The position numbers were made by a program, and so were the translations under genes. The notes under the pieces were generated by a model that was not told where the DNA came from, did no database searches, and worked only from the letters and a program-made list of their open reading frames with translations. From Bdellovibrionales bacterium (GTDB lineage Bacteria; Bdellovibrionota; UBA1018; CAIMNF01), in NCBI GenBank assembly GCA_040380025.1, contig JBEIJY010000005.1, positions 39,397 through 103,396 of the forward strand: a DNA stretch of 64,000 nucleotides. The letters are read 5' to 3'. Below are positions 1 through 64,000 of this stretch, one piece after another. Every line of letters starts with the position of its first letter. Within the stretch, counting starts at the first letter, position 1.

Positions 1-2
1 TC

Positions 3-1256
3 TATTCGACGGCCGATGAAAGCTCGCTGCACGTCAAGCTCGCCGACGAGGCGATTTGCATCGGGCCGCCTTCGCCGAAGCTCTCGTATCTGAACATGAT
101 GAGCATTCTCTCGGCGGCCGAGGTGACCGGTGTCGAGGCGATCCATCCGGGCTACGGATTCCTCTCCGAAAACGCGGAATTCGCCCGCCTTGTCCGCGAC
201 TGCAAGCTCACCTTCATCGGTCCGACTCCCGAGAACATCGAAGCCATGGGCGAAAAAACCCGGGCCCGGGCGAAGGCCCGCGAGGCCGGAGTTCCGATGC
301 TTCCCGGCACCCTTTCGGCCGTGGCCGGAGTCGAGGAAGCCGTCGATGCGGCCGTGAAAATCGGTTTTCCTGTGATCCTGAAGGCCGCCGCCGGCGGAGG
401 CGGGCGCGGGATTTTCATCATCCGGAGCGAAAAGGACCTGCAGGATTCCTTTCACCGGTGCAGTGAAGAGGCGCGGAACGCCTTTGGCGATGGTTCTCTT
501 TATGTCGAGAAATTCTGCGAGTTCCCCCGTCACGTCGAGATCCAGGTCGCCTGCGACCGGCACGGAAACCGCGTCTATCTGGGCGAGCGGGATTGCTCGA
601 TCCAGCGGCGCCACCAGAAGCTGATCGAAGAGGCTCCGAGCCCGGTCCTGACCGCCGAAGTCCGCAAGGAGATGGGCGAGGCCGCGATCGCGCTGTGCAA
701 GAATGTCGCGTACGAGAGTGTCGGTACCGTCGAGTTCCTCGTCGATCAGGATCGCAAATTCTATTTCATGGAAATGAACACCCGCATCCAGGTCGAACAT
801 CCCGTGACCGAGATGATCACAGGTGTGGATCTCATCAAGGAGCAGATCCGGATTGCAGCGGGGCATCCTCTCGGATTCCGTCAGGAAGACATCGTTCTGC
901 GGGGCCATGCCTTCGAAGTGCGGATCAATGCCGAGGATCCGGACACCTTCCGACCGTCCCCCGGAAAGATCACGGCCTTGCATGTGCCGGGCGGCTATGG
1001 CGTTCGCGTGGACTCGTTCATTTATGACGAGTACAAGGTGGTGCCGTTCTATGATTCGCTTCTTGCCAAGCTGATCGTGCACGGACGCGACCGCGACGAG
1101 GCGGTGGCGAAAATGCGCCAGGCACTCGACGAATTCGTCGTCAAAGGCGTCAAAACCACGATCCCCATCCATCGCAGGATTTTCGCGAGTCAGCAGTTTG
1201 TCGACTCCGATTACACCACCCGGTTCATCGAAGAATTCCTCCAAAATCCGCACTGA
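3..1256 (+). CDS. accC: Acetyl-CoA carboxylase biotin carboxylase subunit (5'-truncated by window edge)
   Basis: Motifs IHPGYGFLSEN, KAAAGGGGRG, RDCSIQRRHQK, EMNTRIQVEHPVTE, YDSLLAK; frame is open back to position 3 (YSTADESSLHVKLADEAICIG). Confidence 0.97.
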   Translation, partial: YSTADESSLHVKLADEAICIGPPSPKLSYLNMMSILSAAEVTGVEAIHPGYGFLSENAEFARLVRDCKLTFIGPTPENIEAMGEKTRARAKAREAGVPMLPGTLSAVAGVEEAVDAAVKIGFPVILKAAAGGGGRGIFIIRSEKDLQDSFHRCSEEARNAFGDGSLYVEKFCEFPRHVEIQVACDRHGNRVYLGERDCSIQRRHQKLIEEAPSPVLTAEVRKEMGEAAIALCKNVAYESVGTVEFLVDQDRKFYFMEMNTRIQVEHPVTEMITGVDLIKEQIRIAAGHPLGFRQEDIVLRGHAFEVRINAEDPDTFRPSPGKITALHVPGGYGVRVDSFIYDEYKVVPFYDSLLAKLIVHGRDRDEAVAKMRQALDEFVVKGVKTTIPIHRRIFASQQFVDSDYTTRFIEEFLQNPH

Positions 1257-1283
1257 AAGCGGTATCCTTTTTCATGGAGGATT

Positions 1284-2045
1284 GTGCGCAAAGTGACCGA
1301 TAACACGAACGAAACGGGGTCCTCCGGTTTTTCCATCCAGCAAGAGCCGGTCTCTCCCGCCGAAGATGTGCGGAGTGCTGAAATCCTTCTGAGCGAGGGT
1401 CTTTTCGAAGAAGCCAAGCGGATCCTCCGTCGCTTGTTGATGCGGCATCCGGAATTCGCTCCCGCGTCCGAATTGCTCGGTCGGATCCAGGAACAGGAAC
1501 TCCGCATGATTCTCGACCGGGATTCCCGGCGGGATCCCGAAGAACAGCCGCTTCGGAATCCGGATGAGGTGATCCGGAAGCTCCTCGAGGATCTCGGAAT
1601 GGACGCATCTTTGCCGGGCGGGATCGATCCCGCCGCCCTGAACTGGGCCCATTCCCCGCGCGCGAGCGTCGAAGAGGCGTTCGATCTCGGTGTCGCGTTT
1701 TTTGAGATGGGATGCTTCCGCGATGCGATCGTCGAACTCGAGGAGGCGCTCCGGATGATCCGGATCGGCCGGAGCGAGCTTGGTCCTGCCGGAGTCGCGG
1801 CCGCGGCACTTTGCGCCGAGGCCATGGTAAATCTGGCTGACGGGTTCGCGGCGAAGTCGTTCCTGATTCCCGTGCTGAACGAGCCCGAGTTGAAGCACGA
1901 AGAAAAAATTCCTTTGTTTTATCTGGTCGGGCGGGCCGAGGAGATTCTCGGCAACCATAACGAGGCGAAAGGTTGGTTCGGAAAAGTGATCGAAGCCGAC
2001 CCGCTCTTCCGGGATGCGGAGTTCCGGGTCAGGACCGGACGATGA
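1284..2045 (+). CDS. Tetratricopeptide-repeat protein (Bd2492/SgmX-like by synteny)
   Basis: TPR-like helices (FDLGVAFFEMGCFRDAIVELEEA; YLVGRAEEILGNHNEAKGWFGKV); GGAGG before GTG; lies between accC and tamB. Confidence 0.75.
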   Translation: MRKVTDNTNETGSSGFSIQQEPVSPAEDVRSAEILLSEGLFEEAKRILRRLLMRHPEFAPASELLGRIQEQELRMILDRDSRRDPEEQPLRNPDEVIRKLLEDLGMDASLPGGIDPAALNWAHSPRASVEEAFDLGVAFFEMGCFRDAIVELEEALRMIRIGRSELGPAGVAAAALCAEAMVNLADGFAAKSFLIPVLNEPELKHEEKIPLFYLVGRAEEILGNHNEAKGWFGKVIEADPLFRDAEFRVRTGR

Positions 2046-5000
2046 GATTCACCCGGCTCAGGATTGCGGCGTTTTCGTTTTTGCTCCTCACTGCCGCAAC
2101 CCTGGGCGGAGGCCTCGCCTACCTCGAAAGCGGGGCATTCGGAAATCTGATCAAGCGGATCCTCTCGGAGCGATCCCCGAAGAAGCTCGGCATCACGGGC
2201 GAGTTCTCGCATCTGAAGATTTATTTTTTCCCCCCGGGGGTCGGCATCGCCGATCCGAAAATCCGGGTCGCGCGCGAGAATCTCGCGAACATCCCCGTCG
2301 ATGCCGAGATCGAGGCCAAGGAGCTTCGTGCGAGCTTCGCTCCGTTCCAGATGTTCACCGGAACGCTCAGGGTCGACGAGGTCGTGGTCACCGGAGGATC
2401 GGTCCGGGGTACCGTTTCCTCGGCGGTTTTCACCGAGAAACCCAAAAAGAAAAGGGTGGAGCGCTTCGGTTGGGACGATCTCTTCCGTCTGCAGATCAAC
2501 GGTGTCCGGTTGCGGGATACGTTTCTCGATGCGACCTTCGAGCTTCCGGGTGCGAAAAAAGAGATTGTGCGATCCGAGCTGATCGTGAAGGAGCTCGATC
2601 TTCGCAAGGACTCGATCGAGGACCGTGAGGGACTCGTGTCGAGTGCCGTGGTCCGTGCGGTGCGCTTGGAGCCTCCGGCCTCGTGGGGCCCGGTTCCGGT
2701 TCGCGAGGCGAGCGAGCTCCGGTGGGATCTGCAATTCACCGATCAGGGGCTTCGAATCGAGCCGCTCGCAGTCGAACTGCCCGGGCTCCGCCTCACCGCC
2801 CGGGGAAGGATCGACGGAAATCTTCTGGACGAGAAGGAAGACCCGAAGGCCGAGGCCTCGCTCGAGATCGCATCCGATCTGGGCATCCTGCTCAACCGGG
2901 GACCGGTCGCGCAAAAATGGGGGGGCGAGGTCGCGCTGAAGGCAACGGCGGGCGCACGGGTCAGGGACATCGGGAATTCCCTGAAAGCGCGCTATGATGT
3001 CGATGCGAGGAATTTCTTTTATGGCGAAGCGAAGGCGGCGATCGCCCGTTCCGAAGGTGAACTGGATCTCGCCGAAAAAACGATCAAACTGAAATCGCTC
3101 GAAATGCGGGAGTCCTCCGGGGCCGAGGGCGCAGGACGGGTCCGGGTTCTTCCGACGGTGCTTCCGCTCGATCTTGACCGGGCCTTCACTGCCACCCTCG
3201 AACTCGAAAAAGCCGATCTCCACTGGCTGGGCGGGGTGGTCGCGCCCTCTCTCACTCCTCTCGAGGCGAAGATTTCCGGAAAAGTCGGCCTCCGGTTCGC
3301 GCCCGGAGAAAAGAACTGGAAGCTTCAGGCCGAGCCCGATCTGGAGGTTTCGAAGTTCGCCCTGACCAATCAAAAGTGGGGCGTGAAGCGTCCGATGAAG
3401 TTCATCCTGAGGCCGGATCTTCCCATCCGGATCCGGGGAGGCGTCGACGCGGGCCCCGCAGGGTTGGAGTTCCGGAATCTTGGACTCGGAATCCGGAAGA
3501 CGCAGTTTCTGGTGGCCGGAGGCATCCGCAAAGGAAAAGGCTTTGATTTCACCGCGAAGGGCCCCGCCGATCTGAGTGAAATCCGGGAGATTGCAGAGAT
3601 TCCGATCCGGGGCGAAGGCACGATCGAGGCGAGGATCCACGGACCCGCCGATGCGCTTCTTCTGGATTTCGATGCCCGGCTCTCCGGAGCGGAATACATT
3701 GATCTTCATCTCGGAAATCTCGAAGGCCGCGTGACCTACGATGATGGCCAGTCCCGACTTCGACTGACCGACATGACGGGGCGACACGGGGGAACGTTTT
3801 ATTTTCTGAAGGACGGGTTCATCGATCTCGCCGGGAGTGATGACATCCGGCTCCCGATCGAGGTCCGATCCGGAAAAATCGAGGAGCTCTCCGAGGTGCT
3901 CCAGTCGCTCGTCGCAAAGATCAGCTGGTATCCGCGGTCCCTGAAGGGCGAAGTGCACGGATCGGTTCTGGTCGCCGGAAAAATCGACATGCCCCGGCTG
4001 GTCATCGAATCAAGGCTCGAGGGCACCGATTGGTCCTGGGCCGGAGAGCGGGCGCGCAAGGTCAGGATGGCGGTCGGTTACGATCGGGGGCTTTATTACG
4101 CCCGCGAGGTGTCGGTCGTGAAGTCCGTCGGGGAGTTCCGCGGGCAGGTCGAGTTCGACGCCGGCACCGATGCCCTCTCGTGGAATCTTTCGACCTCCTC
4201 GCTCAGTCTGAATGACTTTGATTTTTTCAGCCGTCTTGAGATTCCCGCCCGCTCGAAAATCGAGATCCGGAGCACCGGTTCCGGAACGATGGAGCGTCTC
4301 GAATCCTCCACGCGGATCCGCGGCTACGGGACCGAGGTGAAGGGCGAACAATATCAGGATTCCGAGCTCACGCTGGTTTCGGGCGGGAATCGCGTCGAGG
4401 CGGATGCGAATCTGTTCGGTCGCGAGCTCACCGCCCAGCTCCGCTATTCGCTGATCCCGAAACAACCGTCTTCGTTCCGGATGGACCTCCGGCAATTCGA
4501 TTTTTCTCCCGCGATTCTGATTCTCAATCCGAAACTCGTCGATGATCCGGCTCTTGCGGCGAGGGCATCGGGGCACATCAAGCTCGATTTCCTGAGCACC
4601 CAGTTCGAGCTTGCGAGAGGGGAATTCGAGATCGGGGAGTATCTGGTTTCGAAAACCGGATTCGAGGCCCGTCTGGAAGATCCGATTTCGGTGCCGATCC
4701 AGCTCGGGTTTTTCCGGCTTGAGCCGGTCCGGTTCCGCTTGAACGACTCCGCGCTGATCCTGACCGGAGAAGGGCGCAAGGGGGATGTCGATCTCACGCT
4801 CCAGGGAACGATCGATCTTGCGATGGCCGAGCTTCTGACCTCCTCGATCCGCAAGGCGCAAGGAAAGGCCGCGACGCGGATCACGCTGAAGGGCCCGATG
4901 AAGGATCTGAGCTTGGACGGACAGCTGGAATTCGCAGGAGCGATGGTCCAGCCCGGCTGGCTTCAAACCCCATTCGAGGATGTCGACGGAAAAATCGTGA

Positions 5001-6154
5001 TCAACCGTGGCCGCTTCCTGGTCCAGTCTCTCGATGCGTTCGCCGGCGGGGAGTCGTTCAATCTCAGCGGAAAAATCGACACTTTCGCCCGAAAATTCCC
5101 TGAAATCGATCTTCGCGCGGTTTTCCAGAACAACAGCATGAAGATGGAGCCGTTCGATCTGGTCCAAGTACGCGGAACGGTTTCGATCAAGGGGAACGAG
5201 CCGCCCTACCGGATCGGGGGCAATCTCGATCTGGTCCAGGCCTTGTACGCCAAGAGTTTCGGAAAGTCCGGTGGAGCGCCGGCGATGCGCGGGGAGCGAT
5301 TCCTGCCGAAAGATCAGGACACTCAGCTCGGTTCGGGAATCTTCGAATTCGATCTCGGGATCAACTCGAATCAGGGGTTTTTCGTCCGGAACGAGGTGCT
5401 CGATGCCGAATTCAAGGGCAAGGCGAGGCTGGTCGGAACCCCCTCGGCGCCGGGAATTCTCGGAGAAGGACGCCTGATCCAAGGAAAGGTTCTCTTCAAG
5501 GATCGTCCGTTCGTGTTCGACAACGTCAAAATCGATTTCGATGACCCGCACCGTCTCGATCCGAAATTCAGCGCCGGCGCGATTTGCGATGTGAACCAGT
5601 ACAAAATCCGGGTGCTGGCCTACGGCCGCGCGAGCAAATGGAAGGCCGAGTTCAGCAGTACTCCGTACCTGAAGGAAAACGACATTTTTGCGGTCCTCTC
5701 GTCGGGCGGTGTCGGCACCGGAACGGGAAGCTCAGAGGGAAGCCGCTTTGCAGTCCGCGACCGCTCTTATGTGAGCCAGGGGGAGGCCGCATCCCTGATC
5801 CTGCATTCGATGGACTTCGGGAAGGACGTGCAGAGCAAGACCGGATTCCGGTTCGATGTCGAGGAGGCGATCGACACCCAGACCGCGGCGAGCGTGTTCC
5901 GTCCGCAGAATCTTTCAGAAAACGTCGCGTCCCCGAAGGTCGTGATCAAGCGGAGCGTGGGCAAGAACATCTCGCTTTCTTTCGGAAGCACGGTGGGGGT
6001 CGGATCCCGGAACTTGCGCGAGATGAACGCCGAATACAAATTGGTTCCGGGGATGTCGATGCTCGGAGTCTGGAACACCATCGAGGCGGTGAACACCAGG
6101 GAATCGCGGACCTCCTTCGGTCTTGACCTGAAGTTCAACCGAAGGTTCAAATGA
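2042..6154 (+). CDS. tamB: Translocation/assembly module TamB-family (AsmA-like) protein
   Basis: N-terminal hydrophobic anchor, ~1370 aa beta-rich body, C-terminal DUF490-like end (FGLDLKFNRRFK); ATG at 2042 overlaps TPR stop (ATGA); adjacent to an Omp85 gene. Confidence 0.85.
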   Translation: MRFTRLRIAAFSFLLLTAATLGGGLAYLESGAFGNLIKRILSERSPKKLGITGEFSHLKIYFFPPGVGIADPKIRVARENLANIPVDAEIEAKELRASFAPFQMFTGTLRVDEVVVTGGSVRGTVSSAVFTEKPKKKRVERFGWDDLFRLQINGVRLRDTFLDATFELPGAKKEIVRSELIVKELDLRKDSIEDREGLVSSAVVRAVRLEPPASWGPVPVREASELRWDLQFTDQGLRIEPLAVELPGLRLTARGRIDGNLLDEKEDPKAEASLEIASDLGILLNRGPVAQKWGGEVALKATAGARVRDIGNSLKARYDVDARNFFYGEAKAAIARSEGELDLAEKTIKLKSLEMRESSGAEGAGRVRVLPTVLPLDLDRAFTATLELEKADLHWLGGVVAPSLTPLEAKISGKVGLRFAPGEKNWKLQAEPDLEVSKFALTNQKWGVKRPMKFILRPDLPIRIRGGVDAGPAGLEFRNLGLGIRKTQFLVAGGIRKGKGFDFTAKGPADLSEIREIAEIPIRGEGTIEARIHGPADALLLDFDARLSGAEYIDLHLGNLEGRVTYDDGQSRLRLTDMTGRHGGTFYFLKDGFIDLAGSDDIRLPIEVRSGKIEELSEVLQSLVAKISWYPRSLKGEVHGSVLVAGKIDMPRLVIESRLEGTDWSWAGERARKVRMAVGYDRGLYYAREVSVVKSVGEFRGQVEFDAGTDALSWNLSTSSLSLNDFDFFSRLEIPARSKIEIRSTGSGTMERLESSTRIRGYGTEVKGEQYQDSELTLVSGGNRVEADANLFGRELTAQLRYSLIPKQPSSFRMDLRQFDFSPAILILNPKLVDDPALAARASGHIKLDFLSTQFELARGEFEIGEYLVSKTGFEARLEDPISVPIQLGFFRLEPVRFRLNDSALILTGEGRKGDVDLTLQGTIDLAMAELLTSSIRKAQGKAATRITLKGPMKDLSLDGQLEFAGAMVQPGWLQTPFEDVDGKIVINRGRFLVQSLDAFAGGESFNLSGKIDTFARKFPEIDLRAVFQNNSMKMEPFDLVQVRGTVSIKGNEPPYRIGGNLDLVQALYAKSFGKSGGAPAMRGERFLPKDQDTQLGSGIFEFDLGINSNQGFFVRNEVLDAEFKGKARLVGTPSAPGILGEGRLIQGKVLFKDRPFVFDNVKIDFDDPHRLDPKFSAGAICDVNQYKIRVLAYGRASKWKAEFSSTPYLKENDIFAVLSSGGVGTGTGSSEGSRFAVRDRSYVSQGEAASLILHSMDFGKDVQSKTGFRFDVEEAIDTQTAASVFRPQNLSENVASPKVVIKRSVGKNISLSFGSTVGVGSRNLREMNAEYKLVPGMSMLGVWNTIEAVNTRESRTSFGLDLKFNRRFK

Positions 6155-6180
6155 AGGTTCAAATGAAGATTCGAATGAAT
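6141..6180 (+). repeat. 12-bp tandem repeat at the tamB/Omp85 junction
   Basis: GAAGGTTCAAAT x2, then GAAGATTCGAAT and GAAT; produces in-frame ATGs at 6151, 6163 and 6175. Confidence 0.85.
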
Positions 6181-8766
6181 CTCCTGCGGACGTTCCTCTT
6201 CGCGGTTTCGCTTGCTTTCCTCGGAGCCGGTACCGCCCGCGCGTTTCCCGTCGACGAGATCCGTTCGGAGGGAGTCACCGCGGAACAGTGGGAACAGGCC
6301 AAAGGGGTGACGGGGCTTCTTCCCGGCGACGAGTACAGTCGCGAGCGCGCCATGCGGGCGGAGGGTCGGCTCCAGGATTTCTTTGAATCGAAAGGATTCC
6401 CCCAGAACGAGGTCTCCCACGAAGTGCTCACGCGCGGTGAGGTCCGGACCCTCCGGTTCTTGATCCGTCTCGGACCGGCGCTCAAGCTCGAATCGCTCGT
6501 GCTCGAATCCCGGGATCCGGGATTCACGCCGGAGCTCCAGCAAAAGCTCATGAAAACCCTCGATATCCGGCCCGGCGAGCCCTTCGATCGCGACCGGATC
6601 AAGGATCTTCGCCACTCGGTCGAGAGCTTTCTTTCGGCCCGGAATTTCATCGATTCCCGCGTTGCGCGGGCCTCGAGCGAGGTGATGACCGGGGGGATCC
6701 GCCTTCGCTTCGAGCTCGAGCTCGGAGAGCAGGTGGTGTTCTCGGTGCAGGGGAACCGGTTCTTTTCGAGGCCCGAGCTGATGGAGGTCATCAACAAGCA
6801 GAGAGCGATCGGACTCGGGAGGGATTACGTCACGGTTCTCATGGACCGGCTCGTCGAGCATCATGTGGCATTCGGATTCAGGAAGGTTTCGATCACTCCC
6901 TATTTTTTCGAGGCGCACGGAAACGAGCAAAAAAAGGTTTTGTTCAAGATCGACGAGGGGCCCAGGATCCGGATCGAATCGGTGGTCTTCGACGGGAACG
7001 AGGTCTTCAGCGACGAGGAGCTCGAAGGGTTGTTCTTCGACAGCGCGGAGGACCGGATCCGCGCGCGGATTTACAACGGGGCCATGGTCGATTCGGCCGC
7101 GGCCGGTCTGATCGAGCAGATCAAGCGACGCGGGTATCTTTCGGCGCGGCTCATCGGAATCAAAACCGAGGAACGTTCGCAGGGGGCGGGAGTGTCGATC
7201 CGGATCTTCCTGAATGAGGGCCTGCAAACAAGGGTCCGTTCGATCGAGTTCCGGGGAAACCGCGCTCTCTCGAACGGAAAACTCGTCGAAGAGCTCGGCA
7301 TCCGCGAGGGCGACCCGCTCGATCCGACGGGTCTCGAGGACGGAATCGATCGGATTCGCCGAAGCTATCGGTCTTTGGGGCATTTGGAGTTCCGGTTTGT
7401 CAACGAGACTGGTGAGCAACAGCCCCTGGTGGTCTATGCCGAGAAGAACCAGCTTGCGGACCTGGTGTTCGAGATCGAAGAGGGGCCGGTGTTTCATCTG
7501 GCCGGAGTCGAGATTCTCGGGAACGAGATCACCCGCCGAAGAGTGATCGAGCGCGAGATCACGATTGGCGAAGGGGAGGTGCTTTCGGAGGACCGGATCA
7601 TCGAGACCGAGGACCGCATCCGCCGGCTCGGGATTTTCGCGCAGGTGACCCTCGAGGTCCGCGAGGTTCCGGGCAGACGGGAGTTCAAGATCCTCCGGAT
7701 CACCGTGCAAGAGACAGCGCGCGGGAACACCACCGCCGGGCTCGGCTACCGGAACGACCTCGGCATCCGGACCTTCGGTGGGCTCTCGTATTCGAACCTG
7801 TGGGGCTTGAATCACACCTGGTCCTTCGATGCCACCATCAACCGCCGGATCCAGACCTACCAGAATCAGAACTACCGGTTCGTCGAGTACACCGCCCAGG
7901 TCGGCTATACGATTCCGTGGGCCTTTCTCGGGCCGACCACGCTCCGGCCCGGGATTTCGGCCGAGAAACGGCAGTACATCGAGTTTGATGCCGAGACCTT
8001 CGCGTTCAACACGAATCTCGAACGGATGCTGTACCGGCCGCTCCGGATCTCGGGAATCGTGAGCTACACCCTCGAGACCATCCGGCAGTTCAATGCGGTC
8101 GACGCCACCCAGAACCAGAAGATCACCATCGGATCGATCACCCCCACTCTGCGGATCGACCTTCGGGACAATCCGCTCTCGCCCCGGCAGGGAATGTTCT
8201 CGAGCGCTTCTTTCGAGTATGCGAATCAGTTTTTCGGGAGTCAGATGGAACCCTTGCCGATCCGGTACGGTCGCTTCCAGACGAGAACCGACTTCCATTG
8301 GAACTTCGTGCCCTCGGTGGTGTGGTTCGGGAGCGTGCGGGGCGGATGGCTCCGGAATTTCGTCGATCCCCGGAGTTCCGACGGAAGCCTCGACCCCCGG
8401 ATCAGCGTCCCGCTCATCAAGCAGTTCGCTCTCGGCGGGATCAACTCGATTCGTGGATTCAACGAGCAAGAAATCAATGTGCAGGCCGGAGACTCCAGTC
8501 GTCGCGTGCAGGGCTACCTTACTTATGTGAACTACCGCACCCAGCTCGATTTTTATCCCGGAACCTCGTTCTCGATCGGCCCCTTTTTGGACGCCGGAAA
8601 CCTGAAAGTCGATGATTTCAACCTCGGAGACCTGCGATTCGGGAGTGGGGTGGGCTTCCGGTACGTCACCCCCGCGGGGCCGGTCAACTTCGATTGGGGC
8701 TTCAAGCTGTTCCCCAGGCCGGGCGAAGACCGGAACGTTTTCTACTTTTCCCTCGGGATCATCTAA
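6151..8766 (+). CDS. Omp85-family (BamA/TamA-like) outer-membrane assembly factor with about 6 POTRA domains
   Basis: Signal peptide; repeated POTRA signatures (FxGN...IxEG); barrel motifs GGINSIRGF, FLDAGN, GVGFRYVTPAGPVNFDWG, FYFSLG. Start could be 6151, 6163 or 6175. Confidence 0.9.
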   Translation: MKVQMKIRMNLLRTFLFAVSLAFLGAGTARAFPVDEIRSEGVTAEQWEQAKGVTGLLPGDEYSRERAMRAEGRLQDFFESKGFPQNEVSHEVLTRGEVRTLRFLIRLGPALKLESLVLESRDPGFTPELQQKLMKTLDIRPGEPFDRDRIKDLRHSVESFLSARNFIDSRVARASSEVMTGGIRLRFELELGEQVVFSVQGNRFFSRPELMEVINKQRAIGLGRDYVTVLMDRLVEHHVAFGFRKVSITPYFFEAHGNEQKKVLFKIDEGPRIRIESVVFDGNEVFSDEELEGLFFDSAEDRIRARIYNGAMVDSAAAGLIEQIKRRGYLSARLIGIKTEERSQGAGVSIRIFLNEGLQTRVRSIEFRGNRALSNGKLVEELGIREGDPLDPTGLEDGIDRIRRSYRSLGHLEFRFVNETGEQQPLVVYAEKNQLADLVFEIEEGPVFHLAGVEILGNEITRRRVIEREITIGEGEVLSEDRIIETEDRIRRLGIFAQVTLEVREVPGRREFKILRITVQETARGNTTAGLGYRNDLGIRTFGGLSYSNLWGLNHTWSFDATINRRIQTYQNQNYRFVEYTAQVGYTIPWAFLGPTTLRPGISAEKRQYIEFDAETFAFNTNLERMLYRPLRISGIVSYTLETIRQFNAVDATQNQKITIGSITPTLRIDLRDNPLSPRQGMFSSASFEYANQFFGSQMEPLPIRYGRFQTRTDFHWNFVPSVVWFGSVRGGWLRNFVDPRSSDGSLDPRISVPLIKQFALGGINSIRGFNEQEINVQAGDSSRRVQGYLTYVNYRTQLDFYPGTSFSIGPFLDAGNLKVDDFNLGDLRFGSGVGFRYVTPAGPVNFDWGFKLFPRPGEDRNVFYFSLGII

Positions 8767-8811
8767 ATTCAAATTGACGGCGGGGATCGTGTGGGGTAAT
8801 CCTTTCAGGCT

Positions 8812-9324
8812 ATGTTTCAACAAAAGTCTTATCTTGCTAAAAAAACGGGCCCCCATTTTTTTGAAATCAAAGGTCCGAATGCGCCGAAATGGTATGTGGT
8901 CGACGTGAAAGACCAGGTGGTGGGTCGGATTGCTTCGATGATCGCAAAGGTCATCATCGGGAAGCACAAAGCGGGCTACACCCCGAACGTGGACACCGGC
9001 GATTTCGTCGTGGTTCTGAATGCCGACAAAGTGGTGTTCACCCGCAACAAGCTCGACACCAAGATTTATCGTGATTACTCGGGATACATCAGCGGACTGA
9101 AAGAGCGCACTGCCCGTCAGATGCTCGAAACCAGCCCCGAAGAGATCATCCGTCGCGCGGTTTGGGGAATGACCAACAAGTCGTCACTCGCCCGTCATCA
9201 AATGAAGAAGCTCAAGGTGTACGCGGGATCCGAGCATCCCCACGAAGCGCAACAGCTCCAGGAGCTTCCCGCTTCGGCCACCCGTCGTTCTGTTTTGACC
9301 AAAAAGCCGGCAAAAAAGGCCTAA
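8812..9324 (+). CDS. rplM: 50S ribosomal protein L13
   Basis: WYVVD, GRIAS, GKHKAGYTPNVDTGDFVVVLNA, KLKVYAGSEHPHEAQ; directly upstream of rpsI. Confidence 0.98.
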   Translation: MFQQKSYLAKKTGPHFFEIKGPNAPKWYVVDVKDQVVGRIASMIAKVIIGKHKAGYTPNVDTGDFVVVLNADKVVFTRNKLDTKIYRDYSGYISGLKERTARQMLETSPEEIIRRAVWGMTNKSSLARHQMKKLKVYAGSEHPHEAQQLQELPASATRRSVLTKKPAKKA

Positions 9325-9344
9325 GGGAAGTTTAAGGAAGAGTT

Positions 9345-9746
9345 ATGGTAGAAAAAGAAATTCATCACATCGGCAAGCGTAAGACAGCAGTGGCTCGGGT
9401 TTACCTCCGCCCCCGCAAGGGCGAGATCGGAACCCTCAGCGTGAACGGGCGCTCCCTCCAGGAGTACTTCCCCCGTCCCGCGCTCCAAAAGATCGCCATG
9501 CAGTCTCTCGATCTGACGAGCAATAACGGACAATTCGACATTTATGTGAACGTGGCCGGCGGAGGGATCTCCGCTCAAGCGACCGCGATCCGTCACGGCA
9601 TCGCCCGCGTTCTGAACGAAATGGACGTTGCTCTCCGTGCGACTCTGAAAAAAGCAGGCTTCCTGACTCGCGATGCCCGCGAAGTCGAGCGGAAGAAGTA
9701 CGGCCTCGCCGGTGCGCGTCGTCGTTACCAGTTCTCGAAACGGTAA
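9345..9746 (+). CDS. rpsI: 30S ribosomal protein S9
   Basis: GKRKTAVARV, GGGISAQ, AIRHGIAR, FLTRDAREVERKKYGL, ends QFSKR. Confidence 0.99.
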   Translation: MVEKEIHHIGKRKTAVARVYLRPRKGEIGTLSVNGRSLQEYFPRPALQKIAMQSLDLTSNNGQFDIYVNVAGGGISAQATAIRHGIARVLNEMDVALRATLKKAGFLTRDAREVERKKYGLAGARRRYQFSKR

Positions 9747-9770
9747 TTCGTTCGATCTGTCATCTTTCTG

Positions 9771-9809
9771 GCGGCTCGGATCCCGATGGGGTCCGAGCCG
9801 TTTTTATTT
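9771..9809 (+). terminator. Rho-independent terminator of rplM-rpsI
   Basis: Stem CGGCTCGGATCCC / GGGGTCCGAGCCG followed by TTTTTATTT. Confidence 0.9.
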
Positions 9810-9882
9810 GTCAAATTTGAGTTTCCTTGACCGATTTTCGTGCCATACTTTTTTTAAGGTTTAGATCAGACAAGGAAAAAGC

Positions 9883-10671
9883 ATGAGACAATCTGGATGG
9901 ATTCTGAGTGTTGTACTTGGGCTTGGTTTTGGGGTTTCTTCGATGGCGGGGGTCCTCGCGACCGTGAACGGGAAGCCCGTCACCGATGAGGACCTCGATG
10001 CGGTGATCGCTCGATTTCCCGAGGTCCAGAAGCAAAACACAAGACGCGATCCCGAGATCCGCAAAAAAGTGGTCTCCGATCTCATCGATGCCGAGCTGAT
10101 GATCCAGGAGGCTGCGAAGCTGAAGCTCGACACCAGCAAACAGTTCAAAGACCAGATGAACCTGATGCGCAAGCAGGCCCTTGTGAACCTGCTGGTCGAG
10201 AAGACCCTGGCTCCGAAGGTCACCCCCGAGGCGATCAAGACCTTTTATGACCGGAACAAAATGCGGTATTCCACCGATCAGGTCCATGCCCAGCACATTC
10301 TGCTCCCGACCGCCAAAGAAGCCGAGGCCGTGCTCGCCGAGGTGAAGAAGCCGGGCGTGGATTTTCAGAAGGTGGCCGAACAGCGCTCGAAGGATCCCTC
10401 AGCCAAGAACACCCGGGGAGATCTGGGCTTCTTCGGCAGGGGCATGTTCGATGAGTCCTTCACCGATGCCGCATTCGGTGCGCGGTCCGGCGAGATCGTC
10501 GGTCCCGTCCGGACTCCTTACGGATTCCACGTGATCAAAGTGATCGATCGCAAGATCGGGAAGATTCCCGATCTTGCCGAGGTCGAGGCGAATGTCCGGG
10601 CGGATTTCCAGCGCGATCTTCTGAGAAAACTCGTGCTCGACCTCCGAAAGAAGTCCAGCATCAAGGATTGA
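9883..10671 (+). CDS. Periplasmic PpiC/parvulin-type peptidyl-prolyl isomerase (PrsA/SurA-like)
   Basis: Signal peptide, LATVNGKPVT, VHAQHILL, SKDPSAKNTRGDLGFF, PVRTPYGFHVIKV. Confidence 0.92.
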   Translation: MRQSGWILSVVLGLGFGVSSMAGVLATVNGKPVTDEDLDAVIARFPEVQKQNTRRDPEIRKKVVSDLIDAELMIQEAAKLKLDTSKQFKDQMNLMRKQALVNLLVEKTLAPKVTPEAIKTFYDRNKMRYSTDQVHAQHILLPTAKEAEAVLAEVKKPGVDFQKVAEQRSKDPSAKNTRGDLGFFGRGMFDESFTDAAFGARSGEIVGPVRTPYGFHVIKVIDRKIGKIPDLAEVEANVRADFQRDLLRKLVLDLRKKSSIKD

Positions 10672-10709
10672 GCGCCGGGATTCAGACCGGTGCCATCGTG
10701 AGTGCTTCC

Positions 10710-11564
10710 ATGAATCTCAAAAAAGCATCTTTCTGTTTTGCGGGCTTTCTTTTGCTGACCCTTGCGGCCGAATCGGCCCGCTTTCTCTCTTCGGACCAAG
10801 AGTGGCTCATCGGCCTGGTGTTCGGGGCCGGGGTTCTGCTCGGCGAGGTGCTTTTGCATTCGGGAGGACCGGCCGGGATCATGGGTCGGATTTCGGGGCT
10901 TCTTCTTGCGATCGCCGCTTTTTTTTCGGTCGGCCAGGTCGAATCGCTTCTCCGCGCGGTCAGTGCCCGCGAACCCGTTCCGATGAGCGCTTTCTCGTCG
11001 CTCCCCGGCCATTGCGGGATTTCGGCCGGTCGGGCGATCATCGGTCTTTATGACACCTTCGTTGCGACTCCCGACGAGGCGAGGCTCCGCGAATATCAGA
11101 TCCACTCCGCCTGTCGTCTTCGGGCCTTGAGCGGGCTTGAGCGCTCCGGGGGGCCGGCGTGCGACCCGGGCGACCGTCCTCTTGTGTGCCGGGTTCGGTG
11201 GATGGAGGCGGTTTCGGCCGAAGGAAACTGGGATCTCGACACCCGCCGCTTTTTTTTCGAGACCGCCCTGAGACTCTGGAATGAGGCCCGCGATGATGAG
11301 GGGCTTGTGGCGTATGCGATGAAAGATCAGGAGATCCAGAATGTCGCGCTGAACGAGTCGGTGCAAGCACACGGAACTTCCGGTGCCGGCGTGGTGGAGC
11401 TACAAAAAAACAGCCGGATTCACAACGAACTGTCGCGCAAAATCTTCGAGGCCGTGTCGAGCGCGATCGCAAAAGAGGGCCTTCCGCCGGGTGGCGGGGG
11501 CGAGGCATTCCGGGCGCGGTTTCGCGAGCGGCAGGAGGAGTTCCGGAAGCGATCCTCGCGCTAG
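10710..11564 (+). CDS. Hypothetical membrane protein (3 N-terminal TM segments, Cys-containing extracytoplasmic domain)
   Basis: Three hydrophobic stretches, then a soluble domain with 4 Cys; fills the gap between two genes; start uncertain. Confidence 0.6.
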   Translation: MNLKKASFCFAGFLLLTLAAESARFLSSDQEWLIGLVFGAGVLLGEVLLHSGGPAGIMGRISGLLLAIAAFFSVGQVESLLRAVSAREPVPMSAFSSLPGHCGISAGRAIIGLYDTFVATPDEARLREYQIHSACRLRALSGLERSGGPACDPGDRPLVCRVRWMEAVSAEGNWDLDTRRFFFETALRLWNEARDDEGLVAYAMKDQEIQNVALNESVQAHGTSGAGVVELQKNSRIHNELSRKIFEAVSSAIAKEGLPPGGGGEAFRARFRERQEEFRKRSSR

Positions 11565-11575
11565 CAATCCTCGCG

Positions 11576-12994
11576 TCAGCTGTAATCCTTTGCCGAGATC
11601 CCGTATTTTTCGAGCTTTCTCAGGAGCGTTTTTTTCGGGATGTTCGCATGGATCGCCGTCTGGTTGATCTTCCCGCGGAAGGTCTTCAGCGCATTGATCA
11701 AAAACTGCTTCTCGAACTCCTCTTTGCTCGCCTGAAAATCAAACGTGCTCAGGTTCACCTGGAAGTCATCCGATCCCCACGGGGCAAGCGGGCCCTCGGG
11801 CGCCGCGCTCTCGGGCGCCGCGCTCTCGGGCGCACGGACTTTTTCGGGCAGGGAGGCGAGGGTGATCCGCTCGCCCGTTTCGAGCACGAAAGCGTGTTCG
11901 AGCACGTTCTCGAGCTCGCGGATGTTTCCGGGCCACTTGTGGAGCTTCAGGGCTTCGAGGGTGTCTTCGGTCAGGCCGACGATCGCCTTCTTGTGCCGCG
12001 AATTGAACTTGTCGATGAAGTAGCGCGCCAGGGTCTCGATGTCGTTCCGTCGCTCGCGCAGGGGCGGAAGCTGGATCGGAAGCACATTCAGGCGATAAAA
12101 CAAGTCCTCGCGGAACGAGCCATCGCGGATCATCGCCTCGAGCTTCCGGTTCGTGGCGGCGACAATCCGCACGTTCATCTCGATCTCGCGGTTCGATCCG
12201 ACGGGGGTGAATTTCTTTTCTTGCAGGACGCGCAGGAGCTTCACCTGCATCGAAGGCGGAATCTCGCCGATCTCGTCCAGAAAAAGCGTGCCGCCCTCGG
12301 CGTACTGGAATTTCCCGATCTTCCGCGAGTCCGCACCGGTGAAGGCGCCCTTCTCGTGCCCGAAGAACTCGCTTTCCATCAGGGTCTCGGGAATGGCCGA
12401 GCAGTTCACGGCCACGAAGCGGTTGTCTTTGCGGGGGCCGTTGTAATGCAGGGCCTGCGCGACCAGCTCCTTGCCGGTCCCGCTTTCGCCGCGAATCAAA
12501 ACAGGAGTGTCGACGCGCGCAAGGCGGTCGATCACGCCGAAGATCTTTCGCATCTCATTGCTCTGGCCGACGAAGCCGTTTCCGCCCGGAAGGTCGAACA
12601 CGGGCGCCGAGTACGAAAGGGTCTTCACCATGTTCCGGCTCCGGAAGGCCTGATCGATCATGTAGACCAGGTTGTCCGAGCGAACCGGCTTTTCGAGATA
12701 ATTGTACGCACCCTGACGGGTGGCCTCGACCGCATCGCGGATGTTCGAATAAGCGGTCAGGATGATCACCATCACCGACGGGTCATGAGCCTTGATCTCG
12801 CGGAGCGCCTCGATGCCGCTCATCTTCGGCATGTTCACATCCATCAAGAGCAGATCATACTGGCCGGCCTTCACGCGGTTCACGGCCTCTTCGCCATTCG
12901 CGGCCTGATCGACCTGGTACTGCCCCTCGGCGAGCGCCGAGGCGACGGTCATCCGGAGTTCGGCATCATCATCGACAACGAGAATCTTACGCAT
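11576..12994 (-). CDS. NtrC-family sigma54-dependent response regulator
   Basis: Receiver (ILVVDDD...LMDVNMP), Walker A GESGTGKE, GAFTGA, LFLDEIGE, WPGNIRELEN, C-terminal HTH. Confidence 0.96.
   Translation of the reverse strand: MRKILVVDDDAELRMTVASALAEGQYQVDQAANGEEAVNRVKAGQYDLLLMDVNMPKMSGIEALREIKAHDPSVMVIILTAYSNIRDAVEATRQGAYNYLEKPVRSDNLVYMIDQAFRSRNMVKTLSYSAPVFDLPGGNGFVGQSNEMRKIFGVIDRLARVDTPVLIRGESGTGKELVAQALHYNGPRKDNRFVAVNCSAIPETLMESEFFGHEKGAFTGADSRKIGKFQYAEGGTLFLDEIGEIPPSMQVKLLRVLQEKKFTPVGSNREIEMNVRIVAATNRKLEAMIRDGSFREDLFYRLNVLPIQLPPLRERRNDIETLARYFIDKFNSRHKKAIVGLTEDTLEALKLHKWPGNIRELENVLEHAFVLETGERITLASLPEKVRAPESAAPESAAPEGPLAPWGSDDFQVNLSTFDFQASKEEFEKQFLINALKTFRGKINQTAIHANIPKKTLLRKLEKYGISAKDYS
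11795..11833. repeat. 15-bp in-frame tandem repeat (APESA) in the AAA+/HTH linker
   Basis: CTCGGGCGCCGCGCT about 2.6 copies. Confidence 0.85.
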
Positions 12995-14960
12995 GAGAAG
13001 TCTCCTTTGCGTTTGCGGACGGTTCAGAAAGATCCGAGGGCAGGGTGATCACAAAGCAGGTGCCGCGGCCCGGGGCACTGCGGACCTCGATCGAACCCTT
13101 GTGTGCCTCGATGAAGTAGCGCGAGAGGTAGAGGCCGAGCCCCGTGCCCTTCACGCGAAGGGTGGTGTCGTTCTTGACGCGGTAAAAACGGCCGAAGACA
13201 TTCGGAATCTCATTCTCGGGGATCCCGATGCCCTCGTCCGCGATCGCGATCTTCACGAGGCTTCCCTCATCGCGGCACGAGATCCGCACGGTGGTTCCAT
13301 CGGGAGAATACTTGATCGCGTTGTCGATCAGGTTGCTCAGGACTTTCGCGATCAGATCGACATCGATCCGGATCGGGAACATCGGCTCAAGATCGGTCTC
13401 GATCCGGATTTCTTTGGATTGCGCCGAAAAACGGTGCTCTTCGGCCATCTGCTCGAGCAGGGAGTTGATGTCCTTCGTTCGCAGCTGGACACGCACGCCC
13501 TGATGGTCGAGTCGGGTGAGTTCGAGCAACGACCCGATGAAGCGGTTCAGCTCCTGGTTCGCGCCCAGCAGGTGCTCGATCAGCTCGCGATCCTTCGGCA
13601 AGAGGCGATCGGCGAGTGACCGGCGCAGTTGCTCGGTGAGCCCCTGGATCTTCGCGACCGGGGTCTTCAGGTCGTGGGTCACGAGCTGCATGAAGTTGCT
13701 CTTCATCTCCTCGACCTCGATCAGCATCCGGTTCTCGCGCTCGAGCGCGAAGCGCTTCCGGTGTTCCGAGAACAAACGAAGCGGAATCATGAGGTAAAAG
13801 CTCAGAACGAGCGAGAGGAACGGCGCACTGAGCGGAAGCCAGATGCCCCCGATGAGGGGAATCGGCTGGAAGAGAACGAGCGAGGCCAGGGTGGTCGTCG
13901 CGAGCAGAAAAACCGTGAGCGAGATCAAACGGGTGGGGCGGACCCGGAAGAGCGCAAGGATCGTCGCAAACGAGAGCAAAAAACAGATCACGGCAAGCAT
14001 AGCCTGCGGAACCTCGGCGATTCCCTGTTGGTTCAGGATCGAGTCCAGAACGTTCGCCTGTACGAGCAGGGACGGAACCGGGCCGAAGCGCGAAAGCGAG
14101 CTGATCAGAGTAAAGTCGGCCGGATTGTCGCGCAGGAAGGTTCCGACGAGCACGATCTTGTCTTTCAGGGTTCCTTCGGGAATGCGGCCTTCGACCAGAT
14201 CGGCGAACGAATAGCGGGGGTACGAAAACGTCTCGTAGGCGGGGTCATAAAGGACCCCGTCGTTCTGGTGGAGCGGAAAAAGAAAGTACTGCGAATCGTT
14301 TTCTTTGGTGCGGTAGGAGCCCGGCGGAAGAGCGATCGTCTCGTTTGCAAAAATGCGATTCACGAGCGCAAGCTCGAGGGCGGGCTTGTCGTAAATCGAA
14401 AGCACCGCACGTCGGGAGACCTTGTCCTTGCCGAACTGCGAGGCATCGCGATGCACGAACGACACGCTCTGGGGGATTTGCGAGAGGGGGGCGGGCGCGG
14501 GAACTTCGCCGCTCCCGTCGTGGGGGATTCCGAGAACAAAAGGCGTGCCCCGCGCATTCAACTTCACGGTGGAACGGTAAAACTCCTGAAGCATCTCGGA
14601 CTGGAACCCCGCCGGATCCAGACGCGCCACCCGCGAAAAATCGATGAGGTATCCCACTCCCTTCACTTCGTGTCGGGCGAGCTCCTCGGTGGCCTTCAGG
14701 TGGTGGTGCAGGGGCAGGGGGCTCAGCTCGTTCAGCTGGCTCAGGGTCTGGTCATCAATCGTGATGATGGCAATTCGAGAATCGATCGCGGGCTTCAGGC
14801 TCAGCCATTGTCGCAAGTCGTAGAGCGGCGCCTCGAGGATTCCGAGCGGAATCGCAAGGACCGAGATCGAGATCACCACCGCGAGCAAGAGGTGCAAGAG
14901 CGTTTCTTGCACTGCCGTTGGTCGGATTTTCGATGAAAAGGACTGAAGTATTCGCCTCAT
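12987..14960 (-). CDS. CHASE2-domain sensor histidine kinase
   Basis: N-terminal TM, LYDLR...IAIITIDDQT and LKDKIVLVG CHASE2 motifs, three TMs, THDLKTP H-box, NLIDNAIKYS, GTGLGL; overlaps the regulator gene. Confidence 0.92.
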   Translation of the reverse strand: MRRILQSFSSKIRPTAVQETLLHLLLAVVISISVLAIPLGILEAPLYDLRQWLSLKPAIDSRIAIITIDDQTLSQLNELSPLPLHHHLKATEELARHEVKGVGYLIDFSRVARLDPAGFQSEMLQEFYRSTVKLNARGTPFVLGIPHDGSGEVPAPAPLSQIPQSVSFVHRDASQFGKDKVSRRAVLSIYDKPALELALVNRIFANETIALPPGSYRTKENDSQYFLFPLHQNDGVLYDPAYETFSYPRYSFADLVEGRIPEGTLKDKIVLVGTFLRDNPADFTLISSLSRFGPVPSLLVQANVLDSILNQQGIAEVPQAMLAVICFLLSFATILALFRVRPTRLISLTVFLLATTTLASLVLFQPIPLIGGIWLPLSAPFLSLVLSFYLMIPLRLFSEHRKRFALERENRMLIEVEEMKSNFMQLVTHDLKTPVAKIQGLTEQLRRSLADRLLPKDRELIEHLLGANQELNRFIGSLLELTRLDHQGVRVQLRTKDINSLLEQMAEEHRFSAQSKEIRIETDLEPMFPIRIDVDLIAKVLSNLIDNAIKYSPDGTTVRISCRDEGSLVKIAIADEGIGIPENEIPNVFGRFYRVKNDTTLRVKGTGLGLYLSRYFIEAHKGSIEVRSAPGRGTCFVITLPSDLSEPSANAKETSHA

Positions 14961-15037
14961 TCAAACCCAAGCCTTAACGCATGGTATCATTTTGGCACCA
15001 AAAAGCAAGTGAAGAGGTACGAAGTGAGGTCATTCAG

Positions 15038-15068
15038 GACACATTGTTTTTCGTTGAACCGGTTGAGA
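15038..15068 (+). promoter_or_regulatory. Shared bipartite upstream motif, copy 1 (candidate ECF-sigma promoter)
   Basis: GACACATTGTTTTT-N7-CCGGTTGAGA, ending 24 nt before ATG 15093; recurs at 16390-16420. Confidence 0.6.
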
Positions 15069-15092
15069 CAATGAAAAAAACGGAGAACTCAA

Positions 15093-16358
15093 ATGAATTG
15101 GTTCAGGCACATTTCCCTGCTCTCTCTTGCGGTCATCGGTTTCGGTCCGGGTGCGGCCATCGCGACCGAGCAAAAGATCATCCAACTTCTCGATCGCGCG
15201 AACAAAAAAGTGAATCAGGGAGCGGCGGCCGCGTGCGCGCCCGTCGAGAATCGAGTATCCGCCCGAACTTTGAATGATGGAAACCAGGCTCTTTGTGAAG
15301 GTCTGGAAGAATCAGAGAAGTTCAAATACGCGGACCAATTCGACTTGAACATCGAGTGCCCGAGGGTAGGCAATGTTTCATTGTCTTTGAGCGGACATTG
15401 GCCCAAGGACGGCGCCGGAAAACTGTTCACTGGGACCAGCAACCCGAGTGCTGCGTGGAGTGATTTCGCCAAAAGCGACCAGTACAAAAGTTGGAAGGAG
15501 CAAGACGCGGATCTAAATAAACGTCTGCTCTGGGTCGGAAAAGCGCAGGAACAATGGCTCTCTTCGATGAGTGTGAACTTGAGTTTAAAAAAATTGTTCG
15601 AACCATTTCCGGCTACCGGCCCAAAAACAGCCAAGGTCGCCCCAGCGGACGCGCAGAACTTGGTGAATTGGCACAATGAGCACGCTTCCGACCGAGGCTT
15701 GGGTCAAATGAAACTTGTTTCTTGTTCCAGTGATCACTACGTGGTCACAGTCACTCCCAAGTGTACGATGAATTTTAGTGATGAGGCCGACCGAAATCGC
15801 TACATCGCCTTGATGAAAGCGATGTACGAGTATCAAGAGTCCGTAGTACCGGGGGTACAGCGTCTGCCCGTAGCGGCAGATCCCGCGCCGGTGACTCCCG
15901 CTCCTACGAATCCTCCTGAGACTTCTCCTGGCCAACCCGCAAAACCCGAGGAGTCGCGATGGGTACCAGATCAAAGACTCACGGTGCTTTTGACAGGGCC
16001 TAAGGTTCCACTAGAAAGGAACGTCCTTGAGATGTTTCACGACCGGGCGAGTCGTGAACCAACCGACATGACTACCCTCGAGCTCAGCGATTATAGCAAG
16101 GTCAAAGTGATCTCTTTGAACTCGGCAGCGAACGGTTTGCAGAAAGTCATGACGCATTCGAAAATAGAGGAGAATCAGATTCTTTCTTATTTCACGGTTG
16201 AGGTCAAAGGTGTGGAAGGGACAGAAAAACTTTTAGACTGGGCAAAAAATTTAATTCAGGTACCCCAAGGTGTTGAAGTAAAGCTCGTTCCTTATTCAGG
16301 GGGTGAAAATCAAAACAGAAAAAACTTTGTCGCCGTGGTTTTTAAGAAAAATTCGTGA
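15093..16358 (+). CDS. Secreted hypothetical protein, paralog 1 (Cys-patterned domain, Pro-rich linker, extra C-terminal domain)
   Basis: Signal peptide, GGAG RBS, AT-richer codons; shares CEG..E.EK..YA.QF....C and CTMNF with the next ORF. Confidence 0.8.
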   Translation: MNWFRHISLLSLAVIGFGPGAAIATEQKIIQLLDRANKKVNQGAAAACAPVENRVSARTLNDGNQALCEGLEESEKFKYADQFDLNIECPRVGNVSLSLSGHWPKDGAGKLFTGTSNPSAAWSDFAKSDQYKSWKEQDADLNKRLLWVGKAQEQWLSSMSVNLSLKKLFEPFPATGPKTAKVAPADAQNLVNWHNEHASDRGLGQMKLVSCSSDHYVVTVTPKCTMNFSDEADRNRYIALMKAMYEYQESVVPGVQRLPVAADPAPVTPAPTNPPETSPGQPAKPEESRWVPDQRLTVLLTGPKVPLERNVLEMFHDRASREPTDMTTLELSDYSKVKVISLNSAANGLQKVMTHSKIEENQILSYFTVEVKGVEGTEKLLDWAKNLIQVPQGVEVKLVPYSGGENQNRKNFVAVVFKKNS

Positions 16359-16389
16359 GCAGGGGAGGATCTCAGGTCAGGTTTTTTTT

Positions 16390-16420
16390 GACACATTGTT
16401 TTTTATTCGTCCGGTTGAGA
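16390..16420 (+). promoter_or_regulatory. Shared bipartite upstream motif, copy 2
   Basis: GACACATTGTTTTT-N7-CCGGTTGAGA, ending 25 nt before ATG 16446. Confidence 0.6.
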
Positions 16421-16445
16421 TCATCTATTTAAAAGGAGGATTGAA

Positions 16446-17189
16446 ATGAGACGTTTCAAACAAAGGTTTACTTCGTCAGTTAATGTGTGGATCCTATTGG
16501 GGTTGTTGCCAATCAGCGCAATCCAAGCCGAGGAGAATCCGAAGGAAGTACTGCATACTCTTCAAAAGGTGCAAAAAGTTGCAACGAAGGGGGCCCAGCA
16601 GTGCGAGCAGGGCGCGAAACTGAATGGGTACACTCCTTGTGAGGGATTCACCGAGGGAGAAAAACTCATGTATGCGAGCCAATTCAATGTGAAGTTTCAC
16701 TGCAAGGACGGTTATACGAAGCAATTGGCATTCGAGCTGAAGAGATCGTGTCCCAGGGACACCGAGCACCATAGTTTTAATAGGACAGTTTCGTATTTCA
16801 AGGAATACCATCCCGGTGCAGATAAGTTGCCGATTTATCCGACCCAGTTACAGTGGTGGTATGAACAGCGGATGAACAAGGACGTGAAAGAGTTGATTCA
16901 ATTTCCTCCAAGTGGTCATTACCACAATCAAGCGATTTCTGATGAAAACGCAAAAAAGCTGATCGAATTGTATGAGGGGAGTCCTAAGCTCGGGCCGTTG
17001 CCCAATTGTGGCAAGGACGGTTTGTATGTGACCATTAAGGCATCATGCACGATGAATTTTGAAAAGGAAAACACAGCTTTGTACCGCGATTTGCTGAAGG
17101 AAATCCATCAGGCCGCACCCTCGATGAGTCAACTGAAAGAACAAGAGAGAATGCAGAATGAACTGATCGAGACAGACGAAAAAGATTGA
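16446..17189 (+). CDS. Secreted hypothetical protein, paralog 2
   Basis: AAGGAGG RBS, signal peptide, motifs shared with 15093..16358. Confidence 0.8.
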   Translation: MRRFKQRFTSSVNVWILLGLLPISAIQAEENPKEVLHTLQKVQKVATKGAQQCEQGAKLNGYTPCEGFTEGEKLMYASQFNVKFHCKDGYTKQLAFELKRSCPRDTEHHSFNRTVSYFKEYHPGADKLPIYPTQLQWWYEQRMNKDVKELIQFPPSGHYHNQAISDENAKKLIELYEGSPKLGPLPNCGKDGLYVTIKASCTMNFEKENTALYRDLLKEIHQAAPSMSQLKEQERMQNELIETDEKD

Positions 17190-17202
17190 AGCGGTTCTGA
17201 TC

Positions 17203-19566
17203 TCAATCCCTCGCCCCCGAATAGCCGGGCAAGCAGGTGGTTTTCGATGGCTCCCGTCCTTGAATCACCTTCTCGAGTACGACCTGCGCTTCGGGGCAGG
17301 AGGCTTCGGCCTTCTGTCCCGATCGCACATCAAGGCGCATCTCGACCAGGTGTTCGCTCTCGGGGAAGGGAATGGCCGGCTCGAACTCAAGCGAGCGCTT
17401 CATGAAGTCCACCCAGACCGGGAGTGCCGCAGTCGCGCCAGTGAGCCTGACTTTGCTCGAGGCCTTGGACGGCGCCTTCGATTGTTCGGGCTTTGCCGCC
17501 TTCATCGCCTCACCGATCACGCCCTGATCAAGACCCACCCACACCAAGGCCGTAAGCTGGGGCGTGTAGCCCGCAAACCACGCGTCCCGGTAGTCGTTCG
17601 TGGTTCCGGTTTTTCCGGCCGCGGGGCGGTCAAACCCGAGCGCGCTCGCAGACGCCGCCGTTCCGTCGGTCAGGACTCCTTGCAAGAGCTCGGTCATCAT
17701 GTCGGCAATTCCTGGGTCGATCCGCGGCTTCGGGCGGTACTCGTTCCGAAAAAAATCCGATCCGTCGGCGTTCAAAATCGCCTTGATCACAAAGGGCGTG
17801 TCCGACTCACCATGATTCGCAAGGGTCATGTAGGCGCGAAGGAGCTCGATCGGGCTCAGCTCGACACTCCCGAGCGAGACCGAGGGAACCTCCGGTACCG
17901 TCGACTCGATTCCGAGGAGCTTCGCCGTCTCGACAATCGAATCGAGTCCCACCCGCTTCGCGACCCGGGCCGCTGTGATGTTGATCGATCGGGCAAGCGA
18001 GGTTTTGAGCGGAATCCACCCGAGCTTCTCGCGGTCGTAGTTCGAGGGCATCCAGGCGGGTTGCTTCGAATCGTACTTCCACTTCCACGGTTCATCGAGC
18101 AGGGGATACGCCGGCGTGAATACATCGCCCTCGTCGTCGCGGATTTTCCGGAATGCGGTCGCATACACCACGGGCTTGAAGGTCGATCCCGCCTGTCGCT
18201 TCATGTTCAGCACGCGGTTGAAGTTGCTTTCGGCATAGCTTCTTCCGCCGATCAGGCTTCGAATCTCTCCGCTCGACTGATCGACCGCCGCGAGCGCCCC
18301 CTGAAGCCGAACGGAGCCCTCGATTCCGAGTTTCGCTTCGATCGCCGAGAGCCCCTTCTGGAGCGCCTCCTGCGCGATCTGATTCATGCGAATGTCGAGC
18401 GTGGTGTAAATCTGGAAGCCAAGTTCCGGGAGCTCGGCTTCTTCGAAGCGTCCCGCGACGAGGCGCCCGAGTTCGGCCTTCACGAAGTCGACAAAATACG
18501 GGGCGCGGTTCACGGCCTGAGGCGCCTGGGCCAGCCGGATCGGGTTCAGGAGCGCCGCCTGATAATCGGCCTCGGCGATTTTTCCGGTCTCGAGCATGCG
18601 TTGCAAAACATAGCGCTGGCGGATCTTTGCGCGATCAAAGTGCTTGTAAGGCGAGTAAAACGCAGGACCCTTGATGAGCCCGACCAGAAGCGCCACCTCG
18701 CCCGTGTTCAGGTCGCTCACGCCCTTGCCGAAAAAATACTTCGCCCCCTCCGAGAACCCCCGAACCTCATAGGCGCCGATCTGGCCCAAGAACACCTCGT
18801 TCAGGTAGCGCTCGAAGATCTGCGCCTTCGAGTACCGAAGCTCCAACAAAGGCGCCAAAAACAGCTCCGAGACTTTCATCAGGAGGTTCCGGTTCCGCCG
18901 CTCCATGAGGTTTTTTACGAGTTGCTGGGTGATCGTGCTCCCGCCCTGCGAGAACGAGAAGGTCTTGAGGTTCACAAACAGCGCACGGGCGAAACCGCGC
19001 GGATCGATTCCGAAGTGCTCGTAAAACCGGTTGTCCTCGGCCGCGAGCACCGCATCGGGGATCGTCTTCGGAAACTCCTCGAAGCGGAGTACCTCGCGGA
19101 TCTGCGACTTGTCCGAGCTCAAGGTCGCGACGAACTCAGGCTCGAGGTACAGGTCGTTCACCTCGCCCGAGGGCGTGCCAATCCCGAGTAGGGGCGAGTC
19201 GGCCGAGGTTCCGTCGAACCGGAGCGTGATCGCCTGATCCTTCAGGGTCAGGGTCGGATGATTCTCGGGGAGGAGGTAATCGGGATACTTCGGGGAGTGG
19301 AGGGTGAACGAAATGTCAGAACCCGCGTTCTCGATCGAGTACCCGAGCGCTCGGAGCTTCTCGAGGATGGTCCCGCGGGCGAGCGGGGGGGCGATCCGGT
19401 ACACATTCGAGTAGATGCGCGTGGGGATGAACTCGGCCGGAGACTCAAAGGCCAGATCGACCTGCCGGTAGAGGTAATAAAAGAAACCCCCCAGCAGGAG
19501 TGCGCCCGCGCCCGATAAAACGAGAAGCCCCTTCAAGATCCCGGCTTTGGAATGGTTTGATCGCAT
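17203..19566 (-). CDS. mrcB: Class A penicillin-binding protein (PBP1B-like transglycosylase/transpeptidase)
   Basis: EDNRFYEHFGID, GGSTITQQLVKN, GSTFKP, SIN, KTGTT; N-terminal TM and UB2H-like segment; start placed at MRSNHSK. Confidence 0.88.
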   Translation of the reverse strand: MRSNHSKAGILKGLLVLSGAGALLLGGFFYYLYRQVDLAFESPAEFIPTRIYSNVYRIAPPLARGTILEKLRALGYSIENAGSDISFTLHSPKYPDYLLPENHPTLTLKDQAITLRFDGTSADSPLLGIGTPSGEVNDLYLEPEFVATLSSDKSQIREVLRFEEFPKTIPDAVLAAEDNRFYEHFGIDPRGFARALFVNLKTFSFSQGGSTITQQLVKNLMERRNRNLLMKVSELFLAPLLELRYSKAQIFERYLNEVFLGQIGAYEVRGFSEGAKYFFGKGVSDLNTGEVALLVGLIKGPAFYSPYKHFDRAKIRQRYVLQRMLETGKIAEADYQAALLNPIRLAQAPQAVNRAPYFVDFVKAELGRLVAGRFEEAELPELGFQIYTTLDIRMNQIAQEALQKGLSAIEAKLGIEGSVRLQGALAAVDQSSGEIRSLIGGRSYAESNFNRVLNMKRQAGSTFKPVVYATAFRKIRDDEGDVFTPAYPLLDEPWKWKYDSKQPAWMPSNYDREKLGWIPLKTSLARSINITAARVAKRVGLDSIVETAKLLGIESTVPEVPSVSLGSVELSPIELLRAYMTLANHGESDTPFVIKAILNADGSDFFRNEYRPKPRIDPGIADMMTELLQGVLTDGTAASASALGFDRPAAGKTGTTNDYRDAWFAGYTPQLTALVWVGLDQGVIGEAMKAAKPEQSKAPSKASSKVRLTGATAALPVWVDFMKRSLEFEPAIPFPESEHLVEMRLDVRSGQKAEASCPEAQVVLEKVIQGREPSKTTCLPGYSGARD

Positions 19567-19629
19567 AGTTTGCCCTTGACTCGATCCTTGAGCGCCTCGT
19601 ATTTTCATTTTTTCAAGGAGAACGCGCCC

Positions 19630-21081
19630 ATGTCATTTTTTCGCTTTGTCTTACTCGCCCTTTTTGTGGGCGCCTTCACTCTAGGGGTTCCGGGTCGCGA
19701 TGCGCAAGCCTTAGATTTGGACTGGCAGGGCTCGTTCCGGGGCGAGACGAACATGATCTTCGGCGCCACCCACAAAGAGACGGGGGCGGCGGCAGGCTAC
19801 AAGATTCCGAATAACAACGACTCGCCGGCGGCGTTTCAAAATCTGTTCCTGAACCTGAAGCCCCGCGTGCTCGTGAACGACAACGTTTCGATCCAGTCCG
19901 ACCTGTGGTTCAACTCGCCCGATCGCGGTCTTTTCGGCTCGAACACCCCCACGACGCCCTCTTCGAGCTACAGTCAGGTGCAATCCGGAACCGGCTCCGT
20001 GAGCGCGCGTACGTTTTTTGCCGAGGTCGCGACCGACTTCGGTACCTTTCGCATGGGGCGGGTTCCGCTCCATTACGGGCTCGGGCTCGTCTGGAATTCG
20101 GGCGATTCGCTCGACAATCGCTTTCCGTCCAACGGAGATGCGATCTCGTTTTCGACCAAGTTCGGTTCCTTCCGGGTCACTCCTTCGTTTGTGAAGTACC
20201 AGCAGGCGGCGACCAGTTTTGGTGCATTCCAACCTTCCTCGGGAATCTCCGATTATTCCCTGAATGTCTCGTACGCAAACGACGACGAACAGCTCGAGTT
20301 CGGATTGCTCTTTTTACGAAGACTTGCGGGCGAGAGCTCGGGGGTGGTGAATCCGTTTTTTGCGAGTGCTTTTGGCAATACCGCCGGAACCGCCGGCTAC
20401 GTCTACAACCTCTGGGATTTCTACGTAAAAAAGAAGGCCGGCATCTTCACCTTCGCAGCCGAAGTGCCGCTGGCGAGCGGGCTCGTCGCCTCGCGGACGT
20501 ACAGCTCGATGGCGGGGGTGGTGAACGCCTCGGCCGCGGTGAGTGATCGCTGGACCCTGAAGCTGAACGCCGGTTCGGCGAACGGGCAGGCGAACGGATC
20601 CACCGCGACCACCGGAGCCGACCGGCTTACTGCGTTCGCGTTTCATCCCGATTACCGGCCGGGGCTCATTCTCTTTAATTACAACCTTCAGAATCTCTCC
20701 ACCGGCTCGGGCTCGTATTATCAACAGCCGATCACGAACGCCCGCTTCCTCGCCTTCTCGGGCGAGTATTCCTCGGGCAAGTTCTCGCAAGAGGTTCTCG
20801 CGCTCTTCGCGTTTGCCGATCAGGCGGCCGACGGAACCAACGCGTTCTTCAATACTCAGCTTGGCCGGTACGAAACAGCCACCGCGAGCACGGCGCAAGA
20901 AAAAAATCTCGGCTTCGAGGTCGATTACGGAATCGGCTACGATTGGGATGAGTTCACCCGCTTTGGTGTCGATGTCGGGCTTTACTTTCCGGGCGCGTAC
21001 TACAACTTCAGCAACAACGGCGGACCGAACTCCCGGGGCGCGGTCTTCGGATCCCGCCTGAGCATGATGGTTCGATTCTAA
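19630..21081 (+). CDS. Outer-membrane beta-barrel / porin-like protein
   Basis: AAGGAG RBS, signal peptide (AQA), alternating amphipathic strands, GRVPLHYGLGLVWN, C-terminal Phe. Confidence 0.75.
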   Translation: MSFFRFVLLALFVGAFTLGVPGRDAQALDLDWQGSFRGETNMIFGATHKETGAAAGYKIPNNNDSPAAFQNLFLNLKPRVLVNDNVSIQSDLWFNSPDRGLFGSNTPTTPSSSYSQVQSGTGSVSARTFFAEVATDFGTFRMGRVPLHYGLGLVWNSGDSLDNRFPSNGDAISFSTKFGSFRVTPSFVKYQQAATSFGAFQPSSGISDYSLNVSYANDDEQLEFGLLFLRRLAGESSGVVNPFFASAFGNTAGTAGYVYNLWDFYVKKKAGIFTFAAEVPLASGLVASRTYSSMAGVVNASAAVSDRWTLKLNAGSANGQANGSTATTGADRLTAFAFHPDYRPGLILFNYNLQNLSTGSGSYYQQPITNARFLAFSGEYSSGKFSQEVLALFAFADQAADGTNAFFNTQLGRYETATASTAQEKNLGFEVDYGIGYDWDEFTRFGVDVGLYFPGAYYNFSNNGGPNSRGAVFGSRLSMMVRF

Positions 21082-21091
21082 CGGCCCTGTT

Positions 21092-21892
21092 TTAACGACC
21101 CTGCTCTCCGGGCCCGCGAATGGTCTTGTACATTCGGCTCAACAGCCGGTCAAAGAGCCAGAGCGGGAGCATTTGCAGAACCGGGTACACCCAGCGGTAG
21201 GGCGCCGGCTCGATGATCCACGGGCTTCTTTTTTCGATTCCTTCGGCAAAGCGCTGTGCCGCCTTTTCGGGGGGCATCAAGAACGGCATTTTTCCTTTGT
21301 TTTTTCGGGCAAGGGGAGTGTCGATGAACCCGGGCGCGATCGTCACCACCTCGACCCCGCGTCCGCGCAAATCCACCCGCATGGTTTCGAGGTGTGCGGT
21401 CAGAAGGGCTTTCGAGCTCGAGTAGGCGCCGCTCGTGGGCAGTCCACGCGCGCCGGCCACACTGCTCACTCCGACGAGCGTGCCCCCGCCGCGGCGGAGC
21501 ATTTTGATCTTCATGTGCTCGAGCCCGTGAATGGCGGCCAGTCCGTTCACGAGCAGGGTGGTCTTGACGGAGGGCCAGGCGGAGTCGTCAAAGGCCGATC
21601 TGCCGGTGACTCCCGCATTCGCCACAAACACCGAGGCACCGCCTAGTTTTTCATCGAGCGAATCGAGCGCGCGCGCAAAACCCTTCTCGTCGGTCACGTC
21701 CACCGATTCCCAGTGCACGGTCTTTGCTCCGAGCTCATGGCAAAGGGTTTTCACCTCTTCCAACAGCTCCGACCTTCTTGCCAGGAGCCCGAGCGCATAC
21801 CCTCGGCGCGCGAATTCGAGCGCGAGTGCGCGACCGATCCCCTCGCTCGCTCCGGTCAGAATCAGCGTGCGCTCGGTGCTAGAGCCAGCCAT
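21092..21892 (-). CDS. Short-chain dehydrogenase/reductase
   Basis: TGASEGIG, ANAG, SSVAG, YSSSK, PGFIDT. Confidence 0.93.
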   Translation of the reverse strand: MAGSSTERTLILTGASEGIGRALALEFARRGYALGLLARRSELLEEVKTLCHELGAKTVHWESVDVTDEKGFARALDSLDEKLGGASVFVANAGVTGRSAFDDSAWPSVKTTLLVNGLAAIHGLEHMKIKMLRRGGGTLVGVSSVAGARGLPTSGAYSSSKALLTAHLETMRVDLRGRGVEVVTIAPGFIDTPLARKNKGKMPFLMPPEKAAQRFAEGIEKRSPWIIEPAPYRWVYPVLQMLPLWLFDRLLSRMYKTIRGPGEQGR

Positions 21893-22877
21893 GAATTTTG
21901 TACCAAGCGACGGTTTGCGGAACGCCTGTCTCGAGGGTGTAGCGCGGCTTCCACGCGAGCTTTTCGAATGCCTTTTCGGACGAGCAAATCCAGTAGTCCG
22001 AGATCAGCTCGTGGTATTTGTCGAGATTCAGGGGGAGTGAGCGGTTCAGAATCCGCCCGGCGAGTGTCCCGCCCGAAGCGAGGGCCGAAACCAGTCCGCC
22101 GGGGAGCTTCAGGCGAATCGGCTTCACTTTGAGCTCTTCCGAGATCAATCCCATGATCCGCTCGTAGGTGTAAATTTGCCCGTCGCTCACATGAAACCGC
22201 TCGCCCGCGGCAAAAAGCGAGGCATCGCAGTTCATCGCGTTCACGAGCGCCTGGATCAGATCATCGACATGGATCGCGCTGTAATATTTGTGGCCGGTCG
22301 GGGTTTTGGACGGAAGCACCGGCATCCAGTGTTTTTGGATCGTCTTGAAGAACAAGTACACGTTCTTGTCTCTTGGCCCGTAGACCATCGGGGGGCGCAC
22401 GACGATGAAGGGGAGTTGCCCGCGCAGTTCATCGAGGTAAAGCTCGCCCCGGAGTTTGCTTTCGCCGTAGGTCGACACCGGGTGGTTCGGGTCGGTTTCG
22501 AGCTTGGGCGACAACCCGAAGCTCGGGCCGCTCGCCGCCATCGAAGAGACAAAAACAAAGCGTTTGACCGAGCCGGAGGCGATGGCGGCCGCTGCAAGGT
22601 TCTTCGTGCCCTCGGCGTTGAATTTAAAATACTCCTCGCGATTCCGGGCGGCCGTGAGCCCCGCAAGGTGGTACACGGCATCTTGGTTCTTGCAGGCGCG
22701 CTTCAGCGAATCGAGGTCCAGAATGTCGCCCGCAACACGGGTGAAGGCCACTCCGTTCAAGAATTCCGCAGAGGCACTCGGACGCATCAGTGCCGAGACC
22801 TCGTGCCCTTGCGCGGCGAGCGCCGAGACGAGGCCGCTCCCGATGAATCCGCTTGCTCCCGAAACCAGTATTCTCAT
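21879..22877 (-). CDS. NAD-dependent epimerase/dehydratase family protein
   Basis: SGASGFIG, HLAG, YGESK, RPPMVYGP. Confidence 0.92.
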   Translation of the reverse strand: MRILVSGASGFIGSGLVSALAAQGHEVSALMRPSASAEFLNGVAFTRVAGDILDLDSLKRACKNQDAVYHLAGLTAARNREEYFKFNAEGTKNLAAAAIASGSVKRFVFVSSMAASGPSFGLSPKLETDPNHPVSTYGESKLRGELYLDELRGQLPFIVVRPPMVYGPRDKNVYLFFKTIQKHWMPVLPSKTPTGHKYYSAIHVDDLIQALVNAMNCDASLFAAGERFHVSDGQIYTYERIMGLISEELKVKPIRLKLPGGLVSALASGGTLAGRILNRSLPLNLDKYHELISDYWICSSEKAFEKLAWKPRYTLETGVPQTVAWYKIHGWL

Positions 22878-22892
22878 ACTGTCGTGTATACC

Positions 22893-23684
22893 ATGCCGTC
22901 ACCACGATTGCGCATCACCATTTTGGGATGCGGCACCTCCACCGGAGTGCCCTTGATTCACTGCGAATGCAGGGTCTGCCGCTCGAGGAATCCGAAAAAC
23001 AAACGACTTCGTGCCTCGATTTGGGTGCAGGCGGACAAGAAAAACCTGCTGGTCGATGTCTCGCCCGATTTCCGCCAGCAAATGTTGCGGACTCGCATGC
23101 CCCGGATCGACGCCATTCTGTTCACCCATCCGCACTCGGACCATGTCGGGGGTGTCGACGAGATCCGAAGCTATAACTTTCTTCAAAAAGAGCGGATTCC
23201 TGCCTTCGGCCATGACTGGACGGTGCGCGAGCTCCCCCGGCGGTTTCCCTACCTCTTCAACCCCGGCAAGCAGGAGGGAGGAGGCATTGCGCAGATCGAT
23301 CTTCAGGAGTTCGGCCTCGAGGAGGCTTCGTTTCAGGCTGCGGGAGTTGAGGTGGTGCCGATCGCGCTCGACCACGGCTCGAACCGGGTGGCAGGGTTCC
23401 GGATCGGAAACTTCGCTTACCTCACCGACTGCCATCAGATCCCCGAAGAGTCCCTCCTGCGATTGCAGGGACTCGAGGTCCTGATCCTCGATTGCCTGCG
23501 GGAGTCCGAGCACGACACCCATCTGACGTTCGAGAAGGCGCTCAATTATTCCGGTCGAATTGCGGCGAAGAAGACATTTTTCACCCATCTCGGACATGAT
23601 TTCGACTACGCACGAACCACGAGAAGGCTTCCCAAAACCCTTGCTTTGGCCTATGACGGGCAGGTCATTCATGTTAAAAATTGA
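22893..23684 (+). CDS. Metallo-beta-lactamase-fold hydrolase (PhnP-like)
   Basis: ILGCGTSTGVP, CECRVC, THPHSDH, YLTD, THLGH, AYDG; true start is about 22893, not the 22176 given in the ORF track. Confidence 0.9.
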   Translation: MPSPRLRITILGCGTSTGVPLIHCECRVCRSRNPKNKRLRASIWVQADKKNLLVDVSPDFRQQMLRTRMPRIDAILFTHPHSDHVGGVDEIRSYNFLQKERIPAFGHDWTVRELPRRFPYLFNPGKQEGGGIAQIDLQEFGLEEASFQAAGVEVVPIALDHGSNRVAGFRIGNFAYLTDCHQIPEESLLRLQGLEVLILDCLRESEHDTHLTFEKALNYSGRIAAKKTFFTHLGHDFDYARTTRRLPKTLALAYDGQVIHVKN

Positions 23685-23702
23685 GCCCTCAAAGGAGCAT
23701 CT

Positions 23703-24809
23703 ATGATCGTCGGAGTACCCAAGGAAATCAAAAACAAAGAAAATCGAGTATCCATGGTGGTCGCCGGTGTGCGGGCGCTTTCTCATGCGGGTCACAAGGT
23801 TCTGGTTCAGGCCGGAGCCGGAATCGGCGCCGGGATCTCAGATCAGGAATACCAGTCCGCCGGAGCGACCATCGTCGAATCGGCAAAAGATGTCTTCGCC
23901 CAATCCGACATGATCGTGAAGGTGAAGGAGCCCCTGCCAGAAGAATACGATCTTCTGCGCGAAGGGCAGATCCTCTACACTTATTTGCACCTTGCCGCCG
24001 ATGAGCGCCTCACCAAAGCCCTCCTCGAGCGCAAAATCGTGGGAATCGCCTACGAGACGATCCAACCTGCCGACAACTCGCTTCCTTTGCTTGCGCCGAT
24101 GAGCGCGGTGGCCGGCCGCATGGCGACCCAGATCGGGGCCACCTATTTGCAAAAAGACCACGGCGGAAAAGGCATGCTCCTGGGCGGAGTGACCGGCGTT
24201 GCCCGCGCGAATGTCACGATTCTGGGCGGCGGCGTCGTCGGCGTGAATGCCGCGAAGATGGCGGTCGGTCTCGGCGCGAAAGTCACGATCCTCGATGTCA
24301 ATCTCGACCGTCTCGAGTATCTGAACGATATTTTCGGCAATTCCATCCACACCCTCTACTCGAACAACGAGCAGATCGAACGATCCGTGATCGAGTCCGA
24401 TCTGGTGATCAGCGCCATCCTCGTACCGGGCGCAAAAGCTCCGAAGCTCGTGACCCGTCAGATGGTTTCGCGCATGCAGCCGGGCGGCGTGATCATCGAC
24501 GTTGCGGTCGATCAGGGCGGAGCAGTCGAAACCTGCCGACCCACCTCGCATGAGCATCCGACCTACACCGTGGACAACATCATCCACTATGCGGTCCCCA
24601 ACATGCCGGGCGCGGTTCCCCGCACCTCGACCTATGCCCTGACCAACGTGACCTTGAAGTACGCGCTCATGCTGGCGAACCTCGGCTGGAAAGACGCAGT
24701 CGCCCGCGATCAGGCCCTGTTCAAGGGCGTGAACCTCGCGCACGGCAAGCTCACCTATCGGGCCGTGGCGGATGATCTTGGGTTGCCATTCGAAGCGCTC
24801 AAGATCTAA
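23703..24809 (+). CDS. ald: Alanine dehydrogenase
   Basis: [69 protein letters not shown]. Confidence 0.96.
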
Positions 24810-24821
24810 ACTGATCTTGGA

Positions 24822-25313
24822 ATGAAAAAAATCAGCCTGATCCTTGCGCTCGTCAACACGGTCGTGGTCCTCGCGGTGCTGGGTCTCTTCGTCTACACGA
24901 AGATCCTCTTCAAGCCGCCGAAGATCACCGAGTCCAAGGAACGCGAGAAAATCGAAAAGACCGAGCCAGTGACCCCGGTAGTCGACCGGGGCGATCGCGT
25001 GCTGTATCCGCTCGATCCGGTCACGGTGAACCTTGACGCCTATACGGGCGCCGACGGCAAGTCGCGGAACCACTACATCTCGGTGACCCTTTCGCTCGAG
25101 GTGAACAGCGAAAAGGCGAAGCCCAAGATCGACGAGGCCAAGCCCGTCATTCTCGATCGCGTGATCCACCACCTCGGGCAGTCGAAGTTCGAAGAGCTGA
25201 ATCAGGTCCAGGGCCGGTATGTGTTCAAGTCGAAGATCATCGACGAGGCGAACGTCCACCTGAAGTCCCCGATCGTGACCGATGTGTACTTCATCGACAT
25301 GCTCTTGCAGTGA
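24822..25313 (+). CDS. fliL: Flagellar basal body-associated FliL family protein
   Basis: N-terminal TM, LDPVTVNL, HYISVTLSLE, ends VTDVYFIDMLLQ. Confidence 0.85.
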   Translation: MKKISLILALVNTVVVLAVLGLFVYTKILFKPPKITESKEREKIEKTEPVTPVVDRGDRVLYPLDPVTVNLDAYTGADGKSRNHYISVTLSLEVNSEKAKPKIDEAKPVILDRVIHHLGQSKFEELNQVQGRYVFKSKIIDEANVHLKSPIVTDVYFIDMLLQ

Positions 25314-25319
25314 TGGCGG

Positions 25320-25658
25320 TCAGATCGAGACGCGGGCATCGAACACGGCGCCGGGATCGACCTGAAGGCCCGGGGTCTTCACCAAGCCCGCGACTTTTCC
25401 GCGCGAGGTGATCCAGAGTCGCTTCGTGGCGTGGATTTCGCCCTTAGCGAATCCCTCGACGATCAAAGTTTCGGCTTCGATCTTGCCGTCGACGAGCGAG
25501 CCTTCCTTCAGGATCAGAATGCTTCCCTCGAGGCACCGGACTTCTCCGGTGATTTTTCCGAACAAATGAAGCTCGTGGCGCACCTCGATTTTTCCTTCGA
25601 TCGAGATGTCTGATGCGATGACGGTGAGTTCCCCGGTGGTCCGATGCTTATTTTCCAT
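25320..25658 (-). CDS. Bactofilin (polymer-forming cytoskeletal protein)
   Basis: TVIASDISIEGKI...LHLFGKITGEV...GSLVDGKIEAETLIVEG...GAVFDARVSI beta-helix pattern. Confidence 0.88.
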   Translation of the reverse strand: MENKHRTTGELTVIASDISIEGKIEVRHELHLFGKITGEVRCLEGSILILKEGSLVDGKIEAETLIVEGFAKGEIHATKRLWITSRGKVAGLVKTPGLQVDPGAVFDARVSI

Positions 25659-26433
25659 ATCTGAAGGTCTGCACGAGGATGAGGTGGTTGTTCAGGTCGA
25701 ACGCGAATACCTGGATTTCCTGCAACTGCTCCTGCGATTCGAACGGTCCGAACCGCGCGCGCAGAACGCGAAAGTGCGACACCGAAAAATACTCCCCGCG
25801 GTTCGCATCAAACAAAGAGGCGCCGCTGGTGACATTCAGAACTCCGTCCGGATGGGCGAACAGCCGGTCGCCCGAGCGGCCCAGCACGACCAGATGCCCC
25901 TGTTGCACGCCTTTTCCGGGGTTCTGGTATTGAACGTTCAACGAAAATAGCGCGTATTTCCCTTTCCATTCGAGTTTCGCATCTTGCAGGCGAATGGCGG
26001 GGACCTGGCCCGGGGCCGGAAGCTTGATCTGATCGGCAAGGCCCGACCAGACGCCGTCTTTTCCTTCGATCGGGATCCCGGGGGCGTCCACGGGCTTCTC
26101 GGTCGAGGCGTTCGGGTCAGGTGCCGGCGCCCCGTCTTCGGCCTGCGGAGAACTCGGCGAGCCCGCCAGAAGGGATGATTTTTTTTCGAGGGCGATCTTG
26201 AGGTTCTGGATCTCGTTTTCGAGCTCGGTCACCAGCTCGGGACGCGCGGAGCGGTCGGCAAAGTAAGTCCGGATGGCATAAACCGACGAGAAAATGGCGG
26301 TCAGGGCGAGGATCCACGCAATCCAGCCCGCCCGCGAAATCCAGGCTACGGGAATCTGGAAGGTTCGGGGGTCGAGGTTGCCGTGATGGACTTGCACCGT
26401 CAACGATTTGCCGGGTTTCCTCGGTTCTGCCAT
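25648..26433 (-). CDS. Bitopic membrane protein (TM, coiled coil, beta domain) overlapping the bactofilin gene
   Basis: Short cytoplasmic N-terminus, one TM, LENEIQNLKIALEKK coiled coil; overlaps the bactofilin start. Confidence 0.7.
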   Translation of the reverse strand: MAEPRKPGKSLTVQVHHGNLDPRTFQIPVAWISRAGWIAWILALTAIFSSVYAIRTYFADRSARPELVTELENEIQNLKIALEKKSSLLAGSPSSPQAEDGAPAPDPNASTEKPVDAPGIPIEGKDGVWSGLADQIKLPAPGQVPAIRLQDAKLEWKGKYALFSLNVQYQNPGKGVQQGHLVVLGRSGDRLFAHPDGVLNVTSGASLFDANRGEYFSVSHFRVLRARFGPFESQEQLQEIQVFAFDLNNHLILVQTFRYGK

Positions 26434-26475
26434 GGGGCCACCGTATCATTCACGCGGATTCAGGGTCAAACTCCT

Positions 26476-26503
26476 TCAAGAAATCGCAGGGCTTTTCCGA
26501 GAA
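26476..26503 (+). promoter_or_regulatory. Candidate sigma28 (FliA)-type promoter
   Basis: TCAAG...TCCGAGAA, with spacing similar to TAAA-N15-GCCGATAA, just upstream of ATG 26512. Confidence 0.4.
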
Positions 26504-26511
26504 GAGGTTTG

Positions 26512-27801
26512 ATGAAGATCCTTTTCGTCGATCCACGCGAGCCGATTCAAGAAAAGTGGGTGGAACCGCTCCGTTCCCGGGGCTGGGGTGTGCTCCATGC
26601 CCGGAGCATCGAGGATGCGACGAAGATGGTGATGTTCCACGAGGACTCTCTTGCGGGGCTCGTCGTGCACGAGAAGTTCGCAACCTTCGGCGAGCGCTCG
26701 TCGCTTCCGTTCGTGATCCTGACCCAGGGCTGGACCGATCAGGACATCCTTAGGCATCGCAATTCCGTCCATCCGGCGCGGGGGTACTTGCCCTTCACCG
26801 CCGGGTTCGAGGCGATTTTCGGCATTTTTGCGACGAAAGACGGACCTGTCGCTCCCGAATCCCGGCCCTCGCAAACGGGGCTCCGTCTTATCGATGTCTC
26901 GGGCGTGCTGGGCCGTCGCGAGAAAACAAACACCCAATCGACTTTGACGCTGAATCCACCAGCCCGGGTGTTGGGCGGGGGAAGCGCCACCGTGCTTCGC
27001 AAAGAAGAAACTCTGCCGACCTCGCTCGAAGCGGACCCAGTCCCGGAGCCCGCACCGCTTGCGGAACCGCTTGCAGAACCGCTTGCAGAACCGCTTGCAG
27101 AACCGCTTGCAGAACCGCTTGCAGAACCGCTTGCAGAACCGCTTGCAGAACCGCATCCGGTGCCGCCGCTTCGCATGCTTCCGCCCTTAGAAGGCGCTCC
27201 GCCCGATGTGGCCACACTCCGGTTCTACCTGACGATGCGGGAGCAGGATGTCGCGGTTCTGACCGGGCAGGTCCGCTCCTCGAAGGATCGCGTCGAGCAG
27301 CTCGAAGCCCTGCTCAGGCTCGAAAAAGCGCGCAACACCGAGATGGGCGAAATGCTCTCGAAGGCCGAACAGAGGCTCAAGAATTACGATCTCGAAAAAC
27401 AGGTCGAATTCGAGGTCATGCAAAAACAGGTCGGAGACCTCGAACAACAACTTCGCGAAAAAACCGAAAAAGCGAGGGCGATCGAGACCAAGCTCCGGAT
27501 CATGTCCGAAGAGGTGGCGAAGGTGAAGGAGCGGGTGCGGATCGACATCCGCCGGATCCGCGTCCGCGAAAAGGAGCTCGAGGGCCAGCTCGAGATCCTT
27601 CGAAAAGACTCCAGCGCCCTTTTGCAGGCGCGGGACGAAAAAATCCAGGAACTGAAGCGTCGGGTCGATCTCCTCGAGTTCAACATGGAGCTCGTGCAGG
27701 AGCAACACGACAAGGAACGACGGAACTGCGACGAGCTTCGGGCCAAGCTGAAGGAAGCGGCCCAAGCGATGCGCCAAGCGAACGGATTTCTCGAGACCTA
27801 A
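26512..27801 (+). CDS. Pseudo-receiver, Pro-rich linker and long coiled-coil protein (FrzS/AglZ-like architecture)
   Basis: MKILFVD receiver-like start lacking an obvious phospho-Asp; (PLAE)8 linker; about 190 aa heptad coiled coil. Confidence 0.7.
   Translation: MKILFVDPREPIQEKWVEPLRSRGWGVLHARSIEDATKMVMFHEDSLAGLVVHEKFATFGERSSLPFVILTQGWTDQDILRHRNSVHPARGYLPFTAGFEAIFGIFATKDGPVAPESRPSQTGLRLIDVSGVLGRREKTNTQSTLTLNPPARVLGGGSATVLRKEETLPTSLEADPVPEPAPLAEPLAEPLAEPLAEPLAEPLAEPLAEPLAEPHPVPPLRMLPPLEGAPPDVATLRFYLTMREQDVAVLTGQVRSSKDRVEQLEALLRLEKARNTEMGEMLSKAEQRLKNYDLEKQVEFEVMQKQVGDLEQQLREKTEKARAIETKLRIMSEEVAKVKERVRIDIRRIRVREKELEGQLEILRKDSSALLQARDEKIQELKRRVDLLEFNMELVQEQHDKERRNCDELRAKLKEAAQAMRQANGFLET
27055..27154 (+). 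repeat. 12-bp coding VNTR encoding (PLAE)8
   Basis: CCGCTTGCAGAA x8 (first copy CCGCTTGCGGAA). Confidence 0.97.
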
Positions 27802-27875
27802 TCTACCAAGACCATTGAATTCCGGGTCATTATTCACTGGCCGAACAGGGCCCCGAAACGATAGAGTTTAGCCCC

Positions 27876-28622
27876 ATGATGACCGTTGTGGCAGTGATTC
27901 CGGCTCGTTATGGAGCAACCCGTTTGCCCGGCAAGCCTCTGGCCGGGATTCTTGGCAAACCGATGATCCAGTGGGTGTATGGAGGCGCAAAGCAATCCAA
28001 GCTTTGCTCCCGCGTCGTCGTTGCAACCGACGATGAACGCATCGCGAATGCGGTGCGGGGGTTCGGCGGCGAAGTGGTGATGACTTCTCCCGAGCTTCAA
28101 AGCGGCACCGACCGGGTGGCCGCGGCTTCGCGGCTGATCGAGGGCGACATCTTCGTGAACGTGCAGGGCGATGAGCCGCTCATCGATGGCAGAGCGGTCG
28201 ATCTTGCGGTCCGACCGGTGCTCGAAGGACGCTATGATCTGGCTTCGCTCCGTGTGCCGCTCCAATCGGTGCGCGATCTGCGAAACCCGAATGTCGTGAA
28301 GGTGATCGTCGACGACTTCGACCGCGCCCTGTACTTCTCGCGGCATCCGATTCCGTATTCGCGGGTCGAGCCGGAGTCGGCGGAACCGCCGTTTTTGTGC
28401 TCGCAACACGTGGGAATCTATGTGTACCGCCGGGAAGTCCTTCAGAAGGTGAGCGCACTCCCGGCAACCGCGCTCGAGCGTGCCGAAAGCCTCGAGCAAC
28501 TGCGCGCGATGAAGGCCGGGATTCCGATCGGGGTGTTCCCGGCGGAGTTCGATTCGGTGGGAGTCGACACTCCCGAAGATCTCGAAAAAGTGATTCGAAT
28601 TTTAGGAAAAAAACATGGCTAA
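27876..28622 (+). CDS. kdsB: 3-deoxy-manno-octulosonate cytidylyltransferase
   Basis: [55 protein letters not shown]. Confidence 0.97.
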
Positions 28623-30252
28623 GCAAAAAAAATACATTTTCGTGACCGGTGGTGTTCTCTCGAGCATCGGAAAAGGCATTTGCGCCGCATCCCTGGGCAT
28701 GTTGCTCGAACAGCGCGGAATCAAGGTGACGATGGTCAAGATGGACCCGTACCTGAACGTCGATCCTGGCACGATGAGCCCCTTCCAGCATGGCGAGGTG
28801 TTCGTGCTCGATGACGGAACCGAAACCGATCTCGATCTCGGGCACTATCAGCGATACGTCCACCATGCCGCTTTCACGCGCAAAAACAGCTTCACCGCGG
28901 GCCGCGTGTACGAAGCGGTGATCAAAAAAGAGCGGGCGGGCGGGTATCTCGGCAAGACCGTGCAGGTGATTCCGCACGTCACCGACCAGATCAAAGAAAA
29001 CATCCGTGCCGCGATGGAAGACGCCGATCTCGGGATCATCGAGGTGGGGGGCACGGTGGGCGACATCGAGGGGCTGCCGTTCCTCGAGGCCATCCGGCAG
29101 ATCAAGCACGAAGAGGGTGCCTCGAATGTGCTCTTCGCGCACCTGACGCTCGTGCCGTACATTCCGACCGCGGGAGAACTGAAGACCAAGCCCACCCAGC
29201 ACAGCGTGAAGGATCTTCGCGAGATCGGCATCCAGCCCGACATCCTGATCTGTCGCGCCGACCGGCCGCTCGACAAATCGATCAAAGAAAAAATCGGCCT
29301 TTTTTGCAATATTCCGGGCGATTGCGTGTTCAGTGCGATCGACGCCGAGAGCATTTATGATGTCCCGCTCCTTCTGGCCGAAGAGGGCATGGACGACAAA
29401 GTGGTCGAAAAACTCGGAATCTGGACCGGACGCCCCGATCTTTCCCGCTGGAAGTCCATGGTCGAGATGATCCATCACCCGAACCACGAGGTAAAAATCG
29501 GAATCGTGGGCAAGTACACCGACTGGCGCGACACCTACAAGTCGATCTCGGAATCGCTCGTGCATGGCGGGGTCGCGAATCATGCCCGCGTGATCCCCGT
29601 GTACATCGAGAGCGAGGCGCTCGAAAAAGGCGATTTCTCGGCCCTTTCGGGTGTGTCGGGAATTTTGGTGCCGGGCGGTTTCGGCGAGCGGGGAGTCGAA
29701 GGGAAGATCCGTGCCATCGAATTCGCGCGTACCAAAAACATTCCTTTCTTCGGGATCTGTCTCGGGATGCAGCTTGCGACGATCGAATACGCAAGGAACG
29801 TCTGCGGTCTTTCGCGCGCCAACTCCGCCGAGTTCAAGCCCGGAAACGACCAGAACGTGATCGATCTCATGGACTCCCAAAAAGGGGTGCAGGATCTGGG
29901 CGGCACCATGCGCCTCGGCGCATACCCGTGCAAGATCGCGCGCTCTGCAAAGGGCAAGACCACCCACGCATTCTCGGCCTACGGACGCGATCTCATCTCG
30001 GAACGCCACCGCCATCGCTTCGAGGTCTCGAACCACTTCCGTTCCAAACTCGAAGAAAAGGGGCTCGTCGTGAGCGGAACCCATCTGAACCAAAAAACAG
30101 GCGAAGAGCTCGTCGAAATGGTCGAGCTCACGGATCATCCCTGGTTTTTGGGCTGCCAGTTCCATCCCGAGCTTTTGAGCCGTCCGCTCGATCCGCATCC
30201 TTTGTTTGTCTCGTTCATCCGTGCCTCGTTGGCCGCGAAAGGAAACTCCTGA
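28615..30252 (+). CDS. pyrG: CTP synthase
   Basis: [56 protein letters not shown]. Confidence 0.99.
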
Positions 30253-31118
30253 TGCTTCACTCTTCTGTTTCTCCGATGACCCTGATTGCCGGCCCCTGCG
30301 TGATCGAAGACGAGGGTCTGGTCATGGAAGTGGCGACCGAACTGAAACGCCAGCTTCACGGGCTTCCGGTCCAGCTGTTCTTCAAGGCCTCGTTCGACAA
30401 GGCCAATCGGTCATCGATCGAGGGGTTCCGCGGACCGGGACTCGTCGAGGGCCTGAAGATCCTGAACCGCGTGAAGGAGCGCACGGGGCTTCCCCTCGTG
30501 ACCGACATCCACACGCCCGATCAGGCCGAAGAAGCGGCACGAAGCATTGATTTTTTGCAGATTCCCGCCTTTTTGTGCCGGCAGACCGATCTGATCGTGG
30601 CCGCAAGCGAGGCGGCCCTGCGCTGGAACCGCAAGCTCAATGTCAAAAAAGGGCAGTTTTTGGCTCCTTGGGACGCGAAGAACATCGTCGAGAAGGTCCG
30701 GGCGGTCGAAGCGCGCCACACGGGCCCGCACAAAAAGGTCGATCTGCACCTGACCGAGCGGGGCGTGAGCTTCGGGTACAACACCCTCGTCGTCGACATG
30801 ACCTCGTTTCAGACCATGGCGCGCTTCGGGGTTCCGACGATTTACGATGCCACGCACTCGATTCAGAGTCCGGGTGCGGGTCCGGGCGGAAAATCCACCG
30901 GCGGAAAGCGCGAGTACCTCGAAGTGCTCGCCCGTTCCGCGTTCGCTGCCGGTGCCGACGGCTTGTTCATGGAATGCCACCCGCGGCCCTCGATGGCAAA
31001 AAGTGACGGACCGAACGCGTTTTACCTCGAACATGTTGGTGCGTTTGTTCAGCAGATTCTCGAGTTCCGGAAGCTCGCGCAGACTTTTCCGAAGCTCCTT
31101 CCCGAGGCGCAGGCATGA
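30252..31118 (+). CDS. kdsA: KDO 8-phosphate synthase
   Basis: IAGPCVIE, FKASFDKANRSS, QIPAFLCRQTDL, KKGQFLAP, DATHS, KSDGPN; ATG overlaps pyrG stop. Confidence 0.97.
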   Translation: MLHSSVSPMTLIAGPCVIEDEGLVMEVATELKRQLHGLPVQLFFKASFDKANRSSIEGFRGPGLVEGLKILNRVKERTGLPLVTDIHTPDQAEEAARSIDFLQIPAFLCRQTDLIVAASEAALRWNRKLNVKKGQFLAPWDAKNIVEKVRAVEARHTGPHKKVDLHLTERGVSFGYNTLVVDMTSFQTMARFGVPTIYDATHSIQSPGAGPGGKSTGGKREYLEVLARSAFAAGADGLFMECHPRPSMAKSDGPNAFYLEHVGAFVQQILEFRKLAQTFPKLLPEAQA

Positions 31119-31639
31119 AGCTCCAGATCAGCGAAGCGGAATTCGAAGCGAAGCTCCGCGGCATCCGCATCCTGTTTTTGGATGTCGACGGGATTCTCAC
31201 CGACGGGTCGCTGTTCCATATCGAGGGACAGGGCTGGACTCGCCGCTACAACATCCATGACGGCTACGGAATCAAGGTGATTCAAAGGCTCGGGATTCCG
31301 GTCGGAATCGTCAGCGCCGGCCAATCGAACGATCTGAAGGAGCGCGTGAAGCTCCTGGGCATTCAGCATGTGGCGCTCGGAAGCGAAGACAAATTGAGCT
31401 CGATGAGGCAAATCCTCGCCGAAACCCAGCTCTCGCTCGAGCAGGCCTGCTTCATGGGCGATGAATGGTTCGACATCCCCGGACTGAAGGCCGTGTCGCT
31501 TGCGATCACCGTGCCCGAGGCGATTCCCGAAGTTCATGAGGTGGTTCATGCGGTCACGCGTCGTTCTTGCGGTCATGGAGCGGTCCGCGAGGTCATCGAC
31601 CGGATCCGCCTCGCACAAGGGTTGAGCTTTCCTTCGTGA
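31115..31639 (+). CDS. kdsC: KDO 8-phosphate phosphatase (HAD family)
   Basis: FLDVDGILTDG, DGYGI, FMGDEWFD, GHGAVREV. Confidence 0.93.
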   Translation: MKLQISEAEFEAKLRGIRILFLDVDGILTDGSLFHIEGQGWTRRYNIHDGYGIKVIQRLGIPVGIVSAGQSNDLKERVKLLGIQHVALGSEDKLSSMRQILAETQLSLEQACFMGDEWFDIPGLKAVSLAITVPEAIPEVHEVVHAVTRRSCGHGAVREVIDRIRLAQGLSFPS

Positions 31640-32454
31640 AGCGGATTTTTTTGTTCCTTCTGGCCGCGATCCTGATGTCCTGCGCGCCGGGGAGCGGCTG
31701 TGGCCCGAAGCTGAGCACGCTGAAGAAGCAGTATCCCCATGTTCTCTACCGGGGCCGTGAGAAGCCGCCCGAGGTCGTAATCCGTCCCGAGCCGCCTGCG
31801 CGCTGGACTCCCATCACGTCGATTCCAAAGATGGTCCGAGGGGCGATTTTGGTCTCGGAGGACTGGGCGTTTTATGATCATCCCGGGTATGACACCAAGC
31901 AAATCCAGGAGGCGATCCGCGAGAGTGTCGAGGCGGGGCGCCTGACCCGGGGCGCGAGCACGATCACCCAGCAAGTGGCGCGGAATCTCTACCTTTCGAA
32001 AGAAAAAAGCCTGATCCGGAAGGCGCGCGAGCTCTGGCTTGCGATGCGGATCGAGAAAGTGCTCGGAAAACAGCGGATTCTTGAAATCTATTTGAACATC
32101 GCCGAGATGGGCGAGGGCGTCTTCGGCATCGGTCAGGCCTCGGCGCATTATTTCGGCAAGCATCCCTCGCAGCTCCGGCCCAAAGAGGCGGCATTTCTGG
32201 CGATGCTTCTTCCTTCGCCCAAGCGCTACTCGGTCTCGCACCGCAAGGGCGCGCTGACTCCGTATGCGCGGAGAGTGATCCGTTCGATTCTGAACAAAAT
32301 GGTCATGGGGCATTATCTCTCGCCCGAAGATCGCGATCGCGAGTGGGCCACGCCCTTGCCTTTCGAGCGCAGTCCCGATGTCACCGTGCCTTCCGAAGAG
32401 GAGGCGCAAGACGAAGAGGCCACGCCAGAAGAGGAAGATTTGCAGTCCCCCTGA
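31636..32454 (+). CDS. mtgA: Monofunctional peptidoglycan transglycosylase
   Basis: SEDWAFYDHPGYD, RGASTITQQVARNLYL, RKARE, KQRILEIYLN; GTG overlaps kdsC stop; possible lipobox (LMSC). Confidence 0.88.
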   Translation: MKRIFLFLLAAILMSCAPGSGCGPKLSTLKKQYPHVLYRGREKPPEVVIRPEPPARWTPITSIPKMVRGAILVSEDWAFYDHPGYDTKQIQEAIRESVEAGRLTRGASTITQQVARNLYLSKEKSLIRKARELWLAMRIEKVLGKQRILEIYLNIAEMGEGVFGIGQASAHYFGKHPSQLRPKEAAFLAMLLPSPKRYSVSHRKGALTPYARRVIRSILNKMVMGHYLSPEDRDREWATPLPFERSPDVTVPSEEEAQDEEATPEEEDLQSP

Positions 32455-32475
32455 ATTTTTGTCACAATGCGGGAG

Positions 32476-33738
32476 ATGGAACAAAAACCCAGCTCCCGGG
32501 CTAAAAAGCGAATTCTGCTCCTTGGTCTGGTTCTGATTTCGATTGCGGGGTATCGCTACTGGAGCGGTGGCTCTGCCCAAACGGGCCCGGGCAAGCGCTC
32601 GCCCTTCGCACCGAAGCTCCTGAGCAAAGAAGAAATCCGCGATCAGATCCGCGAGGCTTCCAAGAATGATCTCTACCGCTTCCGGCTGAACGAGGTCCGG
32701 CTCCCGCGCTTTGAAGAGCCGGTGATCCTCGAATACTCGTTCGATCCCGAAATTCAAGAAATGGCCGAAGATCTGCTTTCGCGCTACAAGCCCGATCTGG
32801 GCGTGATGATTGCGATGGATGCCTCGACGGGACGGATCCTCGCCATGGCCGGAGAAAACCGCGTATTCGCCCTCGAAGGCAATCCCGCGCTCGAGGCGAC
32901 TTATCCCTCGGCCTCGGTGTTCAAGGTCGTGACTGCGGCGGCGGCGATCGAGGAGCAAAAGGCGAATCCACATACCCTGATCGCATTCTCGGGCCGGAAT
33001 CACACCCTGTACAAAAGCCAGGTCCTCTCGGAGCGGCTGGGCGGCTGGATGAGGCGGATCTCGCTCAAGGACGCCTTCGCCAAATCGATCAACACCGTCT
33101 TTGGAAGGCTTGCCGTGTTCGAGATCGGCAAGGCGCCGCTCAAGAGCTTTTCGAGCCGCTTCGCCTATGGCGAGCCGATCCCGGCGGAGTTCCCGATCGC
33201 GGTCTCCCGCGCCGCAAACCCCTCGAATTTGTTCGAGCTGGCCGAGATGGCCTCGGGTTACACGCAAGACAACGTCATGAGCCCGGTTCACGGCGCGATG
33301 ATCGCGGCCGCGGTCGCGAACGACGGGGTCATGATGCAGCCGTATTTTTTGAATGCGGCTTATTTAAAATCCGGAGAGGCGATCTACCGCGCCGAGCCCA
33401 CCGTGCAGAACCAGGTGATGACGGCCGGAACAGCAAAAGAGGTCCGCACCCTCATGCGCGAGACCGTTACGAGCGGGACTTCCAGAAAATCCTTTCGCGG
33501 CTTTTTTCGCGGTCGGTACAGCTCGGTCGAGATCGGGGGCAAAACCGGTCACCTGACCGACCGGAGCCTCGGCGGAAGCATCGACTGGTTCGTCGGCTAT
33601 GGCGAGTCGCACGGCCGCAAGATCTCGGTTTCGGTTCTGACCATGCACAAAAAGTTCTGGACCGTGAAGTCGGCCTATCTGGCGCGCCGAACGTTCGAGA
33701 CGGCCTTTTCGCCCAAGCCGGTCGCCAAGAATGAGTGA
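32476..33738 (+). CDS. Transpeptidase-domain penicillin-binding protein (no transglycosylase domain)
   Basis: N-terminal TM, SVFK (SxxK), SIN (SxN), GKTG; start 32467 or 32476. Confidence 0.85.
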   Translation: MEQKPSSRAKKRILLLGLVLISIAGYRYWSGGSAQTGPGKRSPFAPKLLSKEEIRDQIREASKNDLYRFRLNEVRLPRFEEPVILEYSFDPEIQEMAEDLLSRYKPDLGVMIAMDASTGRILAMAGENRVFALEGNPALEATYPSASVFKVVTAAAAIEEQKANPHTLIAFSGRNHTLYKSQVLSERLGGWMRRISLKDAFAKSINTVFGRLAVFEIGKAPLKSFSSRFAYGEPIPAEFPIAVSRAANPSNLFELAEMASGYTQDNVMSPVHGAMIAAAVANDGVMMQPYFLNAAYLKSGEAIYRAEPTVQNQVMTAGTAKEVRTLMRETVTSGTSRKSFRGFFRGRYSSVEIGGKTGHLTDRSLGGSIDWFVGYGESHGRKISVSVLTMHKKFWTVKSAYLARRTFETAFSPKPVAKNE

Positions 33739-33797
33739 TTTCAATCAAATCTGTTGATTTTCTTCCCCGCGCAGAACGGGCCTTGGGCGCAGTTCGG

Positions 33798-33826
33798 TTG
33801 AAATCCATACAAAAAAGTAGTATTTT
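33798..33826 (+). promoter_or_regulatory. Sigma70-type promoter of the isc genes with an overlapping imperfect palindrome
   Basis: TTGAAA-17-TATTTT; AAATCCATAC-A6-GTAGTATTT overlaps it. Confidence 0.45.
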
Positions 33827-33844
33827 TAAGCCTGAAGGATCCCC

Positions 33845-35020
33845 ATGATTTATCTCGATTCCCATTCCACCACCCCGATTGATCCGGGGGTGTTCGAGGC
33901 AATGAAGCCCTATTTTTTTGAGCGCTTCGGGAACGCCTCGCATGGCTTGCACCGCTTCAACTGGGAAGCGCAGGCGGGGGTGTCGCATGCGCGCGAGCAG
34001 ATCGCAAAGGCCTTGGGGGCTCACGAAAAAGAGATCCTCTTCACCGGCTCCGCCACCGAGGCGAACCACCTGGCCTTGCTCGGACTCGAATCGCACTTAA
34101 AAGAATCCAAGCGCACGCGCATCCTCTCGCTTCCGATCGAACACGCGTCGGTTCTGGGACCCTTGGAGCTCCTCTCCGAGCGGGGATTCACCATCGAATG
34201 GCTCGCCATAGATCGCTTCGGCCGGGTCGATCTCGCCGCGCTCGAATCGACCCTCGGGCCCGACGTGGGAATCGTGAGCATCGCGCTCGCAAATCACGAG
34301 GTGGGTACGATTCAAGATCTTCGCGCGATCGCCGATCGTGCGCACGCAAGGGGCGCATTCGTCCACACCGATGCCGTGCAGGCCCTGGGCAAAATTCCCT
34401 TCACCGCCGATTCGATCGGTGCCGATCTGATCACCGTGAGCGCGCATAAAATCCACGGCCCCAAAGGGGCGGGCGCCTTGTTTGTCAGACGAAAAAACCC
34501 GCGAGTGCCGCTGGAGCCGTTGTTCCTGGGCGGCGGGCAGGAGCGCGGGTTCCGCCCCGGCACTCCGAACACTCCGGCGATTGCGGGATTCGGCGCCGCG
34601 GTTGAAATCGCCCGCGAGCGACTCTCGGACGACGCAAAAACCGTCTCGGCGCTTCGCGATTTTTTGTGGGAAAGCTTGAGCACTGAGATTACCGGACTCC
34701 GGCGGAATTCGCCGCTCGAAGGGGTTCTTCCGAACAACCTGAATGTGAGCATCGAGGGAATCGACGGCGCGGCCTTGTTCGGGCGGCTCAGGACCGTGGC
34801 GGTTTCGAACGCATCGGCATGCCTGAATGGCACGAGCGATCATTCGCAGGTGCTGAAGGCCCTCGGAGTGCCGAAGGCGCTTGCGCGGGCGACCCTTCGC
34901 TTCGGGCTCAGCCGGTTCAATACCCGCGACGAGATCGTCCTCGCGGTGAACGAGATTTCAGAGGTGGTTCGGGAGCTCCGTCGGATGGAGCGCGAATTCG
35001 CCGAGCAGACAGGAACATGA
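33845..35020 (+). CDS. iscS: Cysteine desulfurase (IscS/NifS family)
   Basis: YLD...TTP, FGNAS, FTGSATEAN, HTDAVQA, SAHKIHGPKG, GGGQERG, SNASAC. Confidence 0.88.
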   Translation: MIYLDSHSTTPIDPGVFEAMKPYFFERFGNASHGLHRFNWEAQAGVSHAREQIAKALGAHEKEILFTGSATEANHLALLGLESHLKESKRTRILSLPIEHASVLGPLELLSERGFTIEWLAIDRFGRVDLAALESTLGPDVGIVSIALANHEVGTIQDLRAIADRAHARGAFVHTDAVQALGKIPFTADSIGADLITVSAHKIHGPKGAGALFVRRKNPRVPLEPLFLGGGQERGFRPGTPNTPAIAGFGAAVEIARERLSDDAKTVSALRDFLWESLSTEITGLRRNSPLEGVLPNNLNVSIEGIDGAALFGRLRTVAVSNASACLNGTSDHSQVLKALGVPKALARATLRFGLSRFNTRDEIVLAVNEISEVVRELRRMEREFAEQTGT

Positions 35021-35367
35021 AACAGGAAGACACGATTATGATCACCATGACCCAAAGTGCGATTTCAGAGATCAAACGGATTCAAGGCGCCGACCCTGCC
35101 CAAACGAACGCCCACCTTCGGGTGAAGGTCGTGGGCGGCGGATGCTCGGGAATGAGCTACAAGCTCGACTTCGAGACCATCCCGGCAAGCGAACACGATC
35201 GCGTGTTCGAGCAAGAGGGCGTGAGTCTGGTGATCGATAAAAAATCGCTGATTTACCTCTCGGGAACCGAGCTTGACTTCTCGGGCGGTTTGAACGGAAA
35301 AGGATTCGTGTTCAGCAATCCGAACGCCAAGAGGACTTGCGGATGCGGGTCCAGTTTTTCGACCTGA
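35017..35367 (+). CDS. iscA: Fe-S cluster assembly A-type carrier (HesB/IscA)
   Basis: GGGCSGMSY, NPNAKRTCGCGSSF; start 35017 or 35038. Confidence 0.9.
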   Translation: MKQEDTIMITMTQSAISEIKRIQGADPAQTNAHLRVKVVGGGCSGMSYKLDFETIPASEHDRVFEQEGVSLVIDKKSLIYLSGTELDFSGGLNGKGFVFSNPNAKRTCGCGSSFST

Positions 35368-35413
35368 TTCCAAGGCCCCCAAAACAGCCATTCAGCAAAA
35401 GGACCTCATAACT

Positions 35414-35707
35414 ATGCCAAAAGTGAAGTTTCTCCCCTCGGGAGTCGAAGTGAACGCGAATTCCGGAGACACGCTCCTCGATCTCGCGCTCTCCAACAAC
35501 GTATCGATTCAGCACGCCTGTGGCGGATTCTGCGCCTGCACGACCTGCCACTGCGAGGTGCTCGCCGGATCCGAGAATCTCGAAGCCCCCGATTCGGACG
35601 AGCTCGAACGGCTCGAAGTGCTCGAGAACCGCACCGGACACTCCCGCCTCGCCTGCCAGTCCAAGGTGAAGGGCGATGTGACCATCCGGGTGGTCAACTT
35701 CGACTGA
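35414..35707 (+). CDS. fdx: 2Fe-2S ferredoxin, ISC type
   Basis: HACGGFCACTTCH...SRLACQ. Confidence 0.92.
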   Translation: MPKVKFLPSGVEVNANSGDTLLDLALSNNVSIQHACGGFCACTTCHCEVLAGSENLEAPDSDELERLEVLENRTGHSRLACQSKVKGDVTIRVVNFD

Positions 35708-35726
35708 ATTGGCCCCAACCGCACCA

Positions 35727-36560
35727 TCAAAGAGTGCAGTTCGTGCCACTCCGCGGATCAAGAATATCCCGCAGGGAATCCCCCAAAAAATGGAATCCCA
35801 CCATGGTCACGAACAGCGCGGCCCCCGGAAACAGCATCAGGTGCGGATAGCTCTGGATTCCCCGGAATCCTTCATTTGCAAGCGTCCCCCAGCTCGCGTA
35901 GGGGGGCTGAAGCCCGAGGCCGATGAACGAAAGAAAACTCTCGGTCAGGATGTTGTTCGGAATCTGAAACGTGAGCGACACCACCATCGGTCCGATCAGG
36001 TTCGGCAGGATGTGCCGAAAGAGAATCGCCCGGTGGGTGAGCCCGATCGCAAACCCCGCTTCGACAAAGGGCATCTCGCGTGTTTGCAAGACCAGCCCCC
36101 GCACCAGCCGTGCGTGGGTCACCCAGGTGGTCATCCCGATCGAAAGAAAAATCCCGAAGAATCCGCGGCCCACCACCAGCGATAGCAGGATCGCGAGCAA
36201 CAGCATCGGAAAAATCGAGAACACATCGACCACACCCATCAAAATCCGGTCGGTCTTGCCGCCGAAGTAGCCGGCGAGGGCGCCTGTCAGCGTGCCCGTC
36301 ACCAGGGCAAAAATCGCGGTCAGAAATCCCACCGCGAGCGACACCCGCGCGCCGAACAAAATCCGGCTGAAGAGGTCGCGCCCGAGGACATCCGTTCCCA
36401 TCAGGAATTCGCGCGTGGGAGCCTCGAGGTTCCCTCCCGCTCCGACCGCATCATAAGGGTGGGGGGCGAGCGCGGGCGCAAAAAGGGCAAGAAGAGCAAG
36501 CCCACCCAGAATCAAAATGCTCGCCACAAAACGTTTGTCCCGCAGGAATCGAATCGTCAT
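35727..36560 (-). CDS. oppC: Peptide ABC transporter permease (OppC-like)
   Basis: GTDVLGRDLFSRILFGARVSL, FVEA, HILPN, ESFLSFIGLG; start at MTIRF overlaps the upstream stop. Confidence 0.88.
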   Translation of the reverse strand: MTIRFLRDKRFVASILILGGLALLALFAPALAPHPYDAVGAGGNLEAPTREFLMGTDVLGRDLFSRILFGARVSLAVGFLTAIFALVTGTLTGALAGYFGGKTDRILMGVVDVFSIFPMLLLAILLSLVVGRGFFGIFLSIGMTTWVTHARLVRGLVLQTREMPFVEAGFAIGLTHRAILFRHILPNLIGPMVVSLTFQIPNNILTESFLSFIGLGLQPPYASWGTLANEGFRGIQSYPHLMLFPGAALFVTMVGFHFLGDSLRDILDPRSGTNCTL

Positions 36561-37483
36561 CTCTGCTCCTCGATCCGGATCCGCGGGTCGATGATCCCGT
36601 AGGCAAGGTCGACCGCGAGGCTGCATGCGATCAAAATTCCGCCGTAAAAAAGCGTCATTCCCATCACCATCGGATAATCGCGATCGATCACCGAGGTGAT
36701 GAAGTATTGTCCGAGGCCCGGAATCTGATAAATCGTCTCGACCACATACGAGCCGGTCACGAGCGAGGCTGCGATCGGACCAAGCAGGGTGACGACCGGA
36801 ACCAGCGCATTCCGGAGCGCGTGCTTCAGGACCACCTGGCTCGTTCTGAGCCCCTTGCTGTGCGCGGTGCGAATGTAATCCGAATGGAGCACCTCGAGCA
36901 AGGTTGTCCGGGTCATGCGCGCGATCACCGCAAGCGGGCGCAAAGAGAGCGTGATCACGGGTAAGATCATCGACCGCCAGTCTTCCCAGAGTGCGGGCGG
37001 GAGCCACCCGAGGTGGCTCGAGAACAAGAGCACCAAAAGCGTCGCAACGAGGTAAGTCGGCAGGGTGATTCCTGAAACCGCAATGAACATCGCCGAGGCA
37101 TCAAGCAAGGTGCCGCGCTTCCACGCCGAAAGCACACCAAGCACAATCCCGACCAGGACCGAGAGCGCAAGAGCGATTCCGCCGAGCGCAAGCGAGGCCG
37201 GAGCCGCATCGGCGAGAATCTCGGTGACCGGCGTGCCGAGGTAGCGGAACGACTCGCGAAGGTCTCCGCGAAGCAAGTCAAACACCCATGTTCCGAACTG
37301 GGTCAGGAGGGGCTGATCGAGTCCGTAGCGGGCCTCAATATTGGCTTGGATTTCGGGAGGCCAGACCTTGTCGCCATCGAAGGGCCCGCCCGGCGCAAGC
37401 CGGAGCAAAAAGAAGGTCGCGACGACCAAGAACGAAAGGGTGAAGAAGGTTTGCCCGAGCCTTCGCAACAAAAAGGGAATCAT
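36557..37483 (-). CDS. oppB: Peptide ABC transporter permease (OppB-like)
   Basis: RLAPGGPF, YGLDQP, DYIRTAHSKGL, KHALRNAL, IPGLG, RDYP, IDPRI. Confidence 0.9.
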   Translation of the reverse strand: MIPFLLRRLGQTFFTLSFLVVATFFLLRLAPGGPFDGDKVWPPEIQANIEARYGLDQPLLTQFGTWVFDLLRGDLRESFRYLGTPVTEILADAAPASLALGGIALALSVLVGIVLGVLSAWKRGTLLDASAMFIAVSGITLPTYLVATLLVLLFSSHLGWLPPALWEDWRSMILPVITLSLRPLAVIARMTRTTLLEVLHSDYIRTAHSKGLRTSQVVLKHALRNALVPVVTLLGPIAASLVTGSYVVETIYQIPGLGQYFITSVIDRDYPMVMGMTLFYGGILIACSLAVDLAYGIIDPRIRIEEQR

Positions 37484-38409
37484 TCCTCGTCCTCCTCTTC
37501 GGTTTCGTCTTCCGACTCGCATGAACCGTCGAGCGAGGTATCAAGGAGGGGCGATTTCGGGTACCGGATCCAGCCCGATTGGACGGGGAACCCGCGGGGC
37601 GGGTTCACGCATTGGTTGCGATCATGCAAAAGAACCGTGAAGGCGCACAAAAACGCATCGAAAGCGTTCAGGTTCTGCGTGATCTTTTTCAGATCCCGCT
37701 CATAAATGAACAAATCGAGCGAGTCGCTCATGCGCTCGATGATCGACTCGCGGGCATGCACGCCCTCGTCGGGTTGCCGGTATTGCGCGATCGTGCGCGC
37801 GGGGATCTTCAGGGAATGCGAAAGAAGCGCCACTGTGAGTTTCGGCAGGACTTCATGCATCTCGTAGTCCGCAAGATGAATCCGCAAAAAGTGCATGCGC
37901 GCCGTGAGGGGGGCTTTGTTTCCGCCCAGAGTTTCGTCGAGGTCGAAGCGAAGCTTCGCCGGGATTCTCGGTAGAACCTCATGCCGGAGCCAAAGCTCCA
38001 CGGGGCGCTGGGTGTAGGGCGTGAAGAGATCTTTTGCGCGCGCGGTTCGTTTCGAGGTCGATTTTTGCAACGATCCCCGGCGGCGGGCCTGGAGGTTTCT
38101 CATCCATTTCACGGCGGGAACCACACAGGAGTGGGGGAGGGGGCAGGATTTTTTCGTGCAGGTGATGCACGGGGGCAGCACGAGCGGAACATTGATGCCC
38201 ATCTTCAGGTGCGGATGTTCATCGGCATGATCGCGGATCGTTTCGATCAGTGCCTCATCCGAGCTGGTGTGGGCGTCGGCGCCGATTCCGGGATGCACAT
38301 CGAGCAAGAACACCTTGCCCTCTTTCGGGTAATGTTCGAGGACGGCGATCGTGGTCTTTGCGTTTTTCGCTCCCGAGAGCTCCAGCCCGAGATACCGCTT
38401 CTGGCTCAT
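37480..38409 (-). CDS. DUF429-like (RNase H-fold) protein with a Cys cluster
   Basis: YLGLELSG, GINVPL, CITC...CP...C, EVLP, FDAFLCA; start/stop overlaps with both neighbours. Confidence 0.6.
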   Translation of the reverse strand: MSQKRYLGLELSGAKNAKTTIAVLEHYPKEGKVFLLDVHPGIGADAHTSSDEALIETIRDHADEHPHLKMGINVPLVLPPCITCTKKSCPLPHSCVVPAVKWMRNLQARRRGSLQKSTSKRTARAKDLFTPYTQRPVELWLRHEVLPRIPAKLRFDLDETLGGNKAPLTARMHFLRIHLADYEMHEVLPKLTVALLSHSLKIPARTIAQYRQPDEGVHARESIIERMSDSLDLFIYERDLKKITQNLNAFDAFLCAFTVLLHDRNQCVNPPRGFPVQSGWIRYPKSPLLDTSLDGSCESEDETEEEDEE

Positions 38410-39485
38410 GTCCGGACCGTGAGCCCGTGGGGAACCGCTTCGAACGGAAGCGCCCGGATGTCGGGGGAGCGCAGAACCGCCGCGCGGACCTTTTCTTTCA
38501 GATCGGGATTGTGCTCGGGAAGCAGAATGAAGAAGCATCCGCCCCCGCCCGCGCCACAAACCTTGAAGGCAAGGGGAGTGATCTGGCGAGCCCGCTCATA
38601 CGCCTCATCCATTCCCGGGGTGCTGATGCCGGGAGCGAGGGTTTTCCGGATCTCCCACTCTTCCCGGATCGCCCCGACTGCGCCCGCAAAATCCTGTGCG
38701 AGGAGCGCCTGTTCGAGGTTCTTCGTCGCCTCGACGATTCCGCGGAATTTGCGATCCACTTCCCCGTCGCGGTCGATGAGCCCCTTGAAGAGCTGCCAGT
38801 TGTTGATGCCCGAATTCCGTGACTTGCCCGAGTAAAACAAAAGCGTGCGAGCTTCGAGCGCACGGAGGGTTTCGACAGGCAGGGTTTTTCGAGAGTTTTT
38901 TGCGATCTCCCAGGCAAGAACCTGAAGCCCGCCGAACGCCGCTCCGTAGTAATCCTGAAGGCCGGCGGGTCCGTGCAGAACCTGACTTTCGACATCGCGG
39001 GTGAGCGAGATCAAAAATTCACCGTCTTTTTCGAGGTCCAGCGGAGTCCTCGGGTTCGCCCACTTGAAGAGCGCGCCGATGATCGAGATCGAAAGCGCCG
39101 AAGATCCGCCTAGGCCCGCCCCTGACGGGCTTTTCGCCTCGGTGCGAAGATGGAGCGCGAGCGCGCGCGGATTCGGATGATTCTTTGCAAAATACCGAAG
39201 GAGCCGCACGGGAAGATCGAGCTCGGGGATCGTCGTGGTTTTCGGGTCCAGGATCTGCTCCCAGGTGAAGTCCTGCGCTTTCGCCAGATCGACCGATTCC
39301 ATCCGGACGGACGGATTCCGGGAGGGCTCCGATTCGAGGGTGGTCTTGGCGAACAGATTGATTCCGAAGTTGATGGTTTTCGGAGCGTCCAGAAACAGAT
39401 ACAGCGGCCAGATGTCGACCGTTCCGCCTGCGAGGTCGATCCGGACCGGTGCCGTTGATTCAATGGTCATTTTTTCGGTGCTCAT
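38406..39485 (-). CDS. GHMP-family sugar kinase (HddA-like)
   Basis: APVRIDLAGG, PSGAGLGGSS, GLQDYY, KVCGAGGGG. Confidence 0.85.
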   Translation of the reverse strand: MSTEKMTIESTAPVRIDLAGGTVDIWPLYLFLDAPKTINFGINLFAKTTLESEPSRNPSVRMESVDLAKAQDFTWEQILDPKTTTIPELDLPVRLLRYFAKNHPNPRALALHLRTEAKSPSGAGLGGSSALSISIIGALFKWANPRTPLDLEKDGEFLISLTRDVESQVLHGPAGLQDYYGAAFGGLQVLAWEIAKNSRKTLPVETLRALEARTLLFYSGKSRNSGINNWQLFKGLIDRDGEVDRKFRGIVEATKNLEQALLAQDFAGAVGAIREEWEIRKTLAPGISTPGMDEAYERARQITPLAFKVCGAGGGGCFFILLPEHNPDLKEKVRAAVLRSPDIRALPFEAVPHGLTVRT

Positions 39486-39510
39486 GAGCCTTCACCCCTT
39501 TGTCGCGAGT

Positions 39511-40053
39511 TCAACCTTCCAGGACACCGATGTACGGAAGTCCCCGGAACTTCTCGGCGTAATCCAGGCCATAGCCTATCACGAACTTGTCGGGAATTTC
39601 GAATCCGATGTGATCGATCTTGAGTCCTTTGGCCTCCAGCCGGGCCGGCTTGAAGAGAAGGGCGACAGTCTTGAGCGACGCGGGCTTCTTGGCCTTGAGC
39701 GTGTCGATCAAAAACCGGAGCGTGAGCCCCGTATCGACAATATCTTCGACGAGCACGACGTGCCGGCCGTTCAGGGGCTCGTTCAGATCGAGGGTGACCT
39801 TCACTTCACCCGTGGAGCGGGTTTGGTTCCCGTAGCTCGAAACACCCAAAAATTCGCAATTCACGGGCATGGTGAGGAGCCGCACCAGATCGCTGAAGAA
39901 CACGATGCTCCCCTTCAGGGTGCAGATCACCGTGAGTTCCTTGCCCGCATACTCGCGGTTCAGGAGGTCGGCCAGTTCCTGCGTCCGGGCCCGGATTTGT
40001 GCGGCAGAAAGAAAACAAGGCGGCTCGAAAAATACCGGTTCGGGTTCAGACAT
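39511..40053 (-). CDS. hpt: Hypoxanthine phosphoribosyltransferase
   Basis: LKGS, VSSYG, LVEDIVDTGLTL, FVIGYGLDY. Confidence 0.96.
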   Translation of the reverse strand: MSEPEPVFFEPPCFLSAAQIRARTQELADLLNREYAGKELTVICTLKGSIVFFSDLVRLLTMPVNCEFLGVSSYGNQTRSTGEVKVTLDLNEPLNGRHVVLVEDIVDTGLTLRFLIDTLKAKKPASLKTVALLFKPARLEAKGLKIDHIGFEIPDKFVIGYGLDYAEKFRGLPYIGVLEG

Positions 40054-40864
40054 AAGCGTTGTTCATGATCTCGCCGAAACCGCCGCCTCCGGGAACAATG
40101 TATTGCTCCCCGTTCAGGCCGCGCTCCTCATTCCAGCGGGTGCCGGGAATGGTGTTCAGGACTTCCTCCGAGGAAAGCCCGCGGTCGAGTCTCAGGGCAT
40201 ACACGATCAGCTCGGGATGCGCCCGCGTCACTTTTTTGAGGTATTCCGGGGTCACGATGCAGTGGAGGGCGATCCATTTTTTCGGTGTTCCGCGATCGCG
40301 ATACAAATCGAGCGTCTCGACCACGGTGGAGCCGGTCGCTCCCATCGGATCCGGAATCAGCACGATGGAATCCTTGATCGGACCCCCGATTTTATGGCCC
40401 GAAACGAGGCTTCCGGTGACCTGATGGGAGGCATCGTTCTGGCGGGCGATGCTGATGTGATCCTGCCGGACATTCTTCGGGTCGAGCAGGTAGTTCAAGG
40501 TCTGGTAACAGATCATCGAGGGAAGGGTTCCCGCGCGCGCGAGATTGATCGTCACGGCGGAGGTTCCGGGGTCGACGATCGAGGTCTCGAATACCCCCTC
40601 TTCGTGCTTCGCGCTCATACGCGAAGAAATCACCGCGGGTTTTTGCGGGAACTCCCGATTGATCACAATCCTCACAAACGAGGTGTAGATTTGTGTCACA
40701 AGCTCGTTGATCCAGGGCTGTGTCGTCTCGATCGAGCAAAGGCGGGCAAGCGCGGTGTGCAGAAACGGGTCCGAAAGCAGATGCACATTGGGCCCGTAGC
40801 GGTGCTCGCGCTCGGAGAGCAAAAAGGGAAGATGAAGATGCTCGCAATCCTTACGCGGTTTCAT
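40046..40864 (-). CDS. upp: Uracil phosphoribosyltransferase, divergent
   Basis: LARAG, DPMGATGST PRPP loop, LNGEQYIVPG; salvage-operon context. Confidence 0.75.
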   Translation of the reverse strand: MKPRKDCEHLHLPFLLSEREHRYGPNVHLLSDPFLHTALARLCSIETTQPWINELVTQIYTSFVRIVINREFPQKPAVISSRMSAKHEEGVFETSIVDPGTSAVTINLARAGTLPSMICYQTLNYLLDPKNVRQDHISIARQNDASHQVTGSLVSGHKIGGPIKDSIVLIPDPMGATGSTVVETLDLYRDRGTPKKWIALHCIVTPEYLKKVTRAHPELIVYALRLDRGLSSEEVLNTIPGTRWNEERGLNGEQYIVPGGGGFGEIMNNAYV

Positions 40865-41510
40865 TTCTCTCGCTTGCGATTTGGGTCTTGTTCTTCGGAA
40901 ACAACCCCGGTTGGGCCGAGGTGATCGCGTTCGGTTCGTGACAGAAGCGGCATCGGGCCTCGTAGTAGTCGAGCGCTCCGACCAAAACCTGGTCATGGGT
41001 ATTCGAGTCATCCGGAAGCACGGCTTCTCCGATCACGCGCTGGGACCGGGTTGCCGGTTCGCCACAGACCACGCATACCGCCGAAAGCTTGGTGACCTGC
41101 TCCGCGATCGCAAGCAGGGTCGGCATCGGTCCGAAGGGAAGACCCTTGAAGTCCATGTCGAGTCCGGCGCAGATCACGCGCGTGCCGCGGTAGGCGAGTT
41201 TTTGCGCGACCTCGATGATGCCATCATCGAAGAACTGCACCTCGTCGATTCCGACGACGCGGGTGTTGTCTTCGACCTTTTCCAAAAGCTCGGCCGACGA
41301 CTGCACGGGGGTCGAGAGGATGCGATTTGCGTCATGGCTCTGCACATGATCGACACTGTAGCGTTGGTCGATCACGGGCTTGAAGACTTGAATCTTCTGC
41401 CGCGCATACTGGGCGCGCTTCAGCCGGCGCATGAGCTCTTCGGTCTTGCCGCTGAACATGCCGCCACACACCACTTCGATCTGACCCGGATGCGAAATTC
41501 CCATCACCAT
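40851..41510 (-). CDS. tdk: Thymidine kinase
   Basis: GGMFSGKTEEL, IDEVQFF, AGLDMDF, CVVCG, YEARCRFCH. Confidence 0.97.
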   Translation of the reverse strand: MVMGISHPGQIEVVCGGMFSGKTEELMRRLKRAQYARQKIQVFKPVIDQRYSVDHVQSHDANRILSTPVQSSAELLEKVEDNTRVVGIDEVQFFDDGIIEVAQKLAYRGTRVICAGLDMDFKGLPFGPMPTLLAIAEQVTKLSAVCVVCGEPATRSQRVIGEAVLPDDSNTHDQVLVGALDYYEARCRFCHEPNAITSAQPGLFPKNKTQIASERNETA

Positions 41511-41532
41511 GGCTGTTTCTCTCTGGTCCGGG

Positions 41533-42324
41533 TTAAAAGAAGAATCCGAACTTCAGCAAGGTGAACATCGGAAGAGGCATTTTTCCGAACTTGTCGGCCA
41601 TGTCCTCGATGTCGCCCTTGTTCTCGAGATACTCGGACGAGTTGATGATCGCAGGGTCGGTTTGGTCGGTCGAGAAGGTGGTCTGGCGGCTCATCGAAAG
41701 CTGGACACCGAGATCAAGCCCCATGAAAAACCCGAAGCCGCTCCCCCAGGTCCAACCGATGTGGGGCGCGAGAAAGGTGTTGTTTTGAGTCAACGAAATC
41801 GTGGTCGGAACGGTGACCGGGCCGTTTGTGATATCGACGACGGTCGAGGCGCCGAAATGCTGATTTCCGTACGCGACGCCCAAAAAGAAAGATCCCCGGA
41901 AGGGATACACCTTCAACCGCACATCCCAGCCGTCCACGCGGAGCTTCGCCTTGTCGATCTTCAGCTCCGGAAGCAGGCCGTAGTTAAAAGAGAACCCTAC
42001 CAAATCGAGGTATTTCGCCTCCAGACCGACCGAAAGCGGGCGGGGGAGCGAGATGATCGAGAACACTGGCCCGACGTACAGGCTCCGAGAGGATTCCGAA
42101 AAGGATAGCGGAGCAGTCTCGGTTACCGGAGCGGGCGCTGGCTCCGCACTCGCGGCGGGAGCCACGGGTTCAGCCGGTGCAACCGGTTCCACTGGCGTAG
42201 CCGGTTCCACTGGCGCCACTTCGGTTGCGGGGGAAACCTCTGCCGCCGGAGAAGCAGTCTCTTGCGCGCGCACCGTGCCGCTCGAAATCAAAATCATCAA
42301 TACAAAATAGAAAGTACGGGCCAT
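41533..42324 (-). CDS. Putative outer-membrane beta-barrel protein with Pro/Ala/Glu-rich N-terminal linker
   Basis: Signal peptide (VRA), APVEPA repeats (CCGGTTCCACTGGCG at 42183 and 42201), aromatic amphipathic strands, C-terminal Phe; AAGGAG RBS. Confidence 0.7.
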   Translation of the reverse strand: MARTFYFVLMILISSGTVRAQETASPAAEVSPATEVAPVEPATPVEPVAPAEPVAPAASAEPAPAPVTETAPLSFSESSRSLYVGPVFSIISLPRPLSVGLEAKYLDLVGFSFNYGLLPELKIDKAKLRVDGWDVRLKVYPFRGSFFLGVAYGNQHFGASTVVDITNGPVTVPTTISLTQNNTFLAPHIGWTWGSGFGFFMGLDLGVQLSMSRQTTFSTDQTDPAIINSSEYLENKGDIEDMADKFGKMPLPMFTLLKFGFFF

Positions 42325-42325
42325 G

Positions 42326-42353
42326 AGAGTGCTCCTTATGATTCGAGCACTCT
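42326..42353 (-). promoter_or_regulatory. 9-bp stem-loop overlapping the RBS of the OMP gene
   Basis: AGAGTGCTC (42326-34) / GAGCACTCT (42345-53), 10-nt loop. Confidence 0.5.
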
Positions 42354-42374
42354 ACCGCCCCGAGGCCGGATCGA

Positions 42375-43865
42375 TCAAGCTTTTGCGGGTTCGATTCTCG
42401 GAAACAACACCGGCGGGTCCGATAGCGCATAGTTCCGCGGCGAGAGATCGAGCTCGCCCGGTGCCATGCCCAGCGAATGCAGTGCTTTTGCGCCGGTTTC
42501 GGGCAAAAATGCGCTGAGCACCTGCGACACCACGTCGATTCCATAAAGTCCGTTGTAAATGACTTCGATGAATTTTTTGCGGCTCTCGGGCTGGTCATCC
42601 TTCAGCCCCCAAGGGGCCTGGTCATTGATGTATCCGTTCACGCGGTTTACTTCTGTCCAGAGCCGGTCGAGCGCGCGATGATGCTCTCGGCGGTTCATGT
42701 GCTCTTTCATTTCGTTCACGAACGGACCGAAATCGAAGGCCAGAGGAATCGCCTCGCACGGCACCGAATCGCCGATTCGTTTGCGGGCGAGTTTCACCAC
42801 GCGCATCAGGAGGTTTCCGTAGTCATTGCCGAGTTCGGACTGGTGGCGCTTCAAGAGGTCTTCAAACACGAACGCGCCGTCGCGGTTCGAGGGAATCGCC
42901 CGCAAAATGTAATATCGCATCGAATCGACCGGTACCTTGGTGATGACCTCCATCGGATCGACGCCGTTTCCGAGGCTTTTCGACATCTTTCGTCCGTCGG
43001 CCGCAAGCACCATTCCGTGCACGTACACCTGCTTCGGGAGCGGAAGCCCCGCCGCATGGAGCAGGACCGGCCAGATCACCGCATGGAACCACAGAATGTC
43101 GCGTCCGATGACATGAACATCATTGGGCCAGAATCCCTTCGGCTCCGAGGCGGTGTAATAGTTGATGAGCGCATCAAACCAGGTGTAGATCACATACTCG
43201 GGCCGGTCAGGCACCGGAATCCCCCAGCCCGCATTCGAGCGGGTGATCGAAAGATCCCGCATGGGCTCGCTCTCCAGACGCGAGAGGATCTCCTTCCGCG
43301 CCATCTCGGGATTCACAAAATCCGGATTCGAACGGATCTGCTGGATGATCCACTCCTGATAGCGGGAAGTCCTGAAGAAAAACCCTTTTTCGACCATGCG
43401 GTCGAGCGGTTTGTAATGGGCGGGACACTTTCCGTCGGGGGCCTGGAGCTCGGTGTAGTAGGCCTCGCAGTTGCCGCAATAAAGCCCTTCATACTCGCCG
43501 AAATAAATGTCGCCTTTCGATTCGAGCATCCGCCAGATTTTTTGGGTCGCCTCGAAATGCCTGGGCTCGGTGGTGCGGATGAACTCATCGTAAGAAATCC
43601 CGAGCTTCGAGCAGAGTTCATGGAACAGCACGCAGTTCTTGTCGACGAACTCCTTGGTCGAAAGCCCCTCGGATTCGGCGCTCTTCACCAGGTTTTGGCC
43701 GTTCTCGTCGGTGCCGGTCAAAAAATACACTTCATGGCCGGTCAGACGATACCAACGCGCATACGAGTCGGTGACGATCTTTTCGTAGGCGTGGCCCATG
43801 TGGGGCGCGCCGTTCGGATAATCAATCGCGGTCGTGATGCTGAATCGGGGCTTGGAGTTGGCCAT
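42375..43865 (-). CDS. metG: Methionine-tRNA ligase (short form, no C-terminal dimerisation domain)
   Basis: ITTAIDYPNGAPHMGH, TGTDENG, YTWFDALINY, GRDIL, KMSKS. Confidence 0.97.
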   Translation of the reverse strand: MANSKPRFSITTAIDYPNGAPHMGHAYEKIVTDSYARWYRLTGHEVYFLTGTDENGQNLVKSAESEGLSTKEFVDKNCVLFHELCSKLGISYDEFIRTTEPRHFEATQKIWRMLESKGDIYFGEYEGLYCGNCEAYYTELQAPDGKCPAHYKPLDRMVEKGFFFRTSRYQEWIIQQIRSNPDFVNPEMARKEILSRLESEPMRDLSITRSNAGWGIPVPDRPEYVIYTWFDALINYYTASEPKGFWPNDVHVIGRDILWFHAVIWPVLLHAAGLPLPKQVYVHGMVLAADGRKMSKSLGNGVDPMEVITKVPVDSMRYYILRAIPSNRDGAFVFEDLLKRHQSELGNDYGNLLMRVVKLARKRIGDSVPCEAIPLAFDFGPFVNEMKEHMNRREHHRALDRLWTEVNRVNGYINDQAPWGLKDDQPESRKKFIEVIYNGLYGIDVVSQVLSAFLPETGAKALHSLGMAPGELDLSPRNYALSDPPVLFPRIEPAKA

Positions 43866-43891
43866 AGCCCCTCACCGTAACAGACTTGGCG

Positions 43892-44602
43892 TCAGCCGAA
43901 AAGAGCGCTCAGGAACCCGGCGAAAACGAGGCCGAATGCGAACACGAGGCATCCGCATAAAAACAGGGTGATCAGCCAGGGGAACAGAATCACCCCGGCC
44001 GCACGGGTCCGGGAGATCCGGTATCGGGTTTCCAGCCCGGTCAGCAAGATCCAAAACGTGTAAATCCCGCCGATCAGGGTGCCGATGCCCGAGGGCAGGA
44101 ACCCCAGCACCGCCGCGACGAGGTTGGGAGCCACCGAGATCGCCGTCAGGCGAATCATTTGCGAGGACGAGGCGGGCTCCTGCCCGTCCGTAGAGCGTCC
44201 CGGCATCAAAAAAAGTGCCCCGAGCATCAGCACCAAGCCCCCCATCCAGAACTGAAACAGCGACTGGAAGGGACTGACTGCGATTCCGAGAAGCTCCATG
44301 ATCGTCGGAGAGGGCGCCACTGGCCCGAGCGATTCCCCCCCCTGCCGCCAGATCGAGTCGGGAATGTCCTTCCAGACGGGCAGGGTTTCGAGTCTTCCCC
44401 GGATTTTCAAAAAGGCATCGAGCAAGCTCTCGTGCTTCACAACCCGGGTCAGCCACATCAGCACTGCCGCAATCCAGTTCGAGAGCACCCCGAAGGCGAG
44501 CGCCTGCGAGAGCGACAGTTGCGGATACCGTTCTTCGAAGAACCGCCGGGGCTCGGTCAAAACCAGGACCAGATCGCGGAAGTATTGGCGGAAAAAGCTC
44601 AT
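43892..44602 (-). CDS. YIP1-like multi-pass membrane protein
   Basis: VLTEPRRFF motif and 5-6 hydrophobic segments; start overlaps the DUF4340 gene stop. Confidence 0.65.
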   Translation of the reverse strand: MSFFRQYFRDLVLVLTEPRRFFEERYPQLSLSQALAFGVLSNWIAAVLMWLTRVVKHESLLDAFLKIRGRLETLPVWKDIPDSIWRQGGESLGPVAPSPTIMELLGIAVSPFQSLFQFWMGGLVLMLGALFLMPGRSTDGQEPASSSQMIRLTAISVAPNLVAAVLGFLPSGIGTLIGGIYTFWILLTGLETRYRISRTRAAGVILFPWLITLFLCGCLVFAFGLVFAGFLSALFG

Positions 44603-46038
44603 TTCGGCATCTTCCACGAATCCGGACGGAATGGGAATGCGTTTTTCAGTCCGTCCTCGAGCAAAAAGGCCTCGTTCTTTTTCGAGAGCAGGTCTTTCGC
44701 GAAGGTCTGATTCCGCACCTCGTACACGAGGTAGCGATACACATCCTGCTTTTCTTTCGTGCCGAGGGTGATCGTCACCCCGTCATCGGGAATCTTCGGT
44801 GCGGGAGCGACAATGTCGGGACTGTGCGCGCCGGCCATGCGATCGAGCAATTCCGGGACTTTCCCCGCGTTCAGCCCGTCCGCGCCCGAGGTCTTGTTCC
44901 AGGTCTTTCCGTCGTAGGCGAACTCGACTGCGGGTTTGTGGTTCTTTCCTTCGAGCTTCAGATGCGTGATCGTCACTCTCTGCGAGGGGAGGATCAGCAG
45001 GTTTCTGCGAAGGTAGCTTGCGCTTTTGTCGAGGTTCACCAGAAGCCCCGATTCGACTTCGACCGCGGGCACCTTCAGGGCCGGGGACTTCAGGTACACG
45101 GTCTTCGCGGCACCCGGCATGTCACTCTTCGAAGCGGCCTTCGAAAGAAGCGTGAACTCCACGGCCGGTTTGTCCCCGATCCTGCCTTGGAACGAATACA
45201 CCGGATTTGCGCCCCGAAGCTCGCTTTCGGCAGGAAACTCCTTGGCCTCGGCCTGCGAGATGCTCGAGAGCAGGCTGTCGATCCGGTCATGATCGGCTTC
45301 CATCTGGTTGATCTGCCAGAGGCCCTCCACCCGTTTTCCCGAAACTGCTCCCTTCGATCCCTTGGCCGAGAACGCGTCGATGTCGGCGCGCTTGAACGAA
45401 AAAATGGTCTTGTCCCGGAAGTGCGTCAGGTTCTTTCCGAGCAGGCTCTCGCGGTACGGGTCCGCGACCAGGAACATGGTATTCGTGTTCAAAACACCGT
45501 TCTCGGCGTTTGCGACAAAAATCCGGTCGCCGATCGGATGCCGGTCCCCGAACCAAAGGGCATGCTTTTTTCCGTTCTCGAGCGTGATTTCAAGAAACGC
45601 GGCATCGGCGGCCGAGCGTTTCGCCTCGTCGAGGCCATACTCCTCGAGCAGTCGTTTGCGTTTTTCCTCGCTCTCTTCTGAAAGATCGAGCGTCTCGGTG
45701 CCCGAAAGGGTGGCGGCGCTGTTCAGAAAATCGCGGATTCGCGCCGCATCGCCCTTCAGGGGCTCAGGAGCCGTGATGGACCATTCGCCGGTCGAACCCA
45801 CATTGCAGGTCTTTGCGGCAAGACTCTCGCATTTCGCCTCGAGCGTGCCGCTCCGGGTGCTGACCCGGAACGAGGCGATCTGGGCCGAGTCGGTCTCGAA
45901 TGCGAGCGGCCGTTTCAGGGCGGCATCCTTCCGCTCTTTTTTCGGCTGATGCGAAAACTGGAGCCAGTAGGTGAAGCTCCCGAGAACAAACACGGTCAGA
46001 GACAGAAAAAACGCCGGTTTCCAGCTCGGATGATTCAT
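44599..46038 (-). CDS. DUF4340-domain protein
   Basis: N-terminal TM; WSITAP..KGD, YGLD, FRDKTIF repeats; follows a GldG-like gene. Confidence 0.75.
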   Translation of the reverse strand: MNHPSWKPAFFLSLTVFVLGSFTYWLQFSHQPKKERKDAALKRPLAFETDSAQIASFRVSTRSGTLEAKCESLAAKTCNVGSTGEWSITAPEPLKGDAARIRDFLNSAATLSGTETLDLSEESEEKRKRLLEEYGLDEAKRSAADAAFLEITLENGKKHALWFGDRHPIGDRIFVANAENGVLNTNTMFLVADPYRESLLGKNLTHFRDKTIFSFKRADIDAFSAKGSKGAVSGKRVEGLWQINQMEADHDRIDSLLSSISQAEAKEFPAESELRGANPVYSFQGRIGDKPAVEFTLLSKAASKSDMPGAAKTVYLKSPALKVPAVEVESGLLVNLDKSASYLRRNLLILPSQRVTITHLKLEGKNHKPAVEFAYDGKTWNKTSGADGLNAGKVPELLDRMAGAHSPDIVAPAPKIPDDGVTITLGTKEKQDVYRYLVYEVRNQTFAKDLLSKKNEAFLLEDGLKNAFPFRPDSWKMPK

Positions 46039-46050
46039 GGTTCGCCTCCC

Positions 46051-47439
46051 TTACAGTTTTTTGCGACGGACCCAGATCACGATTCCGAGCACCGCGATCG
46101 CGAGCGGAATGAGCACCACGCACAGCCAGAAGATCGCGACGCCCTGATTCTGCGTGAGCTCGATCTTGCCCGGGTCTTCTTCTTTGGCGCGGATCGAGAT
46201 CATGCTCTCGTCCTCGAGGGCCCAGCTGACGCTGTTCAAGAACAGGTCGAGGTTGCCGCCGAACCGCGAGAACTGATTGTTCGCGAACTGGCTCGAAGAA
46301 AACACCACCAGGCGGGTTTCGTGGGGGGCTTTCGAATCCTTCTTCTTGCCGTTCACCGCAAGAACGCCGTTCAGGGGACCCTTCAGGTCGGCGCCTTCGT
46401 TAAACTGCGCCATTCCTTTTGCAAGACCGGCAAGATCGGTCTCGGCGAAAGATTTCGGCGTGGAGCGGGCCACCCAGTCGATCTTGAATCCTTCCGGTGC
46501 GGGAGCGGCGGGATCGATCGGACGCGAGAACGGAAAGAAGCACTGGCTCGAGAAGTCCTTGCCGAGGGCCGTCTCTTTGTTGAAGGTCGCGAAGATCGGA
46601 ACCGACGCATCGACCCCGAGCATTTTCGACACAGGATCGATGATGAGCCCTTTTTTGGCCGTCACCCCGTAGCGGGCGAGGAGTTCCGTGAGCTCCGCGG
46701 TTTGATCGTCGGTGCCGGGCGAGGTTTCAAGCCCGACCAAAAGGCGGCCGCCCTCATCGAGGTAGTCCGAGAGCATCTTCACCTCGGCGGGAAACAGCGC
46801 CTTCACCGATCCGAGCATGACCACGGCCGAGCAATCGGCAGGAATCTTCGTCTCCTGCGGCAAAACGATCTCTTTCACGACATAGGACTGGTCTTCGAGT
46901 CCCTTTTTGGCGGTCGAAAACCCGCCCCCGGACGCATCCGAAAAGGGGATCTCTCCGTGTCCGGTCACTGCGCAAACCGTGGGCTTCGTGTCCTTGGCGA
47001 GTTTGATCAGCTCGTTCGTGATCTTCTCTTCGCTGATCTCCTCGAGTTTCGCGGTTTTTCCTTTGTGGGTCAGGACGAGCGTGTCCATCTTCCGGATCCC
47101 CGCGGCCTTCGTCCGCGTGGGTTCTTTGTTCGGATCGACCCATTCGAGCTTGAACTGGCCGGAGGCCTTTTTGTAGTTGTCGAAGATCGGCCGGTTCCGC
47201 TCGCGCGAGCCGAGGTCGCCGAAAAAGGTCGCCTCGACCGGCTCGGACAGGCCCTTCATGAGCTTCAGGGTCTGATCCGAAAGCGTGTGGATGCGGTTCC
47301 GGGTGAGGTCGAATTTCTTCGGATATTGTTTTCCGAGAAAATTCACCAGTCCCAGAATCGAGATCACCACCAAGGTGATGAAAACCGAATTCGCTCCGAA
47401 CGAGTATTTTCTGCTTTGATATTCTTTTTGAGAGTTCAT
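46051..47439 (-). CDS. GldG-family ABC transporter auxiliary component
   Basis: FDLTRNRIHTLSDQT, VDPNKEP, TGHGE, YLDEGG, GNLDLFLNSVSW, C-terminal TM then WVRRKK. Confidence 0.85.
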   Translation of the reverse strand: MNSQKEYQSRKYSFGANSVFITLVVISILGLVNFLGKQYPKKFDLTRNRIHTLSDQTLKLMKGLSEPVEATFFGDLGSRERNRPIFDNYKKASGQFKLEWVDPNKEPTRTKAAGIRKMDTLVLTHKGKTAKLEEISEEKITNELIKLAKDTKPTVCAVTGHGEIPFSDASGGGFSTAKKGLEDQSYVVKEIVLPQETKIPADCSAVVMLGSVKALFPAEVKMLSDYLDEGGRLLVGLETSPGTDDQTAELTELLARYGVTAKKGLIIDPVSKMLGVDASVPIFATFNKETALGKDFSSQCFFPFSRPIDPAAPAPEGFKIDWVARSTPKSFAETDLAGLAKGMAQFNEGADLKGPLNGVLAVNGKKKDSKAPHETRLVVFSSSQFANNQFSRFGGNLDLFLNSVSWALEDESMISIRAKEEDPGKIELTQNQGVAIFWLCVVLIPLAIAVLGIVIWVRRKKL

Positions 47440-47442
47440 GTC

Positions 47443-48219
47443 TTACCTCCAACGGTAGGAATCCAGCACCCGGTGGGTGAGGAAGAGTCCGAGGCCAATG
47501 AATGACAAGTAAAAAATCACATCCGCGCTATCGATGATCCCCTGGCTGAAGTTGCCGAAGTGCTGGATCAGCGAGAGATAATCGAGGACATCCGCCCAGA
47601 ACGAGCCCGCCGACTGCGATGCCCAGTTCACGAGCCAAAAAAACAACCCCGCCGCGAAGGTGAGCGCACCCGCCACGATCTGGTTCTCGGTCATGGCCGA
47701 GAACAGCACTCCGAGCGAGATGTAGCAGCTGGCAAGGAGCAAGGTTCCGGCATAGTTCGCGATCAGGGTTCCGGGATCCGGATTCCCGCACACAAGCAAG
47801 ATCACGGGATACACGGCCGTGAGTCCCAGCATCGTGAGCACCAGCAAAAACGCCGAGAGGAATTTTCCGAAGATGATCTCGAACAGGGTCAGGGGCGAGG
47901 TCATCAGAAGCTGGATCGTCTGGAGCTTTCGCTCCTCGGCGAAGAGCCGCATGGTGATGAACGGAATCAGGAACAGGAAGATCACGTTCATGTTCCCGTA
48001 CAAGGGGCGCAGAATGCCCTCGGTGATGCTCATCCCTTTGCCCATGCCGAACTGCTTGTATTGCAGGTTCTGCATGCTGAAGTGGGAGAGGTTGAAGAAG
48101 AACATCCACCCCATGATGACCAGAAACCCCGCGATCACGATGTAGGCGATCGGCGAGGTGAAGTAGCTCCGGAAATCACGGGAGGCGACGGTCCAGGCTT
48201 TTCTCAGGCTGAATTTCAT
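47443..48219 (-). CDS. ABC-2 type permease (GldF-like)
   Basis: SYFTSPIAY, ITMRLFAEERK, GKFL, TENQIVA. Confidence 0.88.
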   Translation of the reverse strand: MKFSLRKAWTVASRDFRSYFTSPIAYIVIAGFLVIMGWMFFFNLSHFSMQNLQYKQFGMGKGMSITEGILRPLYGNMNVIFLFLIPFITMRLFAEERKLQTIQLLMTSPLTLFEIIFGKFLSAFLLVLTMLGLTAVYPVILLVCGNPDPGTLIANYAGTLLLASCYISLGVLFSAMTENQIVAGALTFAAGLFFWLVNWASQSAGSFWADVLDYLSLIQHFGNFSQGIIDSADVIFYLSFIGLGLFLTHRVLDSYRWR

Positions 48220-49145
48220 GCGTTTGTCTCCTTGGTGGTGAGCTGGAGGAACACTTCCTCGAGGCTCAGCTTCTCGGCTGAGAACTCGAGAACGCCCATG
48301 TTCTCGCGGACCGCCGTCTCGACGAGTCGGTCGCGGAGCTCTTGTTGCTCGGGCAGGATCTCGATCTGGAGCCGGTCTCCCGCGGCCTGGACGTCCTTCA
48401 CGCCCGGGACCGCACGGAGGGCCTTGATTCCCGGTTCGTTCGGCGACCGTACGTTCATTTGGTACAGGAGCCCCTGGCGCATCCGGGTGGTCAGGCGTTC
48501 GATCGAGTCTTGTGCCACGATCTGGCCTTTATTGATGACGATGATTCGTTGGCAGGTGGCGGTCACCTCGGGAAGAATGTGCGAACTCAGAATCACCGTG
48601 TGCTGACCTGCGAGGCTCTTGATGAGCTCGCGGATTTCGATGATCTGGACCGGGTCAAGGCCCACGGTGGGTTCGTCCAGAATCAGCACCTTCGGGTCAT
48701 GCACCAGGGCTTGGGCCAGGCCCACCCGCTGGCGGTACCCTTTCGAGAGGTTTCCGATGATGCGATTTTTGACCTGGGTCAGACCGGTGCGCTGAATGGC
48801 CGAATCGACCGCGCTTTTGAGCTTCGCTTTCGGCACATCGTGAAGTCTCGCCGCGAACTTCAGATATTCCTCGACCACCATCTCGAGGTAAACGGGAGGA
48901 TTCTCGGGGAGGTACCCCGTGCTCCGTTTGACTTCGATCGACTGACGGAAGACATCAAAGCCGTTCACCTTCACGGTTCCCATGCTGGCCGGCATGAAGC
49001 CCGTCAGGATTTTCATCGTGGTCGATTTGCCGGCGCCGTTCGGTCCCAGGAATCCGACGACTTCTCCGGAATTCACCGTGAAGTTCAAATCCGAGACCGC
49101 GGTCCGCGGGCCATAGAACTTGGTTAAACCTGATACTTCAATCAT
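48216..49145 (-). CDS. ABC transporter ATP-binding protein (GldA-like)
   Basis: GPNGAGKST, LSKGYRQR, ILDEPT, SSH. Confidence 0.93.
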   Translation of the reverse strand: MIEVSGLTKFYGPRTAVSDLNFTVNSGEVVGFLGPNGAGKSTTMKILTGFMPASMGTVKVNGFDVFRQSIEVKRSTGYLPENPPVYLEMVVEEYLKFAARLHDVPKAKLKSAVDSAIQRTGLTQVKNRIIGNLSKGYRQRVGLAQALVHDPKVLILDEPTVGLDPVQIIEIRELIKSLAGQHTVILSSHILPEVTATCQRIIVINKGQIVAQDSIERLTTRMRQGLLYQMNVRSPNEPGIKALRAVPGVKDVQAAGDRLQIEILPEQQELRDRLVETAVRENMGVLEFSAEKLSLEEVFLQLTTKETNA

Positions 49146-49313
49146 GATCCGCCTCTCCTCAAGGTTGAATAGGATGTTTGAATAGCGATTTCAACAATCT
49201 ATGGTGTTTGATTCTTTCAATGATCCGCACCCAAGAATTGTCAAGATCCTTGCACACGATCCCTGATCATGCCACCCTGAAGCGGTCGATCCCGAAGAGG
49301 AGGGGCTGGAAGA

Positions 49314-51029
49314 ATGAGGCCGGGAACCACTTTCTTGTTGAGCTGTTTTATCGGTTTTTTCGGGGGAGGAAACTCATTCGCCGTTTCTCCGTATACTCCC
49401 AATGCAGGAGCGTGGCTTCGCAAGCTGCCGGAGACGAAAAAAACCGGCGCGCTTCATCTTCAGCTTTCGGCCAATCCGCGGGTTTTGATTCCGTGTCTCG
49501 CCAATGATCATTCCTCGAGGGTGGTGACTGGATTTCTTTTCGCCCAGCTCATGCTGAAGGACGGCGAGACGGGCGAGTTTTACCCGTACCTTGCCGAAAA
49601 AGTCGATGTCTCGAAGGACGGAAAAGACATGACGATCACCCTTCGCAAAGAGGCGTTGTGGGAGGACGGCACTCCCGTCACCACCGACGACGTGGAGTTC
49701 ACCTACAAGACCATCATGGATCCCAAGGTCGATGCGGCTCCCGTCCGTTCGTACATCGAGAGTCTTTCGTTCACGCGCATCGATGAGCGCACCTTTCGCT
49801 TTCGCACCGAGAAACCGAATGTGAACACGGTGTCCGAGACGATGGAGGACTTTCTCGTCATCCAGAAGAAGCAATTCGCGGGAGTGCCGGACTTCAATCG
49901 CGCCAAGGGAGTCATGGAGCCGGTCGGAAACGGCCCGTATCGGCTCAAATCCTTTTCGCGCGATCAAAAGCTCGAATTCGAGCTCAAAAAAGACTGGTGG
50001 GGATTCAAGATCCCCGAGTTCAAGAACCAGTTCAACTTCGAGTCCCTCGTGTTCCGGATCATTCCGGATCGCGCTCTCGCGTACGAAAAATTCCTGAAGG
50101 GCGACCTCGATGCCTACGAGATGACCGCCGAGATCTTCGTCACCAAAGCCCGCGGCGCCGACAAAGACAAGATCGGAACCGATCCGGATACCGAAAAAGC
50201 GGTTTGGGCGAAGCACTTTGTGAACGATGCGCCCGTGGCGTATTCGTATATCGGCTGGAATCTTCAGCGTCCTTTGTTTCAAAGCACCAAAATCCGTCAG
50301 GCGCTCGCGCACCTGATTCCTTACGATGACATTCTCTCGAAAGTCTATTACGACGAGGGCATCCGGTGCGTTTCGCCCTTCGGCTCGCGGACCCGGAACG
50401 CGGCTCCCGGTCAGACCGCTCGCGCGTTCCGGTTTGATCCCAAAAAAGGTCTCGCCCTCCTGAAAGAAGAGGGCTGGGCCGATTTGGACGGGTCCAACAC
50501 GCTCTCGAAGGTCGTGGACGGCAAGAAGATGCGGTTCGAATTCACGATCCGCTACAACTCCGACAATGCCATGCGCGGAAAAATCGCACAGATGCTGAAG
50601 GAGCAGTTCAAAAAAGCCGGAATCATCGTGAACATCCAGGCAGTCGAGTTCAACACGCTTCTGACTTCTCTCGATCAGCGTGATTTCGATGCCATTGTGA
50701 TGGGCTGGGCCGGCGGGTCGATCCACCCGGACTCGAAGCAAATCTGGCACTCCAAATCAGCCGAAAACCGGGGATCCAACTATGTTTCGTATTCGAATCC
50801 CGAGGTCGATCGTCTGATCGAAGAAGCGACATCCGAACGGAATCCCGCCAAGCATGCCCGGCTCAATCAAAAAATCGGCGCTCTCATTTATGACGATCAG
50901 CCTTATGCCTTCCTTGCCGAGGTTCCCGGGATGATTGCCGGATTCAAACGCGACAAACTTCGCGCGCCCAAATGGGTTCTCCGGTACGACACGTCCTTGC
51001 CCGTGAGTGTGTACCGAGTGCAACCCTGA
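49314..51029 (+). CDS. Family 5 (peptide/nickel) ABC substrate-binding protein
   Basis: WEDGTPVTTDDVEFT, VGNGPY, YIGWN, YSNPEVDRL; GAGGAGG RBS. Confidence 0.9.
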   Translation: MRPGTTFLLSCFIGFFGGGNSFAVSPYTPNAGAWLRKLPETKKTGALHLQLSANPRVLIPCLANDHSSRVVTGFLFAQLMLKDGETGEFYPYLAEKVDVSKDGKDMTITLRKEALWEDGTPVTTDDVEFTYKTIMDPKVDAAPVRSYIESLSFTRIDERTFRFRTEKPNVNTVSETMEDFLVIQKKQFAGVPDFNRAKGVMEPVGNGPYRLKSFSRDQKLEFELKKDWWGFKIPEFKNQFNFESLVFRIIPDRALAYEKFLKGDLDAYEMTAEIFVTKARGADKDKIGTDPDTEKAVWAKHFVNDAPVAYSYIGWNLQRPLFQSTKIRQALAHLIPYDDILSKVYYDEGIRCVSPFGSRTRNAAPGQTARAFRFDPKKGLALLKEEGWADLDGSNTLSKVVDGKKMRFEFTIRYNSDNAMRGKIAQMLKEQFKKAGIIVNIQAVEFNTLLTSLDQRDFDAIVMGWAGGSIHPDSKQIWHSKSAENRGSNYVSYSNPEVDRLIEEATSERNPAKHARLNQKIGALIYDDQPYAFLAEVPGMIAGFKRDKLRAPKWVLRYDTSLPVSVYRVQP

Positions 51030-51048
51030 ACCGGGCGGAGGGGAGCTC

Positions 51049-52083
51049 ATGACCGGATACTTGCTGAGACGTCTTGCGACGATGATCCCGATGTTCTTCT
51101 TGATGACCGGCGTGTACTTCGCCGTGCAGAACTATCTTCCAGGCGGTCCCGTGCAAGAGATTTTGGCCCGGATCCAATTCGGCGGCGGAGAGGGCAGTGG
51201 CCGGACCATGTCGGTCGAGGATGTTTCGAAGCTGAAGGCCGAGCTCGAAAAACAGTACGGGCTCGATCAGCCGGTTCCGGTTCGCTACTGGAACTGGCTG
51301 AAAAAAATAGCCGTGCTCGATTTCGGTGATTCGACCGCGACCCGCGAACCCGCGATGAAGACGATCCTCGAACGCGTGCCGATCTCGCTTGGCTTCGGGA
51401 TCCCGGGGTTTTTTCTGACCTATCTGGTGTGCATCGCACTCGGAATGGCAAAGGCGCTCCGGGACGGATCAGGATTCGATGTCGGAAGTTCGATCCTACT
51501 TTTTGTCGCGTATAGCATTCCGGCGCTCGTGGTGTCGGTCGTGCTTTTGCTCGTGTTTTGCACGGACCGGTATTTGCCGGGAGGCGCCTGGTTTCCGCTC
51601 GGGGGCGCCCGGAGCGATGATTGGGAGTCCCTGAGCGCCTCGGGAAAAATCCTCGACTACATCAAGCACATGGCGCTTCCGGTTTCGGCTTCTCTTCTGG
51701 GCGGATTCACGTTTTTGACCATGCTCATGAAGAACTCCCTTTTGGATGTGCTCGGGAGCGAGTTCGTCCGGACCGCGCGGGCGAAAGGCCTCCCGGAGAG
51801 GCGGGTGGTGTGGAAGCACGCACTCCGCAACGCGATCCTGCCGCTCATGGTGGGGCTCGGCGGGTTTCTTTCGGCCTTTGTCGCGGGTTCGATCGTGATC
51901 GAATCGGTCTTCGGATTGCCCGGCATGGGTCGGCTCATGATCGAGGCGCTTCAGTCGCGCGACTACAATGTGCTCATGGGAGTGGCGGTGATCCAGTCCG
52001 CGATTGTCATGGTGGGACAACTCTTGAGCGATGTCGCATATGTGATGGTCGATCCGCGGATTGATTTCGGAGGCGGCAAATGA
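51049..52083 (+). CDS. Peptide ABC permease (YejB/OppB-like)
   Basis: PGGPV, YGLDQP, EFVRTARAKGL, KHALRNA, RDY, VDPRIDF. Confidence 0.9.
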   Translation: MTGYLLRRLATMIPMFFLMTGVYFAVQNYLPGGPVQEILARIQFGGGEGSGRTMSVEDVSKLKAELEKQYGLDQPVPVRYWNWLKKIAVLDFGDSTATREPAMKTILERVPISLGFGIPGFFLTYLVCIALGMAKALRDGSGFDVGSSILLFVAYSIPALVVSVVLLLVFCTDRYLPGGAWFPLGGARSDDWESLSASGKILDYIKHMALPVSASLLGGFTFLTMLMKNSLLDVLGSEFVRTARAKGLPERRVVWKHALRNAILPLMVGLGGFLSAFVAGSIVIESVFGLPGMGRLMIEALQSRDYNVLMGVAVIQSAIVMVGQLLSDVAYVMVDPRIDFGGGK

Positions 52084-53105
52084 AAACCGGAACGTTCTTC
52101 TCGCCCCTGACCCGTCGCCGGTGGAGTGCGTTCTTCCGGCAAAAACGCGCGCGATTCGGATTGTTCGGGTTTCTGGCCGTGTTTCTTTTTTCGATGACGG
52201 CCGAGATCTGGTCGAACTCGAAGCCACTTGCGCTCCACCGCGAGGGGGTTTGGTATTTTCCCGCATTGCGGGACGTTCCGGCAGAGGCTCTCGGGATCAC
52301 CGATTCCTTCGTGGTCGAGTACCGCGAGCTCGTCAAGAACGATCAGGCGACGGGCAAGCCCACGCGGGCGTGGTTTCCGGTCAATCCTTGGGATCCGCTC
52401 GAGCAGACACCCGATGTGCTCGCAGGGCCTTCGAAGACCCACTGGCTCGGAACCGACACCCTGGGGCGCGATGTCACGGCGAGGCTGTTGTACGGGCTGA
52501 GGGTTTCGCTCTCGTATGGTCTTTTGTTCTGGATGATGTGTTTTCTGATCGGGGTCACGGTGGGATCGGTTCAGGGGTATCTTGCCGGACCGGTCGATTT
52601 TTTCACCGAGCGGGCCAAGGAGCTGATCGAGATCCTGCCCTTTCTTTCGGTGGTGATCCTCGTGAACGGGCTCATGAAGTCTGACTCGTTTTTGATGACC
52701 CTGATGGTGGTGGTCTTGTTTTCGTGGGTGGGAATCGCCTCGCAATTGCGGGCACAGGTGCTGTCGATCCGGAGCCGCGAGTTCTGTGACGCCGCACGGG
52801 CGGCAGGTGCCGGCAATGCGCGAATCATTTTCACTCATGTGCTCCCGAACGCGATCACACCGGTGTTGACGATGACTCCGTTTGCGGTCTCGGGGGGGAT
52901 CACGACGCTCGCAGTCCTCGATTACCTCGGGTTCGGGCTGTCTCCGCCGACTCCGTCGCTGGGAGAGCTGCTTCAGCAGGGGCGGACGAACATCCAGAAT
53001 GCCTCATGGCTTCTGCTCGCACCGACGATTTCGCTTTCTTGGCTCCTGATTTCGATCAACCTGATCGGGGAGTCGCTTCGCGAGGCATTCGATCCGCGCA
53101 AGTAG
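52080..53105 (+). CDS. Peptide ABC permease (YejE/OppC-like)
   Basis: RRWSAF, AEIWSNSKPL, HWLGTDTLGRDV, HVLPNA, PSLGELL, AFDPRK. Confidence 0.9.
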   Translation: MKTGTFFSPLTRRRWSAFFRQKRARFGLFGFLAVFLFSMTAEIWSNSKPLALHREGVWYFPALRDVPAEALGITDSFVVEYRELVKNDQATGKPTRAWFPVNPWDPLEQTPDVLAGPSKTHWLGTDTLGRDVTARLLYGLRVSLSYGLLFWMMCFLIGVTVGSVQGYLAGPVDFFTERAKELIEILPFLSVVILVNGLMKSDSFLMTLMVVVLFSWVGIASQLRAQVLSIRSREFCDAARAAGAGNARIIFTHVLPNAITPVLTMTPFAVSGGITTLAVLDYLGFGLSPPTPSLGELLQQGRTNIQNASWLLLAPTISLSWLLISINLIGESLREAFDPRK

Positions 53106-53108
53106 GCA

Positions 53109-53564
53109 TCACCAGCGGCCGACTCCGTCCATCATGCGATTCATGAAGACCTCGCGGTTTTCGAGACGGTTCAGAATGGACTTGGCTTCTTGCATGGCAT
53201 CGATCGTGACATGGATCTTCTCGTCGTAGAGATTCCGGATCGTCTTGGCGATCGCGTTCGCCTTTCTTGAGTTGTAATTCGGGCTCAAGATCTCCTTCAT
53301 CAAAAGCGACTTGCTCTGGTTGATGAGCTGTTGGTTCTGGGCCTGTTGTTTGCCCACCCGCTCCGACAACGCAAGAAGAGCCGCACGTTGCTCGGGGGTG
53401 ATCGATTTTTCTTGCTCGATCAGATCTCTCATCCGGTCGCCCAAGGATCCGGTCACATTGGTGACGGGCTCGCTTTTGGCCTCGGTTTTGATTTCACTCT
53501 GGTTGTGGGCACAACCGGACACCAGAGCACAGGCAAGAAGAACCGAAAAAACAGCAGATTTCAT
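53109..53564 (-). CDS. Helical lipoprotein (possibly Spy/CpxP-like)
   Basis: Lipobox LVSG-C after MKSAVFSVLLACA; ITPEQR resembles the LTxxQ motif. Confidence 0.65.
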   Translation of the reverse strand: MKSAVFSVLLACALVSGCAHNQSEIKTEAKSEPVTNVTGSLGDRMRDLIEQEKSITPEQRAALLALSERVGKQQAQNQQLINQSKSLLMKEILSPNYNSRKANAIAKTIRNLYDEKIHVTIDAMQEAKSILNRLENREVFMNRMMDGVGRW

Positions 53565-53622
53565 GCGTCGGACACTACCGCAGGGTCGGCACGGAATCAA
53601 CGGGAACCGTCAAAAGCCGAAA

Positions 53623-55608
53623 TCAGCGCGAATCGAGCAGAAGCTTCTTCCCGAGTTTGCTCTTCGGCGCCTCCACGATGCTCCGGGCGCGGGGTTCTTT
53701 CGAGTTTCGCTTCGATTTTCGGGCGGAATCGGCCGAAAACCCGCCCGGGCGGCCTTCTTTGCGCTTCTCCCGCTCGTATTCGCGCAAGATCTCGCGGTGT
53801 TCCGGCTTATGGGGCTGAAGAAGCGCCTGTTGGATCTTCCGGTCCTTCCAGTCCTTCGCCACAAAAAGCGGCTTCATGCTCATCGGGTTCAGGCCGGTCC
53901 AGTACATGGCCGTGGCAAGCGTCATCGGCGTCGGAATGAAGGCCTGCACCTGTTGCAGGTTCCAGCCCTTTTCGCGGAGGTAGTCGTAGACCTTCTCCAT
54001 CTTTTCGTGCGTGGTGCCCGGAAACCCCGAAATGAAGTAGGGCACGACGTATTGCTCTTTTCCGGCCTCTTCAGAGACCTCTTTGAAGTAGCTCACGAAT
54101 TCGTCGAAGTTCTTGAGTCCGGGCTTTTTCATGAGGTGTAGGACTTCGTCATCCATGTGCTCAGGCGCGACCTTGAGGTGCCCGCCGACATGGTTCGAGA
54201 TCAGCTCGCGCAGATACTCATGTCCGGCCTTTTGGTCCGAGAGCGCGAGATCATAGCGAAGGCCCGAGGCGATGTGGATTTTTCGGATGCCCGGGATCTT
54301 GCGGGCTTTTCGGAGCATCTCGACCTGCGGAGTGTGATCGTGCTGGAGCTGGGGGCATACTTTCGGGTGCACGCACGAGAGCTTCCGGCATTTGCTCTGG
54401 ATCTCGGGGCTTTTGCATCGGGTCTGGAACATGTTCGCGGTCGGGCCGCCGATGTCCGAGACAATTCCCTTGAATCCCGGCACGCGGTTCAATCCTTCGA
54501 CTTCCTTCAGTACGCTCTCGCTCGAGCGGGACTGGACGATCCGGCCCTGATGGAGCGTGATCGCACAGAACGAGCATCCGCCGTAACAGCCGCGCACGGA
54601 GTTCACCGAGAACCGGATCATATCGGCGGCAGGAATGCGATGGCGGTAGCTCGGGTGCTGTTCCTTCGTGAACGGCATCTCGTAGACGGCATCCATTTGC
54701 TCGGTCGTGAGTGGCAGGGCCGGAGGATTGATCACCGCGGCTTTTCCGCCGTGGTACTGGATCAGACGCTTGCCGTTGTACGGAGAAGCCTCGTACTCGA
54801 TGAAGTAAGCGGCCTTCGCGAACTTCTTCTTGTCGTCGCGCACTTCTTCAAAGCTCGGAATCGTGAGTCTGCCTTCGAGCGAGCGGGCATGGTCCTTCGT
54901 GGTCAAGAATGCGATCCCGCGCTGTGTCTTGATGAAATCAAGCGCGCGCACCGTTGCCGGATGGGCCGTCGTGACGGGGCCTCCGATCTCGGCCTCGGCC
55001 GAGCGAAAGGCCTCGACCATCATCTCGGTGGTCCGTTCGCCCATTCCGAAAACCAAAAAATCGGCTTTCAGTTCGGTCAGAATCGACGGACGCACGCGGT
55101 TCTGCCAGTAATCGTAATGGGCCAGGCGCCGAAGCGAAGCCTCGACTCCGCCGACGACGATCGGGGTCTCGGGGAAGGCTTTGCGGGCGAGTTCAGAATA
55201 CACGATCGACGCATAATCGGGGCGCTTTCCGCCGACTCCGCCTTCGGAGTACATGTCATCGGTGCGCTTCTTTTTGTTCGCCGTGTAGTTGTTGATCATC
55301 GAATCGACGGTGCCGCTCGAAACGCCCACGAACAACCGGGGCCGGCCCATCTTCAAGAAGTCATTGTGGTCCTTCCACTTCGGTTGCGAGATGATCCCCA
55401 CGCGAAGGCCCAGTTTTTCGAGCCAGCGGCCGAGGCAGGGAATCCCGAAGGTCGGGTGGTCGACATACGCATCGCCCGAAACCAGAAGCACATCGAGTTC
55501 GTCCCAGCCGCGCATTTCCATCTCGGCACGATTGGTGGGGAGGAACTTCAGGAGAGCCTCACGCATGACGCGTTCGTTGGTGATCGGGGCAGTGGGGGTG
55601 GAATTCAT
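53623..55608 (-). CDS. YgiQ-family radical SAM protein
   Basis: FLPT, GDAYVDHP, EASLRR, RGCYGGCSFC, DIGGPTANM, LKVAPEH, QVQAFIPTPMT. Confidence 0.93.
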   Translation of the reverse strand: MNSTPTAPITNERVMREALLKFLPTNRAEMEMRGWDELDVLLVSGDAYVDHPTFGIPCLGRWLEKLGLRVGIISQPKWKDHNDFLKMGRPRLFVGVSSGTVDSMINNYTANKKKRTDDMYSEGGVGGKRPDYASIVYSELARKAFPETPIVVGGVEASLRRLAHYDYWQNRVRPSILTELKADFLVFGMGERTTEMMVEAFRSAEAEIGGPVTTAHPATVRALDFIKTQRGIAFLTTKDHARSLEGRLTIPSFEEVRDDKKKFAKAAYFIEYEASPYNGKRLIQYHGGKAAVINPPALPLTTEQMDAVYEMPFTKEQHPSYRHRIPAADMIRFSVNSVRGCYGGCSFCAITLHQGRIVQSRSSESVLKEVEGLNRVPGFKGIVSDIGGPTANMFQTRCKSPEIQSKCRKLSCVHPKVCPQLQHDHTPQVEMLRKARKIPGIRKIHIASGLRYDLALSDQKAGHEYLRELISNHVGGHLKVAPEHMDDEVLHLMKKPGLKNFDEFVSYFKEVSEEAGKEQYVVPYFISGFPGTTHEKMEKVYDYLREKGWNLQQVQAFIPTPMTLATAMYWTGLNPMSMKPLFVAKDWKDRKIQQALLQPHKPEHREILREYEREKRKEGRPGGFSADSARKSKRNSKEPRARSIVEAPKSKLGKKLLLDSR

Positions 55609-55707
55609 AGTTGACGGATTATATCAGAATAGTTGGAAATGGCAAGCGTCTCCGCTCGAGCACAATGAAAGGGTGCAGTTTGGCGGGTTTGATCTATAGT
55701 TTCCTCC

Positions 55708-56847
55708 ATGGCTTCTTCCAAAATCCTCGACCTCCTCTCTGCGATCGAAACCCGCATTCCCCCCAAGGCCTCTGAATCGTGGGACAATGTCGGCTTGATG
55801 GTCGGGGACCCGAACCAGCGCCTGAAGGGCGTGGTCGTCGGAGTCGACCTGACCGAGGCTCTCGTGGACTTGGCGATCCGAAAAAAAGCGAATCTGATCG
55901 TGCTCCATCACCCGCCGATGTTCCCGAAGGGCCGGGGCCTGACCCGGCTGATCCCCGGGGGCGAGAACGAGCTTCAGACCCTGCTTTTGCGCGCCTTTCG
56001 CGAGAACATTGGTGTGTATGTCGCGCACACCAACTTTGACCGGTGCGCGCTCGACGGCATGGTCCGGCTGGCCCACGACTTGGGCGGTACGGCGGTGGCC
56101 CGTGTGTGGGACGAGCCCGAAGAGGGCAAAACCATGCTGAAAAAGCTCGTCACCTACATTCCAGTCGATCATTTCGAGGCGGTCCGCGACTCGCTCTACA
56201 TGGTCGGGTGCGGACACATCGGCAATTACGATTGTTGCGGATTCGGTACCCCCGGGTACGGAAACTTCCGGGCTCTGAAGGGTGCGTCTCCGTTTTTAGG
56301 CAAGGTAGGCGAGCTCGAGGAGGTCGAAGAAGTTCGACTCGAGACCATCGTCGTCTCGGGCATGGAAGACGTCGCGATTTCGACCCTGAAACAAGCGCAT
56401 CCCTACGAAGAGGTGGCCTACGACCTCTACCCGGTCGAGCAAGGCCCCGTCATGAAGGGACTGGTTTGGGGGATGGGCTACGGGTTCGTCGCCGACCTGA
56501 AAAAACCGGTTTCTTATGAGGCGTTTGTCAGAACGGTGAAGCGGGTCTTCAAGGTCGATCGCTTTCTTACGAATCAATTCACGCCCAAAAAAATCTCGCG
56601 CATTGCTTTCACTCCGGGCAAGGGAGCCTCGTTTGTGAGTTCTGTGAAGCGATCCCGCGCCGATGTGTTTTTGACCGGAGAAGTGGGCTATCACGCCTCG
56701 CTCGATGCGCTCCGTTCGGGGTTGAGCATCATGGAGCTCGGGCACCGCGAGAGCGAGCATTATTTTTTGAAGACCTTCGAAGCATGGATGAAAGAATGGG
56801 GCGTGGCGGTCTCGGTCCTCGATGAGCGCACCCAGCGTACGGTTTGA
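55708..56847 (+). CDS. Nif3-like dinuclear metal centre protein with PII-like insertion
   Basis: WDNVGL, HHP, AHTNFD, HPYEEVAYD, TGE, GHRESE. Confidence 0.92.
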   Translation: MASSKILDLLSAIETRIPPKASESWDNVGLMVGDPNQRLKGVVVGVDLTEALVDLAIRKKANLIVLHHPPMFPKGRGLTRLIPGGENELQTLLLRAFRENIGVYVAHTNFDRCALDGMVRLAHDLGGTAVARVWDEPEEGKTMLKKLVTYIPVDHFEAVRDSLYMVGCGHIGNYDCCGFGTPGYGNFRALKGASPFLGKVGELEEVEEVRLETIVVSGMEDVAISTLKQAHPYEEVAYDLYPVEQGPVMKGLVWGMGYGFVADLKKPVSYEAFVRTVKRVFKVDRFLTNQFTPKKISRIAFTPGKGASFVSSVKRSRADVFLTGEVGYHASLDALRSGLSIMELGHRESEHYFLKTFEAWMKEWGVAVSVLDERTQRTV

Positions 56848-56849
56848 TT

Positions 56850-58019
56850 TCAGCGGTTTGATTCATTGGATTCCCCGAGCGCATGCAGAGACGGCCCGAC
56901 GCTCTCGATGACTCCGCCGCCCAAACACACGTCGCCCTGATAAAACACCACGTATTGCCCAGGCGTCACCGCCCGCTGGGGCGATCCGAATTCTACTCGG
57001 ACTTTTTGCGGACTTCGGGAAGAGACGGAATCCGGCGAAGAAAGCACCGTCACTGTGCACTCCTGATCGGTCTGCCGGTAGCGGGTTTTCGCCGAGCAAA
57101 CAAACTCGCTTCCCGGGGGCTCTCCTGCAAACCAGTTCAGCTCGCCTGCCACCAAGTCACGGCTGTACAAAGCCGCATGATCGGTTCCGCGCACCACGAT
57201 CAGCTCGTTCTTGGCGAGCTCTTTGCCGACCACAAACCAAGGTTCGCCCTCGCCGCCGAGCCCGAGGCCCTTTCTTTGGCCCAAGGTATAGAAGGCCACA
57301 CCCGTGTGGGTTCCCACGAAGCCCCCGTCGAGTTCCCTGATCTTGCCGGGCTTCGTGTGCACGTACTGGCTCAAAAAACTGCGGAACTTCCGCTCGCCGA
57401 TGAAGCAAATCCCCGTGCTGTCTTTTTTTGCACTGGTCGCAAGGTCGTGCGCCCGCGCGATGGCGCGGACTTCCGGCTTCGGAAGATGCCCGATCGGGAA
57501 GAGCACGCGGTCAAAGACCTCTCCCTTCACGGCGTTCAAAAAATAGGTCTGGTCCTTGCCCGGGTCATTCCCGCGCAGGAGCTCGTTTTTGGCGCCATTC
57601 AGAGCGGCAAGGGAGCGGGGGCGCACCTGGGCGTAGTGGCCGGTGGCAAGATAGTCACAGCCGAACTCGAGCGATTTCTTCAAAAACAAATCGAATTTGA
57701 TCTCGCGGTTGCAGAGCACATCGGGGTTCGGGGTGAATCCGGCCTCATACTGCCGCACGAATTCCGAGAACACGTGGTTCCGGTATTCTTCAATGAACTC
57801 GATCGAATAGCAGGGAATGTCGAGCCGCGCGCACACGCGCTTCACGTCCTCGTAATCGCGGGCCGCGGGGCAGTCGCCGTTTTCGTCGGTCTCGTCCCAG
57901 TTCTTCATGAAGAGTCCGAGCACGTCGAAACCCTGCTCTTTCAGCAGGACCGCCGCAACCGAGGAGTCGACTCCTCCGGACATCCCGAGGATTACTTTTT
58001 TTCCGTGACCGTTTTGCAC
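56850..58019 (-). CDS. mnmA: tRNA-specific 2-thiouridylase
   Basis: MSGGVDSSV, TPNPDVLCNREIKF, ATGHY, KDQTYFL, KDSTGICFIGE, VTPGQ. Confidence 0.98.
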   Translation of the reverse strand: MQNGHGKKVILGMSGGVDSSVAAVLLKEQGFDVLGLFMKNWDETDENGDCPAARDYEDVKRVCARLDIPCYSIEFIEEYRNHVFSEFVRQYEAGFTPNPDVLCNREIKFDLFLKKSLEFGCDYLATGHYAQVRPRSLAALNGAKNELLRGNDPGKDQTYFLNAVKGEVFDRVLFPIGHLPKPEVRAIARAHDLATSAKKDSTGICFIGERKFRSFLSQYVHTKPGKIRELDGGFVGTHTGVAFYTLGQRKGLGLGGEGEPWFVVGKELAKNELIVVRGTDHAALYSRDLVAGELNWFAGEPPGSEFVCSAKTRYRQTDQECTVTVLSSPDSVSSRSPQKVRVEFGSPQRAVTPGQYVVFYQGDVCLGGGVIESVGPSLHALGESNESNR

Positions 58020-58070
58020 GGGCGGATGGTAGCACAGAATTGGTCAGGAATCACCCAGAAACGACCCTGA

Positions 58071-59219
58071 TCATGCGCTCTTCAGCGGCGCATCGGCCGG
58101 GGGAGCGGGGGAGCGCTCTTGTTCACGATTGTAGCGAACCGAATTGTTTTCGATCGCATCGCAGAGCCTCAGGCAGTGCTCGAGCATGGTGTTGATCTGC
58201 GCCCGATCGCCGGCCTGCATTTTGCGGCCGAGTTCAACCTGGTGCTGGATTCCCCGGATGATCGAGCCCATGCGGAATTCGAGATTCGGTTCGTTCTTGA
58301 TGCGGGGATCGCCCGAAAGCGTCCCGATCTGGAGCGCGATGCGCTCGGTTTGAGTCACGAGGTCCTCGATTCTACGCTCGTGGCTGAGCTGAGAAGACTT
58401 GAGACGGCTCAAGATCTCCTCGAACTCTCTCAGCCACAGAGCGTAGTCGAGATTGGTTCCACCGGAATGTGTGGTTGCGGTGGGAACAGACGGGTCGATC
58501 CCGTCGAAAATTTTCTGAAACTGATTCGGGTGAAGACGCACGCCGGTGAGTCCGAGCATGAAGCCGAAGATGGCGACGACGGCGTACCAGATGAAGTTGT
58601 TGCCCGTGGTGAAGATGGCCTTGTTCCAGCCCTCTTTCACTCCCGCGATCTCGCGGGCGGATTTCAGGTTTTCGTCGACTTCGGACCAGGGGTCGACAGG
58701 CGAGATCTCTCCGCTCGAGCCCGACATTTTTTGACGGATCGGCTCAAAACGCTGATCAAGAAGACCGCGCTTGGCGAGGGCACGCGCCTCGGGGAACCGT
58801 CGTGATTTGCGGAGGTTCAGGATTTCTTGCGCGAGTCCGAGGTACTGGCTGAACTCGGCTTCGACTCCGAGCTCTTTCGGGAGCGCGCTCTTGCGGATGT
58901 GTGCGAGTCGGGCATCGAGATCCTGATTCAGTTCGTTCGCGAACAGTTCTTTCGGAACTTCATTCACCGGAACCGGTGCCACTGTCGAGGGGTCGAGCGC
59001 CATCGCGCGCCAAAGCGCCGTCTGAAACTGCTCAAGCTCGGGCCAGCGGGGTTCCTTGCCCGTCTTGCGGGTGGTGTTGTCTTTGGCCGATTGAATGGCT
59101 TTTTCGAGTTTTCCGAAGGACTCCTCGAGCCCCGGGTTCTGTGCCTCGGATGCGAGTCCTCTCGAAGCCGAACCGACCAACAACACGATTCCGAAAATGA
59201 TCCATCCCTTGATCTTCAT
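58071..59219 (-). CDS. Hypothetical bitopic membrane protein
   Basis: Signal peptide, helical domain, one TM (FIWYAVVAIFGFMLGLTGV), cytoplasmic coiled coil; AAGGA(A)GGGA RBS. Confidence 0.65.
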   Translation of the reverse strand: MKIKGWIIFGIVLLVGSASRGLASEAQNPGLEESFGKLEKAIQSAKDNTTRKTGKEPRWPELEQFQTALWRAMALDPSTVAPVPVNEVPKELFANELNQDLDARLAHIRKSALPKELGVEAEFSQYLGLAQEILNLRKSRRFPEARALAKRGLLDQRFEPIRQKMSGSSGEISPVDPWSEVDENLKSAREIAGVKEGWNKAIFTTGNNFIWYAVVAIFGFMLGLTGVRLHPNQFQKIFDGIDPSVPTATTHSGGTNLDYALWLREFEEILSRLKSSQLSHERRIEDLVTQTERIALQIGTLSGDPRIKNEPNLEFRMGSIIRGIQHQVELGRKMQAGDRAQINTMLEHCLRLCDAIENNSVRYNREQERSPAPPADAPLKSA

Positions 59220-59241
59220 CGTAAATCCCTTCCTTGATTTC

Positions 59242-60444
59242 CTATCGAATGGCGACCGTTTCTTCTGAACGGGAAACTTTTGCCGGGTCCGCCGAATGAT
59301 TCGCGGCCCAGAACACCACCCCGGTGACCAGCAAGCTGTACGCAAGCGCAAAGCTCCGGCGGGAGCGCAAAAAGCGCGCTGGAACCTCGCACGAACGGAT
59401 GGCGCCGACCCGCTCCGAAAGTACGGGGTAGAGGTTTCCGTTCAGGATGCGCAAAAATGAGTTCTTTTGCTCGTGGATTCCTTGCACGGTTTTTTCGAGG
59501 GCCGACACGAGTGCGTCACTGCTTGCTCCCATCGCGACGGCCGCAAGATCGGCCTCATGCTCTTGCCTCGAGACCACGCGGCTAAAAAGAAAGGCCTGAA
59601 GAAGCACCGAGACAGGAATCGACAAGAGCACCACCACGGGTTGCGAATGAAACAAATACACCGCCGGCAACACCACCCAGAACGCCGAGAGAACCATGAG
59701 CCCCACGGCCGAAAATATGCGTTTCGAGGTGTGGTTTTGCTTTAAGTGGGCCGCCTCGTGCAAAAGAACCGCCCGAAGCTCGTCATCGTTCAGGGACTCG
59801 ATGAGGGGGAGGGTGATGAAGAGCGTGCGTCCGAAGGCGCCCACGCCGAATCCCGTTCCGGCCAAGAAGGCATTTTTGACGCTCGAGTTCGGGTCATCGA
59901 CAATTAGCACCTGCGAGAGCAGGACGCCCTCATGCCGGAATGAATCGAGAATTGAATTTTTGAGCTCTGATTCGGCCATCGGGCTGCATCGGTGCTGAAG
60001 GCGCAAAAAGAGCGGCATCAAGAACGGAATCGCAAAGGGCACAAAGAAGATGGCGAGGTTCCACTGGGCAAGAATTGCCGTGATGGCGGCTCCCACGGCG
60101 AAACGCCCTGCCGTTTGCCGGAGCGAGGCCTGGTGCGAGACGAGCGAAACGGGGCGCGCCCGGTTCATCGAGAGCTGGTAGCGCCCTGCGATCTGAAACA
60201 GAATCGAAAACGAGATCACCGCCGCAAAGAGGAGTGCTCCGCCCATGCTCGAGGAGGCTTCGCGGAAGGCGAATCCCCCGGTGAAGAGCGCAACAAAGAT
60301 GAGGGTCGAAAGAAGAGATGTCTTTTTTTGAACCTCGTCGGCAAGGACGGGCCTTTTGTGGTCGAGCCAGGTTTTAAAGAAAAACGGTGCTCCGACAATG
60401 ACAGCAAGACAAATCCAGACAGCAAGTTCGTTCGGGTTCAACAT
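59242..60444 (-). CDS. M48-family membrane zinc metallopeptidase
   Basis: NAF, ELRAVLLHEAAH (HExxH), QEHEAD; multiple TMs; GGAGG RBS before ATG 60444. Confidence 0.85.
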   Translation of the reverse strand: MLNPNELAVWICLAVIVGAPFFFKTWLDHKRPVLADEVQKKTSLLSTLIFVALFTGGFAFREASSSMGGALLFAAVISFSILFQIAGRYQLSMNRARPVSLVSHQASLRQTAGRFAVGAAITAILAQWNLAIFFVPFAIPFLMPLFLRLQHRCSPMAESELKNSILDSFRHEGVLLSQVLIVDDPNSSVKNAFLAGTGFGVGAFGRTLFITLPLIESLNDDELRAVLLHEAAHLKQNHTSKRIFSAVGLMVLSAFWVVLPAVYLFHSQPVVVLLSIPVSVLLQAFLFSRVVSRQEHEADLAAVAMGASSDALVSALEKTVQGIHEQKNSFLRILNGNLYPVLSERVGAIRSCEVPARFLRSRRSFALAYSLLVTGVVFWAANHSADPAKVSRSEETVAIR

Positions 60445-60506
60445 CCGTGTCCTCCCGAGAACCTTCTCGGCGGGGAGGGGGATTTGTTGAATGGGCAAAG
60501 ATTGCC

Positions 60507-60706
60507 AACTGCCCCCTTTGATTGCGCTTTTTTGATGGAGGGGGATCGGGAGAGGTTCCTGGAATCATTCCGTTTTTACCCCCATGCCGCGTCCTGCGGC
60601 CTCGCTTGCGCGCGTCACGCGCTCGCGAGAGTCGGGAAAAAAGGAATGATTCCAGAGACCTCCCCCGATCCCCCTCCTTGATCAAGCACAATCAAAGGGG
60701 GCAGTT
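60507..60706. repeat. 200-bp fold-back element A (long stem capped by two hairpins)
   Basis: 60507-24 and 60689-706 form a perfect 18-bp inverted repeat; 60537-50/60664-77 (14 bp) and 60561-71/60643-53 (11 bp) also pair; inner hairpins at 60586-600 and 60601-629. Confidence 0.93.
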
Positions 60707-61615
60707 TGGAAGGAGCACCGTGTTGTGATAGCGCACGTAGATCGCCAGATGGTCCATGAGTCGGTCCTTGAGCTTGGTCGTGCACCAGGTCTTCCGGAAG
60801 AGCCGATTGATGTTCGCCCGAAGCATTGCGCAGGTGTGATTCAGCGAGAAGAGCGGATCAAAGCCGCCCTTCTTGATTTCGCCCTGCCCGGTGTGCGATC
60901 CGCGGAGCCCCGGGTGCTGGATGTGGCTTGCATGAGGTAAATGTTTTTTCACAAACATCGGATAATGCGGATTCTGATCCGACTCGATCACGACTTCAGG
61001 ACTCAGAATCCGTTTCGATTGCTTAAAGAGGCTCTCCCAGCCCTCGCGCCTGAGGTCTTTTCGCTTTCCGTATTTCTTGCGCGCGATCTTTGCCAGGGGC
61101 CCGTTCGCCGGCATCTGCGAGGCCTGAAAGCTTAGAATTTCGCGGGTTTTTTTGTTCACCATCAGGGTGACGCTGATGGGTTTGCAGCGAGTGTGCTCGA
61201 AGGTCTCCAGGTCGTCGAATTGCACTTCGGTGATCGAGTGGGGCTCAATCATTTGAAGCCATCGGTTGTGATCCTCCCTCGCGCGTTTTGAGACGAGCCG
61301 GAACTTCCGCACGACGGTCTTCCGATTCAGCCCTAGATGAATCGCCATTCTTCTTTGGCTCATGCCTGACGAGAACAGCTCCCAGACGAGCGAATTGTAT
61401 TCCCGCTTTTTCTGCCTGTAATCGGGCGAGTGGGTCGCGCTCGAGAAGTGTGTGCCGCAGTTCCGGCACAGATAGCACTGGAGTTTCCTACGGTCCCACA
61501 GTCGATAGAACGTCCCTTTTTTGACGATTGGTCTGAATCCCGGACCCTGGTTTTTTTCGGGATGGATCAGGGACGGGCTTAATTTACAGTTCGGGTTCGG
61601 GCAGCAGCGGTTCAT
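60692..61615 (-). CDS. IS1/IS1595-related transposase-like protein (Zn finger, HTH, RNase H-type catalytic domain), 307 aa
   Basis: CPNPNC...CRNC; MSQRRMAIHLGLNRKTVVRK HTH; VQFDDLETF; IESDQNPHY; LRANINRLFRKTWCTTK...YHN resembles the IS1 InsB C-terminal motif. Confidence 0.8.
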   Translation of the reverse strand: MNRCCPNPNCKLSPSLIHPEKNQGPGFRPIVKKGTFYRLWDRRKLQCYLCRNCGTHFSSATHSPDYRQKKREYNSLVWELFSSGMSQRRMAIHLGLNRKTVVRKFRLVSKRAREDHNRWLQMIEPHSITEVQFDDLETFEHTRCKPISVTLMVNKKTREILSFQASQMPANGPLAKIARKKYGKRKDLRREGWESLFKQSKRILSPEVVIESDQNPHYPMFVKKHLPHASHIQHPGLRGSHTGQGEIKKGGFDPLFSLNHTCAMLRANINRLFRKTWCTTKLKDRLMDHLAIYVRYHNTVLLPNCPL

Positions 61616-61627
61616 GCCAAGGCTAAG

Positions 61628-61643
61628 GCAGGAAAAATGCCAA
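61628..61643 (-). promoter_or_regulatory. Candidate sigma54 (-24/-12) promoter of the transposase
   Basis: TTGGCATTTTTCCTGC has GG-N10-GC spacing; the ATG begins 13 nt after the -12 C. Confidence 0.55.
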
Positions 61644-61651
61644 TCAAATCC

Positions 61652-61848
61652 AAACTGCCCCCGTTCATTGTTCCCGATACCGGATGCGGATGAGCGAAGT
61701 GTCGGAAACAATTTCGGGTTTGCCTCCGAGCTGAACACTCCGGCCTTGCTCTCGCTATTCTGGCTCGCAAGAGTCAGCAAAAGCAAATCGTTTCCAACAC
61801 TTTGCTCATCCGCACTGCCAAGCAAGGAACAATGAAAGGAGGCAGTTT
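61652..61848. repeat. ~197-bp fold-back element B (long stem capped by two hairpins)
   Basis: 61652-74 pairs with 61826-48 (2 mismatches); 61685-714 pairs with 61785-814; inner hairpins at 61714-29 and 61730-78. Confidence 0.92.
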
Positions 61849-61854
61849 TGTTTT

Positions 61855-62184
61855 TCAGAGCCGACGAATCTCCGCGATCATGCGTCCGTGTCTGTGGAGT
61901 CGCACGGGAGTGCCGCTCAGAACCCGCTCCAGGATCTCTCCGGTTTTGTTTTTCAGCTCGGTGGTGGAGTAGCTCGCCGTATTCAGCTCTTGTTGGGCAT
62001 GAATCCACGTTTCCAGATTCAAGAACGATTGCACGGGCAAACCGGATTCGGGCAGGATGCCATCGGTCAGAATGAACTCCATCGCGTGTTTGAACGAGAT
62101 TCCCGGAAAGCTCCCGCGGCGGATCTCTTGTTTCAGGTTCTCGATCAAAACGGAATTCAGACAGCTCGAAAGTTCTTTATTCAT
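61855..62184 (-). CDS. Protein with C-terminal Phd/YefM antitoxin-type DNA-binding domain
   Basis: YSTTELKNKTGEILERVLSGTPVRLHRHGRMIAEI matches the Phd/YefM pattern; GAGG RBS; starts 7 nt after fic. Confidence 0.7.
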   Translation of the reverse strand: MNKELSSCLNSVLIENLKQEIRRGSFPGISFKHAMEFILTDGILPESGLPVQSFLNLETWIHAQQELNTASYSTTELKNKTGEILERVLSGTPVRLHRHGRMIAEIRRL

Positions 62185-62191
62185 AAGGCCC

Positions 62192-62821
62192 TCACTTCAG
62201 TCGGTTTGCAAAAAATCCGGTCAGCGCACTCAGGTCGCCCTGATTTGCTCTTTCCAGCGCCTGTAAGTGCTCCAGTTTGTCGCTAGAGTAAAAAACGAAA
62301 TTCTTTTTCCATTTCCAGTGAAACCAATACGCGATCAAGATCCGGCCGATTCTTCCGTTTCCATCCTCAAACGGGTGAACTCGCTGAAACTCATAGTAGA
62401 GTGCGGCACCCGTCTCGTACGGGGTGGTTTGTTCCTTCTGGTTGAAATGATCGATCCATTTGCGCATGAGGGACGCGACCTTGGCTGGGGATTCATAGTC
62501 AAAGCGACGACCATCGGTCAGATGGGTGAAGTTTCGGGATGACTTCCAGCGGCCATGCTCTCCCGGGAACCCTGAAAAAAGTTTTGCATGAAATGCCAGA
62601 ATCAAGTCCTGCGAGAGAAACGGGGACTTTTCAAACTCCCGGATGATCCACTCGACGGCCATGCGATAGTTCAAGAGTTCTCGGGATTCCGAGACGGGGT
62701 GCCCAAGGATGGTTTTGCCCGCAAGGACGCTCCTTGCCTCGGATTCGGTCAGGGTAGAGCCCTCCACCAAGGTGGAGCCGATGAGTAAGGATTCCTCTAA
62801 GGACTGTAAATTCCACGACAT
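62192..62821 (-). CDS. Fic-family protein (class II, N-terminal inhibitory motif)
   Basis: Canonical HPFEDGNGRIGR; STLVEG matches (S/T)xxxE(G/N). Confidence 0.92.
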   Translation of the reverse strand: MSWNLQSLEESLLIGSTLVEGSTLTESEARSVLAGKTILGHPVSESRELLNYRMAVEWIIREFEKSPFLSQDLILAFHAKLFSGFPGEHGRWKSSRNFTHLTDGRRFDYESPAKVASLMRKWIDHFNQKEQTTPYETGAALYYEFQRVHPFEDGNGRIGRILIAYWFHWKWKKNFVFYSSDKLEHLQALERANQGDLSALTGFFANRLK

Positions 62822-62856
62822 TTAACTATTTTAGCTAAAATAGCTAAATTAGTCAA
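62821..62856 (-). promoter_or_regulatory. Leaderless sigma70 promoter of fic with a palindromic operator
   Basis: TTGACT-17-TAAAAT-6 nt-ATG; perfect 18-bp palindrome CTATTTTAGCTAAAATAG (62826-62843). Confidence 0.8.
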
Positions 62857-63889
62857 TTAGGTCAGGGGAGTTTGCGATCAATGTCTCAAGCCGCCCCGTC
62901 ACTGTCTCGACCACCTTCTCAAACGGCTCCCTAAGCGCCACTCCCGCCGCATACTCGTGGCCTCCGCCGCCCAAGTCCATGGCCACTTGGTTCACGACGA
63001 TCTTGCCCTTCGACTTGATCGACACCCGCACGGTCCGGCCGTCGTCCTCTTCGCGAAAAAGGCACACAATGTCGGTGTCTCGAAGCAGCAAAAGCAAATT
63101 CAAAAACGACATCGTGTCATCGGCGCTCGCACGAAACTGCCGCCGAAGATCAAGCCGCATCTCCATCCAGGCAAGGCGGCCGTTCTGCGAGGTGCGCGTA
63201 TTCTGCAACACAATCCCGAGCAGTTGCACATGCGAGAGTTCCTTCGTGCTGTAAATCTGCTGGTACACCTCTTCAGGGTTCACACCGAGCTCGATCATGT
63301 GGGCCGCGATTCGGTGCGATTCGGGAGTGGTGCGCGCGTACCGAAAGCTGTTCGTGTCGGTCATCACCGAAACATACAGCCCGACCGCGAGGTCCGAATG
63401 GATCGGTACCAGATTCATCGATAAAAACAGCTGATACAGCAACTCCCCGATCGAGCTCGAGCGCACATCCGAAACAATCAACGCATGGGCCGGCAGGCGG
63501 GGGAGCTCCTGGGCCGCGGTGACGAGGTCCGGATGATGATCTAAAAACAGAATCTTCTTTGCCCGATCTTTAAGCGCGCTCCAAACGGGGCCCAGACGTC
63601 GTGGGTCGTTCGTGTCGACGATGATCCAAAGGTCGAACGCGCTCCAGGCCTCATCGGGGGTGGGACTCAAAAGGAATTCCCCCGAGGAATCCAAAAACCG
63701 GTAGCGGCCGGGGAGGGGATCAGGATTATGCACGCGCACCTCTTTGCCCGCGCGCTTCAGGTAATGGTACAGGGCCGTCTCGGCGCCGAGGCCATCGCCA
63801 TCGGGCTGAACGTGGGTCGAAATCACGATCTTCGAAGCCAGGCGGATGGCGTTTTGCAGTTCGACGAATTCAGGATTGTTTTCGCTCAA
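62849..63889 (-). CDS. nrnA: DHH-family phosphoesterase (NrnA-like nanoRNase/pAp phosphatase)
   Basis: THVQPDGDGLG, VDT, LDHH, TDTNSF, GGGGHEYAAG; TTG start uncertain. Confidence 0.88.
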   Translation of the reverse strand: MSENNPEFVELQNAIRLASKIVISTHVQPDGDGLGAETALYHYLKRAGKEVRVHNPDPLPGRYRFLDSSGEFLLSPTPDEAWSAFDLWIIVDTNDPRRLGPVWSALKDRAKKILFLDHHPDLVTAAQELPRLPAHALIVSDVRSSSIGELLYQLFLSMNLVPIHSDLAVGLYVSVMTDTNSFRYARTTPESHRIAAHMIELGVNPEEVYQQIYSTKELSHVQLLGIVLQNTRTSQNGRLAWMEMRLDLRRQFRASADDTMSFLNLLLLLRDTDIVCLFREEDDGRTVRVSIKSKGKIVVNQVAMDLGGGGHEYAAGVALREPFEKVVETVTGRLETLIANSPDLID

Positions 63890-63922
63890 GGAGCACCTCG
63901 ATTCCGCCGAACAAAGGACAGC

Positions 63923-64000
63923 ATGTCTTCAGAAAACAAAACACTCCCCAAGTTCGACCCCTTGTATATCATCTTCGAGCAACACCTCTTTCACTTTCAA
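63923..64000 (+). CDS. Start of a hypothetical protein (truncated by window end)
   Basis: AAAGGA RBS, then open frame MSSENKTLPKFDPLYIIFEQHLFHFQ. Confidence 0.45.
   Translation, partial: MSSENKTLPKFDPLYIIFEQHLFHFQ

Follow-up and report, generated by a model that had tools for sequence, protein, structure and literature searches.

Organization of the Locus

The analysed stretch (the window) comprises 64,000 nucleotides of the Bdellovibrionales genome designated here G000, whose contigs carry C-numbers, its relatives being numbered from G001. Near its end, a transposase gene lies between two fold-back cassettes, and the whole unit of cassette, gene, and cassette (1341 bp) is placed between the genes of an M48 peptidase and a DHH/DHHA1 phosphoesterase. 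The features of the region are as follows:

59242–60498, − strand: M48 peptidase gene, flanking host gene (context)
60507–60706, + strand: left (gene-downstream) fold-back cassette, a MITE of 200 bp with terminal repeats at 60507–60524 and 60689–60706
60537–60677, no strand: inner stem of the left cassette, with arms 60537–60580 and 60634–60677, 89% complementary
60580–60635, + strand: conserved core (about 55 nt) of the left cassette, a three-way junction of two small hairpins with the stem tip
60692–61615, − strand: transposase gene, 307 aa (P0001), with zinc ribbon, HTH, and RNase H core
61628–61641, − strand: sigma-54-type GG-N10-GC motif, a putative promoter ending 12 nt before the ATG
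61653–61847, + strand: right (gene-upstream) fold-back cassette, 195 bp, in the orientation of the left one
61855–62821, − strand: flanking cargo, consisting of a Phd/YefM-like ORF (61855–62184) and a Fic-domain ORF (62192–62821)
62849–63889, − strand: DHH/DHHA1 phosphoesterase gene, flanking host gene (context)

The four copies of an end motif that an earlier note on this DNA had placed at 60507 (+), 60706 (−), 61653 (+), and 61847 (−) were all found there, and the two long palindromes that they close were confirmed against 200 dinucleotide shuffles per cassette, none of which was as good in either case (0/200; z −13.7 for the left cassette, 60507–60706, and −7.1 for the right one, 61653–61847). 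The inner inverted repeat of 14 bp (60697–60710 against 61649–61662) is perfect, as had also been described, and the reported absence of a target duplication holds at both cassettes, where the best direct repeat is of 3 bp; none is visible in the sequence compared from the outer flanks of the sandwich either. A solo copy on contig C42 shares 86% identity with the left cassette, whose inner end supplies the stop and the last five codons of the P0001 gene, the stop lying inside the inner repeat. The right cassette shows a more diverged core (61724–61777), and it ends 37 nt from the transposase ATG on its inner side and 7 nt from the stop of the Phd-like ORF on the other.

A 21.7-kb contig from run X1 covers the whole locus without a gap and with 6 differences, which argues against misassembly, with X1 possibly being the source sample and hence no independent check. 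The listed differences between the window and this contig fall at 61094–61226, within the transposase gene, and mixing with, or conversion from, plain IS copies is a possible cause. In addition, 5 kb away from the sandwich, a lone end repeat was seen in the space that separates two genes (55663–55680, −).

The Transposase and Its Family

The search for relatives of P0001 identified 4030 among 4232 candidates, with the named genome records largely from Bdellovibrionota. P0001 itself scored 37.5 bits against the NCBIfam IS1 model (cut-off 100), over residues 42–166 only, and 100 of 100 aligned family members matched this model, one of the 100 also giving a weak match to NF033547. In profile comparisons, the N-terminal 70 columns matched the IS1595 protein of ISAchd1 with a probability of 91.6, covering the zinc ribbon and HTH only, and the catalytic half gave no profile match to any annotated IS1 ORF. 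Judged from these comparisons, the P0001 family is formally outside IS1, its members being mostly unnamed. The sequence search of the PDB with P0001 gave no match, and its predicted model (pLDDT 82.4) aligned with ISCth4 (Z 14.6, rmsd 8.2, 269 residues aligned), Hermes (Z 11.2), and integrases (Z about 10). As modelled, P0001 is an enzyme with a zinc ribbon, an HTH, and a predicted RNase H (DDE) fold.

IS1 family transposases carry a D-D-E catalytic triad. Among 150 distant representatives of the P0001 family, the near-invariant residues include D134 (146/150), D213 (147/150), and N259 (138/150), from which we infer a catalytic centre D134/D213/N259, N259 being the third member by its helix position after D213; as E246 and D253 are conserved as well, the third ligand is not fixed. 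Codon changes between P0001 and a plain copy amount to 27 synonymous and 8 non-synonymous in residues 214–302, and to 10 of each in residues 1–35. P0001 departs from five of 95 near-invariant columns (mean 1.0 and maximum 6 in other members), and the five departing residues are also present in plain sisters. The open ORF, the candidate catalytic residues, and the mainly synonymous change would fit a functional protein, which does not in itself assign selection to the sandwich. A literature search in which subscription journals were thinly covered, and a MITE census (PMC11602168) was available in part, did not find the P0001/cassette family, so that a prior description is possible.

Plain IS Copies and Sandwiches

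Among the full-length loci, 66 had 330 nt of flank or more, and 16 with less were set aside; the 66 comprised 55 plain copies of about 1 kb, eight without a repeat pair, two two-sided sandwiches, and one with an upstream module plus its own end. Both two-sided sandwiches are in G000, one in the window and the other on contig C12; in the short-flank set, locus L085 has its left end replaced by an upstream module. Homologues without fold-backs, which the earlier note had held to speak against its own reading, therefore prevail, with 55/66 loci being plain IS without modules. The terminal repeats of the family's elements begin with AACTG. In the 55 plain loci, the outer repeats are oriented as the cassette ends are, and thus it is the outer repeats at 60507 and 61847, not the inner pair, that stand in IS-end orientation. 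The inner pair was rejected as the IS ends, as it reads away from the gene, opposite to plain members.

The nearest relatives of P0001 (83–89% identical) end in the ordinary way and are multi-copy in G000, and homology with the plain IS breaks off at the border of each window cassette. G000 contains two full family genes together with fragments of the plain multi-copy sister, and matches per relative numbered 13 at most. Among 273 proteins compared, the only ones to end by reading into an inward repeat are P0001 and two variants of it, one differing by a single residue and the other 97% identical. Residues 125–302 of P0001 differ from a plain-type protein at only 4 positions, and the 97% variant carries a patch common to plain copies, the family proteins being visibly mosaic.

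Plain copies with intact ORFs and ends were found at two orthologous sites in four species, G001, G007, G011, and G016 (L083, L086, L088, L091; L084, L087, L089, L090), with synonymous change about twice the non-synonymous, and long-term residency of these copies is possible. One of the two sites lies directly after a short-chain dehydrogenase-like ORF. IS copies of two clades (L008 and L077) follow the stop codon of one and the same host gene at a distance of 2 nt, a repeated use of one insertion site; the C-terminus encoded by this gene presumably resembles a Fis-type HTH. Near the end of L042 (G024:C17), a right end is joined to a left end through a 13-nt spacer repeating the left flank, either as a tandem copy or as a circle junction.

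Further sandwiches were sought in several ways. The search of G000 brought up no long, truncated transposase with cassettes on its flanks within a contig, and none of the transposase loci examined in G002, G010, and G013 was a two-sided sandwich, though the cassettes of these genomes carry cores. The metagenome pattern scan, whose reach among family members is undefined, gave two matches, neither of them a sandwich; one shows an unpaired repeat-like word after the stop. The pattern for read-through junctions in the genus matched the window and one chance sequence and missed C12, so it is insensitive.

A Putative Sigma-54-Type Promoter Motif

GG-N10-GC is the consensus of sigma-54 promoters. 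This motif ends 10–14 nt before the ATG in 24/57 family copies (1.3% of shuffles), and a relaxed form is present in 50/56 copies (2.3% of shuffles), with the upstream cassettes ending directly outside it. A scan for sigma-70 at the transposase start gave nothing, and rpoN was found in G000. The position of the motif suggests a leaderless transcript. Sigma-54 promoters are described as requiring an upstream activator (PMC6524683), and a family-wide promoter of this type would tie transposition to host enhancer proteins. Around the cassettes themselves, no strong sigma-54 motif was found within 200 nt of 49 copies, where only 0.13 were expected.

A Dispersed Family of Cassettes

The motif search of G000 gave 103 ends and 30 pairs, 23 of the pairs 195–200 bp apart, and 89 matches came from a profile built on the central 55 nt, of which 33 had both ends, 14 a single end, and 10 neither, the other 32 being cut by contig ends. 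The genome-wide check on the end motif, as the earlier note had proposed it, revealed a family of hairpin-forming cassettes that are fixed in length, scattered over the genome, and bounded by the same ends as the transposase family. They are short (about 197 bp), gene-free, and present in many dispersed copies, and, as they have their terminal repeats in common with a large IS1/IS1595-like family, they are MITEs. Plain IS ends on C46, C38, C20, C40, C23, and C5 begin with at least the same 10 bases as cassettes, G002 likewise has cassette ends paired with those of local IS, and in both genomes the cassette ends track the IS subtype. A cassette match was detected in three of the 16 other genomes of the genus, and core-bearing cassettes in G002, G010, and G013, making four species with G000; the exact core pattern was present in 2/201 genomes of the phylum.

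Direct repeats of 10–13 bp flank 5/32 cassettes (period 13 in four, 12 in one) and are absent at the other 27, a length of at least 7 bp being reached in 29 of 5000 random pairings. These repeats would correspond to a duplication of 9 bp to which each end adds two variable terminal bases. Since the cassettes are gene-free with IS ends, dispersed, and in a minority accompanied by target duplications, they can be regarded as non-autonomous passengers. Among the IS copies, 44/45 were without a long target duplication. The search for target duplications swapped between copies found none among 7021 pairs, a weak test with a pattern that is one base off for many ends. In addition, cassette ends were located within 20 nt after host stop codons for 16 of 30 inward-reading ORFs (a loose pattern with no null).

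Variants of the cassette were also seen. End-bounded modules of 174–196 bp lack the core at L131 (3762–3957), L085 (58–231), and L078 (about 2003–2187), so the size is kept without it; cores with an extra insert of about 55 nt in their second hairpin are present in L005 (about 1100–1360; G000:C40:12672–12782) and at G000:C40:2427; and, in L169 (G000:C13:34748–35283), a coreless cassette of 80 bp lies 19 nt after the stop of a Y1_Tnp-like gene. The comparison of the cassette with Rfam gave no known RNA family, only sub-threshold matches of the miRNA hairpin type. Finally, carriage of the transposase or cassettes by viruses was rejected, as the viral sequences searched yielded no relative of P0001, and the one core match among them looked unrelated.

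Arm Pairing and the Conserved Core

In 49 copies from G000, the arms 11–40 nt from the core are 87–92% complementary within a copy and 55–62% complementary to those of other copies (background about 50%), and the cores are 89% identical. The same arm behaviour was observed in 23 copies from G002, G010, and G013, with cores 85% identical to those of G000, and 55/71 predicted pairs covary in 16 chosen copies. A cassette in L055 (about 1400–1660) has, instead of the terminal repeat, a right arm complementary to the 3′ end of the tRNA-like sequence next to it. This arm, together with the paired arms retained in 8/10 cores without ends, fits copying between arms. The correction of arms by template switching is already in print (PMC5941160). 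The mismatches of the inner stem are biased by strand, with 55 A·C against 28 G·T and, in a second set, 48 against 24, the copies not being independent; this 2:1 excess of A·C hints that pairing may matter on one strand too, as pure DNA copying predicts no such bias. The cassettes offer a clean natural case in which arms stay paired while their sequence drifts.

A role of the arms as guides to other genes was considered and rejected: 41 short matches were found off cores, the long ones at other cassette ends and the remaining ones, viewed as a group, mostly of 16–18 bp.

A Second Sandwich on Contig C12

The transposase of C12 is 63% identical to P0001 and sandwiched likewise. Five modules of one end subtype are located within about 3 kb of it (L001 1886–6629; G000:C12:40885–45628), and 9/13 ends of one subtype cluster near it, making this the densest spot of G000 (10 ends against 0.54 expected); the window gene has no halo of ends beyond its own four. 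In quick trees, P0001 groups with plain-ended proteins and the C12 protein with P0023, and a single sandwich clade, defined by architecture and tested after the first tree had been seen, was rejected (p-AU 1e-8). The 3′ junction lies 3 nt after residue 302 in both sandwiches, and in the window, on C12, and in L085, the upstream modules stop 33–38 nt short of the ATG. The upstream modules of C12, L085, and L078 are without core, and the C12 cassettes are coreless while the ORF is intact.

The two sandwiches look separate yet convergent, with the reservation that conversion among these mosaic genes could obscure the separation. The identical 3′ junction could also derive from one old origin followed by gene conversion, and, as cassette ends are often placed just after host stops, the 3′ convergence may reflect target preference and not selection. 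No second copy or target duplication was found for either sandwich, a weak test in a family most of whose copies lack a duplication, and no excision, circle, or inversion joint was detected in four contig sets, rare variants being dropped from contigs.

The Interval between the M48 and DHH Genes in Relatives

The loci of the M48 and DHH genes were each obtained from 14 of 16 genus genomes with flanks of 1.5 kb, several of them on separate contigs. The comparison of orthologous loci suggested by the earlier note revealed neither a sandwich nor a transposase between the two genes in the relatives fetched. The two genes lie side by side in G005 and G008, and inserts that vary from case to case part them elsewhere; G013 carries its own cassette, and G002 a coreless module of 196 bp upstream of the M48 gene. 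The Phd/YefM-like and Fic pair was not found in the M48 and DHH loci fetched from relatives. By this comparison, the interval is an insertion hot spot.

Origin of the Sandwich

Neither the left nor the right end proper to the IS is present at the locus; cassette ends take over immediately outside the promoter motif on one side and immediately past the last conserved helix on the other. We therefore favour, as the probable explanation, that the ends of an IS gene were replaced by two MITEs of its own family, the intact gene now being a putative helper or part of a composite. Two MITEs would have landed at the edges of the IS gene, and the IS ends would then have been lost, either because the unit jumped by its two outer MITE ends, as a composite carrying its own transposase, or through adjacent deletions driven by the MITEs. 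Separate cases would converge because only end points sparing the promoter and the ORF stay expressed. The intact enzyme would move single cassettes, with a preference for those close by, and might also move the 1341-bp unit as a whole; if the inner pair were used, deletions or inversions would result and not ordinary transposition. The arms would be kept complementary by template switching between them, and the core may be conserved for some binding or processing role. The earlier note had suggested a resident transposase that mobilizes or inverts short cassettes, or an IS with its ends embedded in hairpins. This reading is supported in part: in its favour, the dispersed cassettes share their ends with the transposase family and C12 has a second sandwich; against it, most homologous loci are plain IS and the nearest relatives are plain and multi-copy. 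As to the embedded ends, the fold-backs are indeed at both gene edges, but the ends of the IS itself are gone and those of cassettes stand in their place.

A resident RAYT-like system with a DDE fold, in which the sandwiched gene is immobile and kept for maintaining cassettes that serve the host, seems unlikely to us. It would account for cassettes that agree with descriptions of REPINs (PMC3116915) in being extragenic, constant in length, and free in arm sequence while the arms still pair, for cores that keep 85% identity between species with M48 proteins of only about 51% identity, for the clustering of ends at the C12 transposase, where the cassettes are coreless and the ORF intact, and for the plain copies at orthologous sites in four species. 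However, RAYTs are characterized as single-copy HUH enzymes that do not jump, keep the same locus, and follow the host phylogeny (10.1101/2021.07.10.451892), whereas the sisters of P0001 are plain-ended and multi-copy. Moreover, the three other genomes with core cassettes have no two-sided sandwich among the transposase loci examined, the four with resident copies gave no cassette match, and neither match of the metagenome scan was a sandwich. A neutral pile-up at the M48–DHH hot spot, trimmed by deletions and with an ORF that is young or renewed by recombination, we hold to be similarly improbable. The inserts of the interval do vary by species, as in G013 and G002, the 4 differences in residues 125–302 and the plain patch of the 97% variant would suit a recent or renewed ORF, and, with 44/45 IS copies lacking a long target duplication, rearranged flanks are normal. 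Chance trimming is harder to reconcile with two two-sided cases in G000 and a third, one-sided one that all stop at the promoter edge, with the lack of long cassette-flanked truncated transposases within contigs, and with an ORF still open next to a right cassette whose core has decayed.

We give very little weight to the core being a separate element, moved by another enzyme such as an IS200-like Y1 transposase or acting as a portable sigma-54 enhancer, with the IS ends secondary. The core is better conserved than ends or arms, 10/57 untruncated cores have no recognizable ends, a Y1-like gene is present in all four core-bearing genomes, and the upstream core of the window lies 109–162 nt from the ATG, a distance that we take to be enhancer-like. 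Against this, Y1-like genes occur in 11/17 genus genomes, seven of which have no cassette match, the upstream modules of C12, L085, and L078 lack the core, and no strong sigma-54 motif was found around the 49 cassettes, with only 0.13 to be expected there. A Y1 transposase as partner of the cassettes was likewise left without support, as none of the 16 Y1 loci fetched contained a core. Beyond the replacement of IS ends by MITEs, a more speculative reading, to which we assign a low probability, is that a DDE-fold IS family is moving toward a state like that of REPIN/RAYT, in which transposase genes repeatedly shed their ends, come under sigma-54 control, stay put, and maintain local 197-bp hairpins with self-corrected arms, the core being a protein-binding module and possibly a transposase enhancer. 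If a second enzyme class repeatedly yields transposase genes bracketed by MITEs, it would provide a test of the passage from selfish IS to resident helper.

Comparison with Known Systems

Members of the IS1 and IS1595 families resemble the P0001 family in the zinc ribbon, the HTH, the RNase H core, the size of about 1 kb, and the short terminal repeats. In contrast to them, the P0001 family has a near-invariant Asn at what would be the position of the third acidic residue, ends that start with NN-AACTG, and a conserved sigma-54-type motif. The cassettes, in turn, are similar to the NEMIS/Correia, ERIC, Nezha, and bcr1 MITEs, being gene-free and intergenic, with a long stem-loop and terminal repeats shared with an IS, and compensatory changes are also described for bcr1 (PMC3184786). 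They differ in that their arms are nearly free in sequence yet 87–92% self-complementary, that the core is conserved between species, and that a target duplication is kept in only 5/32.

As in TIME-COMP and other MITE-bounded composites, in which two directly oriented MITEs surround a passenger gene (PMC13367494), the window locus has two MITEs of the same orientation bounding a gene. Here, however, it is the cognate transposase itself that is carried, reduced to its promoter and ORF and with its stop in a MITE end, and mobility of the unit is putative. Adjacent deletions and missing duplications have precedent (PMC11708052).

With REPIN-RAYT systems, the cassettes and their transposases have in common fixed-length hairpin doublets, compensatory changes in the arms, a flanked transposase gene, and local clustering. 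That system is described as one that arose rarely, possibly once (10.1101/2021.07.10.451892), and the proposal of the earlier note, that the locus is its DDE analogue, was borne out only in part. P0001 has a predicted DDE fold and no Y1_Tnp match, hence is not an HUH enzyme; its family is multi-copy, with autonomous plain-ended sisters; some cassettes show target duplications; and no orthologous sandwich was found in other species. In conclusion, the locus is an unusual variant on the theme of an IS accompanied by miniature parasites, shows some traits of a host-resident system, and falls outside REPIN-RAYT.

Follow-up and report, generated by a model that had tools for sequence, protein, structure and literature searches.

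Several described repeat systems resemble the locus reported here. Long-stem MITEs such as Nezha, NEMIS/Correia and bcr1 are, in the sections of PMC3184786 cited, about 200 bp long, share their terminal inverted repeats (TIRs) with an insertion sequence (IS), are flanked by duplications, fold stably and can fuse with open reading frames (ORFs). For bcr1, compensated changes and two stem-loops are described as well, and in the IMU composite of the same source two whole MITE units bracket cargo that they could move together. In REPIN-RAYT systems (PMC3116915, passages cited) conserved ends enclose a variable, hairpin-forming spacer of fixed length, and units flank the transposase gene. TwoAYGGAY and reverse-complemented Bacillaceae-1 motifs (PMC4333381; bioRxiv 10.64898/2026.09.22.753630; passages cited) carry two hairpins in succession on a basal stem that is long and poorly conserved, with GGAY-type loops and tandem G-A; they occur in many copies per genome and are suspected of mobility. 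All of these traits have counterparts at the present locus. CsrA binding is proposed for TwoAYGGAY and for reverse-complemented Bacillaceae-1 in the cited part of PMC4333381, and the cited part of the preprint calls the link between mobility and regulation in these motifs unresolved.

In the window, the whole stretch of 64,000 nt analysed here from a Bdellovibrionales bacterium, two fold-back elements, A and B, bracket a candidate transposase gene. Both belong to a MITE family in which each copy has its own pair of matching arms and the apex is TwoAYGGAY-like. The features are as follows.

60505..60708, no strand assigned: element A, whole fold-back MITE unit, 204 bp including the end base
60505..60528, plus strand: outer TIR of A; this type of TIR also ends plain IS copies
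60537..60580, no strand assigned: variable inner stem of A, left arm (partner 60634-60677)
60634..60677, no strand assigned: variable inner stem of A, right arm (partner 60537-60580)
60567..60647, minus strand: conserved Y-tip and stem base of A; 76.6 bits with the tip model, of which it is a training sequence
60685..60708, minus strand: inner TIR of A; encodes the last transposase codons (PNCPL) and the TGA stop, the native right end being replaced
60692..61615, minus strand: candidate DDE/RNase H-fold transposase of 307 aa with zinc finger and HTH, from profile and predicted fold
61628..61643, minus strand: sigma54-type -24/-12 box, 12 nt before the transposase ATG
61651..61849, no strand assigned: element B, whole fold-back MITE unit, oriented as A, 199 bp including the end base
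61651..61674, plus strand: inner TIR of B; adjoins the transposase leader, the native left end being replaced
61685..61714 and 61785..61814, no strand assigned: inner stem arms of B, enclosing a degenerate tip
61711..61789, minus strand: degenerate tip of B, both GGA absent; 61 bits with the tip model, of which it too is a training sequence
61826..61849, minus strand: outer TIR of B
55656..55683, minus strand: solo TIR of the same family, between a radical SAM gene and a Nif3-like gene

Neither a partner TIR nor a tip was found in the window for the solo TIR. A Fic-domain gene and then a Phd-like gene lie directly beyond B (window 61855-62821).

Folding and family of the two elements

Both elements are strong fold-backs on each strand. 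The folding energy of A is -147 kcal/mol on the plus and -155 kcal/mol on the minus strand (z about -13), that of B is -96.5 and -110.6 kcal/mol (z about -8), and none of 200 shuffles folded as stably as A or B. Positions 60502-60529 of A pair with 60684-60711 in the terminal stem, and its inner stem joins 60537-60580 to 60634-60677. The terminal arms of B are 61646-61674 and 61826-61854, and its inner arms are 61685-61714 and 61785-61814. The first-pass annotation had given A and B one architecture, and the terminal stem, internal loop and inner stem are common to both; the Y junction of A is absent from the minimum-energy fold of B. Its hand count of mismatches is correct, with three A/C and one G/T in the stems of each element, and B has one further A/C at the tip base. 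The interiors, which it described as unrelated in sequence, are so only in part. A and B align within one family, have the 24-bp TIR and a tip of about 55 nt in common, and differ only in the inner stems of about 35 nt.

The genome (2.35 Mb in 53 contigs, G000 in the locus names) contains 128 matches to the TIR, and one shuffled genome gave none at that score. Thirty-nine TIR pairs lie no more than 400 bp apart, with paired lengths peaking at 197-204 bp. Sixty copies, A and B among them, were used to build a covariance model of the tip, which has 84 matches. Direct repeats of 9 bp surround paired units exactly in 3 of 39 cases and with at most one mismatch in 5 of 39; they are seen at one offset only, with the end placed one base outside the motif. 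Target bias is symmetric across all 128 TIR ends, with a purine at -8 in 98 and a pyrimidine at -2 in 98. The MITE units have their TIR in common with the ends of plain IS copies, and perfect 9-bp duplications (9/9) flank the plain copies in L035 and L111. No 9-bp duplication is present at A, at B or around the composite that they form with the transposase gene.

The units are short, dispersed in many copies and bounded by a TIR common to an autonomous IS, encode no transposase of their own and in some cases have 9-bp target-site duplications. As MITEs they are an ordinary kind of element. The first-pass annotation had named a known MITE or REP family explaining both A and B as the outcome that would undo its proposal of a new structure, and in kind this is what was found: both are MITEs of the adjacent IS, although the family itself is uncatalogued. 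No paper on it was found in a literature search that excluded subscription journals and preprint supplements. The family differs from Nezha, NEMIS/Correia and bcr1 in that the two arms of a copy complement each other over about 70 bp although their sequence is specific to that copy, its conserved part is the apex, most copies are without duplications, and the tip is also found without this TIR.

A and B are probably MITEs of about 200 bp moved by the transposase they bracket, with arms re-matched by DNA copying and a conserved two-hairpin tip predicted to fold on the minus strand. The transposase would cut at the TIRs and insert units with a 9-bp duplication, and later one-ended events such as adjacent deletions would remove most duplications. 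Twice in this genome, whole units would have replaced the native ends of a transposase gene while sparing its promoter and frame. Neither an empty site nor a circle junction was found among the contigs of a second assembly and in 40 relatives, none of them conspecific. Duplications split between different elements gave no exact cross-matches; cross-matches with one mismatch number 8, against about 2 by chance, a figure that carries no correction for composition.

Deleted, chimeric and head-to-head units are also present (G000:C7:7720-7793, C9:89231-89327, C13:35202-35285, C18:24700-24831 and C6:23794-24201, the last with a 4-bp spacer). Tipless 155-bp MITEs with the TIR of the local IS occur in another Bdellovibrionaceae genome (L006:211-370 and 3013-3168).

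The transposase gene and its ends

The 307-aa product matched no Pfam family. Its match to NCBIfam NF033558 (IS1) reaches 37.5 bits over residues 42-166, short of the cut-off of 100. The predicted model (pLDDT 78) finds its best fold match in the IS256-family ISCth4, and retroviral integrases match as well; a sequence search of solved structures gave chance-level matches only. Homologues form at least 4030 clusters, of which the named ones are mostly from Bdellovibrionota, and no viral loci matched the transposase or the tip pattern. In an alignment of 18 homologues D134 and D213 never vary, nor do E246, N259 and H260. The predicted RNase H fold makes the protein a candidate DDE transposase. 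It shares with IS1 and IS256 transposases a zinc finger, an HTH, an RNase H core and a 9-bp duplication, and differs from them in scoring far under the family cut-off, in a TIR that begins CAAACTG, and in belonging to an unannotated, Bdellovibrionota-centred group.

In relatives the gene normally forms a plain IS, with one TIR of this type about 88 bp ahead of the start and the other 10-80 bp past the stop. Partial plain IS ends are present in this genome too (C40, C46, C38 and C20). Of 54 loci with a 5' end, 22 have a box of the type that we take to be the sigma54 consensus 10-15 nt ahead of the ATG, compared with 0.26% of random ATGs; a strict form of the pattern is present in 5 of 30 further loci, and the loci in both counts are non-independent. 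The genome encodes RpoN. From the position of the box, the transposase transcript is predicted to be leaderless, RpoN-dependent and free of element B. In the window and in L001-L158 the conserved box stands 12-13 nt ahead of the ATG, and many near-matches to it end in GA or GT rather than GC.

An outward TIR covers the stop codon only in the two full transposase genes of this genome (C5 and C12) among 114 transposase-bearing loci, many of which are partial and some redundant. The two genes are 63% identical, have the same junction codon at the 3' end, and in each a whole unit immediately precedes the promoter. The C5 gene has 85% DNA identity to plain IS copies, so the two captures look independent or converted. 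The C12 units are without a tip, and in L128 (G011) only the left end has a unit, likewise tipless. No duplication was found around the C12 composite, as none was around that of A and B. One-ended events, including adjacent deletions, are a behaviour of IS1, and the captured layout may similarly be the product of an adjacent deletion that started at a unit close by, with only those outcomes kept in which promoter and frame were intact. The same 3' breakpoint in two different genes, with native ends swapped for units, may mark an early domestication. Compared with the IMU composite (PMC3184786, sections cited), the cargo here is the transposase itself, its stop codon comes from a unit, and the composite has no duplication.

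The two-hairpin tip

On the minus strand the tip consists of a basal stem followed by tandem G-A and two hairpins, both with an NNGAY loop and the first also with a GA/GAAA internal loop. In A these are represented by tandem G-A, a GTGAC-loop hairpin and an AGGAC-loop hairpin, and the second tandem GA reads GG. Counts for the four GA dinucleotides are 60/60 copies with 59/60, and 59/60 with 45/60; their plus-strand equivalents would be pyrimidine mismatches. GGA is found in the two tip loops of 52/60 and 48/60 copies, and the loops are mostly AGGAY. About a third of the loops in this genome are without GGA, and most of these retain GAY. Covariation within the tip exceeds all 500 shuffles and the slid controls, a lenient comparison because the structure was derived from the same sequences. 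These features support the conservation of what is probably a single-stranded structure on the minus strand at the tip.

Rfam scans of A, B and the loci of six relatives gave nothing at cut-off. The cut-off of TwoAYGGAY (RF01731), 43 bits, was not reached, the sole match in the genome having 30.1 bits and lying on a different fold-back on C26; for Bacillaceae-1 (RF01690) the best match was 16.8 bits against a cut-off of 35 bits. The tip has the two hairpins on a common basal stem and the tandem G-A of RF01731, and NNGAY loops in place of AYGGAY. With scores below the cut-offs, its relation to TwoAYGGAY is a likeness and not membership. It is set apart from TwoAYGGAY and Bacillaceae-1 by loops of 5-6 nt and sub-cut-off scores, and by its place in a unit that has TIRs at its ends and a candidate transposase, an arrangement not reported for TwoAYGGAY in the passages cited from PMC4333381 and from the preprint. 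Here a motif of this kind goes together with a candidate transposase, 9-bp duplications and terminal repeats, which makes both mobility and CsrA binding directly testable. The C26 fold-back (G000:C26:3486-3611) is long and carries two ATGGAT-loop hairpins.

The tip would be a protein-binding motif of the TwoAYGGAY type. Genes for CsrA and for FliW, its protein antagonist, are both encoded. A CsrA-binding RNA is the leading single guess for its function, though a tentative one; the loops without GGA weaken a reading as a pure CsrA sponge. A single-stranded-DNA signal for copying comes next and is somewhat more doubtful.

The tip is conserved across families. Its model has matches in 15 of 127 genomes of the class, with 36 candidates scored per genome. 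Tips with TIR shells are found in G000, G002, G010 and G013. In G065 the tip caps palindromes of 220-340 bp that are without this TIR and whose long arms have differing outer ends, and in three genomes (L044, L200 and L201) the tip hairpin stands beside tRNA-Ser(TGA), with outer arms made of the tRNA 3' end and its inverted copy. This transposase therefore cannot explain the whole tip family. The G065 loci L206-L220 comprise at least 28 tip-capped palindromes with a shared internal-loop motif and variable outer ends.

The range of arms, together with 22 tips of family f4 whose arms are 89% paired and divergent in sequence, would suit a tip that is itself the active unit. Such a tip would make inverted copies of adjacent DNA, be it an IS end, a tRNA 3' end or other sequence, and the MITE shell would be one product, later amplified by the transposase. 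The better-matched arms of units without duplications, described below, point the same way. Other observations make this account unlikely. No dedicated enzyme was found, and the nine tested genomes with many or strong tip matches all encode this transposase, except G003. The inner stems match neither local nor other genomic DNA, and the other C12 units and those of G011 are TIR shells without a tip. Were it nevertheless true, and we consider the chance small, the Y-tip would be the core of an undescribed Bdellovibrionota palindrome-building module that gains IS, tRNA or other arms, has captured a DDE transposase and spreads CsrA-binding hairpins. It would parallel REPIN-RAYT with a DDE enzyme and explain how TwoAYGGAY-type motifs move, for which a mechanism is missing.

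Pairing of the inner arms

Among 60 unique copies, inner-arm pairing is 0.85 within a copy and 0.58 across copies. Comparison of nearest copies, made over 46 edges at a distance of at most 0.3 between neighbours that are phylogenetically non-independent, gave 113 compensated and 154 single changes, where about 31 doubles are expected if the changes were independent. Transversions account for 62 of the 113 compensated changes (51 are transitions) and for 68 of the 154 single ones. Transversions have no G-U intermediate, so the compensated changes do not favour a route through G-U. Compensated doubles are clustered (16 adjacent against 10.2, p=0.034), a mirrored 1-nt indel is visible in the family alignment, and more than half of the unique arm mismatches are non-wobble. 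One copy, C42:4407, matches C39:16139 at 0.97 and 0.91 when its arms are swapped and its tip orientation is kept; its arms are swapped relative to C7:20908 as well. The tip of C42:4407 is thus inverted relative to its arms, and the swap is a direct trace of arm-to-arm DNA exchange.

The stem covariation is likely the result of arm-to-arm DNA copying rather than of RNA-type selection. The unit, single-stranded during replication or copy-out, would fold into a rod, and template switching or repair would copy one arm on the other, leaving arms that drift between copies yet remain paired. Template switching is described in the cited part of 10.1101/2021.04.15.439925 as restoring stem pairing in one event, with multi-base compensated changes; the hairpins maintained there belong to RNA genes, and here to a mobile repeat. 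A natural case of strong stem covariation that likely stems from DNA copying calls for caution in covariation-based RNA discovery.

At six orthologous site pairs, 28 changes are single-sided and 3 compensated, which argues that arm copying is not continuous in place. These six remain from ten pairs after removal of L068/L074 and L053/L075 (mispaired) and of L057/L078 and L050/L071 (weak flanks); L051/L074 was retained despite one weak flank. At the orthologous sites the arms and tip are conserved as much as the flanks or more. Arm perfection is 0.82 in the 6 duplication-bearing units and 0.87 in the 19 without a duplication (p=0.037), a poor fit to copying at ordinary transposition. Re-matching of the arms is thus episodic and may accompany the one-ended events that erase duplications.

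A guide or spacer role for the variable stems, raised in the first-pass annotation, was examined against the host genome, phages and plasmids, and no such role was found. Searched against the masked genome, 68 unique stems scored near shuffles; the best matches were 14 nt for A and 13 nt for B, and two matches scored higher than the rest. No phage match was found for the stems of A or B, and the stem of A has one weak 34-nt plasmid match.

The first-pass annotation also saw a strand bias in the mismatches, which would become G-U pairs on the minus strand. This is present in A and B and is weaker in the family as a whole. When unique isolated mismatches are de-duplicated, the A.C:G.T ratio is 43:30 (p=0.16) for this genome and 26:25 for relatives, and in the terminal stem it is 21:16. 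The bias is clearer near the tip, where the 14 tip-proximal pairs give 39:13 from non-independent cells, in the single changes that separate neighbouring copies, which run 55:31 toward minus-strand G-U, and in the 22 tips of family f4, with 29:15. Its direction is consistent and its size modest, near the tip about 1.5-3:1. It may have its source in strand-biased mutation or repair. The conserved features of the tip are the stronger sign of a strand. Energies are lower on the minus strand in 24 of 27 units under RNA parameters and in 23 of 27 under DNA parameters, and so do not tell the two nucleic acids apart.

A structured RNA under selection along the entire unit, for instance a dispersed CsrA sponge or a transcript stabiliser, with stem covariation due to compensatory selection, is quite improbable. 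The G-U bias toward the AGGAY strand near the tip would agree with such an RNA, as would the conservation at orthologous sites and the two AGGAY loops, present in 32 of the 78 tips of this genome and in 20 of 44 from relatives, with one case on the plus strand; CsrA is encoded in this genome. By crude gene calls, convergent genes flank 19 of 46 intergenic units against a background of 91 of 549, which again fits; 29 of 78 tips, at contig ends or without flanks, fall outside this count, and the gene model missed the transposase, so the context labels of A and B are mistaken. Against an RNA role throughout the unit, the doubles are transversion-rich and clustered, the tip is flipped in one copy, and in tandem gene contexts, by the same crude calls, the AGGAY strand shows no preferred orientation (11 sense, 10 antisense). 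B has neither GGA and is likely upstream of the transcript start, and Rfam scores are sub-cut-off. Selection on a single-stranded structure, as first proposed, accordingly keeps its support for the minus-strand tip, with its tandem G-A, GGA loops and compensated pairs, and loses it for the stems, where transversions outnumber transitions, most mismatches are non-wobble and one tip is inverted. The same gene calls place 3 units in frame inside genes; the three lie within long ORFs, with the AGGAY strand antisense in all (G000:C12:40661-42994 and C9:62736-65072).

That the units are REPINs moved as ssDNA by the Y1/RAYT-like protein of the genome is very improbable. One Y1-like gene does stand beside a short TIR derivative (C13), and compensated spacers and units flanking a transposase are known from REPINs (PMC3116915, passages cited). 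The present transposase is DDE and not HUH, the units have 9-bp duplications and the TIR of a DDE IS, and plain IS copies persist; neither a cognate HUH transposase nor an absence of target duplication, both expected of REPINs, was found. Y1 matches occur in 25 of 41 relatives, many of them without the element, and their co-distribution is uninformative. Read by eye against what we take to be the HUH motif, the Y1 frame appears to be without one HUH histidine and the catalytic tyrosine. In L159 a Y1/RAYT-like ORF (1085-1686), apparently without catalytic residues, is followed by a short TIR hairpin.

Many contigs end inside these elements, but an assembly artefact behind the palindromes or the bracketed layout is barely credible, since a second assembly, from the likely source run and so from reads that are not independent, holds 59300-62800 in one contig (32.7x, 6 differences), the arms carry mismatches, and orthologous copies occur in other species.
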